Assembly: GCA_003056085.1 (NCBI GenBank)
Contig: LSNK01000002.1
Span: forward strand, 1-40,484
Direction of reading: 5' to 3'
From: Parcubacteria group bacterium M6-OD1-1
GTDB taxonomy: Bacteria; Patescibacteriota; Minisyncoccia; GWC2-36-17; M10-OD1-4
Length of the DNA: 40,484 bases
Made by a program: the position numbers and the translations under genes
Shown here: piece by piece, positions 1-40,484 of the stretch
Layout of the letters: every line of letters begins with the position of its first letter
Numbering within the stretch: the stretch's first letter is position 1
Notes under the pieces: model-generated
What the model saw: only the letters and a program-made list of their open reading frames with translations
Databases searched by the model: none
Told to the model about the DNA's origin: nothing

Positions 1-249
1 TTTGAGTTGTGTGAGGTTCATCTTTCCATCGTCAGCCTCAGAAATACCCAGGTCTTTTACAATACTCTTGTCTCCCATAATCTTCTCAAGGTCTTCAGGA
101 CGATATTTTCTATCTCCGCGAGTACCAACACGAAGCGGAGAGATGATCCCTTTTTTCTCCCAATTTCGAAGCGTATCCCGATTAATTCCGAACATTTTTG
201 CCACTTCACCAATAGAAAGTATTTTTTTATTAGTATAATTTTTTATCAT
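1..249 (-). CDS. MerR/excisionase-family helix-turn-helix protein; only the N-terminal part is present because the gene runs off the window start
   Basis: Manual translation of the minus strand from the ATG at 249-247 gives MIKNYTNKKILSIGEVAKMFGINRDTLRNWEKKGIISPLRVGTRGDRKYRPEDLEKIMGDKSIVKDLG... The pattern is a typical MerR-type HTH (IGEVAK...TLRNWEKKG...R.Y..EDL). It is absent from the ORF track because there is no stop inside the window. Confidence 0.55.
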   Translation of the reverse strand, partial: MIKNYTNKKILSIGEVAKMFGINRDTLRNWEKKGIISPLRVGTRGDRKYRPEDLEKIMGDKSIVKDLGISEADDGKMNLTQLK

Positions 250-368
250 ATTTCATATGTTATTATAGGTTGTATATTCTTGTCAAGTATTTTAATAATT
301 TCATAACTTTTCATATGTTAAGAAATCCTTCTATAATCCCACAAAACACCCCTAAAATCAACAAAAAA

Positions 369-399
369 CGAATGGCTCAGCGTTGCTGAGCCATTCGTT
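369..399 (-). terminator. Intrinsic terminator hairpin downstream of corA, with A/T tracts on both sides
   Basis: The 14-bp stem acgaatggctcagc / gctgagccattcgt has a 3-nt loop. It is flanked by an A-run (364-369) and a T-run (399-404). Confidence 0.65.
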
Positions 400-422
400 T
401 TTTAGTATATAAAATATAATCT

Positions 423-1337
423 TTAAATAACTTTTTTCTTTTTCAAGTATCCGATAAATATCACCCAAACTACAGCTATAAAAAACATCACATACAAAAA
501 TGCATCTTTGTCTTCTTGGAGAGGAATAGTAATGTTCATGCCGTAGATGCTGGAAACGGCGGCAATAACACTCAAAAACACAGTTACGACGGTAAGTACG
601 GTAATAAGCCTGTTTAGTCTTGATGTAAGCAAAACCATACTGTAACTTCTTATATTTGAAATATTTTTAAGCGAGGTTTGGCAAATATTTTGCCCTTCTT
701 CCGTATCAATGATGAGTTCTTCTAAAATATCCTTATCTTTTTCATGAAAACCAAGCCTATGTATAATTTTGTTATACATAAAATTTGTGTAGTTATATGC
801 CGAAACGAAACTATTTAAAGTATATTCGTGTTTTATCATCTCATTTACATCTTTTTCCCTAAGCTCTTTACTTAAGTCATTTTTCATTTCTATGCTTTTT
901 ACTATTTGAAGTGTTTTATATTCAAGTAAAGTGTTATTTAAACTTAAAAGATGCAATAAAAATTTTGTCTTTTGAGTTGTAAATAAACCCTCTACGCTAT
1001 TGTTAAAAATTTGCTTAAAAAATGTCGGCTCCTGCTGAGAAAATGTTAGTATAAATTCTTTAGTGACTATCATTAAAAATGTGAAGGTGCCTTTTTCCAA
1101 ATCATCGGCAGGGACCTTAACGTAAATGTAAGAATCTCCATTTATAAAATCAGCTCTTGGTATTTCATGCGGGTCAATCCCTGAGTTAAGATTGTCTTTG
1201 TCCAACCCAAACTCCTTTACTAAAAAACTTATATCTTTTTTAGTCGGAGACACAACATTAATCCATGACCCCAATTCGGCGCTATTTATAACTCTCAATT
1301 CTTTATCTTTTATTGATTTTTTTAGATAGGTTATCAT
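423..1337 (-). CDS. corA: CorA-family magnesium/cobalt transporter
   Basis: 304 aa with two C-terminal TM helices and the signature YGMN motif (SSIYGMNITIP) in the loop between them. Size and architecture are typical of CorA. Confidence 0.85.
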   Translation of the reverse strand: MITYLKKSIKDKELRVINSAELGSWINVVSPTKKDISFLVKEFGLDKDNLNSGIDPHEIPRADFINGDSYIYVKVPADDLEKGTFTFLMIVTKEFILTFSQQEPTFFKQIFNNSVEGLFTTQKTKFLLHLLSLNNTLLEYKTLQIVKSIEMKNDLSKELREKDVNEMIKHEYTLNSFVSAYNYTNFMYNKIIHRLGFHEKDKDILEELIIDTEEGQNICQTSLKNISNIRSYSMVLLTSRLNRLITVLTVVTVFLSVIAAVSSIYGMNITIPLQEDKDAFLYVMFFIAVVWVIFIGYLKKKKVI

Positions 1338-1822
1338 AATTTATCTTGATTCTGATCATTAGTTAAAAATCCTGTTTTAGTCCAGTCATTTACGCCTCCA
1401 TTTAAATTAAAGACATTGGTGTAACCAAGCAAAATAAGTTTTTTTGCCGCGATTTTACTCATATTTCCATTTTTTGAATAAACCACAACTCTAAAATTCT
1501 TTTCTTTAGGAAGCTCCAATTGTCTTTCTAAAATCTTTGTATAAGGCATAAAAGCATCTGTTTTTTCTATATATTTTCCATTCTCATCGTTTGTGTTTAC
1601 AAGAAAAAATTGATTTCTTTCTTTTAACTGTATCATAGAATTAAGAGTTTCCGAAGAAATATTTTTATATTCAAAATTTTTGTATTCAACGCCTGCGCCG
1701 CTTCCCTTTCCCTCTTCTAAAATATCTTTACCCTCAAAATACATTACAAAAAAGGCCACCACAAAAAGTGCCAAAAATGCCGCAAATACTTTTTTAAAAT
1801 TTTCCTTCACTTCTTTTTTCAT
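1334..1822 (-). CDS. Membrane-anchored rhodanese-homology-domain protein; the catalytic Cys position is Ser
   Basis: N-terminal TM helix. The C-terminal rhodanese-like block is VVVYSKNGNMSKIAAKKLILLGYTNVFNLNGGVNDWTKTGF. It has a 4-nt ATGA overlap with corA. Confidence 0.65.
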   Translation of the reverse strand: MKKEVKENFKKVFAAFLALFVVAFFVMYFEGKDILEEGKGSGAGVEYKNFEYKNISSETLNSMIQLKERNQFFLVNTNDENGKYIEKTDAFMPYTKILERQLELPKEKNFRVVVYSKNGNMSKIAAKKLILLGYTNVFNLNGGVNDWTKTGFLTNDQNQDKL

Positions 1823-1829
1823 ATTCTAT

Positions 1830-1835
1830 ATTATA
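1830..1835 (-). promoter_or_regulatory. TATAAT -10 box 7 nt upstream of the rhodanese/corA operon ATG (leaderless-type geometry)
   Basis: The minus strand reads tagatTATAATatagaatATG. There is no SD between the box and the ATG. Confidence 0.35.
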
Positions 1836-1853
1836 ATCTAAAACCGACAAAAT

Positions 1854-1884
1854 AAAAACCCGGATATAAGCAACCCGGGTTTTT
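1854..1884 (-). terminator. Intrinsic terminator after the small Cys-rich ORF
   Basis: 6-bp GC stem acccgg/ccgggt with an 11-nt loop. It is followed on the minus strand by a T-run (revcomp of aaaaa 1854-1858). Confidence 0.5.
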
Positions 1885-1895
1885 ACTTAGTTGTA

Positions 1896-2042
1896 CTACA
1901 TGCCGCAAGTATGTTCTGCTCCTTCTTCTCCTGAGCAAGCCTTACATGAAGACATATCCGCAGCTGGAGCTGCCACCTCTTCTTTGTGCTCGTCATGCTC
2001 ACAATCAGAACCTGTGCATGTGTGTGTTGTTTCTTCTGACAT
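1896..2042 (-). CDS. 48-aa acidic Cys/His-rich small protein (hypothetical, possibly metal-binding)
   Basis: Manual translation gives MSEETTHTCTGSDCEHDEHKEEVAAPAADMSSCKACSGEEGAEHTCGM*. It is too short for the ORF track and clearly more GC-rich than its flanks. It has its own putative promoter and terminator but no obvious SD. Confidence 0.5.
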   Translation of the reverse strand: MSEETTHTCTGSDCEHDEHKEEVAAPAADMSSCKACSGEEGAEHTCGM

Positions 2043-2110
2043 AACAATAAAAATTTAATTATTATAAAGGCATTAAGCAGAAAAACATTCTGCTTACAAC
2101 CCTAAATACC

Positions 2111-2140
2111 ATTATAACTCATTTTGAAAAAATACAACAA
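2111..2140 (-). promoter_or_regulatory. Putative sigma70-type promoter for the Cys-rich micro-ORF
   Basis: The minus strand reads TTGTTG-N18-TATAAT. The predicted leader of about 60 nt contains a 9-bp hairpin (taagcagaa/ttctgctta, 2074-2096). Confidence 0.4.
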
Positions 2141-2162
2141 GATACATGTTGATAAGTTTCAT

Positions 2163-2195
2163 AAAAAAATCCTTGCGATTAAATAATCGCAAGGA
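2163..2195 (-). terminator. Intrinsic terminator after the dapD-like gene
   Basis: 11-bp stem tccttgcgatt/aatcgcaagga with a 4-nt loop, followed on the minus strand by a T7 run. Confidence 0.7.
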
Positions 2196-2216
2196 CAAAG
2201 TTTAGTTTAAGAAATA

Positions 2217-3374
2217 TTAATCCCTTAAAAGCTCATTTATTGATGTTTTTGAGCGTGTTCTTTCATCTACCTGCTTTATTATCACAGCACAATTTAAGCT
2301 GTGACTGCCATTTTTAGCGGGCAATGAACCGGGAACCACAACAGACCCCGCAGGAACACGACCAAAAGTTATTTCATTAGTCATTCGATTGAAAATTTTG
2401 GTACTTTGACCAATAAAAACCCCCATTGATATGACAGATCCTTCTTCTACCACAACACCCTCAACTATTTCAGACCTTGCTCCGATAAAACAATTATCCT
2501 CAATAATAGTCGGATTAGCTTGCAATGGCTCCAGAACACCGCCGATTCCAGCCCCGCCGGAAACATGAACATTCTTGCCAATCTGAGCACAAGAACCGAC
2601 AGTAGCCCATGTATCAATCATGGTGCCGCTATCTACATAAGCTCCGATATTCACATACGAAGGCATAAGAACAACATTAGGAGCAATAAAAGAGCCTCTC
2701 CTTACAGCACAAGGTGGAACGGCACGAAATCCTGCTTGCTGAAAACTTTTTTCGTCCCAGCCATAAAATTTAGAAAAAACTTTATCAAACCACGCAGTTC
2801 CACCAGGACCACCTGATATTATAATGTTGCTATTAATCTTAAATGATAATAACACAGCCTTTTTTAGCCATTGATTAACAACCCATTCATCATGTATCTT
2901 TTCTGCGACACGAAATACACCAACATCAAGACCAAAAATAGCAGACCCAACAGCATTTCTTATATCACCATCCTTAAGGCCTGAATCGATACTGCCTTTG
3001 TTTTCCCATGCATTTTCGATAACACTTTTAAGATTATCATCGTATAATGATATCATTACATGAATATTTGGACTTCGTAAGAAATCAATAGTCGGGTGAG
3101 ATTCTTCGGAGTCCCAAAGTTCAGCAAAAAACTCTACAACTTTATGATGATTGCTTTCATTAATTATGAATTCCAGACGCCCCTCAGACAAAAAGTCAAA
3201 AAGTTGAGATGAAATGTACTTCCCGGGCTGAGAAACTATTCGCATATTTTCTCCATCCGAATTTATAAGATCAATAACTTTCACCGGTCCATTTTCCGGC
3301 AAATAACCCATAACATCCTGCAGTGCTTTGCAATTCATTTCAAAAGAATTGATAAAGCTGACATGCTTACTCAT
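2217..3374 (-). CDS. dapD: Tetrahydrodipicolinate N-succinyltransferase (DapD)-like hexapeptide-repeat acyltransferase with an N-terminal extension of about 110 aa
   Basis: The C-terminal 270 aa or so follow, from memory, the gammaproteobacterial DapD sequence closely: [118 protein letters not shown]...G..SL.CAVI.K.VD..TR.K..INELLR. There is an AGGAGA SD upstream. GC is visibly higher than in neighbouring genes. Confidence 0.85.
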
Positions 3375-3464
3375 TGTCTTTCTCCTTTTTTTAAAATAAC
3401 AGATGCCAATTGATTTATTGGTTTTTATAGTTAAATCTATTTTAGTTGTTTTGTCAAATCTTTT

Positions 3465-4262
3465 TTATTTTTTTGTCGGGAAAATTCCGTTTATGGCATT
3501 GTTTACTATTTCTTTCACCTCAATGCCAAAATCAGCCTGAAGCATCCAATTTAAAAAACCGGGATTTGACATAAAAACACTTTTTAAACTCTCTCCTCTA
3601 TGCTTTCCAAAATTAAAATAAGCTTCACCATCTCTCCAATAAAATCTTCTGTCAGCATCAACATATCTTTCGTCTTTTTGAGAATGCAATGAACTTAAAA
3701 ATTCTTTGTCTTTTATTTCCGGATATTTTTCAAGTTGCGATTCCAAAATCTCATAAGTCGCCAAAACATCCCCTTCTGCGCTATGAGCGTCTATATGATC
3801 CTTCCCACAGTAAAATTTATATGCTGATGTTAAGTCTCTTTTTTCCATACTGTGAAAAATCGTTTTTGAGTCTATTATATCTTCCATTTTATACTCAAAA
3901 TTAATTCCCGCCTCTTTAAATTCTTTTTGAAGCATCGGCAGGTCAAAGCCGATAACATTAAAGCCTCCAAAGTAACAGTTGGAAAAAACCTCTAAAAATT
4001 CTTGAGCATACTCTTTAAAATACGGATGCTTTTTTGCTTCTTCGTCGGTTATTCCATGAACATCTATCGATTCCTGGGGGATTTTAATCCCGGGATTTAT
4101 TTTATAAGTCTTGACCTCTTTTTCTCCACTTGGAGATATTTTCATATAGGAGAGTTCAACAACTTTATCCAAGTTAATCATAACCCCTGTTGTTTCAAGG
4201 TCAAAAACCACCAATGGTTTTTCTAATTTTAATTTTTCCATTATTTGATTTTTTTCCGGCAT
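3465..4262 (-). CDS. DnaQ/epsilon-like DEDDh 3'-5' exonuclease with an ExoX-like C-terminal domain
   Basis: Motifs VVFDLETTG (Exo I), GFNVIGFDLPML (Exo II) and HSAEGDVLAT (Exo III, DEDDh). The start is set at the internal ATG (MPEKNQIMEKLKLEK...). The ORF-track start at 4409 is a TTG that would read through a GC-rich structured intergenic element. An alternative ATG lies at 4241. Confidence 0.8.
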   Translation of the reverse strand: MPEKNQIMEKLKLEKPLVVFDLETTGVMINLDKVVELSYMKISPSGEKEVKTYKINPGIKIPQESIDVHGITDEEAKKHPYFKEYAQEFLEVFSNCYFGGFNVIGFDLPMLQKEFKEAGINFEYKMEDIIDSKTIFHSMEKRDLTSAYKFYCGKDHIDAHSAEGDVLATYEILESQLEKYPEIKDKEFLSSLHSQKDERYVDADRRFYWRDGEAYFNFGKHRGESLKSVFMSNPGFLNWMLQADFGIEVKEIVNNAINGIFPTKK

Positions 4263-4371
4263 ATCTTTAAAACTTTCTTCCCCGTAAAATATTTCTGCTT
4301 TTGACAAAATTTCTGCAAAACAGAATCCCACTGGGGTTGACAAATTAATTAATATATGATAGTTTGTTGTT

Positions 4372-4493
4372 AAGGATGAAGGCGCAATTTTATGTCGCCC
4401 CACGCCCAACCGGAAGGCTTAAAGTTCCTTCTTCGGCTCAAAAAAGAGCGGGTGTCATCCTACCCCCCGAGACAAGTTCCCGGGGGTTTTTTT
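4372..4493 (+). ncRNA. Candidate structured small RNA of unknown class (GC-rich island with its own promoter-like element and intrinsic terminator)
   Basis: TTGACA at 4337-4342, then a TGn-extended weak -10 (tgaTAGTTT) 17 nt downstream. GGATGA (4374-4379) pairs with TCATCC (4455-4460). Internal hairpins are ggcg..cgcc and ccggaagg..ccttcttcgg. The terminator stem is CCCCCG/CGGGGG (4464-4486) followed by T7. No plus-strand gene lies downstream. Confidence 0.4.
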
Positions 4494-7400
4494 ATTTATA
4501 GTCCTTGCATCCGTCGCAAAACCCCTGCTTACTGCTGCACTCAAACTCCAAGTTCATTATCTTTTCGTAAACTTCTTTTATTGTTTCTTTCAGCTCCGAT
4601 ACATCTTTTTCTGTAAATTCAACTGCTTCTTTTTTGTATTTTTCGTCTTTCCCCTGCACAAAATCCAACTCTCCAACAGTCATATTATATTTAAATCTAC
4701 TGTCCAAATCGCATAAAATTTTATAAAAAACTATCTGTCTTTTTAGATTTCCTTTGGAATCTTTCGTTTTCCCCTCTATTTGGTTTTTTGTTTTTGCGCT
4801 TCCGGTTTTATAATCTATAACTTTAACATCTGTTGTATTTACTTTTTCTATTTTATCAATTTTTCCGGTTAAATGCACGTCATCCAAATACACTTCATGT
4901 TTTGAAAAGTTATATTCAACGGCTTCAGGGACAATCATGCTGTCTTTATACAAATTGTAATATCCCAAAATACCTTCTGCGCCTATTTTTATTAACTCTT
5001 CTTTCTCTTTGTATGTTAAAATTTCTCTTTCGATCGCATTTTTGTATGCCGACACAAGAAACTCAGAAGACGGCAGCTTGTCTGTATTTTTAAACTCCAA
5101 AAAAAACTTTTCTAAGGCTTTATGATACGCCGTTCCAAGCACCATATGCTTGTTTTTTGCTTCAGGTATTCTTATTAAGTTTCTAAACTTAAATTTTCTC
5201 GGACACTCAAGATAGTTGTCTAAGTGAGTAACGCTCAGCTTGTAGTCTGCAAGCAGTGACTTTAAATATTCATCTTCTTTTTCCTTTTGAATTTTGCCTC
5301 CTCTTAATTTTTTATCCAAAAATTCTTCTGCGTCATCTATCTCTTTATCACCTAAAATATTATTTATATATTTTTTGTCTATTTCCTCAACAAATTGAGA
5401 AATTGATTTTTCTTGGACATTGCCGTTTGAAACATACTCTTCAGCATAAGTAATATATGCTTTTTTCTTTGCTCTTGTTAAAGCTACAAAAAAAAGTCTT
5501 CTTTCATCCTCATTTTTTTCAAATTCAATTTTGGAAGACTTGGTTAAAAGATTTTCAGGAAGCTTTATCTTATCCATACTTCTTTTATTTCCCCATGTTT
5601 TATCCACCGCTTTTGTTATAAATACATATTCAAATTCAAGCCCCTTTGCCTTATGAGCTGTCATAATTCTTACTCCTTTTTTTTGAAGCAAAAACGACTC
5701 TTCTTTTATTTCAATATTATATTCATTGTATAAATTAATTTTTTCTAAAAACTTTTTTGTATCAAGCTCTCTGTCTTGTAAATTTAACTCTTTTATTTCA
5801 GAAAACAAACTGGAAATATGCCTTAAATATTCCATTTTCTCGTCTTTATTAAATATCCAATCCAAAAATCCGCTATCTGAAAGAACCTTCCCGCAAAATG
5901 CAGTAAAAGTTGTTTCCGCGCTTATCTTTTTAAATTTAAGAAACTTATCTATAAAATCGGCTATATTTTGCTTGCTTATGAGATCCAAATTTTCTAAATT
6001 TTCAGCTTTTGAAATAATATCAAAAATATTCACCTTATCCTTCTTGGAATAATTAATTTCATAAAGATATTTATACAATTTATACACATCAAGCGCATCT
6101 ATGTTTAAAAATCCAAGAGACATTATATCTAAAAGTTTTTTGTCGTCGTAAGGATTCTCAATAATAGAAAGATAATCCAAAAACGCTCTTACAGAAACCC
6201 CCTGCAAAACATTATTTGATGCTTCAAACACCACAGGAATATCTCTTTTTATTAAAAATTCCGCCATTTCATGACTTTCTCTGTTTGTCCTTGAAAATAT
6301 CGCTATTTCATCAGAGTTTTCTCCTTCTTCTATTAATTTTTCTATCTTTTTTGTAATATAAAACTTCTCTGCGTCGCCAACGGAAAATTTTACAACATCA
6401 ATTTTTTCCCCTTCGCCTTTTTGAGAATTTAACTTTTTATCTACGCCGTCTAAAAAATTACCAACTCTATTTTTGTTCTTATCAATCATAGAGAAAGAAG
6501 AATCTAAAATATTTTGAGTAGATCTGTAATTTTGTTTTAAAACTATAGGACTTTTTACGCCATATTTATCACTAAAAAATAAAATATTTTCCAAAGACGC
6601 TCCTTGAAATCTGTAAATTGACTGATCGTCATCTCCCACTACAAAAATATTGGGTTTTTCATCTGAAAGAAAGCTTGTAAGCAACGAAATTATTTCGTTT
6701 TGAGCCTCGTTTGTGTCTTGATATTCGTCTACCATTATATAAAGATACTGCTCCTGATAACTTGCTAAAAGTTCATCGTCTTCCTTAAACTTATTAACAA
6801 CAAACAATATCATATCCTCGTAGTCATAAAGCCCTTTTTCTTTTATTTTTTTTTGGTATTCTTTGTAAATTAAAGAAAGCTCCTTGTTTTTTAAAACTTG
6901 TTTTTCTTTTTTCTGCCACTCGCCCGTTGGTTTTCCGGTTCTTGGATTTATCTTATGCTCGCTTTTTAACTCTTTTTCTAAAATTTTTAAATTTTCGTCT
7001 AATTTTTCAGGCGTAATATCTTCGCGTTTCAGCTTTTGAATACTTTTTAATATATCAGACAGATAAAAATATCTATCTCCAAATGTAACTAAATTTTTCA
7101 GATCTAAAGAGTTTATAATATTTCTTAAAATCTCAATTCTTTCTATATCGGATATTTGTTTAATCCCTTTTGCAAATATAAATTTTTCCGGAAATTCATT
7201 TATCACTTGAGAACAAAAACCATGTAAAGTAGTGATGTTCACCTTATAAGCATCAGTCCCCATTATCTCAAGAAGTCTTTTTTTAATAGCCGTAACACCA
7301 CTTTCGGTAAAAGTTGTTATCAATACGTTCTCTGCGGGCGACAACCCCTCTTTGCATATATAAGCCGCCCTCATGCCTATTATCTCAGTTTTTCCGGTAC

Positions 7401-7497
7401 CGGGCCCCGCAATAACCATAACAGGCCCCTCGGTATTTGTTACCGCTTTTTGCTGTTCTTTATTTAATTTTGCAAATCTTTGTTTGAAATCTTCCAT
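4492..7497 (-). CDS. UvrD/PcrA-type superfamily-1 helicase fused to a C-terminal PD-(D/E)XK nuclease with a Cas4/AddB-type Cys cluster
   Basis: Helicase motifs AGPGTGKT (I), VDEYQDT (II), VGDDDQSIYRFQGA (III), QNYRS (IV), TAHKAKGLEFEYVF (V) and VALTRAKK (VI). The C-terminal nuclease has LECPRKF, GKIDKIE, VIDYKTG, QIVFYKIL and a terminal CSSKQGFCDGC. Confidence 0.85.
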   Translation of the reverse strand: MEDFKQRFAKLNKEQQKAVTNTEGPVMVIAGPGTGKTEIIGMRAAYICKEGLSPAENVLITTFTESGVTAIKKRLLEIMGTDAYKVNITTLHGFCSQVINEFPEKFIFAKGIKQISDIERIEILRNIINSLDLKNLVTFGDRYFYLSDILKSIQKLKREDITPEKLDENLKILEKELKSEHKINPRTGKPTGEWQKKEKQVLKNKELSLIYKEYQKKIKEKGLYDYEDMILFVVNKFKEDDELLASYQEQYLYIMVDEYQDTNEAQNEIISLLTSFLSDEKPNIFVVGDDDQSIYRFQGASLENILFFSDKYGVKSPIVLKQNYRSTQNILDSSFSMIDKNKNRVGNFLDGVDKKLNSQKGEGEKIDVVKFSVGDAEKFYITKKIEKLIEEGENSDEIAIFSRTNRESHEMAEFLIKRDIPVVFEASNNVLQGVSVRAFLDYLSIIENPYDDKKLLDIMSLGFLNIDALDVYKLYKYLYEINYSKKDKVNIFDIISKAENLENLDLISKQNIADFIDKFLKFKKISAETTFTAFCGKVLSDSGFLDWIFNKDEKMEYLRHISSLFSEIKELNLQDRELDTKKFLEKINLYNEYNIEIKEESFLLQKKGVRIMTAHKAKGLEFEYVFITKAVDKTWGNKRSMDKIKLPENLLTKSSKIEFEKNEDERRLFFVALTRAKKKAYITYAEEYVSNGNVQEKSISQFVEEIDKKYINNILGDKEIDDAEEFLDKKLRGGKIQKEKEDEYLKSLLADYKLSVTHLDNYLECPRKFKFRNLIRIPEAKNKHMVLGTAYHKALEKFFLEFKNTDKLPSSEFLVSAYKNAIEREILTYKEKEELIKIGAEGILGYYNLYKDSMIVPEAVEYNFSKHEVYLDDVHLTGKIDKIEKVNTTDVKVIDYKTGSAKTKNQIEGKTKDSKGNLKRQIVFYKILCDLDSRFKYNMTVGELDFVQGKDEKYKKEAVEFTEKDVSELKETIKEVYEKIMNLEFECSSKQGFCDGCKDYK

Positions 7498-7622
7498 TTA
7501 AGTGTTTTATACTTTAAAATAACAACGAAAAATATCTAATCTTAAGATTATTATACACCAGACAAAAAATAAAAGCCAAAATTACACATTTATTCATTTT
7601 TAAGCTCCTCATCGCACAACTA

Positions 7623-7651
7623 TTGACACTTGGGTTATATTCTGTTAATAT
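7623..7651 (+). promoter_or_regulatory. Near-consensus sigma70 promoter for the GC-rich cassette gene
   Basis: TTGACA (7623-7628), a 17-nt spacer, then TAATAT (7646-7651). A strong SD, TAGGAGGT (7688-7695), lies 5 nt before the ATG at 7701. Confidence 0.55.
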
Positions 7652-7700
7652 CAATCTGATTCAATCTCGGATCAATAAATAACAACGTAGGAGGTTCTAT

Positions 7701-8408
7701 ATGAAGAACTCGATGTTCTTTCTTATTTTTGCAATTATCGGACTGGTTACCGCTCCCATCGCTCAGGCCGAAACAGCCTATACTGGTGATGTCAGCGTCA
7801 AATCAAAAGATGTCTTTGATAACGGCCGAGTAATCTGGGACAATGCCGTACTTCAAGCAACAGGTTTTGCCGATTTTGGCAATGGCTGGCGCACTGAAGC
7901 AATGGCATCCCTGGGTAATGGTGCAAGTATGTATTCTGACAGCAATGGATCCCGGGTAAGTTTTGCCGGATACCGGGATATGAAAATGGGCAAGTTCGCC
8001 ATCACGGCGGGTCTTGCGTATCACGATCTCAGAAACATACGCAACACCAACCAGGATGTCCTCATCCCGTCCATTTATGTCAGCATGCCGACGGGCAGCA
8101 ATACGTCTCTCTTTACAGAGGCGAAAGGCTACATCGTCAAAAACGGCAAGGACGGCACATCGCTTGAATTTGGCGGCTCGCTCAATCATAAAATTATGGG
8201 CATTGGCGCAAATCACAGTCTGAGCGTACTTCGCGACAACACGTCGCTGTACAATTTCAGGAAAGGAACCCTGGCTGTTTACAGCGGTGAGCTGACGTGG
8301 AAAAAAAGCAAAAATATGACCATCCATCCGCTGAACTTGCGGATAATTGGCGAGAAAAATCAATCGGCAATTACCGTAGTCGGCGCCGGGTTAACCTATA
8401 AATTCTAG
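7701..8408 (+). CDS. Secreted protein with beta-barrel outer-membrane-protein hallmarks (family not identified)
   Basis: Sec signal peptide MKNSMFFLIFAIIGLVTAPIAQA/ET. Alternating hydrophobic beta-strand patterns occur throughout (FAITAGLAYHDL, LAVYSGELTWK, AITVVGAGLTYKF), ending in a C-terminal aromatic ...TYKF. GC is far above the surrounding sequence (about 45-50% by eye). Confidence 0.6.
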   Translation: MKNSMFFLIFAIIGLVTAPIAQAETAYTGDVSVKSKDVFDNGRVIWDNAVLQATGFADFGNGWRTEAMASLGNGASMYSDSNGSRVSFAGYRDMKMGKFAITAGLAYHDLRNIRNTNQDVLIPSIYVSMPTGSNTSLFTEAKGYIVKNGKDGTSLEFGGSLNHKIMGIGANHSLSVLRDNTSLYNFRKGTLAVYSGELTWKKSKNMTIHPLNLRIIGEKNQSAITVVGAGLTYKF

Positions 8409-8426
8409 TCAAATAACCCTGCTCTG

Positions 8427-8457
8427 GGGCGACATCGCAATGATGTCGCCCTTTTTT
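8427..8457 (+). terminator. Intrinsic terminator of the GC-rich cassette gene
   Basis: 10-bp stem gggcgacatc/gatgtcgccc with a 5-nt loop and a T6 run. Confidence 0.75.
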
Positions 8458-8480
8458 ATTCCAAAAATTCCCCACAAACT

Positions 8481-8499
8481 ACATAGGTGTCACCTATGT
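8481..8499. repeat. Short copy of the CATAGGTGTCACCTATG palindrome family
   Basis: ACATAGGTGTCACCTATGT is a perfect palindrome around a central T. Its core is identical to the 27-nt palindromes at 28487, 28955 and 29514. Confidence 0.8.
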
Positions 8500-8527
8500 A
8501 AACTCACTTATATAAACTTAAAATACT

Positions 8528-8571
8528 AAAATGACAACTTTGGGGACGGTCGTCCCCAAAGTTGTCATTTT
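8528..8571. repeat. Long perfect hairpin (about 21 bp stem) with GACGGTCGTC centre and A/T-tract flanks
   Basis: aaaatgacaactttggggacg gt cgtccccaaagttgtcatttt. The central 10-mer is the reverse complement of the centre of the hairpin at 23107-23150. Confidence 0.8.
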
Positions 8572-8719
8572 TATTGATACTTAAATATTTTTTTAAAAGA
8601 CTTTTTGAGGTATGTTAATTCTAAATAAAAACGTCATACTTGATTAATTTTAATCGCTTTGGCTTTTTCTTTGTTTTACTAATTTCTTTCTCTTTGAGTT
8701 AGAATTTAAAATAAACCCA

Positions 8720-8747
8720 TTGACAAAAGCATATAAAATGCTAAAAT
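8720..8747 (+). promoter_or_regulatory. Near-consensus sigma70 promoter driving the rpmE leader
   Basis: TTGACA (8720-8725), a 16-nt spacer, then TAAAAT (8742-8747). Confidence 0.55.
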
Positions 8748-8754
8748 ACCCAAT

Positions 8755-8880
8755 GTGTATTGTCTTTTTCATCGCTCGCAACCCATACACCCCTCCCTTC
8801 TGCGAGTTCAAACGGCAGCAATACACTTTAATCTTTGGGGGAGTCGGCTAAATAAAAAAAAGCCGACCCCCTCTTTTTTT
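8755..8880 (+). promoter_or_regulatory. Structured 5' leader with an intrinsic terminator upstream of rpmE (candidate attenuator or ribosomal-protein leader)
   Basis: P1 is GTGTATTG (8755-8762) paired with CAATACAC (8819-8826). An inner hairpin CTCGCA/TGCGAG (8775-8806) has a C-rich loop containing CCCCTCCC (8790-8797). The terminator is GGGGGAGTCGGCT/AGCCGACCCCCTC (8837-8873) plus T7, ending 32 nt before the rpmE ATG. Confidence 0.5.
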
Positions 8881-8911
8881 CTAATTTAAATCATATATAA
8901 AACTTAAAAAT

Positions 8912-9187
8912 ATGAAAAAAGACATCCATCCAAATTATAACGAAACATCTGTTAAGTGCGCATGCGGCAATAACTTTAAAACAGGTTCAACTCTCAGTGA
9001 AATAAACATTGAGGTTTGCAGCGAATGCCATCCTTTTTATACAGGCAAAGAAAAAGTTGTTGATACAGCAGGAAGAGTAGAGAAATTCAACAAAAAAAGA
9101 AATTTGGCGAAACCGAAAAAAGCAAAGAAAGAAAGAACTAAGCCGGAAAAATCGGAAAAAAAAGACATCAAACCGGTAAAAAAATAA
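8912..9187 (+). CDS. rpmE: 50S ribosomal protein L31 (Zn-ribbon type) with a Lys-rich C-terminal tail
   Basis: MKKDIHPNY...VKCACGN...[11 protein letters not shown]...[13 protein letters not shown] is the canonical L31 sequence pattern. Confidence 0.92.
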
Positions 9188-9195
9188 CTTTCTAA

Positions 9196-9230
9196 AAAAG
9201 CCTTAAATCTAATTATTTTAAGGCTTTTTT
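9196..9230 (+). terminator. Intrinsic terminator after rpmE
   Basis: aaaaagccttaaa...tttaaggcttttt hairpin followed by a T-run. Confidence 0.6.
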
Positions 9231-9239
9231 ATATTTTTG

Positions 9240-9248
9240 TGATACAAT
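9240..9248 (+). promoter_or_regulatory. Extended -10 (TGaTACAAT) 9 nt upstream of the prfA ATG
   Basis: The sequence is tgatacaat aaaaaaaat ATG. There is no SD, and the geometry predicts a leaderless or near-leaderless mRNA. Confidence 0.4.
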
Positions 9249-9257
9249 AAAAAAAAT

Positions 9258-10304
9258 ATGTTTGAAAAGGAATTTAAAAAATTAAAAGAAGAATACCAGG
9301 AGTTAGAAAAAGAGTTTGCCTCAGGGAAGCTTTTTTCTGATACGCAAAAATACAAAGAGTTATCACAAAGATATGCGGAATTAAAAGAAATTATTCCTAA
9401 ATATGACAAACTGAAGGAAATTGAAAAAAATATAGAAGAAAATATAAAAATATTAAAAGAAGAAACTGAAGAAGAATTACTTAAGTTAGTGGAAGAAGAG
9501 CTGACTGAACTAAACTCTCAAAAGAAAGAATCAGAAAAAGAAATAAAAAATATACTTTTCCCTGATAAAAAAGCAAAATATAAAAATATAATTATGGAGA
9601 TACGAGCGGGCGCAGGTGGAGATGAAGCCGCTTTGTTTGCCTCAGACCTGCTTAAAATGTATTCAAGATATGCTCAAAAAAAAGGCTGGGATGTTTCCGT
9701 AATAAACTCTCACAACAACCCACTGGGAGGCTTTAAAGAAGTCACATTTGAAATCTCCGGTCGCGGCTCATACTCAGATATGTTTTATGAAAGCGGCGTC
9801 CATAGAGTGCAAAGAATACCTGAAACGGAAAAACAAGGAAGAATTCACACATCAACAGTGTCTGTTGCCGTATTACCGGAAGTCCCCGCATCTGAGGTCA
9901 CTATAAATCCAAGCGATTTAAGATTTGAAACTTTCAGATCCGGAGGACCCGGAGGACAAAATGTAAACAAAGTGGAAACGGCTGTAAGAGTTATTCATAT
10001 TCCGACAGGTGTTGTTGTTGCATCTCAAGTGGAAAGATCCCAGGCAAGAAACAAAGAAAAAGCTCTTCAAATTCTTCAATCAAAAATAACACAGGAACAA
10101 GAAGAAAAACAAGCAAGAGAGCTTAGTCAAGCAAGAAAAGAACAAGTTGGAACAGCAGACAGATCAGAAAAAATAAGAACTTACAACTTCCCTCAAGACA
10201 GAATAACTGATCATAGAATAAAAAAAAGCTGGCACAATATGGAGCTTATTTTAGACGGAGAAATAGATGATATTGTAGAGGAACTTAAAAAAGAACTTAA
10301 ATAA
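9258..10304 (+). CDS. prfA: Peptide chain release factor 1
   Basis: GGQ motif (RSGGPGGQNVNKVETAVR) and an RF1-type PxT tripeptide context (RIPETEKQGRIHTS). 348 aa. Confidence 0.92.
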   Translation: MFEKEFKKLKEEYQELEKEFASGKLFSDTQKYKELSQRYAELKEIIPKYDKLKEIEKNIEENIKILKEETEEELLKLVEEELTELNSQKKESEKEIKNILFPDKKAKYKNIIMEIRAGAGGDEAALFASDLLKMYSRYAQKKGWDVSVINSHNNPLGGFKEVTFEISGRGSYSDMFYESGVHRVQRIPETEKQGRIHTSTVSVAVLPEVPASEVTINPSDLRFETFRSGGPGGQNVNKVETAVRVIHIPTGVVVASQVERSQARNKEKALQILQSKITQEQEEKQARELSQARKEQVGTADRSEKIRTYNFPQDRITDHRIKKSWHNMELILDGEIDDIVEELKKELK

Positions 10305-10337
10305 AAAATCCCCAAGCTAAAAGCTTGGGGATTTTTT
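10303..10337. terminator. Bidirectional terminator between convergent prfA and the lytic transglycosylase gene
   Basis: aaaaatccccaagct aaa agcttggggattttt is a perfect stem with A and T tracts on either side. Confidence 0.75.
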
Positions 10338-10339
10338 AT

Positions 10340-11719
10340 TTAGAACTTTATTGCTGAAGATCCTCCACTCTCTATAGCATCTATCTGTTCCTGATAATAG
10401 TCTGCCCACCCAAGAACTTGTCTTGCATAATTCTGACCGGGGTATCTTCTCCAGCGTGATCCTGCATAATACATAGCGGCCGCTTTTTGTTCAGACGCTC
10501 TTGTTCTGGCATTTGCTCCATTGTTTGAAAGCTTAATCGCAGAGCCCATAAAAGCATCTTCTATGTTCCATGGTGACGGAAAATTATTACCTGTTAAAGT
10601 TGCTATCTGATTTTTATATGCCATCCAAGTTGTCGGCATAAATTGAGCCGCTCCCATAGCTCCTCCGCAACCAACGCTTCTTAAAGCTCTTGATACCGGC
10701 ATTGAGTCCGGATCAAGCCCAAGACTTGATGTAATTTCCAAGTATGCTTTCTTTTCTCTTTCCGCTCTGGATCTTTTTCCAAAACTTATATAGCATTGAT
10801 ACAAATCTTTTTGCCATGAACCACCGCCAATGTAGGTTCCCATCTTTGATTCAACTTGAAATAATCCCAATATAAAAGCCGGCCTCACACCCGTTTTCCC
10901 CCCTACAAATTTTGCCTTATTGTAGGCCTCTCCAAAAGACATTGAAACACCCACGCTTTCCAATTTGTACAGCTGTTGTTTGATTATCTGAATATCCTTT
11001 TTGCTTTTTGCAACCAAACTTCTATACTTTTTTTCATTCCCTTTAGTTTTTCGTATTAAATTATTTTTTTCAGTTTTTTTTCTTGCAAGTGAAGTTTGTT
11101 GAAGCCCAGCTAAACTTTTTAGTTTTACATTTTCTCTTTTCTTTTCTTCTAATATAGATTTTTCATTTTTAATATCATTTCTTATATTACTGATATTCTG
11201 GATAAAAATATTAACTTGTTTTTGAAGTTGAAAGATACTTTGAATTTGCCCAAAAACATCAGAAATATCTCCCCCTTTAAGCAAAAGCTCAAACCAACTT
11301 ATTTTATCATAATTATTTATTTTTTTTACAACCTCTTCAAGTAAACTTCTTTTTTGCTCCAACTCGCCGTTTAAACTGAACATCTCTTCGTTTTTGTAAC
11401 TAATCTCATCTTCTATCTCTTTAATGCTTAAATTAAGGGCTTTTTGCTCCAAATACTGCTGTTCTATCTCGTGCTCCAAAATATGAACATCGCCACTAAG
11501 AGACCTTCTTTCTTTTTTAGTTTCGCTTATTTTCCCCTGTAATTTTTCTATCTGAACTTCAATTTCCGATAATTGACTTCTTAATTCCTGTCTCTTATCT
11601 TTGCCTGTTTGAGCATTAACGTTTAATGAAAATAAAAACATAAAAATCCCCAAAATCAAAAACAATTTTGAGGATTTTTTCAAATAGTGAAAAATTATTT
11701 TAAAATTAAAAGATAGCAT
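10340..11719 (-). CDS. Secreted coiled-coil protein with a C-terminal lytic murein transglycosylase (MltB/SLT_2-like) domain
   Basis: N-terminal signal/TM, then about 230 aa of heptad-rich coiled coil. The C-terminal part has FQVESKMGTY (catalytic Glu context) and GAMGAAQFMPTTW. Confidence 0.7.
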   Translation of the reverse strand: MLSFNFKIIFHYLKKSSKLFLILGIFMFLFSLNVNAQTGKDKRQELRSQLSEIEVQIEKLQGKISETKKERRSLSGDVHILEHEIEQQYLEQKALNLSIKEIEDEISYKNEEMFSLNGELEQKRSLLEEVVKKINNYDKISWFELLLKGGDISDVFGQIQSIFQLQKQVNIFIQNISNIRNDIKNEKSILEEKKRENVKLKSLAGLQQTSLARKKTEKNNLIRKTKGNEKKYRSLVAKSKKDIQIIKQQLYKLESVGVSMSFGEAYNKAKFVGGKTGVRPAFILGLFQVESKMGTYIGGGSWQKDLYQCYISFGKRSRAEREKKAYLEITSSLGLDPDSMPVSRALRSVGCGGAMGAAQFMPTTWMAYKNQIATLTGNNFPSPWNIEDAFMGSAIKLSNNGANARTRASEQKAAAMYYAGSRWRRYPGQNYARQVLGWADYYQEQIDAIESGGSSAIKF

Positions 11720-11757
11720 ACAATAAAAAATCTAAAACTAAGAAATATTTTTTGAAA

Positions 11758-12420
11758 TTACTCCTGAGTTTCTTCCTCTTTATCTTCTTTTTTCTCTTCA
11801 GCTTCCACCTTTACACTTTCAACATCAACAGGAGCAACCTCCTCTGACAAAGCTTCTATCTCTTTTTGAGTTCTTGGCGGTATTACAGACACTACGGCTT
11901 CATCTCCCCCAAGCTTAACATTTACATTTTCAGAAATTTTTAAATCAGAAATAGAAATAACATCTCCGAATTTTTCCAAAAGACTAAGATCAACAATAAT
12001 TTCATGCGGAAGGTCTTTGGGTAAAGATGAAACTTCAACTTCATGAATATTTTTAATCAATACGCCATTTTCTGTTTTGACAACGACTGACTCACCGGAA
12101 AAAACCAAAGGAACATTAGCTGTTACCTCTTCTTTCATATTTACTTGGTATAAGTCTGCATGAATTATAAAATCACTTACAGGGTCAAAATCAACATGAT
12201 GAATTAAAACATTTTTATCTTCACTTTTTCCATCTAAACGAAGATCTAAAATAGTGCTTTCACCAGCTTCTTTATATACTTTATTAAATTCTTTTATATC
12301 TAAAGTAAGATTTAAACTGGTAATTCCTTTACCATATAAAACAGCTGGAATTTCATCGTTTTTTCTTAATGTCTTTACTTTGGAACCTGTTATTTCCCTA
12401 TTTTTTGCATTTAGTTTCAT
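11758..12420 (-). CDS. rplY: 50S ribosomal protein L25/general stress protein Ctc
   Basis: MKLNAKNREITGSKVKTLRKNDEIPAVLYGKG... is a typical L25 N-terminus. The protein has the two-domain Ctc length and an acidic tail. Confidence 0.85.
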   Translation of the reverse strand: MKLNAKNREITGSKVKTLRKNDEIPAVLYGKGITSLNLTLDIKEFNKVYKEAGESTILDLRLDGKSEDKNVLIHHVDFDPVSDFIIHADLYQVNMKEEVTANVPLVFSGESVVVKTENGVLIKNIHEVEVSSLPKDLPHEIIVDLSLLEKFGDVISISDLKISENVNVKLGGDEAVVSVIPPRTQKEIEALSEEVAPVDVESVKVEAEEKKEDKEEETQE

Positions 12421-12733
12421 ATTTTTTATTGGAATTATTACTATTTATATTGTCATACAGATTAAGAATACTATCAATCGTAATCTGCTCTGAATTTTTT
12501 ATTAAACCTATTTCTTCTTTTTGAATATCAGTTAAAATGCCCATGGTTGTTACAATTCCGTCCTTTATGGAAAAAACGGCTAACATCACAGAACTTAAAC
12601 AATCATTGCACTCAACACAATAAAGATCAGCAAAGTCATTCTTATTTATTATATTTGAGTTGCCTATTTTCAATTTATTTCGGCAAATAGGACACATACC
12701 CAAAAATGAATTTTTTATATTTTGCTTTGCCAT
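12398..12733 (-). CDS. Hypothetical zinc-ribbon protein
   Basis: CPICRNKL...(N22)...CVECNDC gives a 4-Cys ribbon. The 3' end overlaps the L25 start by 23 nt. Confidence 0.5.
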   Translation of the reverse strand: MAKQNIKNSFLGMCPICRNKLKIGNSNIINKNDFADLYCVECNDCLSSVMLAVFSIKDGIVTTMGILTDIQKEEIGLIKNSEQITIDSILNLYDNINSNNSNKKYETKCKK

Positions 12734-12793
12734 ATTTTATATGCTGTAAATTAACATAATTATTTGAAATAATCAACCCTAAAAAACACTTTT

Positions 12794-13945
12794 TTATCTT
12801 TCTATTTTATCTTTGCAATACTGACAAAACGGCAAATCTACATACCTATCCTGCCCGCATTTTTGGCATTTTTCCAATATCTTAATCCCGCATTGAGAAC
12901 AGAAATTTTTAGATAAACGAAGCGAGAAACTGCAATTTGGACATTTTTTATCTCTTAATTGCCTTAGAGCCACTCTTTTTGGATTAAATATCTTTTTTTG
13001 CAGAAAATAGACGGCTCCGCCAAAAAGCAGCGCAGAAAGTATCATTCCTAAATACAAGAGAAGACTTTTTAAGATCTGAATCTCCTTTATAAAATTCCAA
13101 ATAACTTCCAAAATAACTGCTAAAAACAACCCCCAAAAGTACACAAAGACAATTTGTACAACAAATATGGAAATTGGAACAAACAAAAATGTCACTATTA
13201 TCAAATATGGACTATTTTTTGCGCTTAGCTTAAAATAAGCTTTCAAAAGTATAAAAAATAGCGGAAAAATCAATATTATCTGCAGTAAAAATACATAAAA
13301 ATCATGTATTCTCCATAGTGACCTGTATTCTTTTTGCAGCAAACCGTACTTTTCTTGAAGTTGTTTTTCTTGAGGTTCCAACTTTTTTTCCTTTTGAGCC
13401 AAAGACGCCCTCAAAGAAGCCAATTCATTTTCCAACTTTTGAATTTGCGCAGATCTGTTTTCTGTTTCGTATCCTTTTGGAACATCCGCTATTTTTTCCA
13501 AAAGACCAAGCTGATAATTTTGTTTTAATCTTTGAAGTTCAAATTCTTTTTCGGATATATTATTTCTTAAATCGGCAATTTCTTTTCTGTCTAATTTGCC
13601 TTCCAAGAAAATCTTATCAATCCCATACTTTTTTTCAATATTGGAAAAAACGCAATCCCCGCCTATTTGCGTAAGGGAAAAATCTCTTTTGTAATAATTT
13701 CTATTCGGAGCGATATCACGAAAGGAATCTCCCCACCCATAGGTAATATATCCAAAAGAGCAAGAAGAAAGTTTTTCCGGTTTTTGCGGAACATTTCCCA
13801 AATCATCCAAAACGGCAAATCCAAACAGCAAAACAACTATCGCCATAGCTACAAGCAGCAGATAACCCAAAAACGGAGTTTTTCTTTCCCTCTCCTCAAA
13901 CCCTATTTCGTTTGTATTTTTTTGTTCTTTATTTTTTTTGAACAT
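12794..13945 (-). CDS. Hypothetical polytopic membrane protein with a coiled-coil ectodomain and a C-terminal double zinc ribbon
   Basis: One N-terminal TM, a coiled-coil segment (EFELQRLKQNY...LASLRASLAQKEKKLEPQEKQLQEKY), then about 4 TM helices. The C-terminus has CPNC..CSQC and CQKC..CQYC. Confidence 0.6.
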   Translation of the reverse strand: MFKKNKEQKNTNEIGFEERERKTPFLGYLLLVAMAIVVLLFGFAVLDDLGNVPQKPEKLSSCSFGYITYGWGDSFRDIAPNRNYYKRDFSLTQIGGDCVFSNIEKKYGIDKIFLEGKLDRKEIADLRNNISEKEFELQRLKQNYQLGLLEKIADVPKGYETENRSAQIQKLENELASLRASLAQKEKKLEPQEKQLQEKYGLLQKEYRSLWRIHDFYVFLLQIILIFPLFFILLKAYFKLSAKNSPYLIIVTFLFVPISIFVVQIVFVYFWGLFLAVILEVIWNFIKEIQILKSLLLYLGMILSALLFGGAVYFLQKKIFNPKRVALRQLRDKKCPNCSFSLRLSKNFCSQCGIKILEKCQKCGQDRYVDLPFCQYCKDKIER

Positions 13946-13947
13946 AT

Positions 13948-14820
13948 TTATATTTTATTTTCTCCTTCATTAGAATTTTGTTCTAAATTAATCCCATCAG
14001 GCAAGACCTCATTCTCTAAAATTTCCGGCTCCTGTTTTTCTTCTTGCTCCAACTCTTCAATGCTTTCCTCCATTTCCTGTTTTTCTTCTTTTAATTTTTG
14101 CTCTACACGCTCTGTCGCTTCATTTGTTAAATCTTCATCAAATCTTTTTTGAAGTTCCGGTAAAATTTCAAGAATTTTAGGCAACAACTTTATTCCTTCT
14201 TTAAAAGCTCTCGCTAAAGACTGCGCGATCTCCGGATCAAGAGAACCCATGGCTCTGCTTTCAATAACTCTTCCTCCGGAAGTCTTCCCACTTCTAAAAA
14301 GACTCTCAAAATCAACGGAACTTAACTGACTGAATTCTTCAAATAATTCATCAATCTTTTCTTGCAGAATTTTTTCTTTTTCTTCTGCGATAAGCTGTTC
14401 TTTTTCTTTTTGACTTATAAAATCTTCCTTCTGTCCCCCTAAAGCCTCTTGCTCAGACTGAAGTTTTGTCAGTTTTTCCTTATCCAACAACACACTCGGC
14501 GGCTCTTCTTCGGTCGGTGGAAGTCTAAGTTTTTCTCGCGCCTCATTTAATTTTGCTTTTGTTTCTTGAATTGATTCTGTTAATTTTGCAATCTCTTGCT
14601 GCGGAGAATCAATTTCATTTTCTAAATCTTCAAACTGTTCCTCCGGCATCAGTTTCAACTCTTCCGCCTCTTGCTCTTCTTTTATTTCTAATTTTGACTT
14701 GGCTAATTCTTCTTGTTCGGACTCACTTTCTATATTTTCCACAACATTAATCCCCTCTCCTGCTTCTTTGGAGTTTGATTCTGGATTATTCAAATCTGGG
14801 GCACTTTCCGGATTAAACAT
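13948..14820 (-). CDS. Hypothetical highly acidic coiled-coil protein
   Basis: 290 aa and very Glu-rich. It lies 2 nt from the downstream gene. No recognisable enzymatic motif. Confidence 0.55.
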   Translation of the reverse strand: MFNPESAPDLNNPESNSKEAGEGINVVENIESESEQEELAKSKLEIKEEQEAEELKLMPEEQFEDLENEIDSPQQEIAKLTESIQETKAKLNEAREKLRLPPTEEEPPSVLLDKEKLTKLQSEQEALGGQKEDFISQKEKEQLIAEEKEKILQEKIDELFEEFSQLSSVDFESLFRSGKTSGGRVIESRAMGSLDPEIAQSLARAFKEGIKLLPKILEILPELQKRFDEDLTNEATERVEQKLKEEKQEMEESIEELEQEEKQEPEILENEVLPDGINLEQNSNEGENKI

Positions 14821-14825
14821 AATTT

Positions 14826-14990
14826 TTATTTTTGTTTATCTTTTAAATAATAATAACCCGCCAAAATAACAACCGAAAGTGTAATGATGGAATTTGTCCA
14901 ATGAATACCGTGTTTTGCAACAAATACTGTAAATAAAAAATATAAAACTGCAAAAACTGCAAAATATATACTCTTTGCTTTGTCGCTCAT
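14826..14990 (-). CDS. Hypothetical 54-aa two-TM membrane protein
   Basis: Manual translation gives MSDKAKSIYFAVFAVLYFLFTVFVAKHGIHWTNSIITLSVVILAGYYYLKDKQK*. Its stop is 5 nt upstream of the next gene's start. It is below the ORF-track size cutoff. Confidence 0.4.
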   Translation of the reverse strand: MSDKAKSIYFAVFAVLYFLFTVFVAKHGIHWTNSIITLSVVILAGYYYLKDKQK

Positions 14991-15037
14991 ATTTTTCTTA
15001 ATAAATTTTGGATATTTTTCATTGCGGTTATCTATTT

Positions 15038-15265
15038 TTATTGAATATTATACATATTAGCTATACTATTCATCAACGAAGGCAAAATAACCATAATAGC
15101 TATGAGTGGCAAAATAAAGAAAATAAGCGTCAGATAAAACGTCCATTTTAAATATTTTCTTGTTTTTTCAACCGATTTATAAATAGCATCAATTTTTTTA
15201 TCTTGCTCTTGTATTTTCTCTAAAATTTCATTTTCCATATTTTTATATAAATTACTATATTTCAC
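15038..15265 (-). CDS. Hypothetical 75-aa single-TM protein
   Basis: N-terminal charged helix and one C-terminal TM (WTFYLTLIFFILPLIAIMVILP). Confidence 0.45.
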   Translation of the reverse strand: MKYSNLYKNMENEILEKIQEQDKKIDAIYKSVEKTRKYLKWTFYLTLIFFILPLIAIMVILPSLMNSIANMYNIQ

Positions 15266-15382
15266 CTAAATATATAATAACACAAAAAAACACCATATAA
15301 AATAAAACGTCTTAATGCTTTATATAAATTGGTGTTTTTTTAATTATAAAAATTTCTATTTTTATAATCCATTATTAAACCC

Positions 15383-15470
15383 TATTTTTACTTCCGCAAA
15401 TTTCTATTTTCTCTTGCGTTGTTTTTTGAGTGGCATCTTGCGCAGGAGCTATAAATTTATAAGGAATGGT
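15383..15470. repeat. Direct repeat copy A: a displaced fragment of the fba 3' end
   Basis: 88 nt match 17214-17301 with 2 mismatches (15390 a/g, 15466 a/g) at an offset of 1831 bp. On the minus strand it still reads ...IPYKFIAPAQDATQKTTQEKIEICGSKN followed by a different tail. Confidence 0.9.
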
Positions 15471-15628
15471 TTTTTTATTTACGAAAATCTTCCTCTCTTA
15501 ATTTTGAATGAAATAGAATTGACTGAAAAGTTCCGTGAGGAATATCCTTTTTACTCATCTTAATAATTACAATACGAGTTGGGTTACTATCTTTTTTAAA
15601 TTTAGCATATAAATTTTTTTAAGAAAAA

Positions 15629-16199
15629 TTAATCTATCACATCAACTAACTGAAAATCATTTTTATCAATAAGAAATTTATAAATAAAATCTGACGAGGT
15701 GTCACACACAGAATCAGTAAAGTTGCAATTATAAACTTGTGATAATAGTGCTCTTATGCAACCTTCGTGAGCAACGAAAAGAATTGTATCATCCTTATTA
15801 TTTTCATATTCTTTTATATATGAAAATAATCTGTGCTTCATTACATTAAAACTTTCCCCCCCCCCCCTGGCGCAATTAAATCTGGATCATTTAAATTAAG
15901 CTGTTTTTTACATATTGATCTTGCCTCCCATTTAATTGACCGGAGTTTCTTTCTCTTAATTCGGGCGTATATTCAATTGACGTTTTAATGATATCCATAA
16001 TTATTTTTGCAGTCTGAGAACATCTTCATAGGTCACTCGAGATTATTTTTGTAATATTTTTATTTTTAAGAGATTTCCCTAATTTTATAGCTGCACTTTT
16101 TCCAAGCTTAGTTAATCGAGAATCTTTGTGTCCTTGTAATCTTTTTTGAATATGCCATTCGGCTTGAGGGTGTCTAATTATAAAAAGAATTATGATTAT
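15629..16199 (-). pseudogene. Histidine phosphatase (phosphoglycerate-mutase-like) family gene, disrupted
   Basis: Manual translation gives IILFIIRHPQAEWH...RLTKLGKSAAIKLGKSL...KIISSDL[TGA]RCSQTAKII...PELRERNSGQLNG. This is followed by a frame change at a T6/A6 run (15904-15909), then ...LNLNDPDLIAPGGG, then a frame change at the C12/G12 run, then ESFNVMKHRLFSYI...ILFVAHEGCIRALL. There is no ATG at the family-typical start (ATA ATC ATA ATT). Confidence 0.75.
15856..15867. repeat. C12 homopolymer (G12 on the coding strand) inside the phosphatase pseudogene
   Basis: Read directly as actttCCCCCCCCCCCCtgg. Lengths of 7, 10 or 13 would restore the ...APGG(G)ESF... frame. 12 does not. Confidence 0.9.
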
Positions 16200-16246
16200 A
16201 AATTAATATAAATAATTTATTTAACTGTATAATACAGATAGTCTAA

Positions 16247-16630
16247 CTATATTTTTAAAATTAAATTATCTTTAATTTTATCAGTTAAAGAGAAATCCGT
16301 TAACTCATCTGGTTTGTGCCGAAAAACATCAAATCCTTTTTCATTATATCTTGGAACCAAATGCCAATGAACCTGACTTACTTCGTCCATATAAATTAAA
16401 TAAATTTTTGTTACTTTCAAAGATTTAAGTAATGCATTTCTAACCTCATCAACTTTGTCCATTAAATATTCATAATCTTTTTTTGGAAGCAAATGTAAAT
16501 CAGAAACAGATTTTTTCCATACAACAACAGTATGACCTTTAATAATCGGATAATTAGCTAAACAGGCATATAATTTTGCATCTTCATAAATCATTGCTTG
16601 ATTAAACGGTTTTGGTAACTTAGTTTTCAT
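16247..16630 (-). CDS. HIT (histidine triad) family nucleotide hydrolase/transferase
   Basis: Histidine-triad-like motif QVHWHLVPRY near the C-terminus and GHTVVVWK upstream. The start is set at the internal ATG (MKTKLPKPF...) rather than the ORF-track start. Confidence 0.65.
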   Translation of the reverse strand: MKTKLPKPFNQAMIYEDAKLYACLANYPIIKGHTVVVWKKSVSDLHLLPKKDYEYLMDKVDEVRNALLKSLKVTKIYLIYMDEVSQVHWHLVPRYNEKGFDVFRHKPDELTDFSLTDKIKDNLILKI

Positions 16631-16712
16631 AATAATTAGATAATTATAAATCCATATAAATAGCATGCTCTAAACCTACGCATGACATGATTATCACTTT
16701 AACTATTATAGT

Positions 16713-17159
16713 TTATATTTTTATTTCTGTTAAATTTTGATTTATAACTATTGGTTTCATTCCTAAAATTTCTTCCTTACAACCAATTTCCGGAACATTA
16801 TTTAATAAAAATAGTTTCTTATTAAGATGAAACGCAAGACCCATTTCCAATAGTGTATTTGCTCCTACATAATTTAACACATCATTTTTATCATAATTTA
16901 AAATCAAAACAGCATCACTCCATTCAACCTTTTGAAAATGCGCTCTCATGGCCTCCTCTTTTCTGTCCCAAATCCAACTTGTATCATTAGTTTCGGCTTT
17001 TCTTTTAGCATAATATTCTTTTACAGGAATCATATTACCATCTTCGTTTTTGACTTCAAAAGGAGGCAATTTAACTCGGTGTTTGAGCTGTTCTAATTTT
17101 TTCCTTACATCAAGCATTTCATCATAAAATGCTATGCTCCCACAGATTGTGATTTTCAT
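16713..17159 (-). CDS. Nucleoside 2-deoxyribosyltransferase / DNPH1(Rcl)-like protein (putative)
   Basis: The N-terminal MKITICGSIAF resembles the (Y)FCGSIRGG motif. A later ...NTLLEMGLAF... provides the conserved Glu-x-Gly. About 150 aa. Confidence 0.45.
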   Translation of the reverse strand: MKITICGSIAFYDEMLDVRKKLEQLKHRVKLPPFEVKNEDGNMIPVKEYYAKRKAETNDTSWIWDRKEEAMRAHFQKVEWSDAVLILNYDKNDVLNYVGANTLLEMGLAFHLNKKLFLLNNVPEIGCKEEILGMKPIVINQNLTEIKI

Positions 17160-17205
17160 AATTTATTTTTAGAATAAATTTTAACTCCTTTTTTAAAAAT
17201 CCATC

Positions 17206-18078
17206 TTAGATTTTATTTTTGCTTCCGCAAATTTCTATTTTCTCTTGCGTTGTTTTTTGAGTGGCATCTTGCGCAGGAGCTATAAATTTATAAGGAGTGG
17301 TCTCCCCCGCCTCAAGCGCTTTTTTCAATGCGCCTGCAAATGCAAGTCTAAGTTCCGTATTTATATTTATTTTTCTTATACCCAACTCCACAGCCTTTTT
17401 AATATCATCATCCGGAATTCCAGATCCTCCATGAAGCACCAAAACACATTTTTCTTTTAATATTTCATGAAGTTCGGAAAGCCTTTCAAAATCAAGTTTT
17501 GGCTTTGTAATGTTGGAAATTCCATGCATATTGCCTATGGAAACTCCCAACCTGTCTATTCCTGTCGCCTCCACAAACTCCAAAGCCTGCTTTGGACTCG
17601 TTAAATTTTCTTCTTTTATCTCAACCGCCTCTGTTAGTATCTTTGAAGATCCGGGACCTCCTATTTGCCCCAACTCCCCTTCAACAGAAATATTTTCATT
17701 TACCTTACGCGCCATATCTACCGCTTTTTTTGTAATTTCTAAATTTTCTTCATAAGGAAGTAAAGACCCGTCAATATGAATTGAATTATAACCCGCATCA
17801 AGATACTCTCTAACTTTTTCTAAAGATTTAGTATGATCAGCATTTAATATTGACGCTATACCGGTTTCTTTTTCATAAACCTCAGCGAGCGCAATAGCTT
17901 GCCTAAGACCTAAAAACTTCCCTTCGCCCTCCGATGTCCCAAAAATAAACGGAGATTTCAGCTCAAGAGCGACTTTTGCCACCGCTTTCATTTGATCCGC
18001 AGAAGAAACATTTAGTTGCGGTATAGCATAACCGCCATCTTCAGCTTTTTTAAAAAATTGTTTTGTATTTAAGTTCAT
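17206..18078 (-). CDS. fba: Class II fructose-bisphosphate aldolase
   Basis: LNADHTKS, SVEGELGQIGG, NMHG and VLHGGSGIPDDDIKKAVELGIRKININTEL are class II FBA/tagatose-bisphosphate aldolase family motifs. Confidence 0.88.
   Translation of the reverse strand: MNLNTKQFFKKAEDGGYAIPQLNVSSADQMKAVAKVALELKSPFIFGTSEGEGKFLGLRQAIALAEVYEKETGIASILNADHTKSLEKVREYLDAGYNSIHIDGSLLPYEENLEITKKAVDMARKVNENISVEGELGQIGGPGSSKILTEAVEIKEENLTSPKQALEFVEATGIDRLGVSIGNMHGISNITKPKLDFERLSELHEILKEKCVLVLHGGSGIPDDDIKKAVELGIRKININTELRLAFAGALKKALEAGETTPYKFIAPAQDATQKTTQEKIEICGSKNKI
17214..17301. repeat. Direct repeat copy B (the functional fba 3' end)
   Basis: See 15383-15470. This copy lies inside the intact fba CDS. Confidence 0.9.
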
Positions 18079-18130
18079 TTATTTAATTTATTATTTTGAA
18101 TTTGTGTTTAGTTTTTAATTTTTTTAAAAA

Positions 18131-19399
18131 TTAAAAACTAATATATCCTTTGGTAAAGTCATTGACTATCATCTCTTCCATCTTTTCTTGTCCTCCAACA
18201 TACTCCATGAAAAGTTTATTCCATAAAGCCTCTTGGTGATGATACAAATATTTAATCATCTCCTTGTCCATAACAAGAGACATAACTGTATCAATTAAAT
18301 TTAAACTCACTAAGTCATCAATCCCGGCTTCTGTTTTGAAAAAATCTCCAGCATAATCAAGATTTTCCCAAAAATCCAATCCTGCATCGGGAAATCTCTT
18401 GCTAAAGTCAGCTACATTCTGTTCGGCTTTACTCCAATGCAAAGCCTCTGGGTTAACATGCGGTTCAAAAAGCCTCCAATCATATTCATCGTCTTTTGCC
18501 AAATATCTTTGAACAATCATCCAATCAGCCACTTTTCCCTCGGGAAATCTCTCATCTAAAACATCACCTCTTAAAGACGAAATGAGTCTTTCTGAAAAAA
18601 CTTCCGGTTTTTCAGAATATTTTTGAAATAACCTGGAATAGAAAGTAACCTCATTTAAATAATGTAACACAAGAGAAAATAAACGCATGGTTTCACCAGA
18701 CACTTTTAATTCTAAAGGTATAACAAAAATAATACCTAACTCTTTTAAATGAGAAACATTGTGATATTTCTTCTTCAAAAATTTTTCTGCGGCTTTCAAC
18801 CATTTTCCGTCTAAAACCTTAACCTCTATCGGTCTCATTTCAAAATCATCAACTGTTAAATCATTATATTGAGCAAAAAATACATTATTTAACCACTCCA
18901 TATCTTCTAAAAACCTCAGAGCGGAAAATACTTGATACAACTCCTCCTTCTCTAAAAGCTCATCAACGCCTGAATACCCTAAAGCTTCTATAATTTTAAG
19001 TGGTGGTTGATTTCTTAAAAATTCTTCGGCTTTTTCTCTCTTTAAGAAAAATCCCTCCGGGACTCCGGAAATTTCCTGTGCAAAATTAAGCAAAGTTTTG
19101 CATCCTTCATAACTTATAGAACGAGGCTCTTTTAAAAGTTTAAAAATCTTTTCATCATTTTCTTTTATGCGTTTTATTAAAGAATTATACACTTCAAAAT
19201 GAAACGCATCTCTTCTTACTCCAAGACTTGAAAGAGCTTTTTCCGTTAATAATTCATTTTCCTCCATAATTTTCTGAGGTACATTTTTTCTTCCGGTTAC
19301 ATCTTCCATTCTTTCACATACATTAAACACATTTTTTCTATCTGCTCTTAAAATTCTCGCTATTTTTTTTATTGCATCTTCATTTGTTATTGATCCCAT
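18131..19399 (-). CDS. Hypothetical 422-aa soluble protein with no recognisable motif
   Basis: A long uninterrupted ORF embedded between fba and a PfkB-family kinase in a co-directional sugar-phosphate gene string. Confidence 0.6.
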   Translation of the reverse strand: MGSITNEDAIKKIARILRADRKNVFNVCERMEDVTGRKNVPQKIMEENELLTEKALSSLGVRRDAFHFEVYNSLIKRIKENDEKIFKLLKEPRSISYEGCKTLLNFAQEISGVPEGFFLKREKAEEFLRNQPPLKIIEALGYSGVDELLEKEELYQVFSALRFLEDMEWLNNVFFAQYNDLTVDDFEMRPIEVKVLDGKWLKAAEKFLKKKYHNVSHLKELGIIFVIPLELKVSGETMRLFSLVLHYLNEVTFYSRLFQKYSEKPEVFSERLISSLRGDVLDERFPEGKVADWMIVQRYLAKDDEYDWRLFEPHVNPEALHWSKAEQNVADFSKRFPDAGLDFWENLDYAGDFFKTEAGIDDLVSLNLIDTVMSLVMDKEMIKYLYHHQEALWNKLFMEYVGGQEKMEEMIVNDFTKGYISF

Positions 19400-19438
19400 T
19401 TGTTTTTTCTATCTTTAATAATATTAATTTATAAAATT

Positions 19439-20416
19439 TTAATAACATACATCTTTTGACACTTTAACTTTCGGATACTTCCCCCACTTGCCCTTTTTTA
19501 AAATTCCTGTTTTTGCAGAATAATACTGAATAACTGATGTTGAATTTGCTGTTCCTGTTTGTATCGCATAAGAAATATCATTTCCATGCAAAAGCGCTGA
19601 AACAAACCCCGAACCAAAAGCGTCCCCCGCTCCCGTTCTTTCTACAATAGGAGACTTCGGTATTCCCGCGCAATATATATCTTTCCCATCTGAGACAGAC
19701 ACTCCTTTTGGGCCTTTTGTCATAACAACTATATCAGAAATCATTTCATCGAGGGCTTGAAAAATTTCCGTTTCTTTTTCAAACGGAATTTTTAAAAGCT
19801 CAGCGGCTTCATCTTGATTTAAAATAAGAACATGAACTTTTTTTAAAAGCGGTTTCAATTTAGAAAGACCCGCTTTAAGTTCTTTGCTCCCTGGATTAAA
19901 AGCTACATATATATTATTCTTTTTTGCATAATTTAGCAAATTTGAAAGCAATGTTAAATTTCCAGCAAGTGAGGAAATATAAAACCATTTTGCTCTTAAT
20001 TTACTCAAATTAATATCGGAAAATTTAATATCGGCAGAAACTCCTCTTTTTACCAAAATAACCCTTGAGCCGTCTGTTGCTGTTATTAAAGTAGAATATC
20101 CTGTTTCGGGCCTTTTGTCTTTTTGTGCAAAACTGCCGGAGATTCCCTCTTTTTTTAAATCATTTAAAATATCTTTTCCTGTGGCATCATCTCCAACCCT
20201 AACGACACAAGCAGTTTTTAAACCTTGTCTTGCAAATGTAACAGCTGCGTTAGTTGCGCCGCCACCGGTTGATAAAAATATTTCATCAACTTCATTTTTT
20301 GACCCTAAAGGAAAACTAAGAACTTTCCCTGCGCCGATAGCTTGAGGTTTAAAATTTTTACTTTTTAAAAAGACATCTCTTGTCGCCGCTCCTATTGTTA
20401 TGACATCATACTCCAT
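19439..20416 (-). CDS. PfkB-family carbohydrate kinase (ribokinase/phosphofructokinase-B-like)
   Basis: N-terminal MEYDVITIGAATRDVF, TGGGATNAA and the C-terminal anion-hole motif TGAGDAFGSGF. The start is set at an internal ATG. Confidence 0.8.
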   Translation of the reverse strand: MEYDVITIGAATRDVFLKSKNFKPQAIGAGKVLSFPLGSKNEVDEIFLSTGGGATNAAVTFARQGLKTACVVRVGDDATGKDILNDLKKEGISGSFAQKDKRPETGYSTLITATDGSRVILVKRGVSADIKFSDINLSKLRAKWFYISSLAGNLTLLSNLLNYAKKNNIYVAFNPGSKELKAGLSKLKPLLKKVHVLILNQDEAAELLKIPFEKETEIFQALDEMISDIVVMTKGPKGVSVSDGKDIYCAGIPKSPIVERTGAGDAFGSGFVSALLHGNDISYAIQTGTANSTSVIQYYSAKTGILKKGKWGKYPKVKVSKDVCY

Positions 20417-20502
20417 AGTTATAAAGTTAAAAGTTATCAAATTATAGAGTTATTTTTAACTTTATAACTTGATAACTTGTTGCTTTCTACTTTTAACTTT
20501 TG

Positions 20503-21489
20503 TTATTTTCTTTTAATTGCTTTTTTTACCGCTTCTAAAATACCGTCTACACTCATGCCGTATTTTTCAAGAAGTTCTTCCGGAGCACCCGACTCTCCAA
20601 ACGAATCCTGCATCCCAACCATTTCAACAGGCACTGGATGATTTTTGCTCAAAACTTCACAAACAGCAGAGCCCATACCTCCGTTTACCTGATGCTCCTC
20701 AACAGTAACAATAGCTCCCGTTTTTTTAGCCGCTTCCAAAATAGCATCTTCATCTATCGGTTTTATTGTATGATTATTTAAAACCAAGACAGAAATACCC
20801 TCCTCTTCCAATTTTTTTGCCGCAATAAGCGCTTTATAAACCAAAGGACCGCAAGCCACTATTGCCGCATCGTTTCCATCTTTCAGCAAATTTGCCTTCC
20901 CAATTTCAAAAGGTGTTTTTTCGGTTGTAAATACAGGGTCTTTTTCCCTCGCAAACCTTATATAAACAGGTCCTTTGTGTTCCGCAGCCGCCTCAACCGC
21001 TTTTTTAGTCTCAAGATAGTCGGCGGGAGCCATAACTATTAAATTTGGAAGGCATCTTGTTATAGCAATATCCTCAAGAGCCTGATGAGTCGCCCCGTCC
21101 GGACCAACCGAAATACCCGTATGCGCCCCTGCTATTTTAACATTTGCATTATTATAACAAACATTAACTCTTATTTGATCCCAGTTTCTTCCCGGAGAAA
21201 AAACTCCATAAGAGGAGATAAATGGAATTTTCCCGGCTACAGCCATACCGGCGGCAACGCTTGCCATATTTTGTTCGGAAATTCCCATTTCAAAATACCT
21301 TTCAGGAAATTCTTTCTGAAAAAAAGATATTCTGGTGGAATCTGTCAGGTCAGCGCACAAAGCCACGACATTCTCATTTTTTTTTCCGGAGTTTACCAAC
21401 CCTTCCCCAAACCCATTTCTTGTTGGAACTTTTTCCATTCTTTCTTCGTCAAATAAATTTTCAACTAAATTCATTTCTTCGTTTATCAT
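20503..21489 (-). CDS. Transketolase, C-terminal (pyrimidine-binding) subunit
   Basis: FPERYFEMGISEQNM, GPDGATHQALEDIA, and a 328-aa size typical of split transketolase subunit B. Confidence 0.9.
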   Translation of the reverse strand: MINEEMNLVENLFDEERMEKVPTRNGFGEGLVNSGKKNENVVALCADLTDSTRISFFQKEFPERYFEMGISEQNMASVAAGMAVAGKIPFISSYGVFSPGRNWDQIRVNVCYNNANVKIAGAHTGISVGPDGATHQALEDIAITRCLPNLIVMAPADYLETKKAVEAAAEHKGPVYIRFAREKDPVFTTEKTPFEIGKANLLKDGNDAAIVACGPLVYKALIAAKKLEEEGISVLVLNNHTIKPIDEDAILEAAKKTGAIVTVEEHQVNGGMGSAVCEVLSKNHPVPVEMVGMQDSFGESGAPEELLEKYGMSVDGILEAVKKAIKRK

Positions 21490-21570
21490 AAATTTTATGT
21501 AAAGCTTAAAGTTATCAAGCTGTTTTTAACTTTCAACTTTATAACTTTACAACTTTCTACTTTTAAGCTT

Positions 21571-22431
21571 CTACTCGTGCTCCGATTTAATTTTCCCTCC
21601 TAAAGTTCTTAACTGGTTGAGAGACTCTTTTGCTTCTTCTTTATTTGGCGGTTTTCCGTGCCATTCAAATTTAAATTCCATAAAATCAACTCCTTTACCC
21701 GGTATTGTATGCGCAATAATCATAGTCGGTTTTTCATATATCGCTTTTGCCTCCTCACAGGCGTTCACAATCTGTTCTATGTTGTGCCCGTCAACCTCTA
21801 TTACATGCCACCCAAAAGCGCTATATTTTTCAACCAAAGAATCCAAAGGCATAACATCTTCAGTAAAACCGTCTATCTGAATATTATTTCTGTCTAAAAT
21901 TGCAGTTAAGTTATTAAGTTTGTATCTCGCTGCGCACAAAACAGCTTCCCACGTCTGACCCTCATCATGCTCTCCGTCAGAAACTGCGCAATAAACTCTA
22001 TAATCTTTTTTATCAAGCTTAGCAGCTAAAGCGGTGCCAATCGCCTGAGACAACCCTTGTCCTAAAGGACCTGAAGTACTCTCTAAACCCGGTAAGGTTT
22101 CTCTATGAGGATGTCCTTGCAGTCTTGTCCCGAATTTTCTTAATGTCATCAGTTCTTTTTTTGGAAAATATCCGGCGTGCGCCATAGCTGTATAAAGACC
22201 CGGGGCTATATGTCCGTGAGATAAGAAAAATCTGTCTCTGTCTTCCCAGTCAGGATTTTTAGGATCATATTTTAAAACATGAAAATACAGAGCGCAAAAA
22301 ACATCCATAAACCCCAAAGGTCCAGCTGAATGCCCGCTTCCCGCTTCAAGAAGCATCTGAATCAAATCTTGCCTCATTTCGTTTGCTTTTTCTTCCAATT
22401 GTTTTATTTTGTCATCATGTATATAACTCAT
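21571..22431 (-). CDS. Transketolase, N-terminal (TPP-binding) subunit
   Basis: GSGHSAGPLG, SHGHIAPGLY and SDGEHDEGQTWEA (GDG-type TPP motif). 286 aa. Confidence 0.9.
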   Translation of the reverse strand: MSYIHDDKIKQLEEKANEMRQDLIQMLLEAGSGHSAGPLGFMDVFCALYFHVLKYDPKNPDWEDRDRFFLSHGHIAPGLYTAMAHAGYFPKKELMTLRKFGTRLQGHPHRETLPGLESTSGPLGQGLSQAIGTALAAKLDKKDYRVYCAVSDGEHDEGQTWEAVLCAARYKLNNLTAILDRNNIQIDGFTEDVMPLDSLVEKYSAFGWHVIEVDGHNIEQIVNACEEAKAIYEKPTMIIAHTIPGKGVDFMEFKFEWHGKPPNKEEAKESLNQLRTLGGKIKSEHE

Positions 22432-23066
22432 AAATTTTGTAATTTTAAAATAGCTTCTTTAATATCACCACTTTTAAAAATAGTGTTCCCCACCGAAAGC
22501 CTGTCTGCCCCAGCTTTTAGGAGTTCTTTTGCAGACTCAATATTAACGCCACCGTCAATTTCCACTTTAACATTTGAACTCTTTTCTTTCAAAGCGGTTA
22601 TTTTGGGGATAACTCTGGCATCAAACGCTTTTCCATAATATCCTATCTCATCAATACTCATAAGCTGCACCGCATCAACCTTATTTAAAAGACCCTCAAC
22701 ATCACTAAGCTCCGTTTCCATTTTTAATGCAAGCCCAACTTCAATTCCTGCGGACTTTAATTCTTCTATCATTTTAAGAATATTTAAATAAGAAGTGGAT
22801 TCAAAATGAATTAAAATTCTGTCTACCCCGGACTCTATCCATTCTTGGGTTTTTGTTTCCGGATTCTGAACCATTAAATGGGCCTCTATCTTAAGATTTG
22901 TTTTTAATCTTTTTAAGTCTTTCGGTTCATACCAAGTAACAGGCGGAACAAAAACCCCATCCATAACATCAATCTGAACCCAAGAAACCAAACCTTCCAC
23001 CCGCTTGATTTTTTCCTCAAGTTCTTTAAAGTCTTTTGCTATAATTGCCGGTAATATTTCATTCAT
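22428..23066 (-). CDS. rpe: Ribulose-phosphate 3-epimerase
   Basis: QIDVMDGVFVPP, ILIHFES and EIDGGVN. 212 aa, with an ATGA overlap with the transketolase N subunit. Confidence 0.88.
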   Translation of the reverse strand: MNEILPAIIAKDFKELEEKIKRVEGLVSWVQIDVMDGVFVPPVTWYEPKDLKRLKTNLKIEAHLMVQNPETKTQEWIESGVDRILIHFESTSYLNILKMIEELKSAGIEVGLALKMETELSDVEGLLNKVDAVQLMSIDEIGYYGKAFDARVIPKITALKEKSSNVKVEIDGGVNIESAKELLKAGADRLSVGNTIFKSGDIKEAILKLQNL

Positions 23067-23075
23067 ATTAATTGC

Positions 23076-23084
23076 ATTATATCA
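23076..23084 (-). promoter_or_regulatory. Extended -10 (TGaTATAAT) 9 nt upstream of the rpe ATG
   Basis: The minus strand reads aaTGATATAATgcaattaatATG. There is no SD. Confidence 0.4.
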
Positions 23085-23106
23085 TTAAAAAAACTAAAAT
23101 CAAAAA

Positions 23107-23150
23107 CCACCGTAGCATATGGTGACGACCGTCACCATATGCTACGGTGG
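23107..23150. repeat. Long perfect hairpin (about 20 bp stem) with GACGACCGTC centre, located between divergent gene starts
   Basis: ccaccgtagcatatggtgacg ac cgtcaccatatgctacggtgg, flanked by A5 and T6. Confidence 0.85.
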
Positions 23151-23248
23151 TTTTTTATCTTTTAATTGAAAATTTTCCAAAAAATATTCGGTTCTTTAAT
23201 ATTCCATATTAAATAATTTTATATATTAATTTGGTTATTTTAAAGATA

Positions 23249-23277
23249 TTGCCACAAATTTTTATATATTATACAAT
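23249..23277 (+). promoter_or_regulatory. Sigma70-type promoter placed for a leaderless transcript of the 23284 gene
   Basis: TTGCCA (23249-23254), a 17-nt spacer, then TACAAT (23272-23277). Only 6 nt separate the -10 from the ATG. Confidence 0.45.
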
Positions 23278-23283
23278 TTAAGC

Positions 23284-23940
23284 ATGGAAACTCAAAAAAC
23301 AAGCAACAAATGGAAACAAACTTTTATAATAGTAGGCGTTGTTTTTGCCATTTTTGTAATTCAACACTATTTTAGAAGATTTGGACAACCTATAGAAACA
23401 ATTTATTTCAAAATTCTGTTTAATTCTATAGCATTAACAGGTACTATTCTTTTAGGACTTAGTTATATACTCGGACCGCTTGCAAGACTCTGGCCAAAAA
23501 AATGGACATCAAAACTTGAGCTTAGAATGCCTTTGGGAATTATAGGAGTTGGTTTTATAACTTTACATGCTTTTTTAGCTTTAATTATTCTAAACCCGGC
23601 ATACTACTCTAAAATGTTTGCAGAATCCGGCAAATTAAATACTTTGGGAGAGCTTTCAATTCTTTTTGGAGTAATAGGATTTATAACATTTATTATCATC
23701 GCCATCACCTCTCTTCCTCAAATAGCAGAAAATATGGGAAGAGCCGCATGGAAAAAAGTTCAAAAACTTGGATTTTGGATCCTTGGACTTTCAACTCTGC
23801 ATTTTGCCATTTTAAAATGGCGAGGCTGGTTTGTTTGGGAAAATTGGCACAATGGCATTCCTTCAGGAACGCTTGTTGCAACAACATTTATTTTGATTGT
23901 TTTTTTAATGCATTTTTTAGCTTATTTAAAAAAACAATAA
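23284..23940 (+). CDS. Ferric-reductase-like / MsrQ(YedZ)-like six-TM membrane protein (putative heme-binding)
   Basis: About six TM helices. Conserved His residues sit in TM contexts LRMPLGIIGVGFITLHAFLAL and WKKVQKLGFWILGLSTLHFAIL, reminiscent of the ferric_reduct domain. Confidence 0.45.
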   Translation: METQKTSNKWKQTFIIVGVVFAIFVIQHYFRRFGQPIETIYFKILFNSIALTGTILLGLSYILGPLARLWPKKWTSKLELRMPLGIIGVGFITLHAFLALIILNPAYYSKMFAESGKLNTLGELSILFGVIGFITFIIIAITSLPQIAENMGRAAWKKVQKLGFWILGLSTLHFAILKWRGWFVWENWHNGIPSGTLVATTFILIVFLMHFLAYLKKQ

Positions 23941-23968
23941 ACCGTTGATTTTATTATACTCTAAACTA

Positions 23969-24001
23969 AAATTTCCCATAGAACGATTCTATGGGAAATT
24001 T
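23969..24001. terminator. Bidirectional terminator between the convergent 23284 gene and mrdA
   Basis: aaatttcccatagaa cga ttctatgggaaattt with A/T tracts. Its arm shares CCCATAG with the 27-nt palindrome family. Confidence 0.7.
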
Positions 24002-24011
24002 TTTGGATTTT

Positions 24012-25940
24012 TTACTCCTTCTCTGTATCAGAATTTATTTTAAAATACTCTTTATAAACCTCTTTTGCGACAGGAACCGCAGCGGCCGACCCCTCTCCTC
24101 CTCTCTCTATTAAAATAGTAAGCACAATCTCCGGGTCATCATAAGGAGCAAATGAAGTAAACCAAGCATGAGTTTCATCTCCTCCAATTTGCGCTGTTCC
24201 GGTTTTTCCTGCAATCTTCACGGGTAAATTAGCTAACCTTCTTGCAGACCCCTCAGCAACCGCCATTCTCATCCCTTCTTTAACCGTTTGAATATTTTCT
24301 TTATCTATAAAATTATTTCTTATCTCTTTTGGTCTTGTTTTTAAAATTATATTTTGGTCTTTATCTTTTATTTCTTTTACCAAATAAGGCTTAAAAAGAG
24401 TTCCGTCATTTGCAATAACAGCGGTTGCCATCGCAAGCTGAAGCGGAGTTACCAATATATTTCCTTGCCCTATTGCGGAAATATAAGTATCGCCCGTATA
24501 CCAATCTTCTCCCTTTTTATATTTTTTCCATTCGGGATCCGGTATTAAGCCTGCTCCTTCTCCATTTATATCAATACCCGAAAGTTCACCAAAACCAAAA
24601 AGATTTAAATATTTTTTAATCCTTTTTATGCCAAGACCTTCTATTTCTCCATACCCGCCTCCTACTGTATAAAAAAACACATTGGAAGATACCGAAAGGG
24701 CGTCTTTTACAGATATTATGCCATGCCCGCCAACTTTCCAGTCTCTAAATGTATAAACAATATCCGGGTTATACTTGTTTTTAATAGCTATATACCCGAT
24801 GTCATTTATTGTTGTATTTTCTGAAATAACTTTTTCTTGAAGTCCGGCGGATGCGATAAAAGGCTTTATGGCAGACCCGGGAGGATATGTCCCGGAGATT
24901 GCCCTGTTAAATAAAGGATTATTTTTATCTTTTATGATCTTTCTATATTCATCTTTAGACCCCCCTTTTGAAAAAATATTATTATCATAAGAAGGCAAGC
25001 TTACCAGTGCCAAAATCTCCCCTGTTTTTGGATTTAATGCCACAGCAGAAGCCCCAGTTGCCGTATCAATCTTTTTCATTTGACTTTCTAACTTATCATA
25101 AATGTTTCTTTGCAAATCAGCATCAATAGAAAGTATTAAGTTGTTGCCAACCGTTTCATTTTTTACTTTTCTTTCTTTTTTAAGCCTTAAAACAGAATCA
25201 ACATACTGAACCACTCTGCCGTTAACTCCTCTTAAAACATCATCGTAAAAAAGCTCCAAATTTGACTTCCCTATATAGTCCAAAGAAGATAAATTTTTAT
25301 TTGAAGAAAGGTTGCTGCCAGAAACCTTGCCGACATACCCCAATATATGTGAAAAATATTTTCCATCTATATAATCTCTGGTAGAATTTTTCTTAATTTC
25401 AACACCCTCAAACTCATCAACTCGAGACTCCAAAAAAAGAGCTTCCTCTCTCTTTATGCTTTCTTTTATAAGAACGGGAGACAAAGAAACAAAGCCGACG
25501 CTCTTAAATTTATCCAAAAGCTTATCCTCCTCCAAATTAAATTGAACTGCCACCTTTTTTAGCTCCAACTCTCTTTTTAATTTATTTTTCGGTAAATTTG
25601 CAGGTATAGCAACCAAGTCAAAACTCGGAACATTATAAACCAACTGACTCATATTTCTGTCATAAATAACTCCTCTTTTTGCAAGTATCGGATAACTTCT
25701 TGTTTTATTGTTTTCCGCTAAGGTGGAATATTCTTTGTATTTAAAAACCTGAAACTGAGCTGAGCGCGCGACAAAAATACCAAAAATAAATAAAATAAAA
25801 ATAAAAAGGATTACAAATGCTTTTTTTTCAATAGGAGTTTCAAGTTTAGAGTCATCTAATTTTTCCGCAGAACGCTTATCCAAAAGAATCTCTTCAGGCT
25901 CTATCATAGTCGCGCGCGATTTTTTTATAAAATATTTCAT
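24012..25940 (-). CDS. mrdA: Penicillin-binding protein 2 (elongasome transpeptidase)
   Basis: N-terminal TM and dimerisation domain. Transpeptidase motifs are PGSAIKP (SxxK), SSN and KTGTA. It lies immediately downstream of mreBCD. Confidence 0.88.
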   Translation of the reverse strand: MKYFIKKSRATMIEPEEILLDKRSAEKLDDSKLETPIEKKAFVILFIFILFIFGIFVARSAQFQVFKYKEYSTLAENNKTRSYPILAKRGVIYDRNMSQLVYNVPSFDLVAIPANLPKNKLKRELELKKVAVQFNLEEDKLLDKFKSVGFVSLSPVLIKESIKREEALFLESRVDEFEGVEIKKNSTRDYIDGKYFSHILGYVGKVSGSNLSSNKNLSSLDYIGKSNLELFYDDVLRGVNGRVVQYVDSVLRLKKERKVKNETVGNNLILSIDADLQRNIYDKLESQMKKIDTATGASAVALNPKTGEILALVSLPSYDNNIFSKGGSKDEYRKIIKDKNNPLFNRAISGTYPPGSAIKPFIASAGLQEKVISENTTINDIGYIAIKNKYNPDIVYTFRDWKVGGHGIISVKDALSVSSNVFFYTVGGGYGEIEGLGIKRIKKYLNLFGFGELSGIDINGEGAGLIPDPEWKKYKKGEDWYTGDTYISAIGQGNILVTPLQLAMATAVIANDGTLFKPYLVKEIKDKDQNIILKTRPKEIRNNFIDKENIQTVKEGMRMAVAEGSARRLANLPVKIAGKTGTAQIGGDETHAWFTSFAPYDDPEIVLTILIERGGEGSAAAVPVAKEVYKEYFKINSDTEKE

Positions 25941-26431
25941 CTGACAAATTTACCCAAGGGAGAAATTAAAAATGCTAAAATTAAATTGTATAAAACTTCA
26001 ATAAGCATATTTTTTAAAAAGACCGGAGCTAAAACAATATTTAACTCTCCCTCCCCAAAAAAATTAAAAATACTTAAAAATATTATATTTAAAATATAAT
26101 AAGCGATTGTTCCAAAGACAACAATCGCAAAAAATATAAATATGTTTTCTCGCGATATAAAAGCATTAAGCATCATATTTGCGATAAATGCGAGAGAAAC
26201 AAATGTCAATGTAAAAATACCAAATGGCAAGCCGGAGAAAAAATCAAAAAGCAAGCCCAAAAAAACAGCGCTTAACATCATTTTTTTGTAATCTTTTAAA
26301 AAAAATATTAACAAAAAAAGAGTTATTAAGGGCAAGTTTGGCAATACTGAAAATACCTCTATTTTTTGCGCTAAAGAAGCTTGAAAAAAAACAACTAAGG
26401 CAAGGATTGTAAAAAATAAGAATTTTTTCAT
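25937..26431 (-). CDS. mreD: Rod shape-determining protein MreD
   Basis: 164-aa polytopic membrane protein with 4-nt overlaps to mreC and mrdA. Its position is the conserved one for mreD. Confidence 0.7.
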   Translation of the reverse strand: MKKFLFFTILALVVFFQASLAQKIEVFSVLPNLPLITLFLLIFFLKDYKKMMLSAVFLGLLFDFFSGLPFGIFTLTFVSLAFIANMMLNAFISRENIFIFFAIVVFGTIAYYILNIIFLSIFNFFGEGELNIVLAPVFLKNMLIEVLYNLILAFLISPLGKFVR

Positions 26432-27249
26432 CTTATAACAAAAGCCAATGTAAAATTAAGCGGCAAAAATGCAGGATTTAAATAAGCTTGTTTAAAAACG
26501 GCATTATCATCATCTTTTATGATATCAACCGTTCCAATTATTAAATTATCAGGATACACCCCGTCAAGACCGGAAGTTATTATCAAATCACCTTTTTTAA
26601 TATCAGATTTTTTCTCTATTAAATTCATAAAAAGGGATTTTCCAAAATATCCGTTTAAAACGCCTGTATAACTTGTTTTTTCAGACTCCTGACCATCTTT
26701 TTTGACAAAAGATTTAACATTCACCTTGTTATTTTTATCCGTTATCAAAAGAACATTAGAATAATTTTCATAAGCTTTAAACACCTTTCCAATCAATATA
26801 TTACCGGGCAATATAACCGGCATATCCTTTTTGATGCCGTCTTTTGAACCTTTATTTATAACCACAAATTCAGAAAAATTGCTCGGTTCAAAACTTACAA
26901 TTTTAACATCCAAAAGATTAAATGAACTTTTCTCACTTAAAGACAATTGGTTTCTTAGAAGTTTATTTTCTTTTTTTAAATTTTCCAATTCAATATTCTT
27001 TTTTGTAAGGTCTTCGTTTTTAGACCTTAAAACGGCATTTTCTTCTATTATGTCTTTTAAACTGAAAACTATCTTAAACCCATTCAAAAAAGTATCACCT
27101 ATGAAGAAAAAAGTTTTTTGCGGAATGTACGCAACATCAAATATTGCATCACGAAATTTCTCTCTTTGAAAAAAAAGACTTAAAAAAATCAGCAGCAATA
27201 CTATTGCCGCCAATATGCTAAAAATTTTAATTTTACTGTTTTTTTCCAT
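26428..27249 (-). CDS. mreC: Rod shape-determining protein MreC
   Basis: N-terminal TM, a coiled coil (LRSKNEDLTKKNIELENLKKENKLLRNQL) and a beta-rich C-terminal domain with GDLIITSGLDGVYP. Confidence 0.82.
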   Translation of the reverse strand: MEKNSKIKIFSILAAIVLLLIFLSLFFQREKFRDAIFDVAYIPQKTFFFIGDTFLNGFKIVFSLKDIIEENAVLRSKNEDLTKKNIELENLKKENKLLRNQLSLSEKSSFNLLDVKIVSFEPSNFSEFVVINKGSKDGIKKDMPVILPGNILIGKVFKAYENYSNVLLITDKNNKVNVKSFVKKDGQESEKTSYTGVLNGYFGKSLFMNLIEKKSDIKKGDLIITSGLDGVYPDNLIIGTVDIIKDDDNAVFKQAYLNPAFLPLNFTLAFVIR

Positions 27250-27299
27250 ATTGTAAGCACTGAATTTATTTTAATATTCTTCAAATTACAAAATAGATT

Positions 27300-28334
27300 C
27301 TATTGAGTTGATACTAAAACATCAGATAATTCATCTACATTTTCCAAAATAATTCCCGTTCCAATAACAACAGAAGCAAGTGAATCCTCGGCAATTCTTA
27401 CCGGAATTTTCGTTTCATCTTCAATTCTCTTATCAAGTCCGCGAAGCAAAGAACCTCCGCCCGTTAAAATAATCCCATTTTTTAAAAGATCGGCAACGAG
27501 TTCCGGCGGGGCAGATTCAACAGTCAACTTCACAGCGCTTACCAACGCATTAACAGAATGAGCAAGAGCTTTCCTTATCTCTTCATCGGAAACGATAATT
27601 TCTTTTGGAAGCCCTGAAACCAAATCTCTTCCCCGCATAGCGCTGTGCAAATTTTCTTCTTGAGGATACGCAGAACCGACAGCTATTTTTATTTCTTCCG
27701 CCGCCTTCTCGCCTATCAAAAGCTTATACTCATCACGAGCATACCTTATAATATCTTGATTTAACTTATCTCCCGCTATTTTCAAATTTTTTGCAACAAC
27801 AACGCCTCCCAAAGATATTATGGCAATATCTGTCGTACCTCCTCCTATATCAACAATCAAGTTTCCAACAGCTTCATTTATCGGCATTCTTGACCCGATA
27901 GCCGCCGCCATAGGCTCTTCAACCAAATAAACCTCTCTTGCGCCTGCATTTTTTGCGGCTTCATAAACCGCTCTTTTTTCAACTTCAGTAATCTGAGAAG
28001 GAATTCCTATAACAACTCTCGGTCTTGGAATTAAAGAAAAGGATTCTTTATGCACTTTGTCTATAAAATACTTGAGCATCTGCTCGGTAACTTCAAAATC
28101 AGAAATAACACCGTCAATTAAAGGCCTCACGGCAGTAATGTGCCCTGGTGTTCTGCCGACCATCTTTTTTGCTTCCGTGCCGATGGCTAAAACCTGACCG
28201 GTTTTTTGATTTATAGCAACAACAGAAGGCTCGTTTATCACAATACCCCGCCCACGAACATAAACAAGAGTATTTGCCGTACCCAAGTCTATCCCGACAT
28301 CTTTTGAAAAATAACCAAAAATTTTGTTTAACAT
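27300..28334 (-). CDS. mreB: Actin-like rod shape-determining protein MreB
   Basis: DLGTANTLVY, VIGIP, DIGGGTTDIA and ILTGGGSLLRGLD. 344 aa. Confidence 0.93.
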   Translation of the reverse strand: MLNKIFGYFSKDVGIDLGTANTLVYVRGRGIVINEPSVVAINQKTGQVLAIGTEAKKMVGRTPGHITAVRPLIDGVISDFEVTEQMLKYFIDKVHKESFSLIPRPRVVIGIPSQITEVEKRAVYEAAKNAGAREVYLVEEPMAAAIGSRMPINEAVGNLIVDIGGGTTDIAIISLGGVVVAKNLKIAGDKLNQDIIRYARDEYKLLIGEKAAEEIKIAVGSAYPQEENLHSAMRGRDLVSGLPKEIIVSDEEIRKALAHSVNALVSAVKLTVESAPPELVADLLKNGIILTGGGSLLRGLDKRIEDETKIPVRIAEDSLASVVIGTGIILENVDELSDVLVSTQ

Positions 28335-28340
28335 CTTATT

Positions 28341-28389
28341 TTAGAATTTTGAATATAAAATATAGAACTTAGAATTTAAAAAATTCTAA
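28341..28389. promoter_or_regulatory. Three copies of the 9-mer TTAGAATTT (two direct, one inverted) just upstream of mreB; operator-like
   Basis: ttagaattt occurs at 28341-28349 and 28369-28377, and aaattctaa at 28381-28389. The last two form a perfect 9-bp inverted repeat around aaa. Confidence 0.4.
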
Positions 28390-28486
28390 ACCTAAAAAAA
28401 CCGCTTTTTACGATAAAAGCATAGTATCACAATAAAAAAACAATTTCAATTCAGAAAATAAACTTACAAAGAGATAGTAAATGGTA

Positions 28487-28513
28487 AATCCCATAGGTGT
28501 CACCTATGGGATT
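28487..28513. repeat. 27-nt perfect palindrome, copy 1
   Basis: AATCCCATAGGTG T CACCTATGGGATT, 27 nt after the stop of the 28541-28894 gene. There is no U-tract on the minus strand. Confidence 0.9.
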
Positions 28514-28540
28514 ATCTTAATGGGAATGAAATTATCCTCA

Positions 28541-28894
28541 TTAATAAATCAAAGCTCCGGCAACCACCATAAGATTTACAATTTCCCAAAGGATAAAGCT
28601 TACAATAATTGTTTTATCTTTATGAGCAATACCATAAAAAATCCATGGGAGTGTAACAATCGACATAAGGATCCATGAAATCGCAGAAACGCCATCTGCT
28701 TGGCGTGTATGAAAAATCTGATATACCTGTGGGATAACGGTAAATGGACCAACTATTCCTGCGATAAATGTTATTTTATCAAGAGTAATTAGATATTTTG
28801 ATTGTGGCGGAAGTACAGGTGCAAGTCCTTTTTGACTCAATATCTCCTGTTCTTTTCTGATGCGTTTATGTTTTAAACCTGTATGTATATGCAT
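28541..28894 (-). CDS. SemiSWEET/PQ-loop-type small sugar transporter with a short N-terminal extension (putative)
   Basis: Three TM helices in the C-terminal 85 aa or so, with the PQ motif (FTVIPQVYQIF) and a YGI motif in TM3, as in bacterial SemiSWEETs. Confidence 0.6.
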   Translation of the reverse strand: MHIHTGLKHKRIRKEQEILSQKGLAPVLPPQSKYLITLDKITFIAGIVGPFTVIPQVYQIFHTRQADGVSAISWILMSIVTLPWIFYGIAHKDKTIIVSFILWEIVNLMVVAGALIY

Positions 28895-28954
28895 GAAAAG
28901 TAAAATATTTTATATAAATAATAACTCAAATTCTTATATATAAGAATAACACAC

Positions 28955-28981
28955 AATCCCATAGGTGACACCTATGGGATT
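28955..28981. repeat. 27-nt perfect palindrome, copy 2
   Basis: AATCCCATAGGTG A CACCTATGGGATT, 10 nt after the stop of the MazG-like gene. Confidence 0.9.
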
Positions 28982-28991
28982 TACTATAGTT

Positions 28992-29348
28992 TTATATTTT
29001 CTTCTTTGTTAAATTATTTTCAGAATTTTTATGATTATATTTCTCAAAAATTTCTTTTTTGACCAAATTAAATGCGTCTTCGATGTCCACTCCCAATTGA
29101 TTTGCAAGACGGCAAGTTCCAAAAAACAAATCGCCGATGCCATCAATAAAAATATCTTTATTTTCTTCAACAAATTTTTTACGCTCTTCTTCAGTTTTAT
29201 ATCTCAGGTGTTGAGACATCTCTATTAGTTCTTCGTGCAGATGATCGAACTTATCAATATTTGGAATATCTTTCCAATTATTACGCTCAGCAAAAAGTTT
29301 GAGAACTTTCTGAGCATCTTTTATTGTAGTGATCTGTTTTTCTTCCAT
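28992..29348 (-). CDS. MazG-like all-alpha nucleoside triphosphate pyrophosphohydrolase (putative)
   Basis: HLHEELIEMSQ (EExxE) plus IDGIGDLFFGTCRLANQLGVDIEDAF, which is the typical small MazG domain layout. 118 aa. Confidence 0.6.
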   Translation of the reverse strand: MEEKQITTIKDAQKVLKLFAERNNWKDIPNIDKFDHLHEELIEMSQHLRYKTEEERKKFVEENKDIFIDGIGDLFFGTCRLANQLGVDIEDAFNLVKKEIFEKYNHKNSENNLTKKKI

Positions 29349-29513
29349 TATAATTTAAATTAAAATTTTAATAACTATTTGTTTATAGTATACTAAATAT
29401 GGGTTTTAATATAGTGATTTATTTACCCTTCAACTTCTCCTCTAATATTTTTATCTCATCGCGGAGAATTGCGATGGTTTAAAAATCAAGGATAGCCTCA
29501 CCACCCTACCAAT

Positions 29514-29540
29514 AATCCCATAGGTGTCACCTGCGGGATT
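29514..29540. repeat. 27-nt palindrome, copy 3 (2 arm mismatches)
   Basis: AATCCCATAGGTG T CACCTGCGGGATT, 2 nt after the stop of the 29543-29944 gene. Confidence 0.85.
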
Positions 29541-29542
29541 CT

Positions 29543-29944
29543 TTATTTTTGCAGCTTATTTAAAAACCACCTACTATATTCTTCTGTTAAAGACCGAATC
29601 CAGTTTACTATCGACTTTTCTGAAAAAAACTTTTCAAATCTGTCATCGTTATATTTTTTATTATAGTGAAACGTAGCATTTCGATAATCTTTTAAGAATT
29701 GCTTATTTTTAGATTTTAATAATTTATCGATTTTAGGATCAGATAATTCTAATTTTTCCCAACATTCAATTAAGACATACATTAGCCCATACCAAAGTGA
29801 CATATACATCATAGATTCAATTTTGGTAATTTTTGTTTCTGGTTTTTGAATGCTCTGTTCGAAATGCACTCTCATCCTGTCTGCCCAAATATATTTGCGA
29901 TGCAAGGCTTGTATTTTTTGATTATTTGAAAAGTTTTTTCTCAT
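29543..29944 (-). CDS. Hypothetical 133-aa protein carrying an Rx4H (HEPN-like) motif
   Basis: The motif is RNATFH (DYRNATFHY), about two-thirds along a probably all-helical sequence. No other recognisable motif. Confidence 0.35.
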   Translation of the reverse strand: MRKNFSNNQKIQALHRKYIWADRMRVHFEQSIQKPETKITKIESMMYMSLWYGLMYVLIECWEKLELSDPKIDKLLKSKNKQFLKDYRNATFHYNKKYNDDRFEKFFSEKSIVNWIRSLTEEYSRWFLNKLQK

Positions 29945-30153
29945 TTTATTTAGTAAACCGAATTTATTTTCTCGAATTATTTAGACGAATTATTTCAGAC
30001 AACGCTCGTATATATCTGGTGTTTCGACCATAAGTTGATAATATTATGGATAAATATTTAGTGTTAGCCAAACGCGAACCAGATATACGCTATATCTGAC
30101 GTAATAATTCATTCTTAATTCTAACTAAAGGGAGGAATAAAATTAAGATTTTT

Positions 30154-30789
30154 TTATTTTAAGATAAATGAAGATGTAAATTCATTAAAGTAAGTATCGT
30201 TAATATTCATTGTAAAAGGATAGGACACTGATAAATTAATAGAGTCTCCATTTGCGATAAAGCTAATACCCTTGTTTCTAATTTTCATTCCATCGCTTGT
30301 GTATTCAATTAGATACTTTCGCGCAGGAAATCCTTTATATTCTTTAATTTGACTGGTGGTCACTTTTACATCATCCCCTAGTCCAATAATTTTACCTTTT
30401 ATAAAACTATTTAAGTAAGCGTTGATTGATTCAGTGCTATAAATTTCGGTATCTGTATAAGTAACACTATACTGGATAAAATTATCATTATCAGAAATGG
30501 AGAGCGATTTATAATGTGTAACAGGATAACTAGACAGATTAAAAGTGGTCACTTCTGGTTGTTCTGGAAATAAAATTTGGAACCCTTTTGACTTGTCGGT
30601 ATATAATTCAAATCCAGGTATTATTACTGGAGCGCTTGATTCTATGTTTATTTTTTCTATTGGCACATTGTTTTTTTGTATATCATTTAAGTAGAATTGT
30701 AAAATGATGTATGTAGTAGTAATTAAAAAAATAATTAATAATCCTTTTAATTTTTTATACCAAGGTTTTTCTTTTTGATTGCTTTCCAT
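30154..30789 (-). CDS. Hypothetical membrane-anchored extracytoplasmic protein
   Basis: One N-terminal TM (LLIIFLITTTYIILQFY) followed by a beta-rich domain of about 170 aa. No family recognised. Confidence 0.55.
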   Translation of the reverse strand: MESNQKEKPWYKKLKGLLIIFLITTTYIILQFYLNDIQKNNVPIEKINIESSAPVIIPGFELYTDKSKGFQILFPEQPEVTTFNLSSYPVTHYKSLSISDNDNFIQYSVTYTDTEIYSTESINAYLNSFIKGKIIGLGDDVKVTTSQIKEYKGFPARKYLIEYTSDGMKIRNKGISFIANGDSINLSVSYPFTMNINDTYFNEFTSSFILK

Positions 30790-30886
30790 ATTATTATGGT
30801 TAAAAATAAAAAGTTTTAATTTTTTGCCACGATAGTGACATAAAGATGAATTATTATTTCACACAACTCGTTTTCATCCTAACTTT

Positions 30887-32158
30887 TTACACTACACTTC
30901 CAACATCAGCCACCTTCACCATCTTACTTTCACTTTCATTTCTTTTTTTGACTTCCACTGAATCTTCTTTTAGAGTTTTTTCTGTTATGAGTATTCTTAT
31001 CGGAATACCTATAAGGTCTGCGTCTTTTAGTTTTTCTCCAAAGGAAGATTTTTCTCTATCGTCATAAAAAACATCAATTTCCTTTTCTTGAAAGTCTTTG
31101 TAAATCTTTTCCGCTGTTTTTATTATATTTTCATTTGCAGTCTCGTTTTTTGAATTAAGAACTATAAGATGCACCGTAAAAGGAGCAATATTTTCAGGCC
31201 AAATAATCCCATTTTCGTCGGAATTCAACTCAACCACGGCGCCCATAAGTCTTGTTGGACTCATCCCGTAGGACCCCATATAAACAAACTCTTCCTTCCC
31301 TTCTTTATTTTTGTAAGTTAAGTTAAATGCTTCTGAAAACCTATGCCCTAAAGAATATATATCTCCAACTTCTATGGATTTTACTTTTTTAAGTTCACTT
31401 TCTTTTAAATTCAGAGAAAAATCGGCTAAAATCTCATCGTTAAAATCGTCTTTGTTTATGGCGATTTTTTTCTCTTCATCAACAATATACACTTCATCTT
31501 CCCCCGCCTCAGAAAGCGTTTGAAACTCATAAGAATATTTGGAAAAAGACCCTCCTGACGAAATAGTTAAATATGTTTTTTCCCCCATGCCGAGCCTATC
31601 AAAAACCTTCATATATACATCTTTCATTTTTTCGTAAAATTCTTCATGTTCTTCTTTATTTTTTGAAAAAGAATAGAGGTCTTTCATTAAAAACTCTCTG
31701 CATCGCATAAGCCCCGACTTCGCTCTTTGTTCATTTCTAAATTTTGTTTGAATCTGATAAGCGTAAAACGGCAAATCTTTGTATGATGAAACAAAATTTT
31801 TCATTATTTTTGCAATAACCTCTTCATGGGTAAACCCCAAGCCCAACTCTGCCCCGCTTTTCAATTTTGTTTTAAACCAATTGTCCACCACATCGTCGCT
31901 CCATCTTCCGGTTTTTTCCCAAGTTGCTTTATCCTGCAAAACAGTCATTAACACTTCTTGTCCTCCTGCCCTATTCATTTCTTCCCTTATAATATTTTCA
32001 ATCTTTTTTAAAACTAAAAGCCCCAAAGGTAAAAAAGAATAAACTCCCGCCATTTCTTTATCTACAAAACCAGCTTTTATTAAAAGCTGGGCATTTTTTG
32101 ACACCTCATCTTTTGGAGCTTCTTTTCTTGTTTTTGTAAAAAGTTGACTTTGTTTCAT
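30887..32158 (-). CDS. proS: Prolyl-tRNA synthetase, short bacterial-type form without the INS editing domain
   Basis: N-terminus MKQSQLFTKT.KE.PKD....S..LL.KAG. Class II motifs are FRNE.RAKSGLMRCREFLMKD and GSYGMS. At 423 aa it is too short to contain the editing insertion of about 180 aa. Confidence 0.88.
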   Translation of the reverse strand: MKQSQLFTKTRKEAPKDEVSKNAQLLIKAGFVDKEMAGVYSFLPLGLLVLKKIENIIREEMNRAGGQEVLMTVLQDKATWEKTGRWSDDVVDNWFKTKLKSGAELGLGFTHEEVIAKIMKNFVSSYKDLPFYAYQIQTKFRNEQRAKSGLMRCREFLMKDLYSFSKNKEEHEEFYEKMKDVYMKVFDRLGMGEKTYLTISSGGSFSKYSYEFQTLSEAGEDEVYIVDEEKKIAINKDDFNDEILADFSLNLKESELKKVKSIEVGDIYSLGHRFSEAFNLTYKNKEGKEEFVYMGSYGMSPTRLMGAVVELNSDENGIIWPENIAPFTVHLIVLNSKNETANENIIKTAEKIYKDFQEKEIDVFYDDREKSSFGEKLKDADLIGIPIRILITEKTLKEDSVEVKKRNESESKMVKVADVGSVV

Positions 32159-32199
32159 ATTATATTAGCTTGTAATTTTTTAAGTAAAACTTTCAAATC

Positions 32200-33288
32200 T
32201 TAAAATAAGCGAATTACATCTTTAATGGTAACCGCCACCATAAGCAGTATCAAAAGCGCAAACCCGACTGTCTGAAATGTATTTTCAACTTTTTCTGAAA
32301 CGGGAGATCTTTTAACAGCTTCAATAATCAAAAATAAAAATCTTCCTCCATCAAGTGCGGGTATTGGCAGAGCGTTTATAATAGCCAAATTTATAGAAAG
32401 TATTGCCGCAAATTGGATTAAATAAGAAAAACCGAGTTGGGTAAACTGGTAGGTCATCTGGCCTATTCCGACAGGACCCGCAATCTCAACTCCCGCTTTG
32501 CCTGTCATTATCAAGTTTTTCAAAAGCTCGTAAAAACCGCCAAGAAAAGCTGTTGTCATCATAACTGTCGCTTGAAGCCCGTCCCAAGGCGCTTTATACC
32601 AAGCCGAAGAAACAACTCCAACTTTCCCCAAAGCTACGCCCATAGCCCCTTCTCCCAAAGGAGCATTGACCCTCGGCACAATACCTACATTTATTTCCTC
32701 TTTGCCTCTTTTTAATAAAACCGTAATCTCCTCTCCCTTATATTTTTTTACAAACTCCTGAATTTGCTCCGGTTCTGAAACCAAAACTTGCTCACCTGCA
32801 GCTGAAAGCTTGCTTACGGAATCTCCTATTTTAAACCCGGCGCTTTGTGCCGGAGATTCAGGCATAACCTGAGTAATAGTAACGTTTATATCTCTTGCTC
32901 TATCTATGTTTTCGTCGGTAACAAGCTGAGGCAATCCGTACCAAAATCCGATAGTCAACAAAACAACCGCCAAGACAAAATTCATAAATACTCCCGCCGA
33001 TATAACTATCATTCTCTGCCAAATCGGCTTTGATGCAAAACTATCTGGCTCTCCTTTTCCTTCCCGTGATTCTCCAAATATTTTTACAAATCCTCCAAGA
33101 GGTATCCAGTTAATTGTGTATTCTGTTTTCCCCATTTTCTTGCCCCAAATTTTAGGCGGGAAACCAAAACCAAACTCATCTACACGAATACCGAAATGTC
33201 TTGCAGCCTTAAAGTGTCCCCACTCATGAACTAAAATAAGTAAGGCTAAAATTATTATAAAAACTATTATTGAAAGTAAAATCATCAT
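32200..33288 (-). CDS. rseP: RIP site-2 zinc metalloprotease RseP
   Basis: HEWGHF (HExxH) in TM1, a central PDZ-like segment (GFKIGDSV) and the C-terminal NLLPIPALDGG-type motif (INALPIPALDGG). Confidence 0.9.
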   Translation of the reverse strand: MMILLSIIVFIIILALLILVHEWGHFKAARHFGIRVDEFGFGFPPKIWGKKMGKTEYTINWIPLGGFVKIFGESREGKGEPDSFASKPIWQRMIVISAGVFMNFVLAVVLLTIGFWYGLPQLVTDENIDRARDINVTITQVMPESPAQSAGFKIGDSVSKLSAAGEQVLVSEPEQIQEFVKKYKGEEITVLLKRGKEEINVGIVPRVNAPLGEGAMGVALGKVGVVSSAWYKAPWDGLQATVMMTTAFLGGFYELLKNLIMTGKAGVEIAGPVGIGQMTYQFTQLGFSYLIQFAAILSINLAIINALPIPALDGGRFLFLIIEAVKRSPVSEKVENTFQTVGFALLILLMVAVTIKDVIRLF

Positions 33289-33343
33289 TTTTATTTGTAA
33301 AATTAATTAAAACTGTAAGACTTAGTCAATTTTTTAAAAATAA

Positions 33344-33901
33344 TCAACTATTTAAAATATCATTTTCTTTTTTGTCTTTAATCTCCTTTATCTCGTTATT
33401 ATATTCATCTACCAATTTCTGAATAATTTCTTTTGACTTAAACTTGTCATCTTCAGTAAAGCTTCCTTCCTTTTCTTTCTTATCAATTTCTTTCATAATA
33501 CTTTCTCTCTCTTGTCTTATTGAAATTTTTGCTTCTTCCGCTTTTTGTCCTAATATTTTTATAAGCTGTTCTCTTCTTTCTTGCGTTAAAGAAGGAATGT
33601 TTATCCTTATAAAATCGCTTTCAGCAATGGGAGCAAGACCAAGTTTAGAGTTTGTTATCGCGGCTTCTATGGGAGCAATGGCATTTTTATCCCAAGGCTT
33701 TATAACTATTGTGCTTGGTTGTTGAATAGTTATTGAAGCAATTTGATTTAGCGGAGTTAGCTGCCCGAAATAGTCAACTTTAATGTCCTCCACCAAAGCG
33801 GAAGAGGCTCTTCCTGTTCTCAAAGAGGCTATCTCGCTTTTAAAAAATTCTATAGTTTTTCCCACCCTATCTTTTAAGGCGTCTGTTATGTCTTCGTACA
33901 T
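33344..33901 (-). CDS. frr: Ribosome recycling factor
   Basis: 185 aa with LRTGRAS..LVE.IKVDYFG, I.KAI..S.LGL.P and PSLTQERREQL.K. Confidence 0.93.
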   Translation of the reverse strand: MYEDITDALKDRVGKTIEFFKSEIASLRTGRASSALVEDIKVDYFGQLTPLNQIASITIQQPSTIVIKPWDKNAIAPIEAAITNSKLGLAPIAESDFIRINIPSLTQERREQLIKILGQKAEEAKISIRQERESIMKEIDKKEKEGSFTEDDKFKSKEIIQKLVDEYNNEIKEIKDKKENDILNS

Positions 33902-33986
33902 AATTTATTTTCTTTTATTTATTAATACACTTGATAATAAAATAAGTATATCAGAAAAGTAAGAAAATTCAACTTAAATAAATTTC

Positions 33987-34022
33987 AAAAAACCGCTCAG
34001 ATTTAAATTTGAGCGGTTTTTT
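33987..34022. terminator. Terminator hairpin downstream of pyk with A/T-tract flanks
   Basis: aaaaaaccgctcagattt aaatttgagcggtttttt. Confidence 0.7.
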
Positions 34023-34038
34023 GACTAAAATAACAAAT

Positions 34039-35457
34039 TTACACTATCTGAACCATTATCATATTTGTTCCTCCAACTTTTCCGAAAGGAACTCCGGCGG
34101 CGATGATTATTTTATCTCCTTTTTTTGCATATTTATTTTTTATAACAAAAGACCTCACCTCTTCCATCACGTCGGAAACCTGCTTAAACGGTCTGACAAT
34201 AAAAGGAAAGCAATCAAAACTCAATATAATCTTACCTGCTGTTTTTCGCTTTGGTGTCATAACCACTATGGGCTGTAGTGGTTTATGTCTTGATATCATC
34301 CTTGCCGTAAAACCGGACTCTGTAAGCGCGACTATAACTTTAGCGTCAATCTCACGAGCAATTTTTACAATAGAATCACTAATTGAATCAACAACTCCTT
34401 TTGACAAGTCGCACTCTTCTTTTGGTAAAATACCTCTCTCCGAATAGCCAACTTCAGTTTTTACAGCAACTTTACTCATTAAACTTATAACCTCAACAGG
34501 ATAATCTCCCATTGCGGTTTCCTCAGAAAGCATTACGGCATCCGCTCCATCAAGTATTGAATTTGCAACGTCACTAACTTCTGCTCTTGTCGGAACGGGT
34601 GATTTTATCATTGATTCAAGCATTTGAGTTGCAACGATAACCGGTTTTCCCACTTTATTACATTTTCTGACTATCTTTTTTTGCAAAGCAGGTACATCTT
34701 CCGGCGGCATCTCAACAGCAAGATCACCTCTTGCCACCATGACCGCATCTGTAACACTTATTATCTCATCCAAATTTTCTATAGCCTCGTGAGTCTCCAC
34801 CTTGGCAATAATATCGGCTTTAGAATTCTTGTTTTTTAAAATTTTCCTTAATTCTAAAATATCAGATGGTTTTCTTACAAATGATAAAGCGATATAATCA
34901 ACATCCTGTTCTATGCCAAATATTAAGTCTTTTTTATCCTTTTTTGTAAGAGAACTTATTTCAAGATATGCACCCGGGATATTCACCCCTCTTCTCCCTT
35001 TTATTTCTCCTCCGACAATAACTTTACATTTTATTTTATCTCCTGAAACAGAAACAACTTTTAATTTCTTTTTACCGTCATCAAGTAGAATAAAAGACCC
35101 TTTTTTTACCTCTTTTGGCAAAGAACTGTAATTTACAAATACAATGAATTCATCTCCTATGCATTCTTTTGTTGTTAAAGTGAAAAAAGACCCTTTTTTT
35201 AGATTAATTTTTTCTTTATTAAAATCTCCTATTCTTATTTTTGGCCCTGAAAGATCCTGAATGATAGATACTAAAATATTTGTTTTTTTAGAAACGCTTC
35301 TGACAAGTCTTATAAGCTCTTTATGACTTTTATGATCCCCGTGAGAAAAATTAAGCCTAATTAAATTAACTCCGGATTTTACCATTTTGGTTAAAGTTTC
35401 TTCTGTGTTTGACGCCGGTCCTATAGTCGCTATTATTCTCGTTTTTTTAATTTCCAT
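34039..35457 (-). CDS. pyk: Pyruvate kinase
   Basis: KTRIIATIGPAS, LIRLNFSHG, GPKIR, MVARGDLAVE and VATQMLESM. 472 aa. Confidence 0.93.
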   Translation of the reverse strand: MEIKKTRIIATIGPASNTEETLTKMVKSGVNLIRLNFSHGDHKSHKELIRLVRSVSKKTNILVSIIQDLSGPKIRIGDFNKEKINLKKGSFFTLTTKECIGDEFIVFVNYSSLPKEVKKGSFILLDDGKKKLKVVSVSGDKIKCKVIVGGEIKGRRGVNIPGAYLEISSLTKKDKKDLIFGIEQDVDYIALSFVRKPSDILELRKILKNKNSKADIIAKVETHEAIENLDEIISVTDAVMVARGDLAVEMPPEDVPALQKKIVRKCNKVGKPVIVATQMLESMIKSPVPTRAEVSDVANSILDGADAVMLSEETAMGDYPVEVISLMSKVAVKTEVGYSERGILPKEECDLSKGVVDSISDSIVKIAREIDAKVIVALTESGFTARMISRHKPLQPIVVMTPKRKTAGKIILSFDCFPFIVRPFKQVSDVMEEVRSFVIKNKYAKKGDKIIIAAGVPFGKVGGTNMIMVQIV

Positions 35458-35491
35458 TTTATTTTTTAAATTAAATACTAACTTTTAAAAT

Positions 35492-36334
35492 CTAAATTTT
35501 GATTTTTTGATTTGCCAACGCCATAGCTCCGTAAATCCCCCCCAAATCTCCCAACGCAGAATGTTTTATTTTTGGATGTTTGGGAAATATTTTTAAAATA
35601 TTTTTTAAATGCAGTTTAACATTTTCAACCTTAATGCCTCGTTCTTTCATCATACTTCCTCCAAGCACGACAATATCTGGCGACCAAAATACTATAACAT
35701 TATTTATGCCGTACGCAAGAGCTTTTGCAAGTTCATCCCAAATTTTTTCATCAGAAATATCTCTTGGATCCATCTTAAACCTTTTTTCCAAACTATGACC
35801 GCTTACATAATCCTCCAATTCTCCTTTCATATTACAATCAGAGCAATGAGCCTCTTCAAAGTCAATAATTTGATGCCCAGGCTCAAAACCAAACCTATTT
35901 TCATCTATTTTACCGTTTACTATTCTTGCCCCGCCAACTCCTGTACTTACGGTAATATATGAAACAATTTTTTCTCCCTTGCCGGCCCCATAAACTGCCT
36001 CTCCCAATCCAACAACAGCAGAATCATTTTCTAAAAATACAGGGACATTAAAAATACCTCTGAGCGTTTCAACAATAGGCTTTCCCTGCCATGTTGGAAT
36101 ATTAGGAAGCACTAAAGTTTCTTTTTTATCTTCACTTAAAGTTCCTGCGATACCGCCCGCCACAGCAAATATTTTTCTTCCTTTTATAATTTTTTCCGCA
36201 GCGTTTTTTATAAGCTCCATACCTTCATCGAAACTTTCTGCAGTGGCAAAAATTTCCGGATCTTCAAAAGTTTCGCCATCTTTTGAAAAAGCGAGTCTTG
36301 TTTTTGTTCCTCCTATATCAAAAAGTAAATACAT
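35492..36334 (-). CDS. glk: ROK-family sugar kinase (glucokinase-like)
   Basis: N-terminal LFDIGGTKTRLA and ENDSAVVGLGE. 280 aa, adjacent to pyk. Confidence 0.75.
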   Translation of the reverse strand: MYLLFDIGGTKTRLAFSKDGETFEDPEIFATAESFDEGMELIKNAAEKIIKGRKIFAVAGGIAGTLSEDKKETLVLPNIPTWQGKPIVETLRGIFNVPVFLENDSAVVGLGEAVYGAGKGEKIVSYITVSTGVGGARIVNGKIDENRFGFEPGHQIIDFEEAHCSDCNMKGELEDYVSGHSLEKRFKMDPRDISDEKIWDELAKALAYGINNVIVFWSPDIVVLGGSMMKERGIKVENVKLHLKNILKIFPKHPKIKHSALGDLGGIYGAMALANQKIKI

Positions 36335-36467
36335 ACTTAATTATGAATTATCTATTTTAAAAAATCTCTAAACAAAAGACTGGGGGTTTTAAAATAAAAG
36401 TTTAAAACACCTCAAGTTACAGCTATCAATAGCTATAAATCTTTTGATAAAATATTTATACAAATAC

Positions 36468-36794
36468 CTAATTTCTGAAAGGCTTTGTTATCGGGGCTCC
36501 AAACGGCTTCGTAAACGTTTCCTCCAAATCGTTTTTTACTTTTGGAGAAGCTTTTCTCTCGTTTTGCAGTCTTTCTTGAGCCGTTTTTATGGCAGCTTCT
36601 GCAGCTTTTCTTTGATCCTCCAAAAGCTCTATCTTGCCGATTTCCTTTCCTTTTTCTATCCCTGCTTTCTGACCTTTTGAATATCCCTGAGAACTGCCAA
36701 AAACATAAGCTATAAAAATTAAGCCTAAAATTAAAATTGATATAGTGGCAATTCTAAAAACAGAACTGTCTAATTTTATTTTTCTTTTTCTCAT
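36468..36794 (-). CDS. Hypothetical single-TM protein
   Basis: N-terminal TM (IATISILILGLIFIAYVF) and a charged helical C-terminus. Confidence 0.45.
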   Translation of the reverse strand: MRKRKIKLDSSVFRIATISILILGLIFIAYVFGSSQGYSKGQKAGIEKGKEIGKIELLEDQRKAAEAAIKTAQERLQNERKASPKVKNDLEETFTKPFGAPITKPFRN

Positions 36795-36892
36795 TTCTAT
36801 TTATTTAATAATAATACTTTATATTATAACAATAAAAAAATAAATTGCCATCTTTTTGCTATCCACAAAAAAATAAACCTGAAAATTTTAAG

Positions 36893-36929
36893 AAAAAAGC
36901 CCCATTTCAGCATTACGCTGAAATGGGGC
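36893..36929 (-). terminator. Intrinsic terminator after the 85-aa ORF
   Basis: 13-bp stem gccccatttcagc/gctgaaatggggc with a 5-nt loop and a T6 on the minus strand. Confidence 0.75.
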
Positions 36930-36936
36930 TCAAAAA

Positions 36937-37194
36937 CTAATTTATAACTCTAAGCTCTGATATCGCTGTGGACATCGTTTGGGGATAAATATACCCGCTT
37001 TTTTCCTTCCACCATTTGTGAAATTCCAACGGCGTCTTAAACAAAAAATTTACTCTGCCGTATTTATTTTTGTAAATATTTCTTATTTTAACCTCCGTTT
37101 CAGAAAAAGAACCCCTGTTGCCAAACGAGAAAACAACTGTTTGACCAACCTTGATTCCGCCGTGTTCTTCAAGTTCTTGATATTTACAACACAT
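36937..37194 (-). CDS. Hypothetical 85-aa protein
   Basis: A canonical AAGGAGG SD lies 7 nt upstream of the ATG and a strong terminator follows. No family recognised. Confidence 0.55.
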   Translation of the reverse strand: MCCKYQELEEHGGIKVGQTVVFSFGNRGSFSETEVKIRNIYKNKYGRVNFLFKTPLEFHKWWKEKSGYIYPQTMSTAISELRVIN

Positions 37195-37291
37195 AAAAAA
37201 ACCTCCTTGCGATGCAATAAGCTATAAATTTAAAATGTACTTTGTGCCAAGATACAACAAAACCATTAAAAAGTCAATGTCTTTGAAGTGT

Positions 37292-38611
37292 TTATTTTTC
37301 TAACAAATCTCTTGTTTCTTTTTTATAATCCTCAACATTTGGCTGATCAAAAGCATTAACACCCAACAATTCCGCCAAAAACATCATTTCTATCATTTTA
37401 AACTGCATAAATTGCCCTACTGAGTTTTCATTTATTTCAGGAAGCACTACCTCCATGTAAGGCACTTTTTTATTTTCGTATGCTTTTTTAACTCCTCCGT
37501 AAATAGCGTCCATTATTTCAAAATAATCCTTGCCGGAAATTCCATCCACTAAATCTCCTAAAACAAGAGCTTCGGGGACTGCAACACCGCTGTTTTTTGC
37601 CGATGTATTTATAAAAGTTGTAAATTTATCTTTAGGACCGCCCAAAAAAAGCTGAGCCATAGAATGCAAGTCGGTTGACCCAACTGATGTTATCGGAGTA
37701 ATACCGGAATTTACGGTATCTCCTTTTTTATTTTTCTCTTTCCCTATAGACTCCCCCATAAGCTGTCTGTACCACTTTCCCGTCATTTCAAGTTGCGGAT
37801 TAAAAAAGAAAGAATTTGAAATATTTACTCCGTTTTTATTGTGCAAAAACATTAAAATTGCAGAAACAAGTGCAGGATTTTTCTCAATATCACCGCTCAA
37901 GCACAAATCTCTCATATCTTTTACACCTTTTAGCATATTTTTTACATCAACACCCAAAAGAGCCAACGGAAAAAGACCAACAGCGGAAAAAACAGAGTAT
38001 CTGCCGCCAACATTTTTAGGTATTTTTAAAACCTCAAAACCGCTATTTTTTGCGGCATACCAAAGTTTAGACTCAAAATCTGTTGTAATAACCACTCTAT
38101 TTTTAATATTTGAAATATTATTTTTTAGATGCGCATACAAAGTTTCAAAATTTGATATTGTTTCTGTCGTCCCACCTGATTTACTGATAACGTTTATCAA
38201 AATTTCTTCAGAATCCTTTACATCTTCTAAAATATTTTTTATATCAGAAAAAAGCTTTGGATTATTAGTGTCTAAAAAAAGCGTTTTTGGGTTTTTACCA
38301 TTTAAGGCAATATGAAGTTTTCCAAACAAAGCTTCATACATTGCCATTGTTCCCAAATTTGAACCGCCAATACCAACAACAACTATATATTTAAGCTTCT
38401 CACTTTTTTTAGCATCTGCTAATTTTTCTGATTCTGCTATTTGATTTTCAAAAAAAGCCAAGTTAATTGACGCTTCAAGAGATTCATAATCATTGTCTTT
38501 GGCAATCTCATTTAAATGAACCATATATTTCTCCAGCAAAACGGCAGTTTCTTTTACTTCAGACTCACTCACTAATGCCGTATTTTTATAGTTAAATTCC
38601 AATAGCTTCAT
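37292..38611 (-). CDS. pgi: Glucose-6-phosphate isomerase
   Basis: VVVGIGGSNLG, SKSGGTTET and GGRYSVFSAVGLFPL. 439 aa. Confidence 0.88.
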   Translation of the reverse strand: MKLLEFNYKNTALVSESEVKETAVLLEKYMVHLNEIAKDNDYESLEASINLAFFENQIAESEKLADAKKSEKLKYIVVVGIGGSNLGTMAMYEALFGKLHIALNGKNPKTLFLDTNNPKLFSDIKNILEDVKDSEEILINVISKSGGTTETISNFETLYAHLKNNISNIKNRVVITTDFESKLWYAAKNSGFEVLKIPKNVGGRYSVFSAVGLFPLALLGVDVKNMLKGVKDMRDLCLSGDIEKNPALVSAILMFLHNKNGVNISNSFFFNPQLEMTGKWYRQLMGESIGKEKNKKGDTVNSGITPITSVGSTDLHSMAQLFLGGPKDKFTTFINTSAKNSGVAVPEALVLGDLVDGISGKDYFEIMDAIYGGVKKAYENKKVPYMEVVLPEINENSVGQFMQFKMIEMMFLAELLGVNAFDQPNVEDYKKETRDLLEK

Positions 38612-38642
38612 ATTTTTTATTTTTTAATAATTTTTTCAAAAT

Positions 38643-39362
38643 TTATGCAAGATAAATTTCTCCTCTCAATTCCTTTAAAATTCTGGCGGGCATCTCTGCT
38701 AAACTTCCTTCTTTTTGTATTTTTTTAAACACCTCTTTTTTTTCTTCTCCTGCCGCAAAAACAAAAATTTTATTAATCTTTCTCAAAAATGTATTTGTTG
38801 TTGTAATTCTTTTTGGATAATCGTTTTTTCCTGACACGTCATAAGCTGTTACCCAGTTTTCTCCTTCAAACAATCTATTAAATTCTTTCTCATCTTTAGG
38901 ATAAGGCATTATCCCGGAAGTATGACCATCTTTACCCACACCAACAGTTGCTATTATTTTACCATCTGCATTTTCTTTTTTCCATCTTTTAAGTTCATTT
39001 TCAAAATATATTCTTAATTCCTCCTGCGTTTGATTTTTCCTCACACTTGTATCTATAAATTTAACTCCCGCTTCTTTTGCTTTTTTGAAAAAATCTGTTT
39101 TTTTCAATTGAGAAAAATTATTGTTTTCATTTGAAGCATCGTATCTTTCATCTAAAACAGAAACAGTAACATCTTCACTTAGGGGTTCAACCCCTAAGTG
39201 AACAAGAACTTCAAACGAAGACCCTCCTGAAACCAAAAAAAGAGTTTTTTGGTTATTTTGTTTTGTGTTTTTTAGAAATTCAAAAATGTCATCTGCGGCG
39301 CATTTTGCAGCATCAGCTTTGTTTTTATAAAGATTTAATTTTAAATTACCGATTTTCCCCAT
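38643..39362 (-). CDS. pgl: 6-phosphogluconolactonase
   Basis: LVSGGSS and VGVGKDGHTSGIMP (the DGHTAS-type motif). 239 aa, located between pgi and gnd. Confidence 0.8.
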   Translation of the reverse strand: MGKIGNLKLNLYKNKADAAKCAADDIFEFLKNTKQNNQKTLFLVSGGSSFEVLVHLGVEPLSEDVTVSVLDERYDASNENNNFSQLKKTDFFKKAKEAGVKFIDTSVRKNQTQEELRIYFENELKRWKKENADGKIIATVGVGKDGHTSGIMPYPKDEKEFNRLFEGENWVTAYDVSGKNDYPKRITTTNTFLRKINKIFVFAAGEEKKEVFKKIQKEGSLAEMPARILKELRGEIYLA

Positions 39363-39412
39363 ATATTTAAACCCTCCGATATGTTCGAGGTTGAACCTCG
39401 AACATGAAAATT

Positions 39413-40315
39413 TTACTTGTCAGAGCTTACCTCATGCCCGCCAAATTGATTGCGAAGCGCAGAAACAACTTGACCTGTATAGCTTGGATTTTTTTGAGAT
39501 TCTTCTCTGAATTTTAAAGACCCTTCTATTATAGGAACAGGTACATTGAGTTTTTTTGCCGTTTCTACAGTCCAAAGCCCTTCCCCGCTTGCAGATACTT
39601 TTCCGGAAATGTCAGACAATTCTTCACCATGTTGTTCATACGCGTTCTGAAGCCATTTTGTTAAACGAGACTCTATAACACTTCTGTTATTATAAATTTT
39701 TGAAACTTCTATCAAATCCAAATTAAAATCCGATTTTTTCAAAACTTCAAATCCTTCGCCAATTGCCTGCATCATTCCGTACTCTATTCCGTTGTGCACC
39801 ATTTTTACAAAATGTCCCGCTCCAGAAGCCCCCATATACCCGTATGCATGAGGGGCTGAAATATCTGAAAATAATTTCTCATATTTATCAAATAATTCTT
39901 TACTTCCGCCCATCATACTGCATGCTCCGTTTCTTGCTCCGGAAGGCCCCCCACTAACACCGGCATCCATAAAATTAATATTTTTTTCTTCAAGCTCCTT
40001 TGCTCTTCTTAAAGTTTCATTATAATTTGAGTTCCCCCCGTCTATAACGGTATCCCCCTCAGAAAGCAAAGGTATAAGATCTTCCAAAACATCATCCACC
40101 ACTTGATGCGGGACCATAAGCCAAATAAGTCTCGGTGCTTCTAATTTTCCAACCAATTCCTTCAAAGAATAAGCTCCTTCCGCTCCCATTTTTTCAACTT
40201 CTTTAGTTGACTCCGGACTTCTGTTGAAGGCGACTATGCTCCAGTCTTTCTCCAAAAGCCTAAGCACCATATTTTTGCCCATTTTCCCCAAACCTATGTA
40301 TCCTATTTTTTCCAT
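39413..40315 (-). CDS. gnd: 6-phosphogluconate dehydrogenase (decarboxylating), short form of about 300 aa
   Basis: GYIGLGKMGKNM Rossmann motif, DGGNSNY, DAGVSGGPSGARNG and HFVKMVHNGIEYGMMQ. Confidence 0.88.
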   Translation of the reverse strand: MEKIGYIGLGKMGKNMVLRLLEKDWSIVAFNRSPESTKEVEKMGAEGAYSLKELVGKLEAPRLIWLMVPHQVVDDVLEDLIPLLSEGDTVIDGGNSNYNETLRRAKELEEKNINFMDAGVSGGPSGARNGACSMMGGSKELFDKYEKLFSDISAPHAYGYMGASGAGHFVKMVHNGIEYGMMQAIGEGFEVLKKSDFNLDLIEVSKIYNNRSVIESRLTKWLQNAYEQHGEELSDISGKVSASGEGLWTVETAKKLNVPVPIIEGSLKFREESQKNPSYTGQVVSALRNQFGGHEVSSDK

Positions 40316-40374
40316 ATTTTTTTAATTAAATATTAATAAAGAAACGTAAAAATTTTAAATTTAAAATTCATTTG

Positions 40375-40484
40375 TTATTCTTCAGGTCCGTCACTTCCTT
40401 TTTTATAAATTATAGGATCTTTATCTTTCCATCCTTCTAAAATAGAATTTATAAATTTCCAAGAAGCTAAAACCTCTTTTGTAC
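40375..40484 (-). CDS. zwf: Glucose-6-phosphate dehydrogenase, C-terminal end only (gene enters from beyond the window end)
   Basis: Manual translation gives ...TKEVLASWKFINSILEGWKDKDPIIYKKGSDGPEE*. This fits the G6PD C-terminal pattern (W..i..il..w......Y..GS.GP.ea), and the position upstream of gnd-pgl fits too. Confidence 0.65.
   Translation of the reverse strand, partial: TKEVLASWKFINSILEGWKDKDPIIYKKGSDGPEE

Follow-up and report, generated by a model that had tools for sequence, protein, structure and literature searches.

The window, which is the whole 40,484-nt stretch of DNA analysed here, holds typical CPR housekeeping genes only, apart from one cassette. This cassette lies between a UvrD/PD-(D/E)XK helicase-nuclease gene and rpmE, with prfA also nearby, and contains a single gene for a porin-like protein together with its own expression signals. 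The features of the locus are as follows.

7579-7550, minus strand: helicase promoter-like site, one bracket of the insert (scan)
~7600-8700, no strand: DNA that a sister genome lacks at its empty syntenic site (comparison with L009; approximate boundaries)
7623-8458, plus strand: conserved cassette proper, promoter to terminator, ~836 bp (comparison of cassettes)
7623-7651, plus strand: sigma-70-type promoter TTGACA-17-TAATAT with an extended -10 (TG) (consensus scan, 10/12 matches)
7658-7673, plus strand: hairpin GAUUC-AAUCUC-GGAUC at the 5' end of the leader, where transcription is inferred to start (minimum-free-energy fold)
7687-7694, plus strand: Shine-Dalgarno sequence GTAGGAGG, separated by 6 nt from the ATG (seen in the sequence)
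7701-8408, plus strand: CDS of the porin-like barrel, 235 aa, ATG start, stop codon included (ORF list)
7701-7769, plus strand: residues 1-23, Sec signal peptide; signal peptidase I is predicted to cut at AQA/ET (sequence inspection)
7803-8363, minus strand: antisense ORF, 186 aa (ORF list)
8426-8458, plus strand: intrinsic terminator, its GC-rich stem of 12 bp at 8426-8452 leading into a T-run (scan)
8528-8571, no strand: perfect 21+21-nt palindrome 3' of the cassette, resembling a bidirectional terminator (scan)
8720-8747, plus strand: rpmE promoter, the other bracket of the insert (scan)

The GC-rich island that the original prediction had noticed was readily confirmed. The porin-like ORF (7701-8408, plus strand) stands at ~48% GC inside a ~33% GC genome, and in 300-bp windows the GC content, 0.25-0.38 in the flanks, reaches 0.47-0.51 over 7700-8449 before falling to 0.27. 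Its GC3 of 0.555 compares with 0.273 ± 0.043 in the 39 other ORFs of the window (z = 6.6), and its GC1 and GC2 deviate by z = 0.6 and z = 2.3. Recoding the protein in host codon usage gave a GC content of 0.376, against the observed 0.482. Because the excess sits in GC3, amino-acid composition as the mere cause of the GC jump was ruled out; the anomaly is mainly one of codon usage. A GC3 bias intrinsic to the family, arising from expression level or biased gene conversion, was ruled out as well, since the GC3 of four other members (L022, L031, L032 and L023) matches that of their neighbours and the ribosomal-protein genes of the host have low GC3. The open antisense frame of 186 codons, previously taken as a measure of the composition jump, is present, but its length is no more than composition predicts, with 13.7% of synonymous-codon shuffles giving a frame as long or longer. 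As strain SNPs are moreover synonymous in the sense frame only, this ORF was ruled out as a gene.

The cassette had been described as a complete expression unit, and the promoter, the strong Shine-Dalgarno sequence, the 235-aa CDS and the terminator were all recovered; the leader measures ~43 nt if transcription starts near 7658, not the 49 nt originally given. The terminator has a fold energy of -20.5 kcal/mol (z = -5.2), and 0/200 shuffles fold as well. The stability of the leader as a whole was not above that of shuffles (z = -0.76), and as a search against Rfam returned no credible match for it, its identity with a known RNA element was dropped. Its 5-bp stem also occurs in the two closest cassettes (L020 and L018), where the alignments reveal one compensatory A-U to G-C change, and the hairpin may be a putative mRNA stabiliser.

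Resemblance among these three cassettes extends over the whole unit. The -35 and -10 elements of the window cassette are colinear with those of L020 and L018, as are the hairpin and the Shine-Dalgarno sequence, in which GTAGGAG is invariant across all three. The terminator stems are related, that of the window cassette to that of L020 (GCGACATC...GATGTCGC). Furthermore, the 95-nt upstream regions share an identity of 0.48, compared with 0.30 ± 0.05 after shuffling (z = 3.7), a level no lower than that of the coding nucleotides (0.43-0.46). Given that promoter, 5' hairpin, Shine-Dalgarno sequence and terminator are common to cassettes whose proteins are only ~30% identical, sequence comparison indicates that the inherited unit is the whole promoter-to-terminator module and not the gene alone.

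The host is a Patescibacterium close to Candidatus Azambacteria, in agreement with the CPR-type genome first proposed. This assignment is supported by RF1, which is 82%, 76% and 73% identical to its counterparts in Azambacteria or Patescibacteria MAGs (the 82% match being a Candidatus Azambacteria MAG), and by a gene order conserved with Patescibacteria MAGs. No outer-membrane biogenesis genes were found in the 40-kb window, which belongs to a contig of 207 kb. At the syntenic site, one sister species (L009) has no insert, the helicase and rpmE starts lying ~218 bp apart, and another (L008) carries a native AT-rich M3 peptidase. The presence or absence of the cassette in sister genomes had been put forward as a check on its origin, and the cassette proved to be confined to one species-level lineage and absent from both sister species at this site. 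Together with the foreign codon usage, the empty or differently occupied site supports the recent lateral transfer that had been suspected, presumably from a diderm donor.

Only short, chance-level repeats were found when the flanks were searched for target-site duplications or another mobile-element signature; an 11-nt repeat, AAATAACAACG, occurs at 7517 and 7677 and was rejected as a target duplication as it does not flank the cassette. No integrase was found at the cassette and no tRNA in the 40-kb window. Other copies also form foreign-GC islands in lower-GC genomes: those of L027 and L033, which adjoin a tRNA-Arg, have a GC3 of 0.90 against 0.49-0.63 in their neighbours, and the L020 cassette has a GC content of 0.49 against 0.34-0.36 in its flanks. 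Phage morons are autonomous promoter-gene-terminator units of atypical composition that often encode outer-membrane proteins, such as Lom and Bor. The cassette resembles them in being a single gene of foreign composition with its own promoter and terminator, set between unrelated genes, and in that the whole module, not only the gene, is conserved among relatives. Unlike morons, it sits outside any prophage, amid housekeeping genes (helicase-nuclease, rpmE and prfA); no integrase was found with it, and no relative of it turned up in phage records, in IMG/VR contigs or among PHROGs.

The gene together with its flanks was recovered at 98.7-100% identity in at least six independent assemblies representing three haplotypes: the Logan assemblies SRR14803397 and SRR6439370 and the NCBI assemblies GCA_006243085, GCA_003056185, GCA_006243105 and GCA_006243245. 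Each junction of the cassette is spanned by at least four of the six. The ORF is intact in all three haplotypes and both shared substitutions are synonymous; strain pairs differ by 2 synonymous and 1 non-synonymous substitutions, and the total of 4 is too few to show selection. Cassette divergence (0.4%) falls within the 0-4% range of the flanking genes. Since the ORF and its expression signals are intact in three haplotypes and synonymous divergence is like that of the flanks, the cassette has persisted, and is maintained, since the strains split. The palindrome downstream of it has a fold energy of -32.2 kcal/mol (z = -9.4) and is unique within the window. Two Logan contigs terminate inside it, at 8556 and 8564, and its only Rfam matches were spurious and miRNA-like.

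Turning to the protein, we found both of the sorting signals that had been read from its sequence. By inspection, the signal peptide reads MKNSMFFLIFAIIGLVTAPIAQA/ET, with n-, h- and c-regions MKNS, MFFLIFAIIGLVTAPI and AQA|ET; residues 2-26 contain the sole 19-residue window with a Kyte-Doolittle value above 1.6, and the AlphaFold model shows this region as a helix of low confidence. With no Cys, and hence no lipobox, the protein is not a lipoprotein. Its C-terminus, ...GAGLTYKF, ends in the aromatic-terminal beta-signal G-L-T-Y-K-F (G-x-x-Y-x-F), and the terminal F235 is kept in 11 of 12 family members.

An AlphaFold2 model built on the 12-sequence alignment reached a pLDDT of 82.3 and a pTM of 0.77, with 12 long antiparallel strands of 10-14 residues, whereas prediction from the single sequence was uninformative (pLDDT 32). 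Foldseek returned 157 PDB matches at E <= 1e-3; 50/50 among the matches listed were outer-membrane barrels, OmpG, FapF, KdgM and NanC included, and no soluble fold was among them. The model thus supports the predicted outer-membrane-protein-like barrel, more precisely a 12-stranded, porin-type member of the outer-membrane superfamily with predicted closure. The amphipathic periodicity that the original prediction had seen throughout the protein held up only in part. When the faces of the AlphaFold strands were compared in a per-strand dyad test, their difference was 2.05 against 1.36 ± 0.30 after shuffling, a modest signal (z = 2.3, p ~0.017); the whole-protein beta-moment did not exceed that of shuffles (z = 0.4).

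Searches for a family, for which KdgM had been among the initial suggestions, gave no Pfam or PDB sequence match, and it was the fold that best fitted KdgM/NanC. The window protein had zero matches in Pfam (E <= 10, KdgM model included), NCBIfam and PHROG. Neither the single protein nor the family profile (E <= 10) found anything meaningful in PDB sequence searches, weak sortase matches at E = 0.08-0.5 being dismissed as chance. Word-indexed homology searches yielded almost nothing outside the query clusters, a scan of GTDB representatives no match, and a metagenome scan the same contig only. No viral relatives were found in IMG/VR, in PHROGs or by tblastn against phage and plasmid records, and neither the window nor ~170 kb of CPR (Azambacteria-like) sister loci contained a paralogue. 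Remote relatives number only ~10 among 1.84 billion representatives, 8 proteins having E <= 1e-3, and the nearest is 34% identical to the window protein. Alignment A1 was too divergent for pattern scans. Aligned by hhalign, the close subfamily matched a Gcw_chp-like group over its full length (probability 99.3%, E = 1e-20), and this group has links to PF09694 and TIGR02001 (the 'TorF family putative porin').

In geometry, the best fit is KdgM (PDB 4fqe), with TM-scores of 0.82 (target) and 0.61 (query) and an rmsd of 3.0 Å; NanC gave 0.67-0.68 on the target, the other value being 0.60. Like the window protein, the small monomeric porins KdgM and NanC (PDB 4fqe, 2wjq, 2wjr and 8xua) have 12 antiparallel strands, ~210 mature residues, a Sec signal peptide and a terminal Phe. 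They differ from it in sequence, with an identity of only 10-12% and no family-model match, and in setting, for they import acidic oligosaccharides across the outer membrane of Proteobacteria, whereas the host of the window protein is a presumed monoderm. TorF putative porin/Gcw_chp (TIGR02001, PF09694) is the only curated family reached by sequence, and that via relatives. P0007 and P0010 just pass the PF09694 cut-off of 24 bits (24.9 and 25.5 bits), and P0008, P0010 and P0013 are weak matches to TIGR02001, whose cut-off of 47.15 bits no relative reaches. The window protein itself matches neither model even at E <= 10. It shares with this family a length of ~240 aa, a signal peptide and a terminal Phe, and by these profile comparisons it appears related at the superfamily level without being a member; the function of the curated family is itself unknown. 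A further likeness, purely functional and speculative, is to PopA of Bdellovibrio, a porin-like OMP of a bacterial predator, which differs as a pentameric, lipid-trapping assembly of a diderm with BAM.

Collectively, these observations make it probable, as judged from sequence and structural modelling, that the cassette is a real, laterally acquired, self-contained module for a 12-stranded porin-type barrel in an Azambacteria-like Patescibacteria lineage. Going by the signals in the sequence, the module would be transcribed from its own sigma-70 promoter; the mRNA would begin with the small conserved 5' hairpin, a possible stabiliser, and translation would initiate at the strong Shine-Dalgarno sequence. 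The precursor would be exported via Sec and cleaved after Ala23, and the mature 212-residue chain would form a monomeric 12-stranded barrel. In most strands of the model one face would be hydrophobic and the other would bear many charged residues, which would suit a water-filled pore for diffusion, in the size class of KdgM/NanC. In diderm bacteria, a C-terminal beta-signal of the G-x-x-Y-x-F type is read by the BAM machinery. Neither an outer membrane nor BAM is ascribed to the host lineage, so the barrel could not take the ordinary route in its own cell. We consider it about equally likely that the barrel works beyond the membrane of its own cell, for instance in contact with a diderm partner, and that the gene is a still-intact passenger. 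For Patescibacteria, the outer membrane has been described as 'proposed absent' (PMC12102498), and transfers from diderm phyla into Patescibacteria are documented, rare events (PMC12455944). Among ~15 billion proteins, neither a donor nor a donor-like sequence was found; as recent transfer from a sampled diderm lineage should leave a near-identical relative, the donor is either unsampled or not as assumed.

The passenger interpretation in its neutral form holds that the acquisition is recent and functionless, that the gene may be expressed but its product misfolds or is broken down in a cell that has neither BAM nor an outer membrane, and that the gene will decay. It fits a host lineage regarded as monoderm, a gene limited to one species-level lineage, codon usage that has yet to converge on that of the host, and a number of substitutions too small to reveal purifying selection. 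Streamlined CPR genomes, however, are expected to shed useless DNA fast. The ORF and all expression signals are intact in three haplotypes, with synonymous divergence as in the flanks, which speaks for persistence since the strains split, and a regulatory region conserved among cassettes with ~30% identical proteins indicates long-term function of the module elsewhere. As an explanation of the locus, a neutral passenger is possible but somewhat doubtful.

The surroundings of the relatives raise a different idea. Small dark-matter proteins lie around these genes, along with DUF378, PaaX_M and Zn-ribbon proteins, a lone FtsW and an unlinked 23S-5S pair; no diderm markers were seen in these neighbourhoods, all of them on metagenome contigs. 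Such contigs include Ga0247841_10000011 (531 kb, with P0010), Ga0129287_10013888 (P0004), ERR10503105_3094499 (P0005) and SRR14271336_174412 (P0009). Contexts of this kind resemble 'dark-matter' small genomes, and the family could thus be CPR-resident and not a diderm import, moving among ultra-small bacteria and placing its barrel in an unrecognised outer layer or, via host BAM, in the outer membrane of a diderm host. One native-looking copy on a 531-kb contig, the foreign-GC islands of L027, L033 and L020 and the conserved beta-signal with its nearly invariant F235 all point in this direction. We nevertheless think it unlikely: the idea is speculative, the family is extremely sparse, the 170 kb of sister Azambacteria-like loci hold no paralogue, and no delivery system is linked to the cassette. 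Similarly improbable, in our judgement, is the fuller proposal that a sparse, undescribed porin-like family circulates as whole modules among CPR-like genomes and that the epibiont exports the barrel into a membrane not its own or into an unrecognised outer layer. Were this true, host BAM would insert the barrel via the retained beta-signal and a nutrient channel would open at the contact site.

That the protein is a soluble secreted beta-barrel or beta-sandwich, for instance a binding protein with a superficial resemblance to OMPs, would agree with its unremarkable whole-protein amphipathicity, its modest per-strand signal and the lack of a sequence match to any solved barrel. Against this stand the 12 strands of membrane-spanning length, the exclusively integral outer-membrane barrels among the Foldseek matches listed, the C-terminal G-x-x-Y-x-F with its conserved terminal Phe and the remote homology to the TorF/Gcw_chp putative porin family, and we regard a soluble fold as quite unlikely. 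Perfect palindromes are a known cause of assembly breaks. The chimeric assembly that the original prediction had left as an option, in which a GC-rich segment of another organism was joined by the assembler or entered through bin contamination, might explain the sharp composition change at both cassette ends and the two short-read contigs that stop ~100 bp downstream, but it is extremely improbable given that six independent assemblies from different samples and assemblers span both junctions between them and show the same ones, that one strain is 1.3% divergent in flanks and cassette alike, and that the contig ends lie within a perfect 44-bp palindrome instead of at the composition boundary.

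A laterally acquired, self-contained porin-type module thus remains the preferred reading, and its interest lies in the biology of its host. Patescibacteria (CPR) account for much of bacterial diversity and are thought to be monoderms that live attached to other cells, and the molecules at the CPR-host interface are almost unknown. Here, an intact gene for a predicted OMP-type barrel with a diderm insertion signal has been kept across strains of a presumed monoderm, which turns the destination of the protein, in a cell without the usual insertion machinery, into a testable question; with one small gene to handle, it lends itself to experiment. The conserved module, running from promoter to terminator, is interesting too as a unit in which genes can move outside phages. 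If the gene is inert, it would represent a clean, assembly-verified case of envelope-gene transfer into a CPR genome and, should a matching sequence be found, a pointer to the donor or host lineage. If it is functional, it would bear on how CPR tap their hosts, or on an unrecognised outer layer in some of them.

Over window positions 7700-8449, GC content measured in 300-bp windows was 0.47-0.51, compared with 0.25-0.38 on either side and 0.26-0.40 at kilobase scale across the whole window. The GC3 of the ORF at the centre of this island was 0.555, versus 0.273 ± 0.043 in the 39 other analysed ORFs (z = 6.6), with an ordinary GC1 (z = 0.6) and a slightly high GC2 (z = 2.3), which bore out the GC-rich segment of the original prediction. 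Given that the GC excess (0.482 observed versus 0.376 expected for the same protein in host codon usage) falls mostly at third positions, the jump is a codon-usage anomaly, and a protein rich in Gly, Ala, Ser and Thr does not by itself explain it. A promoter, a Shine-Dalgarno sequence (SD) and a terminator dedicated to the gene, all named beforehand, were found.

Features in and around the cassette (window coordinates)
7579-7550, minus strand: helicase promoter-like site, left bracket of the insertion (promoter scan)
7623-7651, plus strand: promoter TTGACA-17-TAATAT with a TG extension (promoter scan)
6 nt upstream of the ATG, plus strand: Shine-Dalgarno GTAGGAGG (read from the sequence)
7701-8408, plus strand: barrel-protein ORF, 235 aa, ATG start
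7803-8363, minus strand: antisense ORF, 186 aa
8426-8452, plus strand: terminator, a 12-bp GC-rich hairpin then a T-run (-20.5 kcal/mol, z = -5.2)
8528-8571, no strand: perfect 21+21-nt palindrome, single copy in the window (-32 kcal/mol, z = -9.4)
8720-8747, plus strand: rpmE promoter TTGACA-16-TAAAAT, right bracket of the insertion (promoter scan)

The open antisense frame of 186 codons does exist; since 13.7% of synonymous-codon shuffles equalled or exceeded its length, we regard it as a by-product of composition and nothing more.

A chimeric assembly, one of the explanations initially offered for a foreign barrel gene, was excluded, because each cassette junction is spanned by contigs from at least four of six independent assemblies (Logan SRR14803397 and SRR6439370; NCBI GCA_006243085, GCA_006243105 and GCA_006243245; MAG GCA_003056185). 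Their contigs match the window at 98.7-100% identity and encode the same protein or one-residue variants (P0001-P0003). Two Logan contigs terminate at 8556 and 8564, inside the palindrome, which accounts for these breaks without a chimeric join. In the GCA_003056185 strain, ~1.3% divergent from the window overall, the cassette carries three substitutions: one non-synonymous (G228S) and two synonymous ones that recur in a third haplotype; E140M is present in the third haplotype. The intact ORF in divergent strains, together with a cassette divergence of 0.4%, inside the 0-4% range of flanking genes, indicates that the cassette predates the strain split. The gene is thus real, intact and conserved across strains.

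The palindrome, resembling a bidirectional terminator, has the central dinucleotide GT in the window and strain locus L005 and the reverse complement AC in strain loci L004 and L006, as if it had flipped. Further along, window 13957-14814 and ~15470-17188, set against L004 14437-15714, are slots variable between strains: in place of an unannotated 290-aa ORF (13948-14820), L004 has two small ORFs and a gene for a 409-aa protein with an NmeDI_C domain (restriction-endonuclease-like), and ~1.7 kb of the window, with a HIT-family gene (16247-16666) and a 148-aa ORF, is missing from L004. The ~1.4 kb AT-rich stretch at 14820-16247 (GC ~0.26), whose sole ORF of at least 80 aa has 82 aa (15315-15563), gave neither a tRNA nor an Rfam match. 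The window carries an unbroken RNase T/ExoX-like gene (3465-4409, 314 aa); its L004 counterpart (3855-4793) is broken into 140-aa and 169-aa ORFs.

The predicted CPR-type host was corroborated by RF1 (9258-10304), whose top matches, at 82%, 76% and 73% identity, lie in MAGs labelled Candidatus Azambacteria and Patescibacteria, and by the gene order shared with those MAGs (CorA, rhodanese, RNase T and helicase on one side; rpmE, prfA, SLT and L25 on the other). Other window genes are of the housekeeping type (enzymes of glycolysis and the pentose-phosphate pathway, MreB/MreC/PBP2, RRF, aminoacyl-tRNA synthetases and the like), and no outer-membrane biogenesis genes were found within the 40-kb window. 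At the syntenic site of two sister genomes the cassette is absent: only ~218 bp separate the helicase and rpmE starts in L009, and a native AT-rich M3 peptidase gene fills the gap in L008. An empty or otherwise filled site in the sisters identifies the cassette as a lineage-specific insertion of ~1.1 kb (about 7600-8700). Compositionally foreign and absent from sister species, it fits the lateral acquisition originally proposed. No tRNA, integrase or flanking duplication was found with it.

An 11-nt exact direct repeat, AAATAACAACG, occurs in the helicase upstream region (7517-7527) and directly 5' of the SD in the cassette leader (7677-7687), with a third copy, 91% identical, at 8623-8633; the repeat may be chance or a remnant of the recombination that brought in the cassette. 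Within 8720-8911, downstream of the rpmE promoter, the ~160-nt rpmE leader ends in a terminator-like hairpin (~8837-8871) and a U-run directly before the rpmE SD, an arrangement that suggests an attenuator or a ribosomal-protein leader; hairpins lie at the equivalent position in L009 and L008, and the leader had no match in Rfam. The 1001-aa UvrD-helicase/PD-(D/E)XK-nuclease fusion (4492-7497) is interrupted in L008 (4470-7492), where a 708-aa ORF and a remainder are found.

Judged by sequence searches, the window protein is close to an orphan, with zero Pfam or NCBIfam matches at E <= 10, no PHROGs match and no meaningful PDB sequence match. A search of 5.8 billion clusters returned just its own 3-member cluster, and GTDB species representatives held no close relative. 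Exhaustive HMMER searching of 1.84 billion representatives yielded eight proteins at E <= 1e-3, led by P0004 (34% identity, E = 9e-18) and P0005 (30%, E = 4e-8); P0006, a repeat protein among the eight, was discarded as spurious. Weaker matches (P0007-P0013) form one group; similar in length, they carry a signal peptide and end in Phe, and several reach the models PF09694 (Gcw_chp) and TIGR02001 ('TorF family putative porin') with scores at or under the cut-offs. Profile-profile comparison linked the close subfamily to this group over its full length (99.3% probability, E = 1e-20). The window protein itself falls outside both TorF/Gcw_chp and KdgM/NanC.

A single-sequence AlphaFold2 model reached a pLDDT of 32; the model from a 12-sequence alignment (pLDDT 82.3, pTM 0.77) has the signal helix at its start and then 12 antiparallel strands, all of them long. 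Foldseek returned 157 PDB matches at E <= 1e-3; all those listed are integral outer-membrane barrels (OmpG, FapF, KdgM, NanC, autotransporter domains, porins), and the best geometric fit among them was KdgM, likewise 12-stranded (TM 0.82 by target and 0.61 by query, rmsd 3.0 Å), followed by NanC. The viral library produced solely phage-encoded OMP-like barrels, with lower TM than the PDB matches. The C-terminus G-L-T-Y-K-F matches the beta-signal pattern, and 11 of the 12 family members end in Phe. The amphipathic periodicity originally claimed had modest support: predicted strands have a hydrophobic face and a face with many charged residues, with a modest per-strand dyad signal (z = 2.3, p = 0.017), whereas a cruder whole-protein measure was not significant. 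Consistent with the predicted OMP-like identity, the protein is modelled with good confidence as a 12-stranded OMP-type barrel, best described as a divergent outer-membrane beta-barrel superfamily member that belongs with the small, monomeric porins of 12 strands.

Conservation was also seen upstream, in the 95 nt before the start codons of the window gene, P0005 and P0004 (conserved elements within window 7606-7700, L020 178-350 and L018 1310-1482). The -35 (TTGAC) and -10 (TAnTAT) are colinear, GTAGGAG is unvaried, and each of the three leaders has, at its inferred 5' end, a hairpin of 5 bp (in the window, GAUUC/GGAUC) in which a single pair has changed from A-U to G-C in a compensatory way. 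Mean pairwise upstream identity was 0.48, versus 0.30 ± 0.05 (maximum 0.42) in shuffled controls (z = 3.7) and versus 0.43-0.46 for coding nucleotides, 0.34-0.37 at third codon positions and 26-31% for proteins of these three closest cassettes. The window and L020 also have related terminator stems (GCGACATC...GATGTCGC), and similarity ends at the -35 on one side and the terminator on the other. By this comparison, the conserved unit is the module, beyond the gene alone. All other family members are also monocistronic; each has a strong SD and ends in a hairpin-T terminator. Stem-loops at the very 5' end classically stabilise mRNA, as in the ompA 5' UTR, and by analogy the cassette hairpin would act likewise.

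The window copy is clearly foreign (GC3 0.555 versus 0.27), whereas the copies in L022, L031, L032 and, roughly, L023 have GC3 like their neighbours and look native. The L020 gene (GC 0.49 versus 0.34-0.36 in flanks) is probably foreign too. Two further copies are clearly foreign, with GC3 of 0.90 versus 0.49-0.63 in neighbouring genes:

L027 1600-2394 and L033 998-1792: P0009 and P0011 loci, with tRNA-Arg(TCT) and tRNA-Pro ~120 bp upstream

These look like a second, independent foreign-island case of the family. The coexistence of native-looking and foreign copies argues against a gene-intrinsic GC bias and suggests that the module has moved laterally more than once. Neighbours of the relatives are mostly unannotated small proteins, DUF378, PaaX_M and Zn-ribbon proteins, a lone FtsW and an unlinked 23S-5S pair, with no diderm or monoderm marker found among them. 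This rRNA pair, on the 531-kb P0010 contig (L023 3697-7227), comprises a ~3.3 kb 23S rRNA, ~390 nt beyond the model, then 5S rRNA directly; upstream lie protein-coding genes and no 16S rRNA, so the operon is unlinked. Because phage, plasmid and viral-contig collections held no relatives of the window protein, the likeness of the cassette to a phage moron is architectural only.

Collectively, the original observation was confirmed and its interpretation largely supported: the gene encodes a highly divergent porin barrel of the OMP type, its host is unusual, and it forms an autonomous module that runs from promoter to terminator. It has canonical expression and export signals; it would be transcribed, its precursor exported via Sec and cut after Ala23, and the mature chain would fold as a channel-forming barrel. 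Transfers from diderm phyla to Patescibacteria are rare but do occur (PMC12455944). The gene may be a still-intact passenger. Alternatively, the barrel may work in a partner's outer membrane, where the kept beta-signal would allow insertion by a diderm host's BAM; Bdellovibrio PopA, a barrel with which a predator acts on the membranes of its prey (PMC12228718), is a loose precedent. The barrel may also point to an unrecognised outer layer. In the literature, Patescibacteria are considered to have no outer membrane (PMC12102498), and reviews call their envelopes still poorly described (PMC8871954). An OMP-type barrel in such a host lineage is a real, testable paradox.

Follow-up and report, generated by a model that had tools for sequence, protein, structure and literature searches.

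Perfect 27-nt palindromes beside small genes in a Patescibacteria genome: probable REP elements with a cognate RAYT

The 27-nt palindromes that follow three small genes between proS and mreB in a Patescibacteria genome are copies of a dispersed extragenic repeat of this phylum. We interpret them as REP elements of the genome with a cognate RAYT, a domesticated IS200-like HUH/Tyr single-stranded DNA nuclease, and give this reading a probability of about 0.8. The evidence comes from the repeat family, its distribution and its position relative to genes, from the homology and predicted fold of the RAYT, from the REPs that flank RAYT genes and differ between lineages, and from the variability of the islet in which the palindromes lie. 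REP–RAYT is a known kind of system, here found in a phylum of ultra-small genomes.

Results

Palindromes in the window

We analysed a stretch of 40,484 nt, hereafter the window. A pattern search with AATCCCATAGGTGNCACCTATGGGATT gave three matches in these 40 kb (28487–28513, 28955–28981 and 29514–29540), and shuffling the window produced none in 100 trials. The copies at 28487 (centre T) and 28955 (centre A) carry no mismatch to AATCCCATAGGTGNCACCTATGGGATT, and the copy at 29514 carries two, both in the right arm (CCTGCGGG). An earlier note on this DNA had described exactly these three palindromes, two perfect and one with two arm changes, each 2–27 nt past the stop codon of a single minus-strand gene. 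The gaps measured here are 27, 10 and 2 nt for copies 1, 2 and 3, and all three genes lie on the minus strand. A shorter core that the note had placed at 8481, beside a GC-rich cassette, is also present (ACATAGGTGTCACCTATGT), which brings the window to three copies of the 27-nt unit plus one variant. The features referred to below are as follows.

8481–8499, no strand: REP variant B, ACATAGGTGTCACCTATGT, a shorter core
27300–28334, minus strand: mreB, the conserved gene that bounds the islet at one end
28487–28513, no strand: REP copy 1, a perfect 27-nt palindrome with 13-nt arms and centre T, 27 nt past the stop of the SemiSWEET-like gene
28541–28894, minus strand: SemiSWEET/PQ-loop-like gene, 117 aa, in the variable islet; missing between proS and mreB in L069 and L071
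28955–28981, no strand: REP copy 2, a perfect 27-nt palindrome with centre A, 10 nt past the stop of the MazG-like gene
28992–29348, minus strand: MazG-like gene (all-alpha NTP pyrophosphatase), 118 aa, horizontally mobile
29489–29507, minus strand: second hairpin, unrelated to REP, which has a T-rich tail and, read along the coding strand, follows REP copy 3 after 6 nt
29514–29540, no strand: REP copy 3, decayed, with two changes in one arm, 2 nt past the stop of the 133-aa ORF
29543–29944, minus strand: 133-aa ORF without family match, with an RNATFH motif, islet member
30154–30789, minus strand: 211-aa ORF without family match, with an N-terminal TM segment, islet member; no REP follows it
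30887–32158, minus strand: proS, the conserved gene that bounds it at the opposite end

Copy 1 lies 152 nt upstream of the mreB ATG and copy 2 lies 60 nt upstream of the SemiSWEET-like ATG. Copy 1 is kept in two strain contigs (L034 and L048, 98.5–99% identical). Variant B, flanked by two canonical terminator hairpins, sits downstream of an ORF with 48% GC; contig L050 has an identical copy (2994–3012) just ahead of its RAYT gene. All four window copies adjoin variable or foreign genes, and the 35 kb of housekeeping operons contain none. These neighbours are the horizontally acquired MazG-like gene, the SemiSWEET-like gene and the 133-aa ORF, both absent from relatives, and the 48% GC ORF in a genome of 33% GC.

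Spread of the 19-nt core

An exact scan for the 19-mer, which has 18 specified bases, over 185,579 species genomes (596 Gb) returned 33 stretches; 26 of them fall in about seven Patescibacteria MAGs and seven are single matches in unrelated genomes, six with 60–73% GC and one with 44%. Since our own estimate of the chance expectation is about nine matches, the core occurs outside Patescibacteria at chance level only. Among viral contigs the 19-mer was found only in one unrelated virus family of 41% GC, likewise at chance level.

One of the genomes, MAG133, carries at least 22 copies on many contigs (19 perfect and three near-perfect), and about 10 further palindrome loci were found in contigs from the window's own metagenomes. 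Almost all copies are intergenic, and in most cases a gene 3′ end precedes the copy by no more than about 60 nt; one, in the dCTP deaminase–thyA spacer, lies 206 nt past the stop. The genes that precede them are unrelated and include a tRNA, RNase H, an MFS transporter, Wzy and a convergent sigma factor/Pif1 pair. The palindrome stem is extended by flanks that vary yet remain complementary.

The earlier note had offered REP/BIME punctuation as one reading, and the dispersed extragenic repeat, together with the palindrome-flanked Y1/HUH RAYT-like gene described below, bears it out. It had also argued that the cassette-like organisation would fall if the motif followed many core genes genome-wide and coincided with transcript 3′ ends while the three small genes stayed syntenic across relatives. 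Genome-wide, the motif is indeed found behind many unrelated genes, among them core genes and a tRNA; the three genes are not stably syntenic.

Hairpins and transcript 3′ ends

The window palindromes form stable RNA hairpins, with a 12-bp stem in copy 1 and, owing to the two arm changes, one mismatch and one wobble in the stem of copy 3. The statement in the earlier note that these palindromes are not followed by a U-tract stands for copy 1 but not for copy 2, where GUGUGUUAUU comes next on the coding strand as a marginal U-tract and a terminator scan flagged the site as terminator-like on the minus strand (tail GTGTGTTATT). No U-tract directly follows copy 3; a second hairpin (29507–29489) comes 6 nt further on along the coding strand with the tail UGAUUUUUAA, and the 133-aa gene is more likely to be terminated there. 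Nearly all copies in MAG133 have the form AAAAAATG-core-CATTTTTT, that is, a bidirectional terminator with an A-tract and a T-tract. In Pseudomonas, REPs of REPINs that are flanked by A/T tracts have been co-opted as terminators (PMC3337134). A scan of the window against Rfam at the gathering threshold gave no matches.

Could the palindromes simply be lineage-specific intrinsic terminators or RNA 3′-end hairpins, kept alike, for example, by gene conversion or by selection for one optimal stem, with no dedicated copying enzyme? The textbook bidirectional terminators of MAG133, the position of the palindromes after gene 3′ ends and a tRNA, the terminator-scan result for copy 2 and the stability of the RNA hairpins all favour this idea. 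However, the remaining terminators in the window each have a unique stem, so that termination does not demand the palindrome sequence, and U-tracts are missing at copies 1 and 3. Further against it, tandem and half-unit duplications are seen (L046, L050, L068), the RAYT-like gene is bracketed by the palindrome, and RAYT homologues are bracketed by palindromes of their own. We therefore regard a purely terminator-based origin as unlikely. A role in termination is compatible with REP elements as a secondary function rather than as their origin.

A RAYT-like protein in the same metagenome

Profile scans of the window ORFs and tblastn found no RAYT or other transposase or integrase in the window, in agreement with the earlier note, which saw no integrase there. 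The note had suggested searching for a RAYT elsewhere, and the metagenome of the window does contain a palindrome-flanked gene of this kind, encoding an IS200-like HUH/Tyr protein of 234 aa (L050:3043–3747, protein P0001). For P0001, the window MreB and the window MazG-like protein, the longest contig listed is 207,056 nt in each case, and the three proteins turn up together in the same samples; from this shared value and these samples, the RAYT is probably encoded in the same genome, on the same 207-kb contig, outside the window. The gene is currently annotated as "transposase" only.

P0001 matches Pfam Y1_Tnp above the cut-off (E = 1.4e-8), and its sole NCBIfam match is REP_Tyr_transpos (REP-associated tyrosine transposase, E = 1.3e-10). 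With 41.3 bits against a cut-off of 80 it falls below the NCBIfam equivalog NF047646, which places it, as judged from sequence, on a distant branch outside that equivalog. The HUH motif (H85/H87) and the tyrosines Y141 and Y145 are invariant across 28 homologues. A PDB sequence search with P0001 alone gave nothing and a profile search gave marginal ISDra2 matches only (E = 0.8); because neither yielded a significant match, a fold comparison was needed. The AF2 model (pLDDT 83) has as its best PDB match in Foldseek 4ER8_A, TnpA-REP bound to a REP hairpin (E = 2e-5, target-normalised TM-score 0.64), ahead of IS608 and ISDra2 TnpA. The RAYT family has at least several thousand members, about 50–58% identical across Patescibacteria classes. 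Its synteny is conserved in four distant lineages, all of which have a protein of about 1100 aa upstream; in three of the four, an ORF of about 200 aa and a surface protein of about 1100–1240 aa follow downstream.

The Y1 gene with its flanking hairpins might instead be an autonomous IS200/IS605-type insertion sequence, with the solo palindromes as its non-autonomous PATE/MITE derivatives. The Y1_Tnp match would fit, the IS608 and ISDra2 TnpA proteins are fold matches too, and IS200-family elements have subterminal hairpins. Nevertheless, the Y1 gene keeps one shared neighbourhood across the four distant lineages, no locus examined contains a second Y1 copy or tnpB, and the best fold match and the sole NCBIfam match are both RAYT-specific. 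The family is also nearly absent from viral contigs, where only three distant matches were found. We consider an autonomous element very unlikely.

Palindromes flanking RAYT genes

In L050, a tandem REP pair lies 30 nt upstream of the RAYT ATG and a further REP overlaps the stop, encoding the C-terminal residues PIGVTYG. A 99%-identical strain has one upstream REP instead of two, and its downstream copy has a flipped centre base. L050:3043–3747 and L054 share a layout with a REP pair or a single REP 30 nt upstream and a REP over the stop.

RAYT homologues from other Patescibacteria (54–71% identity) are flanked by different palindromes in three lineages. Two of these have TGTAGAAAGGACGGTCCTTTCTACA and AGAAAGGGGNCCCCTTTCT, with perfect arms, a 1-nt centre and two copies upstream plus one downstream; the third has ACATAGGACCGACCTATGT, in which the CATAGG/CCTATG stem is kept and the loop is 5 nt. 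For these three lineages, the sequences indicate that each RAYT goes with its own REP type, while the 19-nt core also occurs in several further Patescibacteria. Since an identical core is present in lineages whose RAYTs, if present, are expected to be at most about 71% identical, and since the closest homologue (71%) has a different hairpin apex, REP–RAYT specificity is not strictly tracked by this data set. Each arm of the window REPs reads C-ATAG-G, and a Nomurabacteria relative has T-GTAG-A; PMC3733652 defines the REP 5′ tag as GTAG or CGTC.

Promoter context of the palindromes

A perfect dyad with a 1-nt centre could also be an operator through which a dimeric DNA-binding regulator acts on the mreB, SemiSWEET-like and MazG-like genes, and every window copy does lie 60–165 nt upstream of the next gene, with weak promoter-like hexamers overlapping copies 1 and 2. 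Yet some copies separate convergent genes or come right behind a tRNA, positions that offer no promoter to regulate, and the downstream genes have no functional relation across loci. Moreover, the MAG133 copies are embedded in A/T-tract terminators, and flanks that vary but stay complementary show that a hairpin, and not a fixed duplex site, is under selection. An operator is, on this evidence, highly improbable.

The proS–mreB islet

The earlier note described accessory-type genes wedged between mreB and proS, and this interval is indeed a variable islet. In a relative with 90% MreB identity, proS directly adjoins mreB, and in another relative a Fic gene lies between them. The closest relatives with data (MreB 86–90%) lack the whole islet and not the REPs alone, and no empty-site/filled-site pair for the three window copies was found among them.

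Not all of the note's gene labels held. The SemiSWEET-like gene scores below threshold in NCBIfam SemiSWEET_3 (E = 2e-15, 56.7 bits against a cut-off of 100) and in Pfam MtN3_slv (23.3 against 23.7), and the MazG-like label agrees with weak matches in Pfam (E = 0.009) and to TIGR00444 (E = 2e-4). For the HEPN-like label of the 133-aa ORF, neither Pfam, searched up to E = 5, nor NCBIfam nor PADLOC gave any support; the only HEPN sign is the RNATFH (Rx4H) motif seen in the translation. The MazG-like gene has 85% nucleotide and 88.6% amino acid identity to a gene of 32% GC in a distant Patescibacteria genome of 47–48% GC, for which identity drops to 30% in MreC and 44% in PBP2. Judged by these identities, its horizontal transfer can be taken as proven.

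In an integron-like cassette array, the logic that the earlier note had put forward, the palindromes would serve as attC-like sites of recombination. One gene followed by one palindrome, three times over, would suit such an array, as would an islet that varies between relatives and a MazG-like gene that is horizontally mobile. However, no tyrosine recombinase was found among the scanned window ORFs or the precomputed Pfam matches on overlapping and flanking contigs. The anatomy differs as well, since attC sites are imperfect, 57–141 nt long, with extrahelical bases and R″-L″/L′-R′ boxes, versus perfect palindromes of 27 nt; no GTTRRRY occurs at the palindromes, and the sole GTTRRRY in 28400–29650 lies at 29008, inside the MazG-like gene. 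The note had proposed comparing the mreB–proS gene order between relatives for gains and losses at palindrome boundaries. Gene content does vary, but the sole strain-level break precedes the MazG-like ATG by about 23 nt, with palindrome 3 about 140 nt away. In the distant genome (L063), no palindrome accompanies the transferred MazG-like gene, and the motif is dispersed genome-wide after core genes. With no integrase, no attC anatomy and variation that does not break at the palindromes, we rejected the cassette array, to which we give almost no credence.

A half-site acting as a DNA uptake sequence is equally far-fetched and was rejected: Patescibacteria rely on DNA and nucleotide uptake and inverted pairs of Neisseria DUS form terminators, but half-sites here are never solitary (all 40 occurrences of the 9-mer half-site in MAG133 loci sit inside full palindromes) and the density is about 1 per 10–40 kb, not about 1 per kb.

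Discussion

The REP–RAYT reading implies a sequence of events that we model on E. coli TnpA-REP and IS608. By this analogy, the 27-mer would fold into a hairpin on single-stranded DNA, and the RAYT would recognise the hairpin and cut beside it. Copies may then spread into, or be retained in, tolerant sites just downstream of stop codons, which in the window would be the intergenic spaces of the variable, partly horizontally acquired proS–mreB islet. We propose that the copies are identical because they are copied or maintained by the cognate RAYT; cleavage by the RAYT and mobilisation of REPs are thus suggested by the related systems. At the RNA level, each small gene would carry its REP at the 3′ end as a transcribed 12-bp hairpin, most likely serving as a 3′-end stabiliser, an attenuator or a weak terminator, and the same core in other lineages would have gained A/T tracts and become a full bidirectional intrinsic terminator. 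An extension that we consider quite unlikely is that REP–RAYT acquires or shuffles single accessory genes as an HUH-enzyme counterpart of integrons; REP hairpins would then tag captured genes at their 3′ ends in hot spots such as proS|mreB.

Several features are shared with the classical systems, the REP/BIME–RayT of E. coli (PDB 4ER8) and the REPINs of P. fluorescens (PMC3337134, PMC5581495, PMC3479197). In both, short extragenic palindromes are distributed chromosome-wide, mostly right after stops; the gene of a Y1 HUH/Tyr protein has its own type of repeat on its flanks; each lineage has a repeat sequence of its own, which varies with the RAYT lineage; and some copies have been co-opted as A/T-tract terminators. 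Classical RAYTs behave as vertically inherited genes, and the present one may do so too. The repeats described here depart from classical REPs in that the 27-nt unit is perfectly palindromic around one central base, without a bulge; they occur mostly as singlets rather than as inverted doublets and carry ATAG in place of a GTAG or CGTC tag. Their number is in the tens per genome, compared with hundreds for Gammaproteobacterial REPs. The RAYT is about 220–235 aa long with a C-terminal helical extension, versus 165 aa in E. coli, and falls below the NCBI RAYT equivalog cut-off, and the host has an ultra-small genome, unlike classical REP–RAYT hosts.

Other known repeats resemble the palindromes in part. 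IS200/IS605 elements and their PATE/MITE derivatives share the transposase superfamily and fold and use subterminal DNA hairpins as recognition elements, whereas here the gene has a fixed syntenic position, there is no tnpB, multiple identical copies are not seen and the repeats are scattered at sites that lack the gene. Cassettes of integrons with attC sites show a superficially similar gene-then-palindrome periodicity in an equally variable neighbourhood; in contrast, the present units are far too short and too perfect, lack IntI and an R′/R″ core site, and do not coincide with breaks in structural variation. Inverted DUS pairs of Neisseria and Correia-type terminator repeats likewise reuse sequence-identical hairpins as terminators at many genes, but the palindromes here have no solitary half-sites, a much lower density and an association with an HUH enzyme.

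Most of what has been characterised of REP/RAYT systems comes from large-genome Proteobacteria, and a literature search on RAYT or REP in Patescibacteria, CPR or Saccharibacteria found no published description. The present data place a RAYT family and its putative cognate palindromes in some of the smallest and most streamlined bacterial genomes known. Because streamlined genomes shed dispensable DNA, the retention of a RAYT and its repeats argues for a benefit to the host. It may contribute to the formation of transcript 3′ ends, to the stability of mRNA or to the organisation of the genome. REPs that lie near stop codons have reportedly been connected with trans-translation. The repeats also have a practical consequence, as they break metagenome assemblies of these organisms, and many of the contigs analysed here end at or near a copy.

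Palindromes behind three window genes

An earlier note on this DNA had described a 27-nt palindrome behind each of three minus-strand genes. A pattern search of the window confirmed this: the 27-mer AATCCCATAGGTGNCACCTATGGGATT matched twice without mismatch and a third time with two changes, both within one arm, and 100 dinucleotide-preserving shuffles of the window yielded no match. The shorter copy that the note had placed at 8481 was also recovered (REP variant B). We interpret these palindromes as REPs with a cognate RAYT (REP-associated tyrosine transposase), a reading to which we assign a probability of about 0.8.

Palindrome copies in the window
28487-28513: copy 1, perfect; 27 nt after the stop codon of the minus-strand SemiSWEET-like gene, 152 nt upstream of the next gene
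28955-28981: copy 2, perfect; 10 nt after the stop codon of the minus-strand MazG-like gene, 60 nt upstream of the next gene
29514-29540: copy 3, two changes; 2 nt after the stop codon of the minus-strand 133-aa ORF, 165 nt upstream of the next gene
8481-8499: REP variant B, a shorter version, ACATAGGTGTCACCTATGT

The labels SemiSWEET and MazG-like were supported, but below family thresholds, and HEPN-like found nothing beyond an RNATFH motif in the 133-aa ORF. As RNA, each perfect copy folds into a 12-bp stem with a 3-nt loop. The proposed lack of a U-tract holds for copy 1; copy 2 has a T-rich tail, if a marginal one, and was accepted by a terminator scan, and a second hairpin with a T-rich tail starts 6 nt beyond copy 3. 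Elsewhere in the window the terminator hairpins follow the canonical A-tract/stem/T-tract plan, with a different stem sequence in each. REP variant B sits among other hairpins in a BIME-like cluster (8409-8600).

Beside that cluster, a 235-aa ORF with a signal peptide (7701-8408) has 48% GC, against 33% for the window, and no Pfam match; REP variant B lies on its 3' side, together with a canonical terminator and a third hairpin. The ORF is probably a foreign gene for a surface or outer protein. Elsewhere (15629-16246), a run of ~13 C (about 15858-15870) lies in an AT-rich stretch that retains a minus-strand ORF only as short fragments, which by sequence resemble parts of a histidine-phosphatase-like gene. 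Possible readings of the tract are a homopolymer frameshift, a phase-variable gene, a pseudogene or an assembly error.

Dispersal of the repeat in Patescibacteria

When one genome for each bacterial and archaeal species was scanned for exact matches to the 19-nt core CCATAGGTGNCACCTATGG, 33 stretches came up. Seven were single matches in unrelated genomes (six at 60-73% GC, one at 44%), close to our own chance estimate for 18 specified bases in 596 Gb. The remaining 26 belonged to MAGs of low-GC Patescibacteria, labelled Paceibacterota, Parcubacteria, Nealsonbacteria, Niyogibacteria or Saccharibacteria. The outer stem varies by lineage yet stays complementary (ATAT/ATAT, TTTTCC/GGAAAA, CCTC/GAGG; AATC/GATT in the window). 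Across genomes and metagenomes, copies follow many unrelated genes; they are intergenic, typically just 3' of a gene end, and one lies directly after a tRNA.

The richest genome, MAG133, carries 19 perfect and 3 near-perfect cores spread over many contigs, almost always in the setting AAAAAATG-core-CATTTTTT. This form is a textbook bidirectional terminator, and it matches the REP doublets with flanking A and T runs that have been described as co-opted terminators (PMC3337134).

In a metagenome scan with the window-type 21-mer, every match fell on contigs from the VAPM and VAPK assemblies, which also contain contigs 98.5-100% identical to the window. Further copies there follow RNase H, an MFS transporter and an O-antigen-ligase-like gene, occupy a dCTP deaminase-thyA spacer, and lie between a convergent sigma factor and Pif1 helicase. 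On one contig, L049, a copy sits among other hairpins in a BIME-like cluster.

Tandem half-units were also seen: TGACACCTATGGGATTTT is repeated after a full unit in L046 (996-1041), and three to four copies of ACGACCTATGTAAAT stand next to full REPs in L068 (1-60), which suggests slippage or abortive copying at the hairpin. Many short contigs of the window lineage (L034, L036, L040, L042, L055 and others) begin or end at, or within ~60 nt of, a REP; metagenome assembly of this genome seems to break up at the palindromes. Another repeated palindrome, TGTTCGAGGTTNAACCTCGAACA, may be a second REP type. It occurs in the window at 39383-39405, inside the intergenic 39363-39412, in L049 (4145-4167) 8 nt from a REP, and in L046 (4487-4509) in frame within a glycosyltransferase ORF, where it encodes VRGSTSN.

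The probable partner RAYT

No RAYT was found in the window by tblastn. A RAYT-like gene of 234 aa (P0001) is carried by L050 (3043-3747), a contig 99% identical to L028, a MAG contig in the species collection. The protein reads GEYYHIYNRG at its N-terminus, contains NHFHLLI and matches Pfam Y1_Tnp (IS200-like family) above the cut-off (E 1.4e-8). Its sole NCBIfam match is REP-associated tyrosine transposase (E 1.3e-10; 41 bits against an 80-bit equivalog cut-off). Across 28 aligned homologues, neither the two His residues that form the HUH motif nor the Tyr-rich helix YLKYLFAYIHLNP vary. The AlphaFold2 model (pLDDT 83, pTM 0.82) is closest in fold to E. coli TnpA-REP with bound REP hairpin (PDB 4ER8, E 2e-5), followed by the IS608 and ISDra2 transposases.

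The gene is flanked by REPs. Upstream, a gap of 30 nt separates the ATG from a tandem pair, TCCCATAGGTGTCACCTATG-A-CATAGGTGTCACCTATG, and at the other end ATCCCATAGGTGACACCTATGGGAT overlaps the stop codon, so that the last residues, PIGVTYG, are REP-encoded. REP variant B is identical to the RAYT-proximal unit. In L054, from a 99%-identical strain, there is a single upstream unit rather than two and the centre base of the downstream copy is flipped, which shows recent turnover of REP units.

The RAYT, the window MreB (P0121) and the MazG-like protein (P0123) are each listed with a longest contig of 207,056 nt, and they co-occur in SRR14803397, SRR6439370, SRR6439371 and the VAPL and VAPM assemblies. 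The case that this shared figure and co-occurrence make for one contig is strong but indirect. The named MreB nearest to that of the window is from Ca. Azambacteria (90%). The MAG with L028, probably the same species as the window organism, bears the conflicting label Ca. Saccharibacteria.

RAYT homologues and their palindromes

At least 7,900 relatives were found at E ≤ 1e-5. The best 120 are 51-58% identical, except one near-identical and one at 71%, and the named ones among the best matches are all Patescibacteria (Paceibacterota, Minisyncoccia, Vogelbacteria, Nomurabacteria). Homologues from three other lineages have flanking palindromes of their own, unlike the window REP.

Palindromes at RAYT homologues
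TGTAGAAAGGACGGTCCTTTCTACA: two copies upstream (perfect arms, single central base), one longer copy downstream; GGAC/GTCC core common to all
AGAAAGGGGNCCCCTTTCT: two copies upstream, one downstream; perfect arms, single central base
ACATAGGACCGACCTATGT: at the homologue nearest in sequence (71% identity); shares the CATAGG/CCTATG stem with the window REP, while the loop is 5 nt and the apex differs

In four lineages (L059, L062, L054 and the P0006 context), a ~1100-aa protein is encoded upstream of the RAYT, and in three of these a ~200-aa ORF and a ~1100-1240-aa surface protein follow downstream. The surface protein is LTD/beta-helix or Ig-like. Hardly any members of the family occur in viral contigs. 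The pattern is in line with the published hallmarks of RAYTs: an own REP type flanking the gene, a specific RAYT-REP association and housekeeping-like inheritance (PMC3337134; PMC5581495).

REP/RAYT is already a known kind of system. Here, in contrast to classical examples, the palindromes are perfect and 1-nt-centred, mostly singlets and low in copy number, the RAYT is longer and the host genomes are ultra-small. The literature searched gave no link between REP/RAYT and Patescibacteria or CPR, and public annotation calls the protein just 'transposase'. By analogy with the biochemistry of IS608 and TnpA-REP (PMC3479197), the REP hairpin would be recognised on single-stranded DNA and cleaved by the Tyr nucleophile of the RAYT. 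Judging from its anatomy, the 3' hairpin could serve as a stabiliser, attenuator or terminator; we give even odds that the window REPs function at the RNA level.

The variable islet between proS and mreB

The note had also likened the three gene-palindrome units to integron cassettes. Its proposal of accessory genes between mreB and proS was borne out, and the neighbourhood is variable. A relative with 90% MreB identity has proS and then mreB after a 375-nt gap, and lacks the 211-aa, 133-aa, MazG-like and SemiSWEET-like genes; another (86%) has a Fic gene in place of the islet. Upstream of the MazG-like gene, a 99%-identical strain carries CYTH-DHFR-peptidase S51 and a 102-aa ORF where the window has proS-211aa-133aa-REP3.

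Gene-content hot spot upstream of mreB
Window 28335-30886; L069 7627-8000; L071 6389-8000; L035: empty, Fic or CYTH-DHFR-S51-102aa in relatives

The MazG-like gene (window 28992-29348) is 85% identical in nucleotides and 88.6% in amino acids to one at 6001-6351 of L063, where it has 32% GC inside a 47-48% GC Patescibacteria genome. MreC and PBP2 of the two genomes are only 30% and 44% identical, and this sequence comparison makes a clear case for recent horizontal transfer between distant Patescibacteria. The transferred gene in L063 lacks the palindrome.

The cassette organisation itself was not supported. None of the islet differences is bounded by a palindrome, and the strain breakpoint lies ~23 nt before the MazG-like ATG, ~140 nt from copy 3. 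The palindromes are much shorter than attC sites and much closer to perfect, they have no GTTRRRY core, and the window holds no integrase, as the note had observed. A DUS-like uptake signal is ruled out, since in the MAG133 loci half-sites were never solitary and each occurrence lay inside a palindrome. The islet genes are accessory and the palindromes REPs; nothing in the data shows that REPs serve as cassette joints. On the simplest reading, REPs build up at sites that tolerate insertion, here the roomy spaces between genes, on their 3' side, in an islet put together recently; the tightly packed housekeeping operons in the window leave no room for them.

L069, from a relative without the REP, contains two gapless perfect palindromes of 52 nt (4566-4617) and 34 nt (7903-7936) with a CGATCG centre, one of which sits upstream of mreB at the place matching copy 1.
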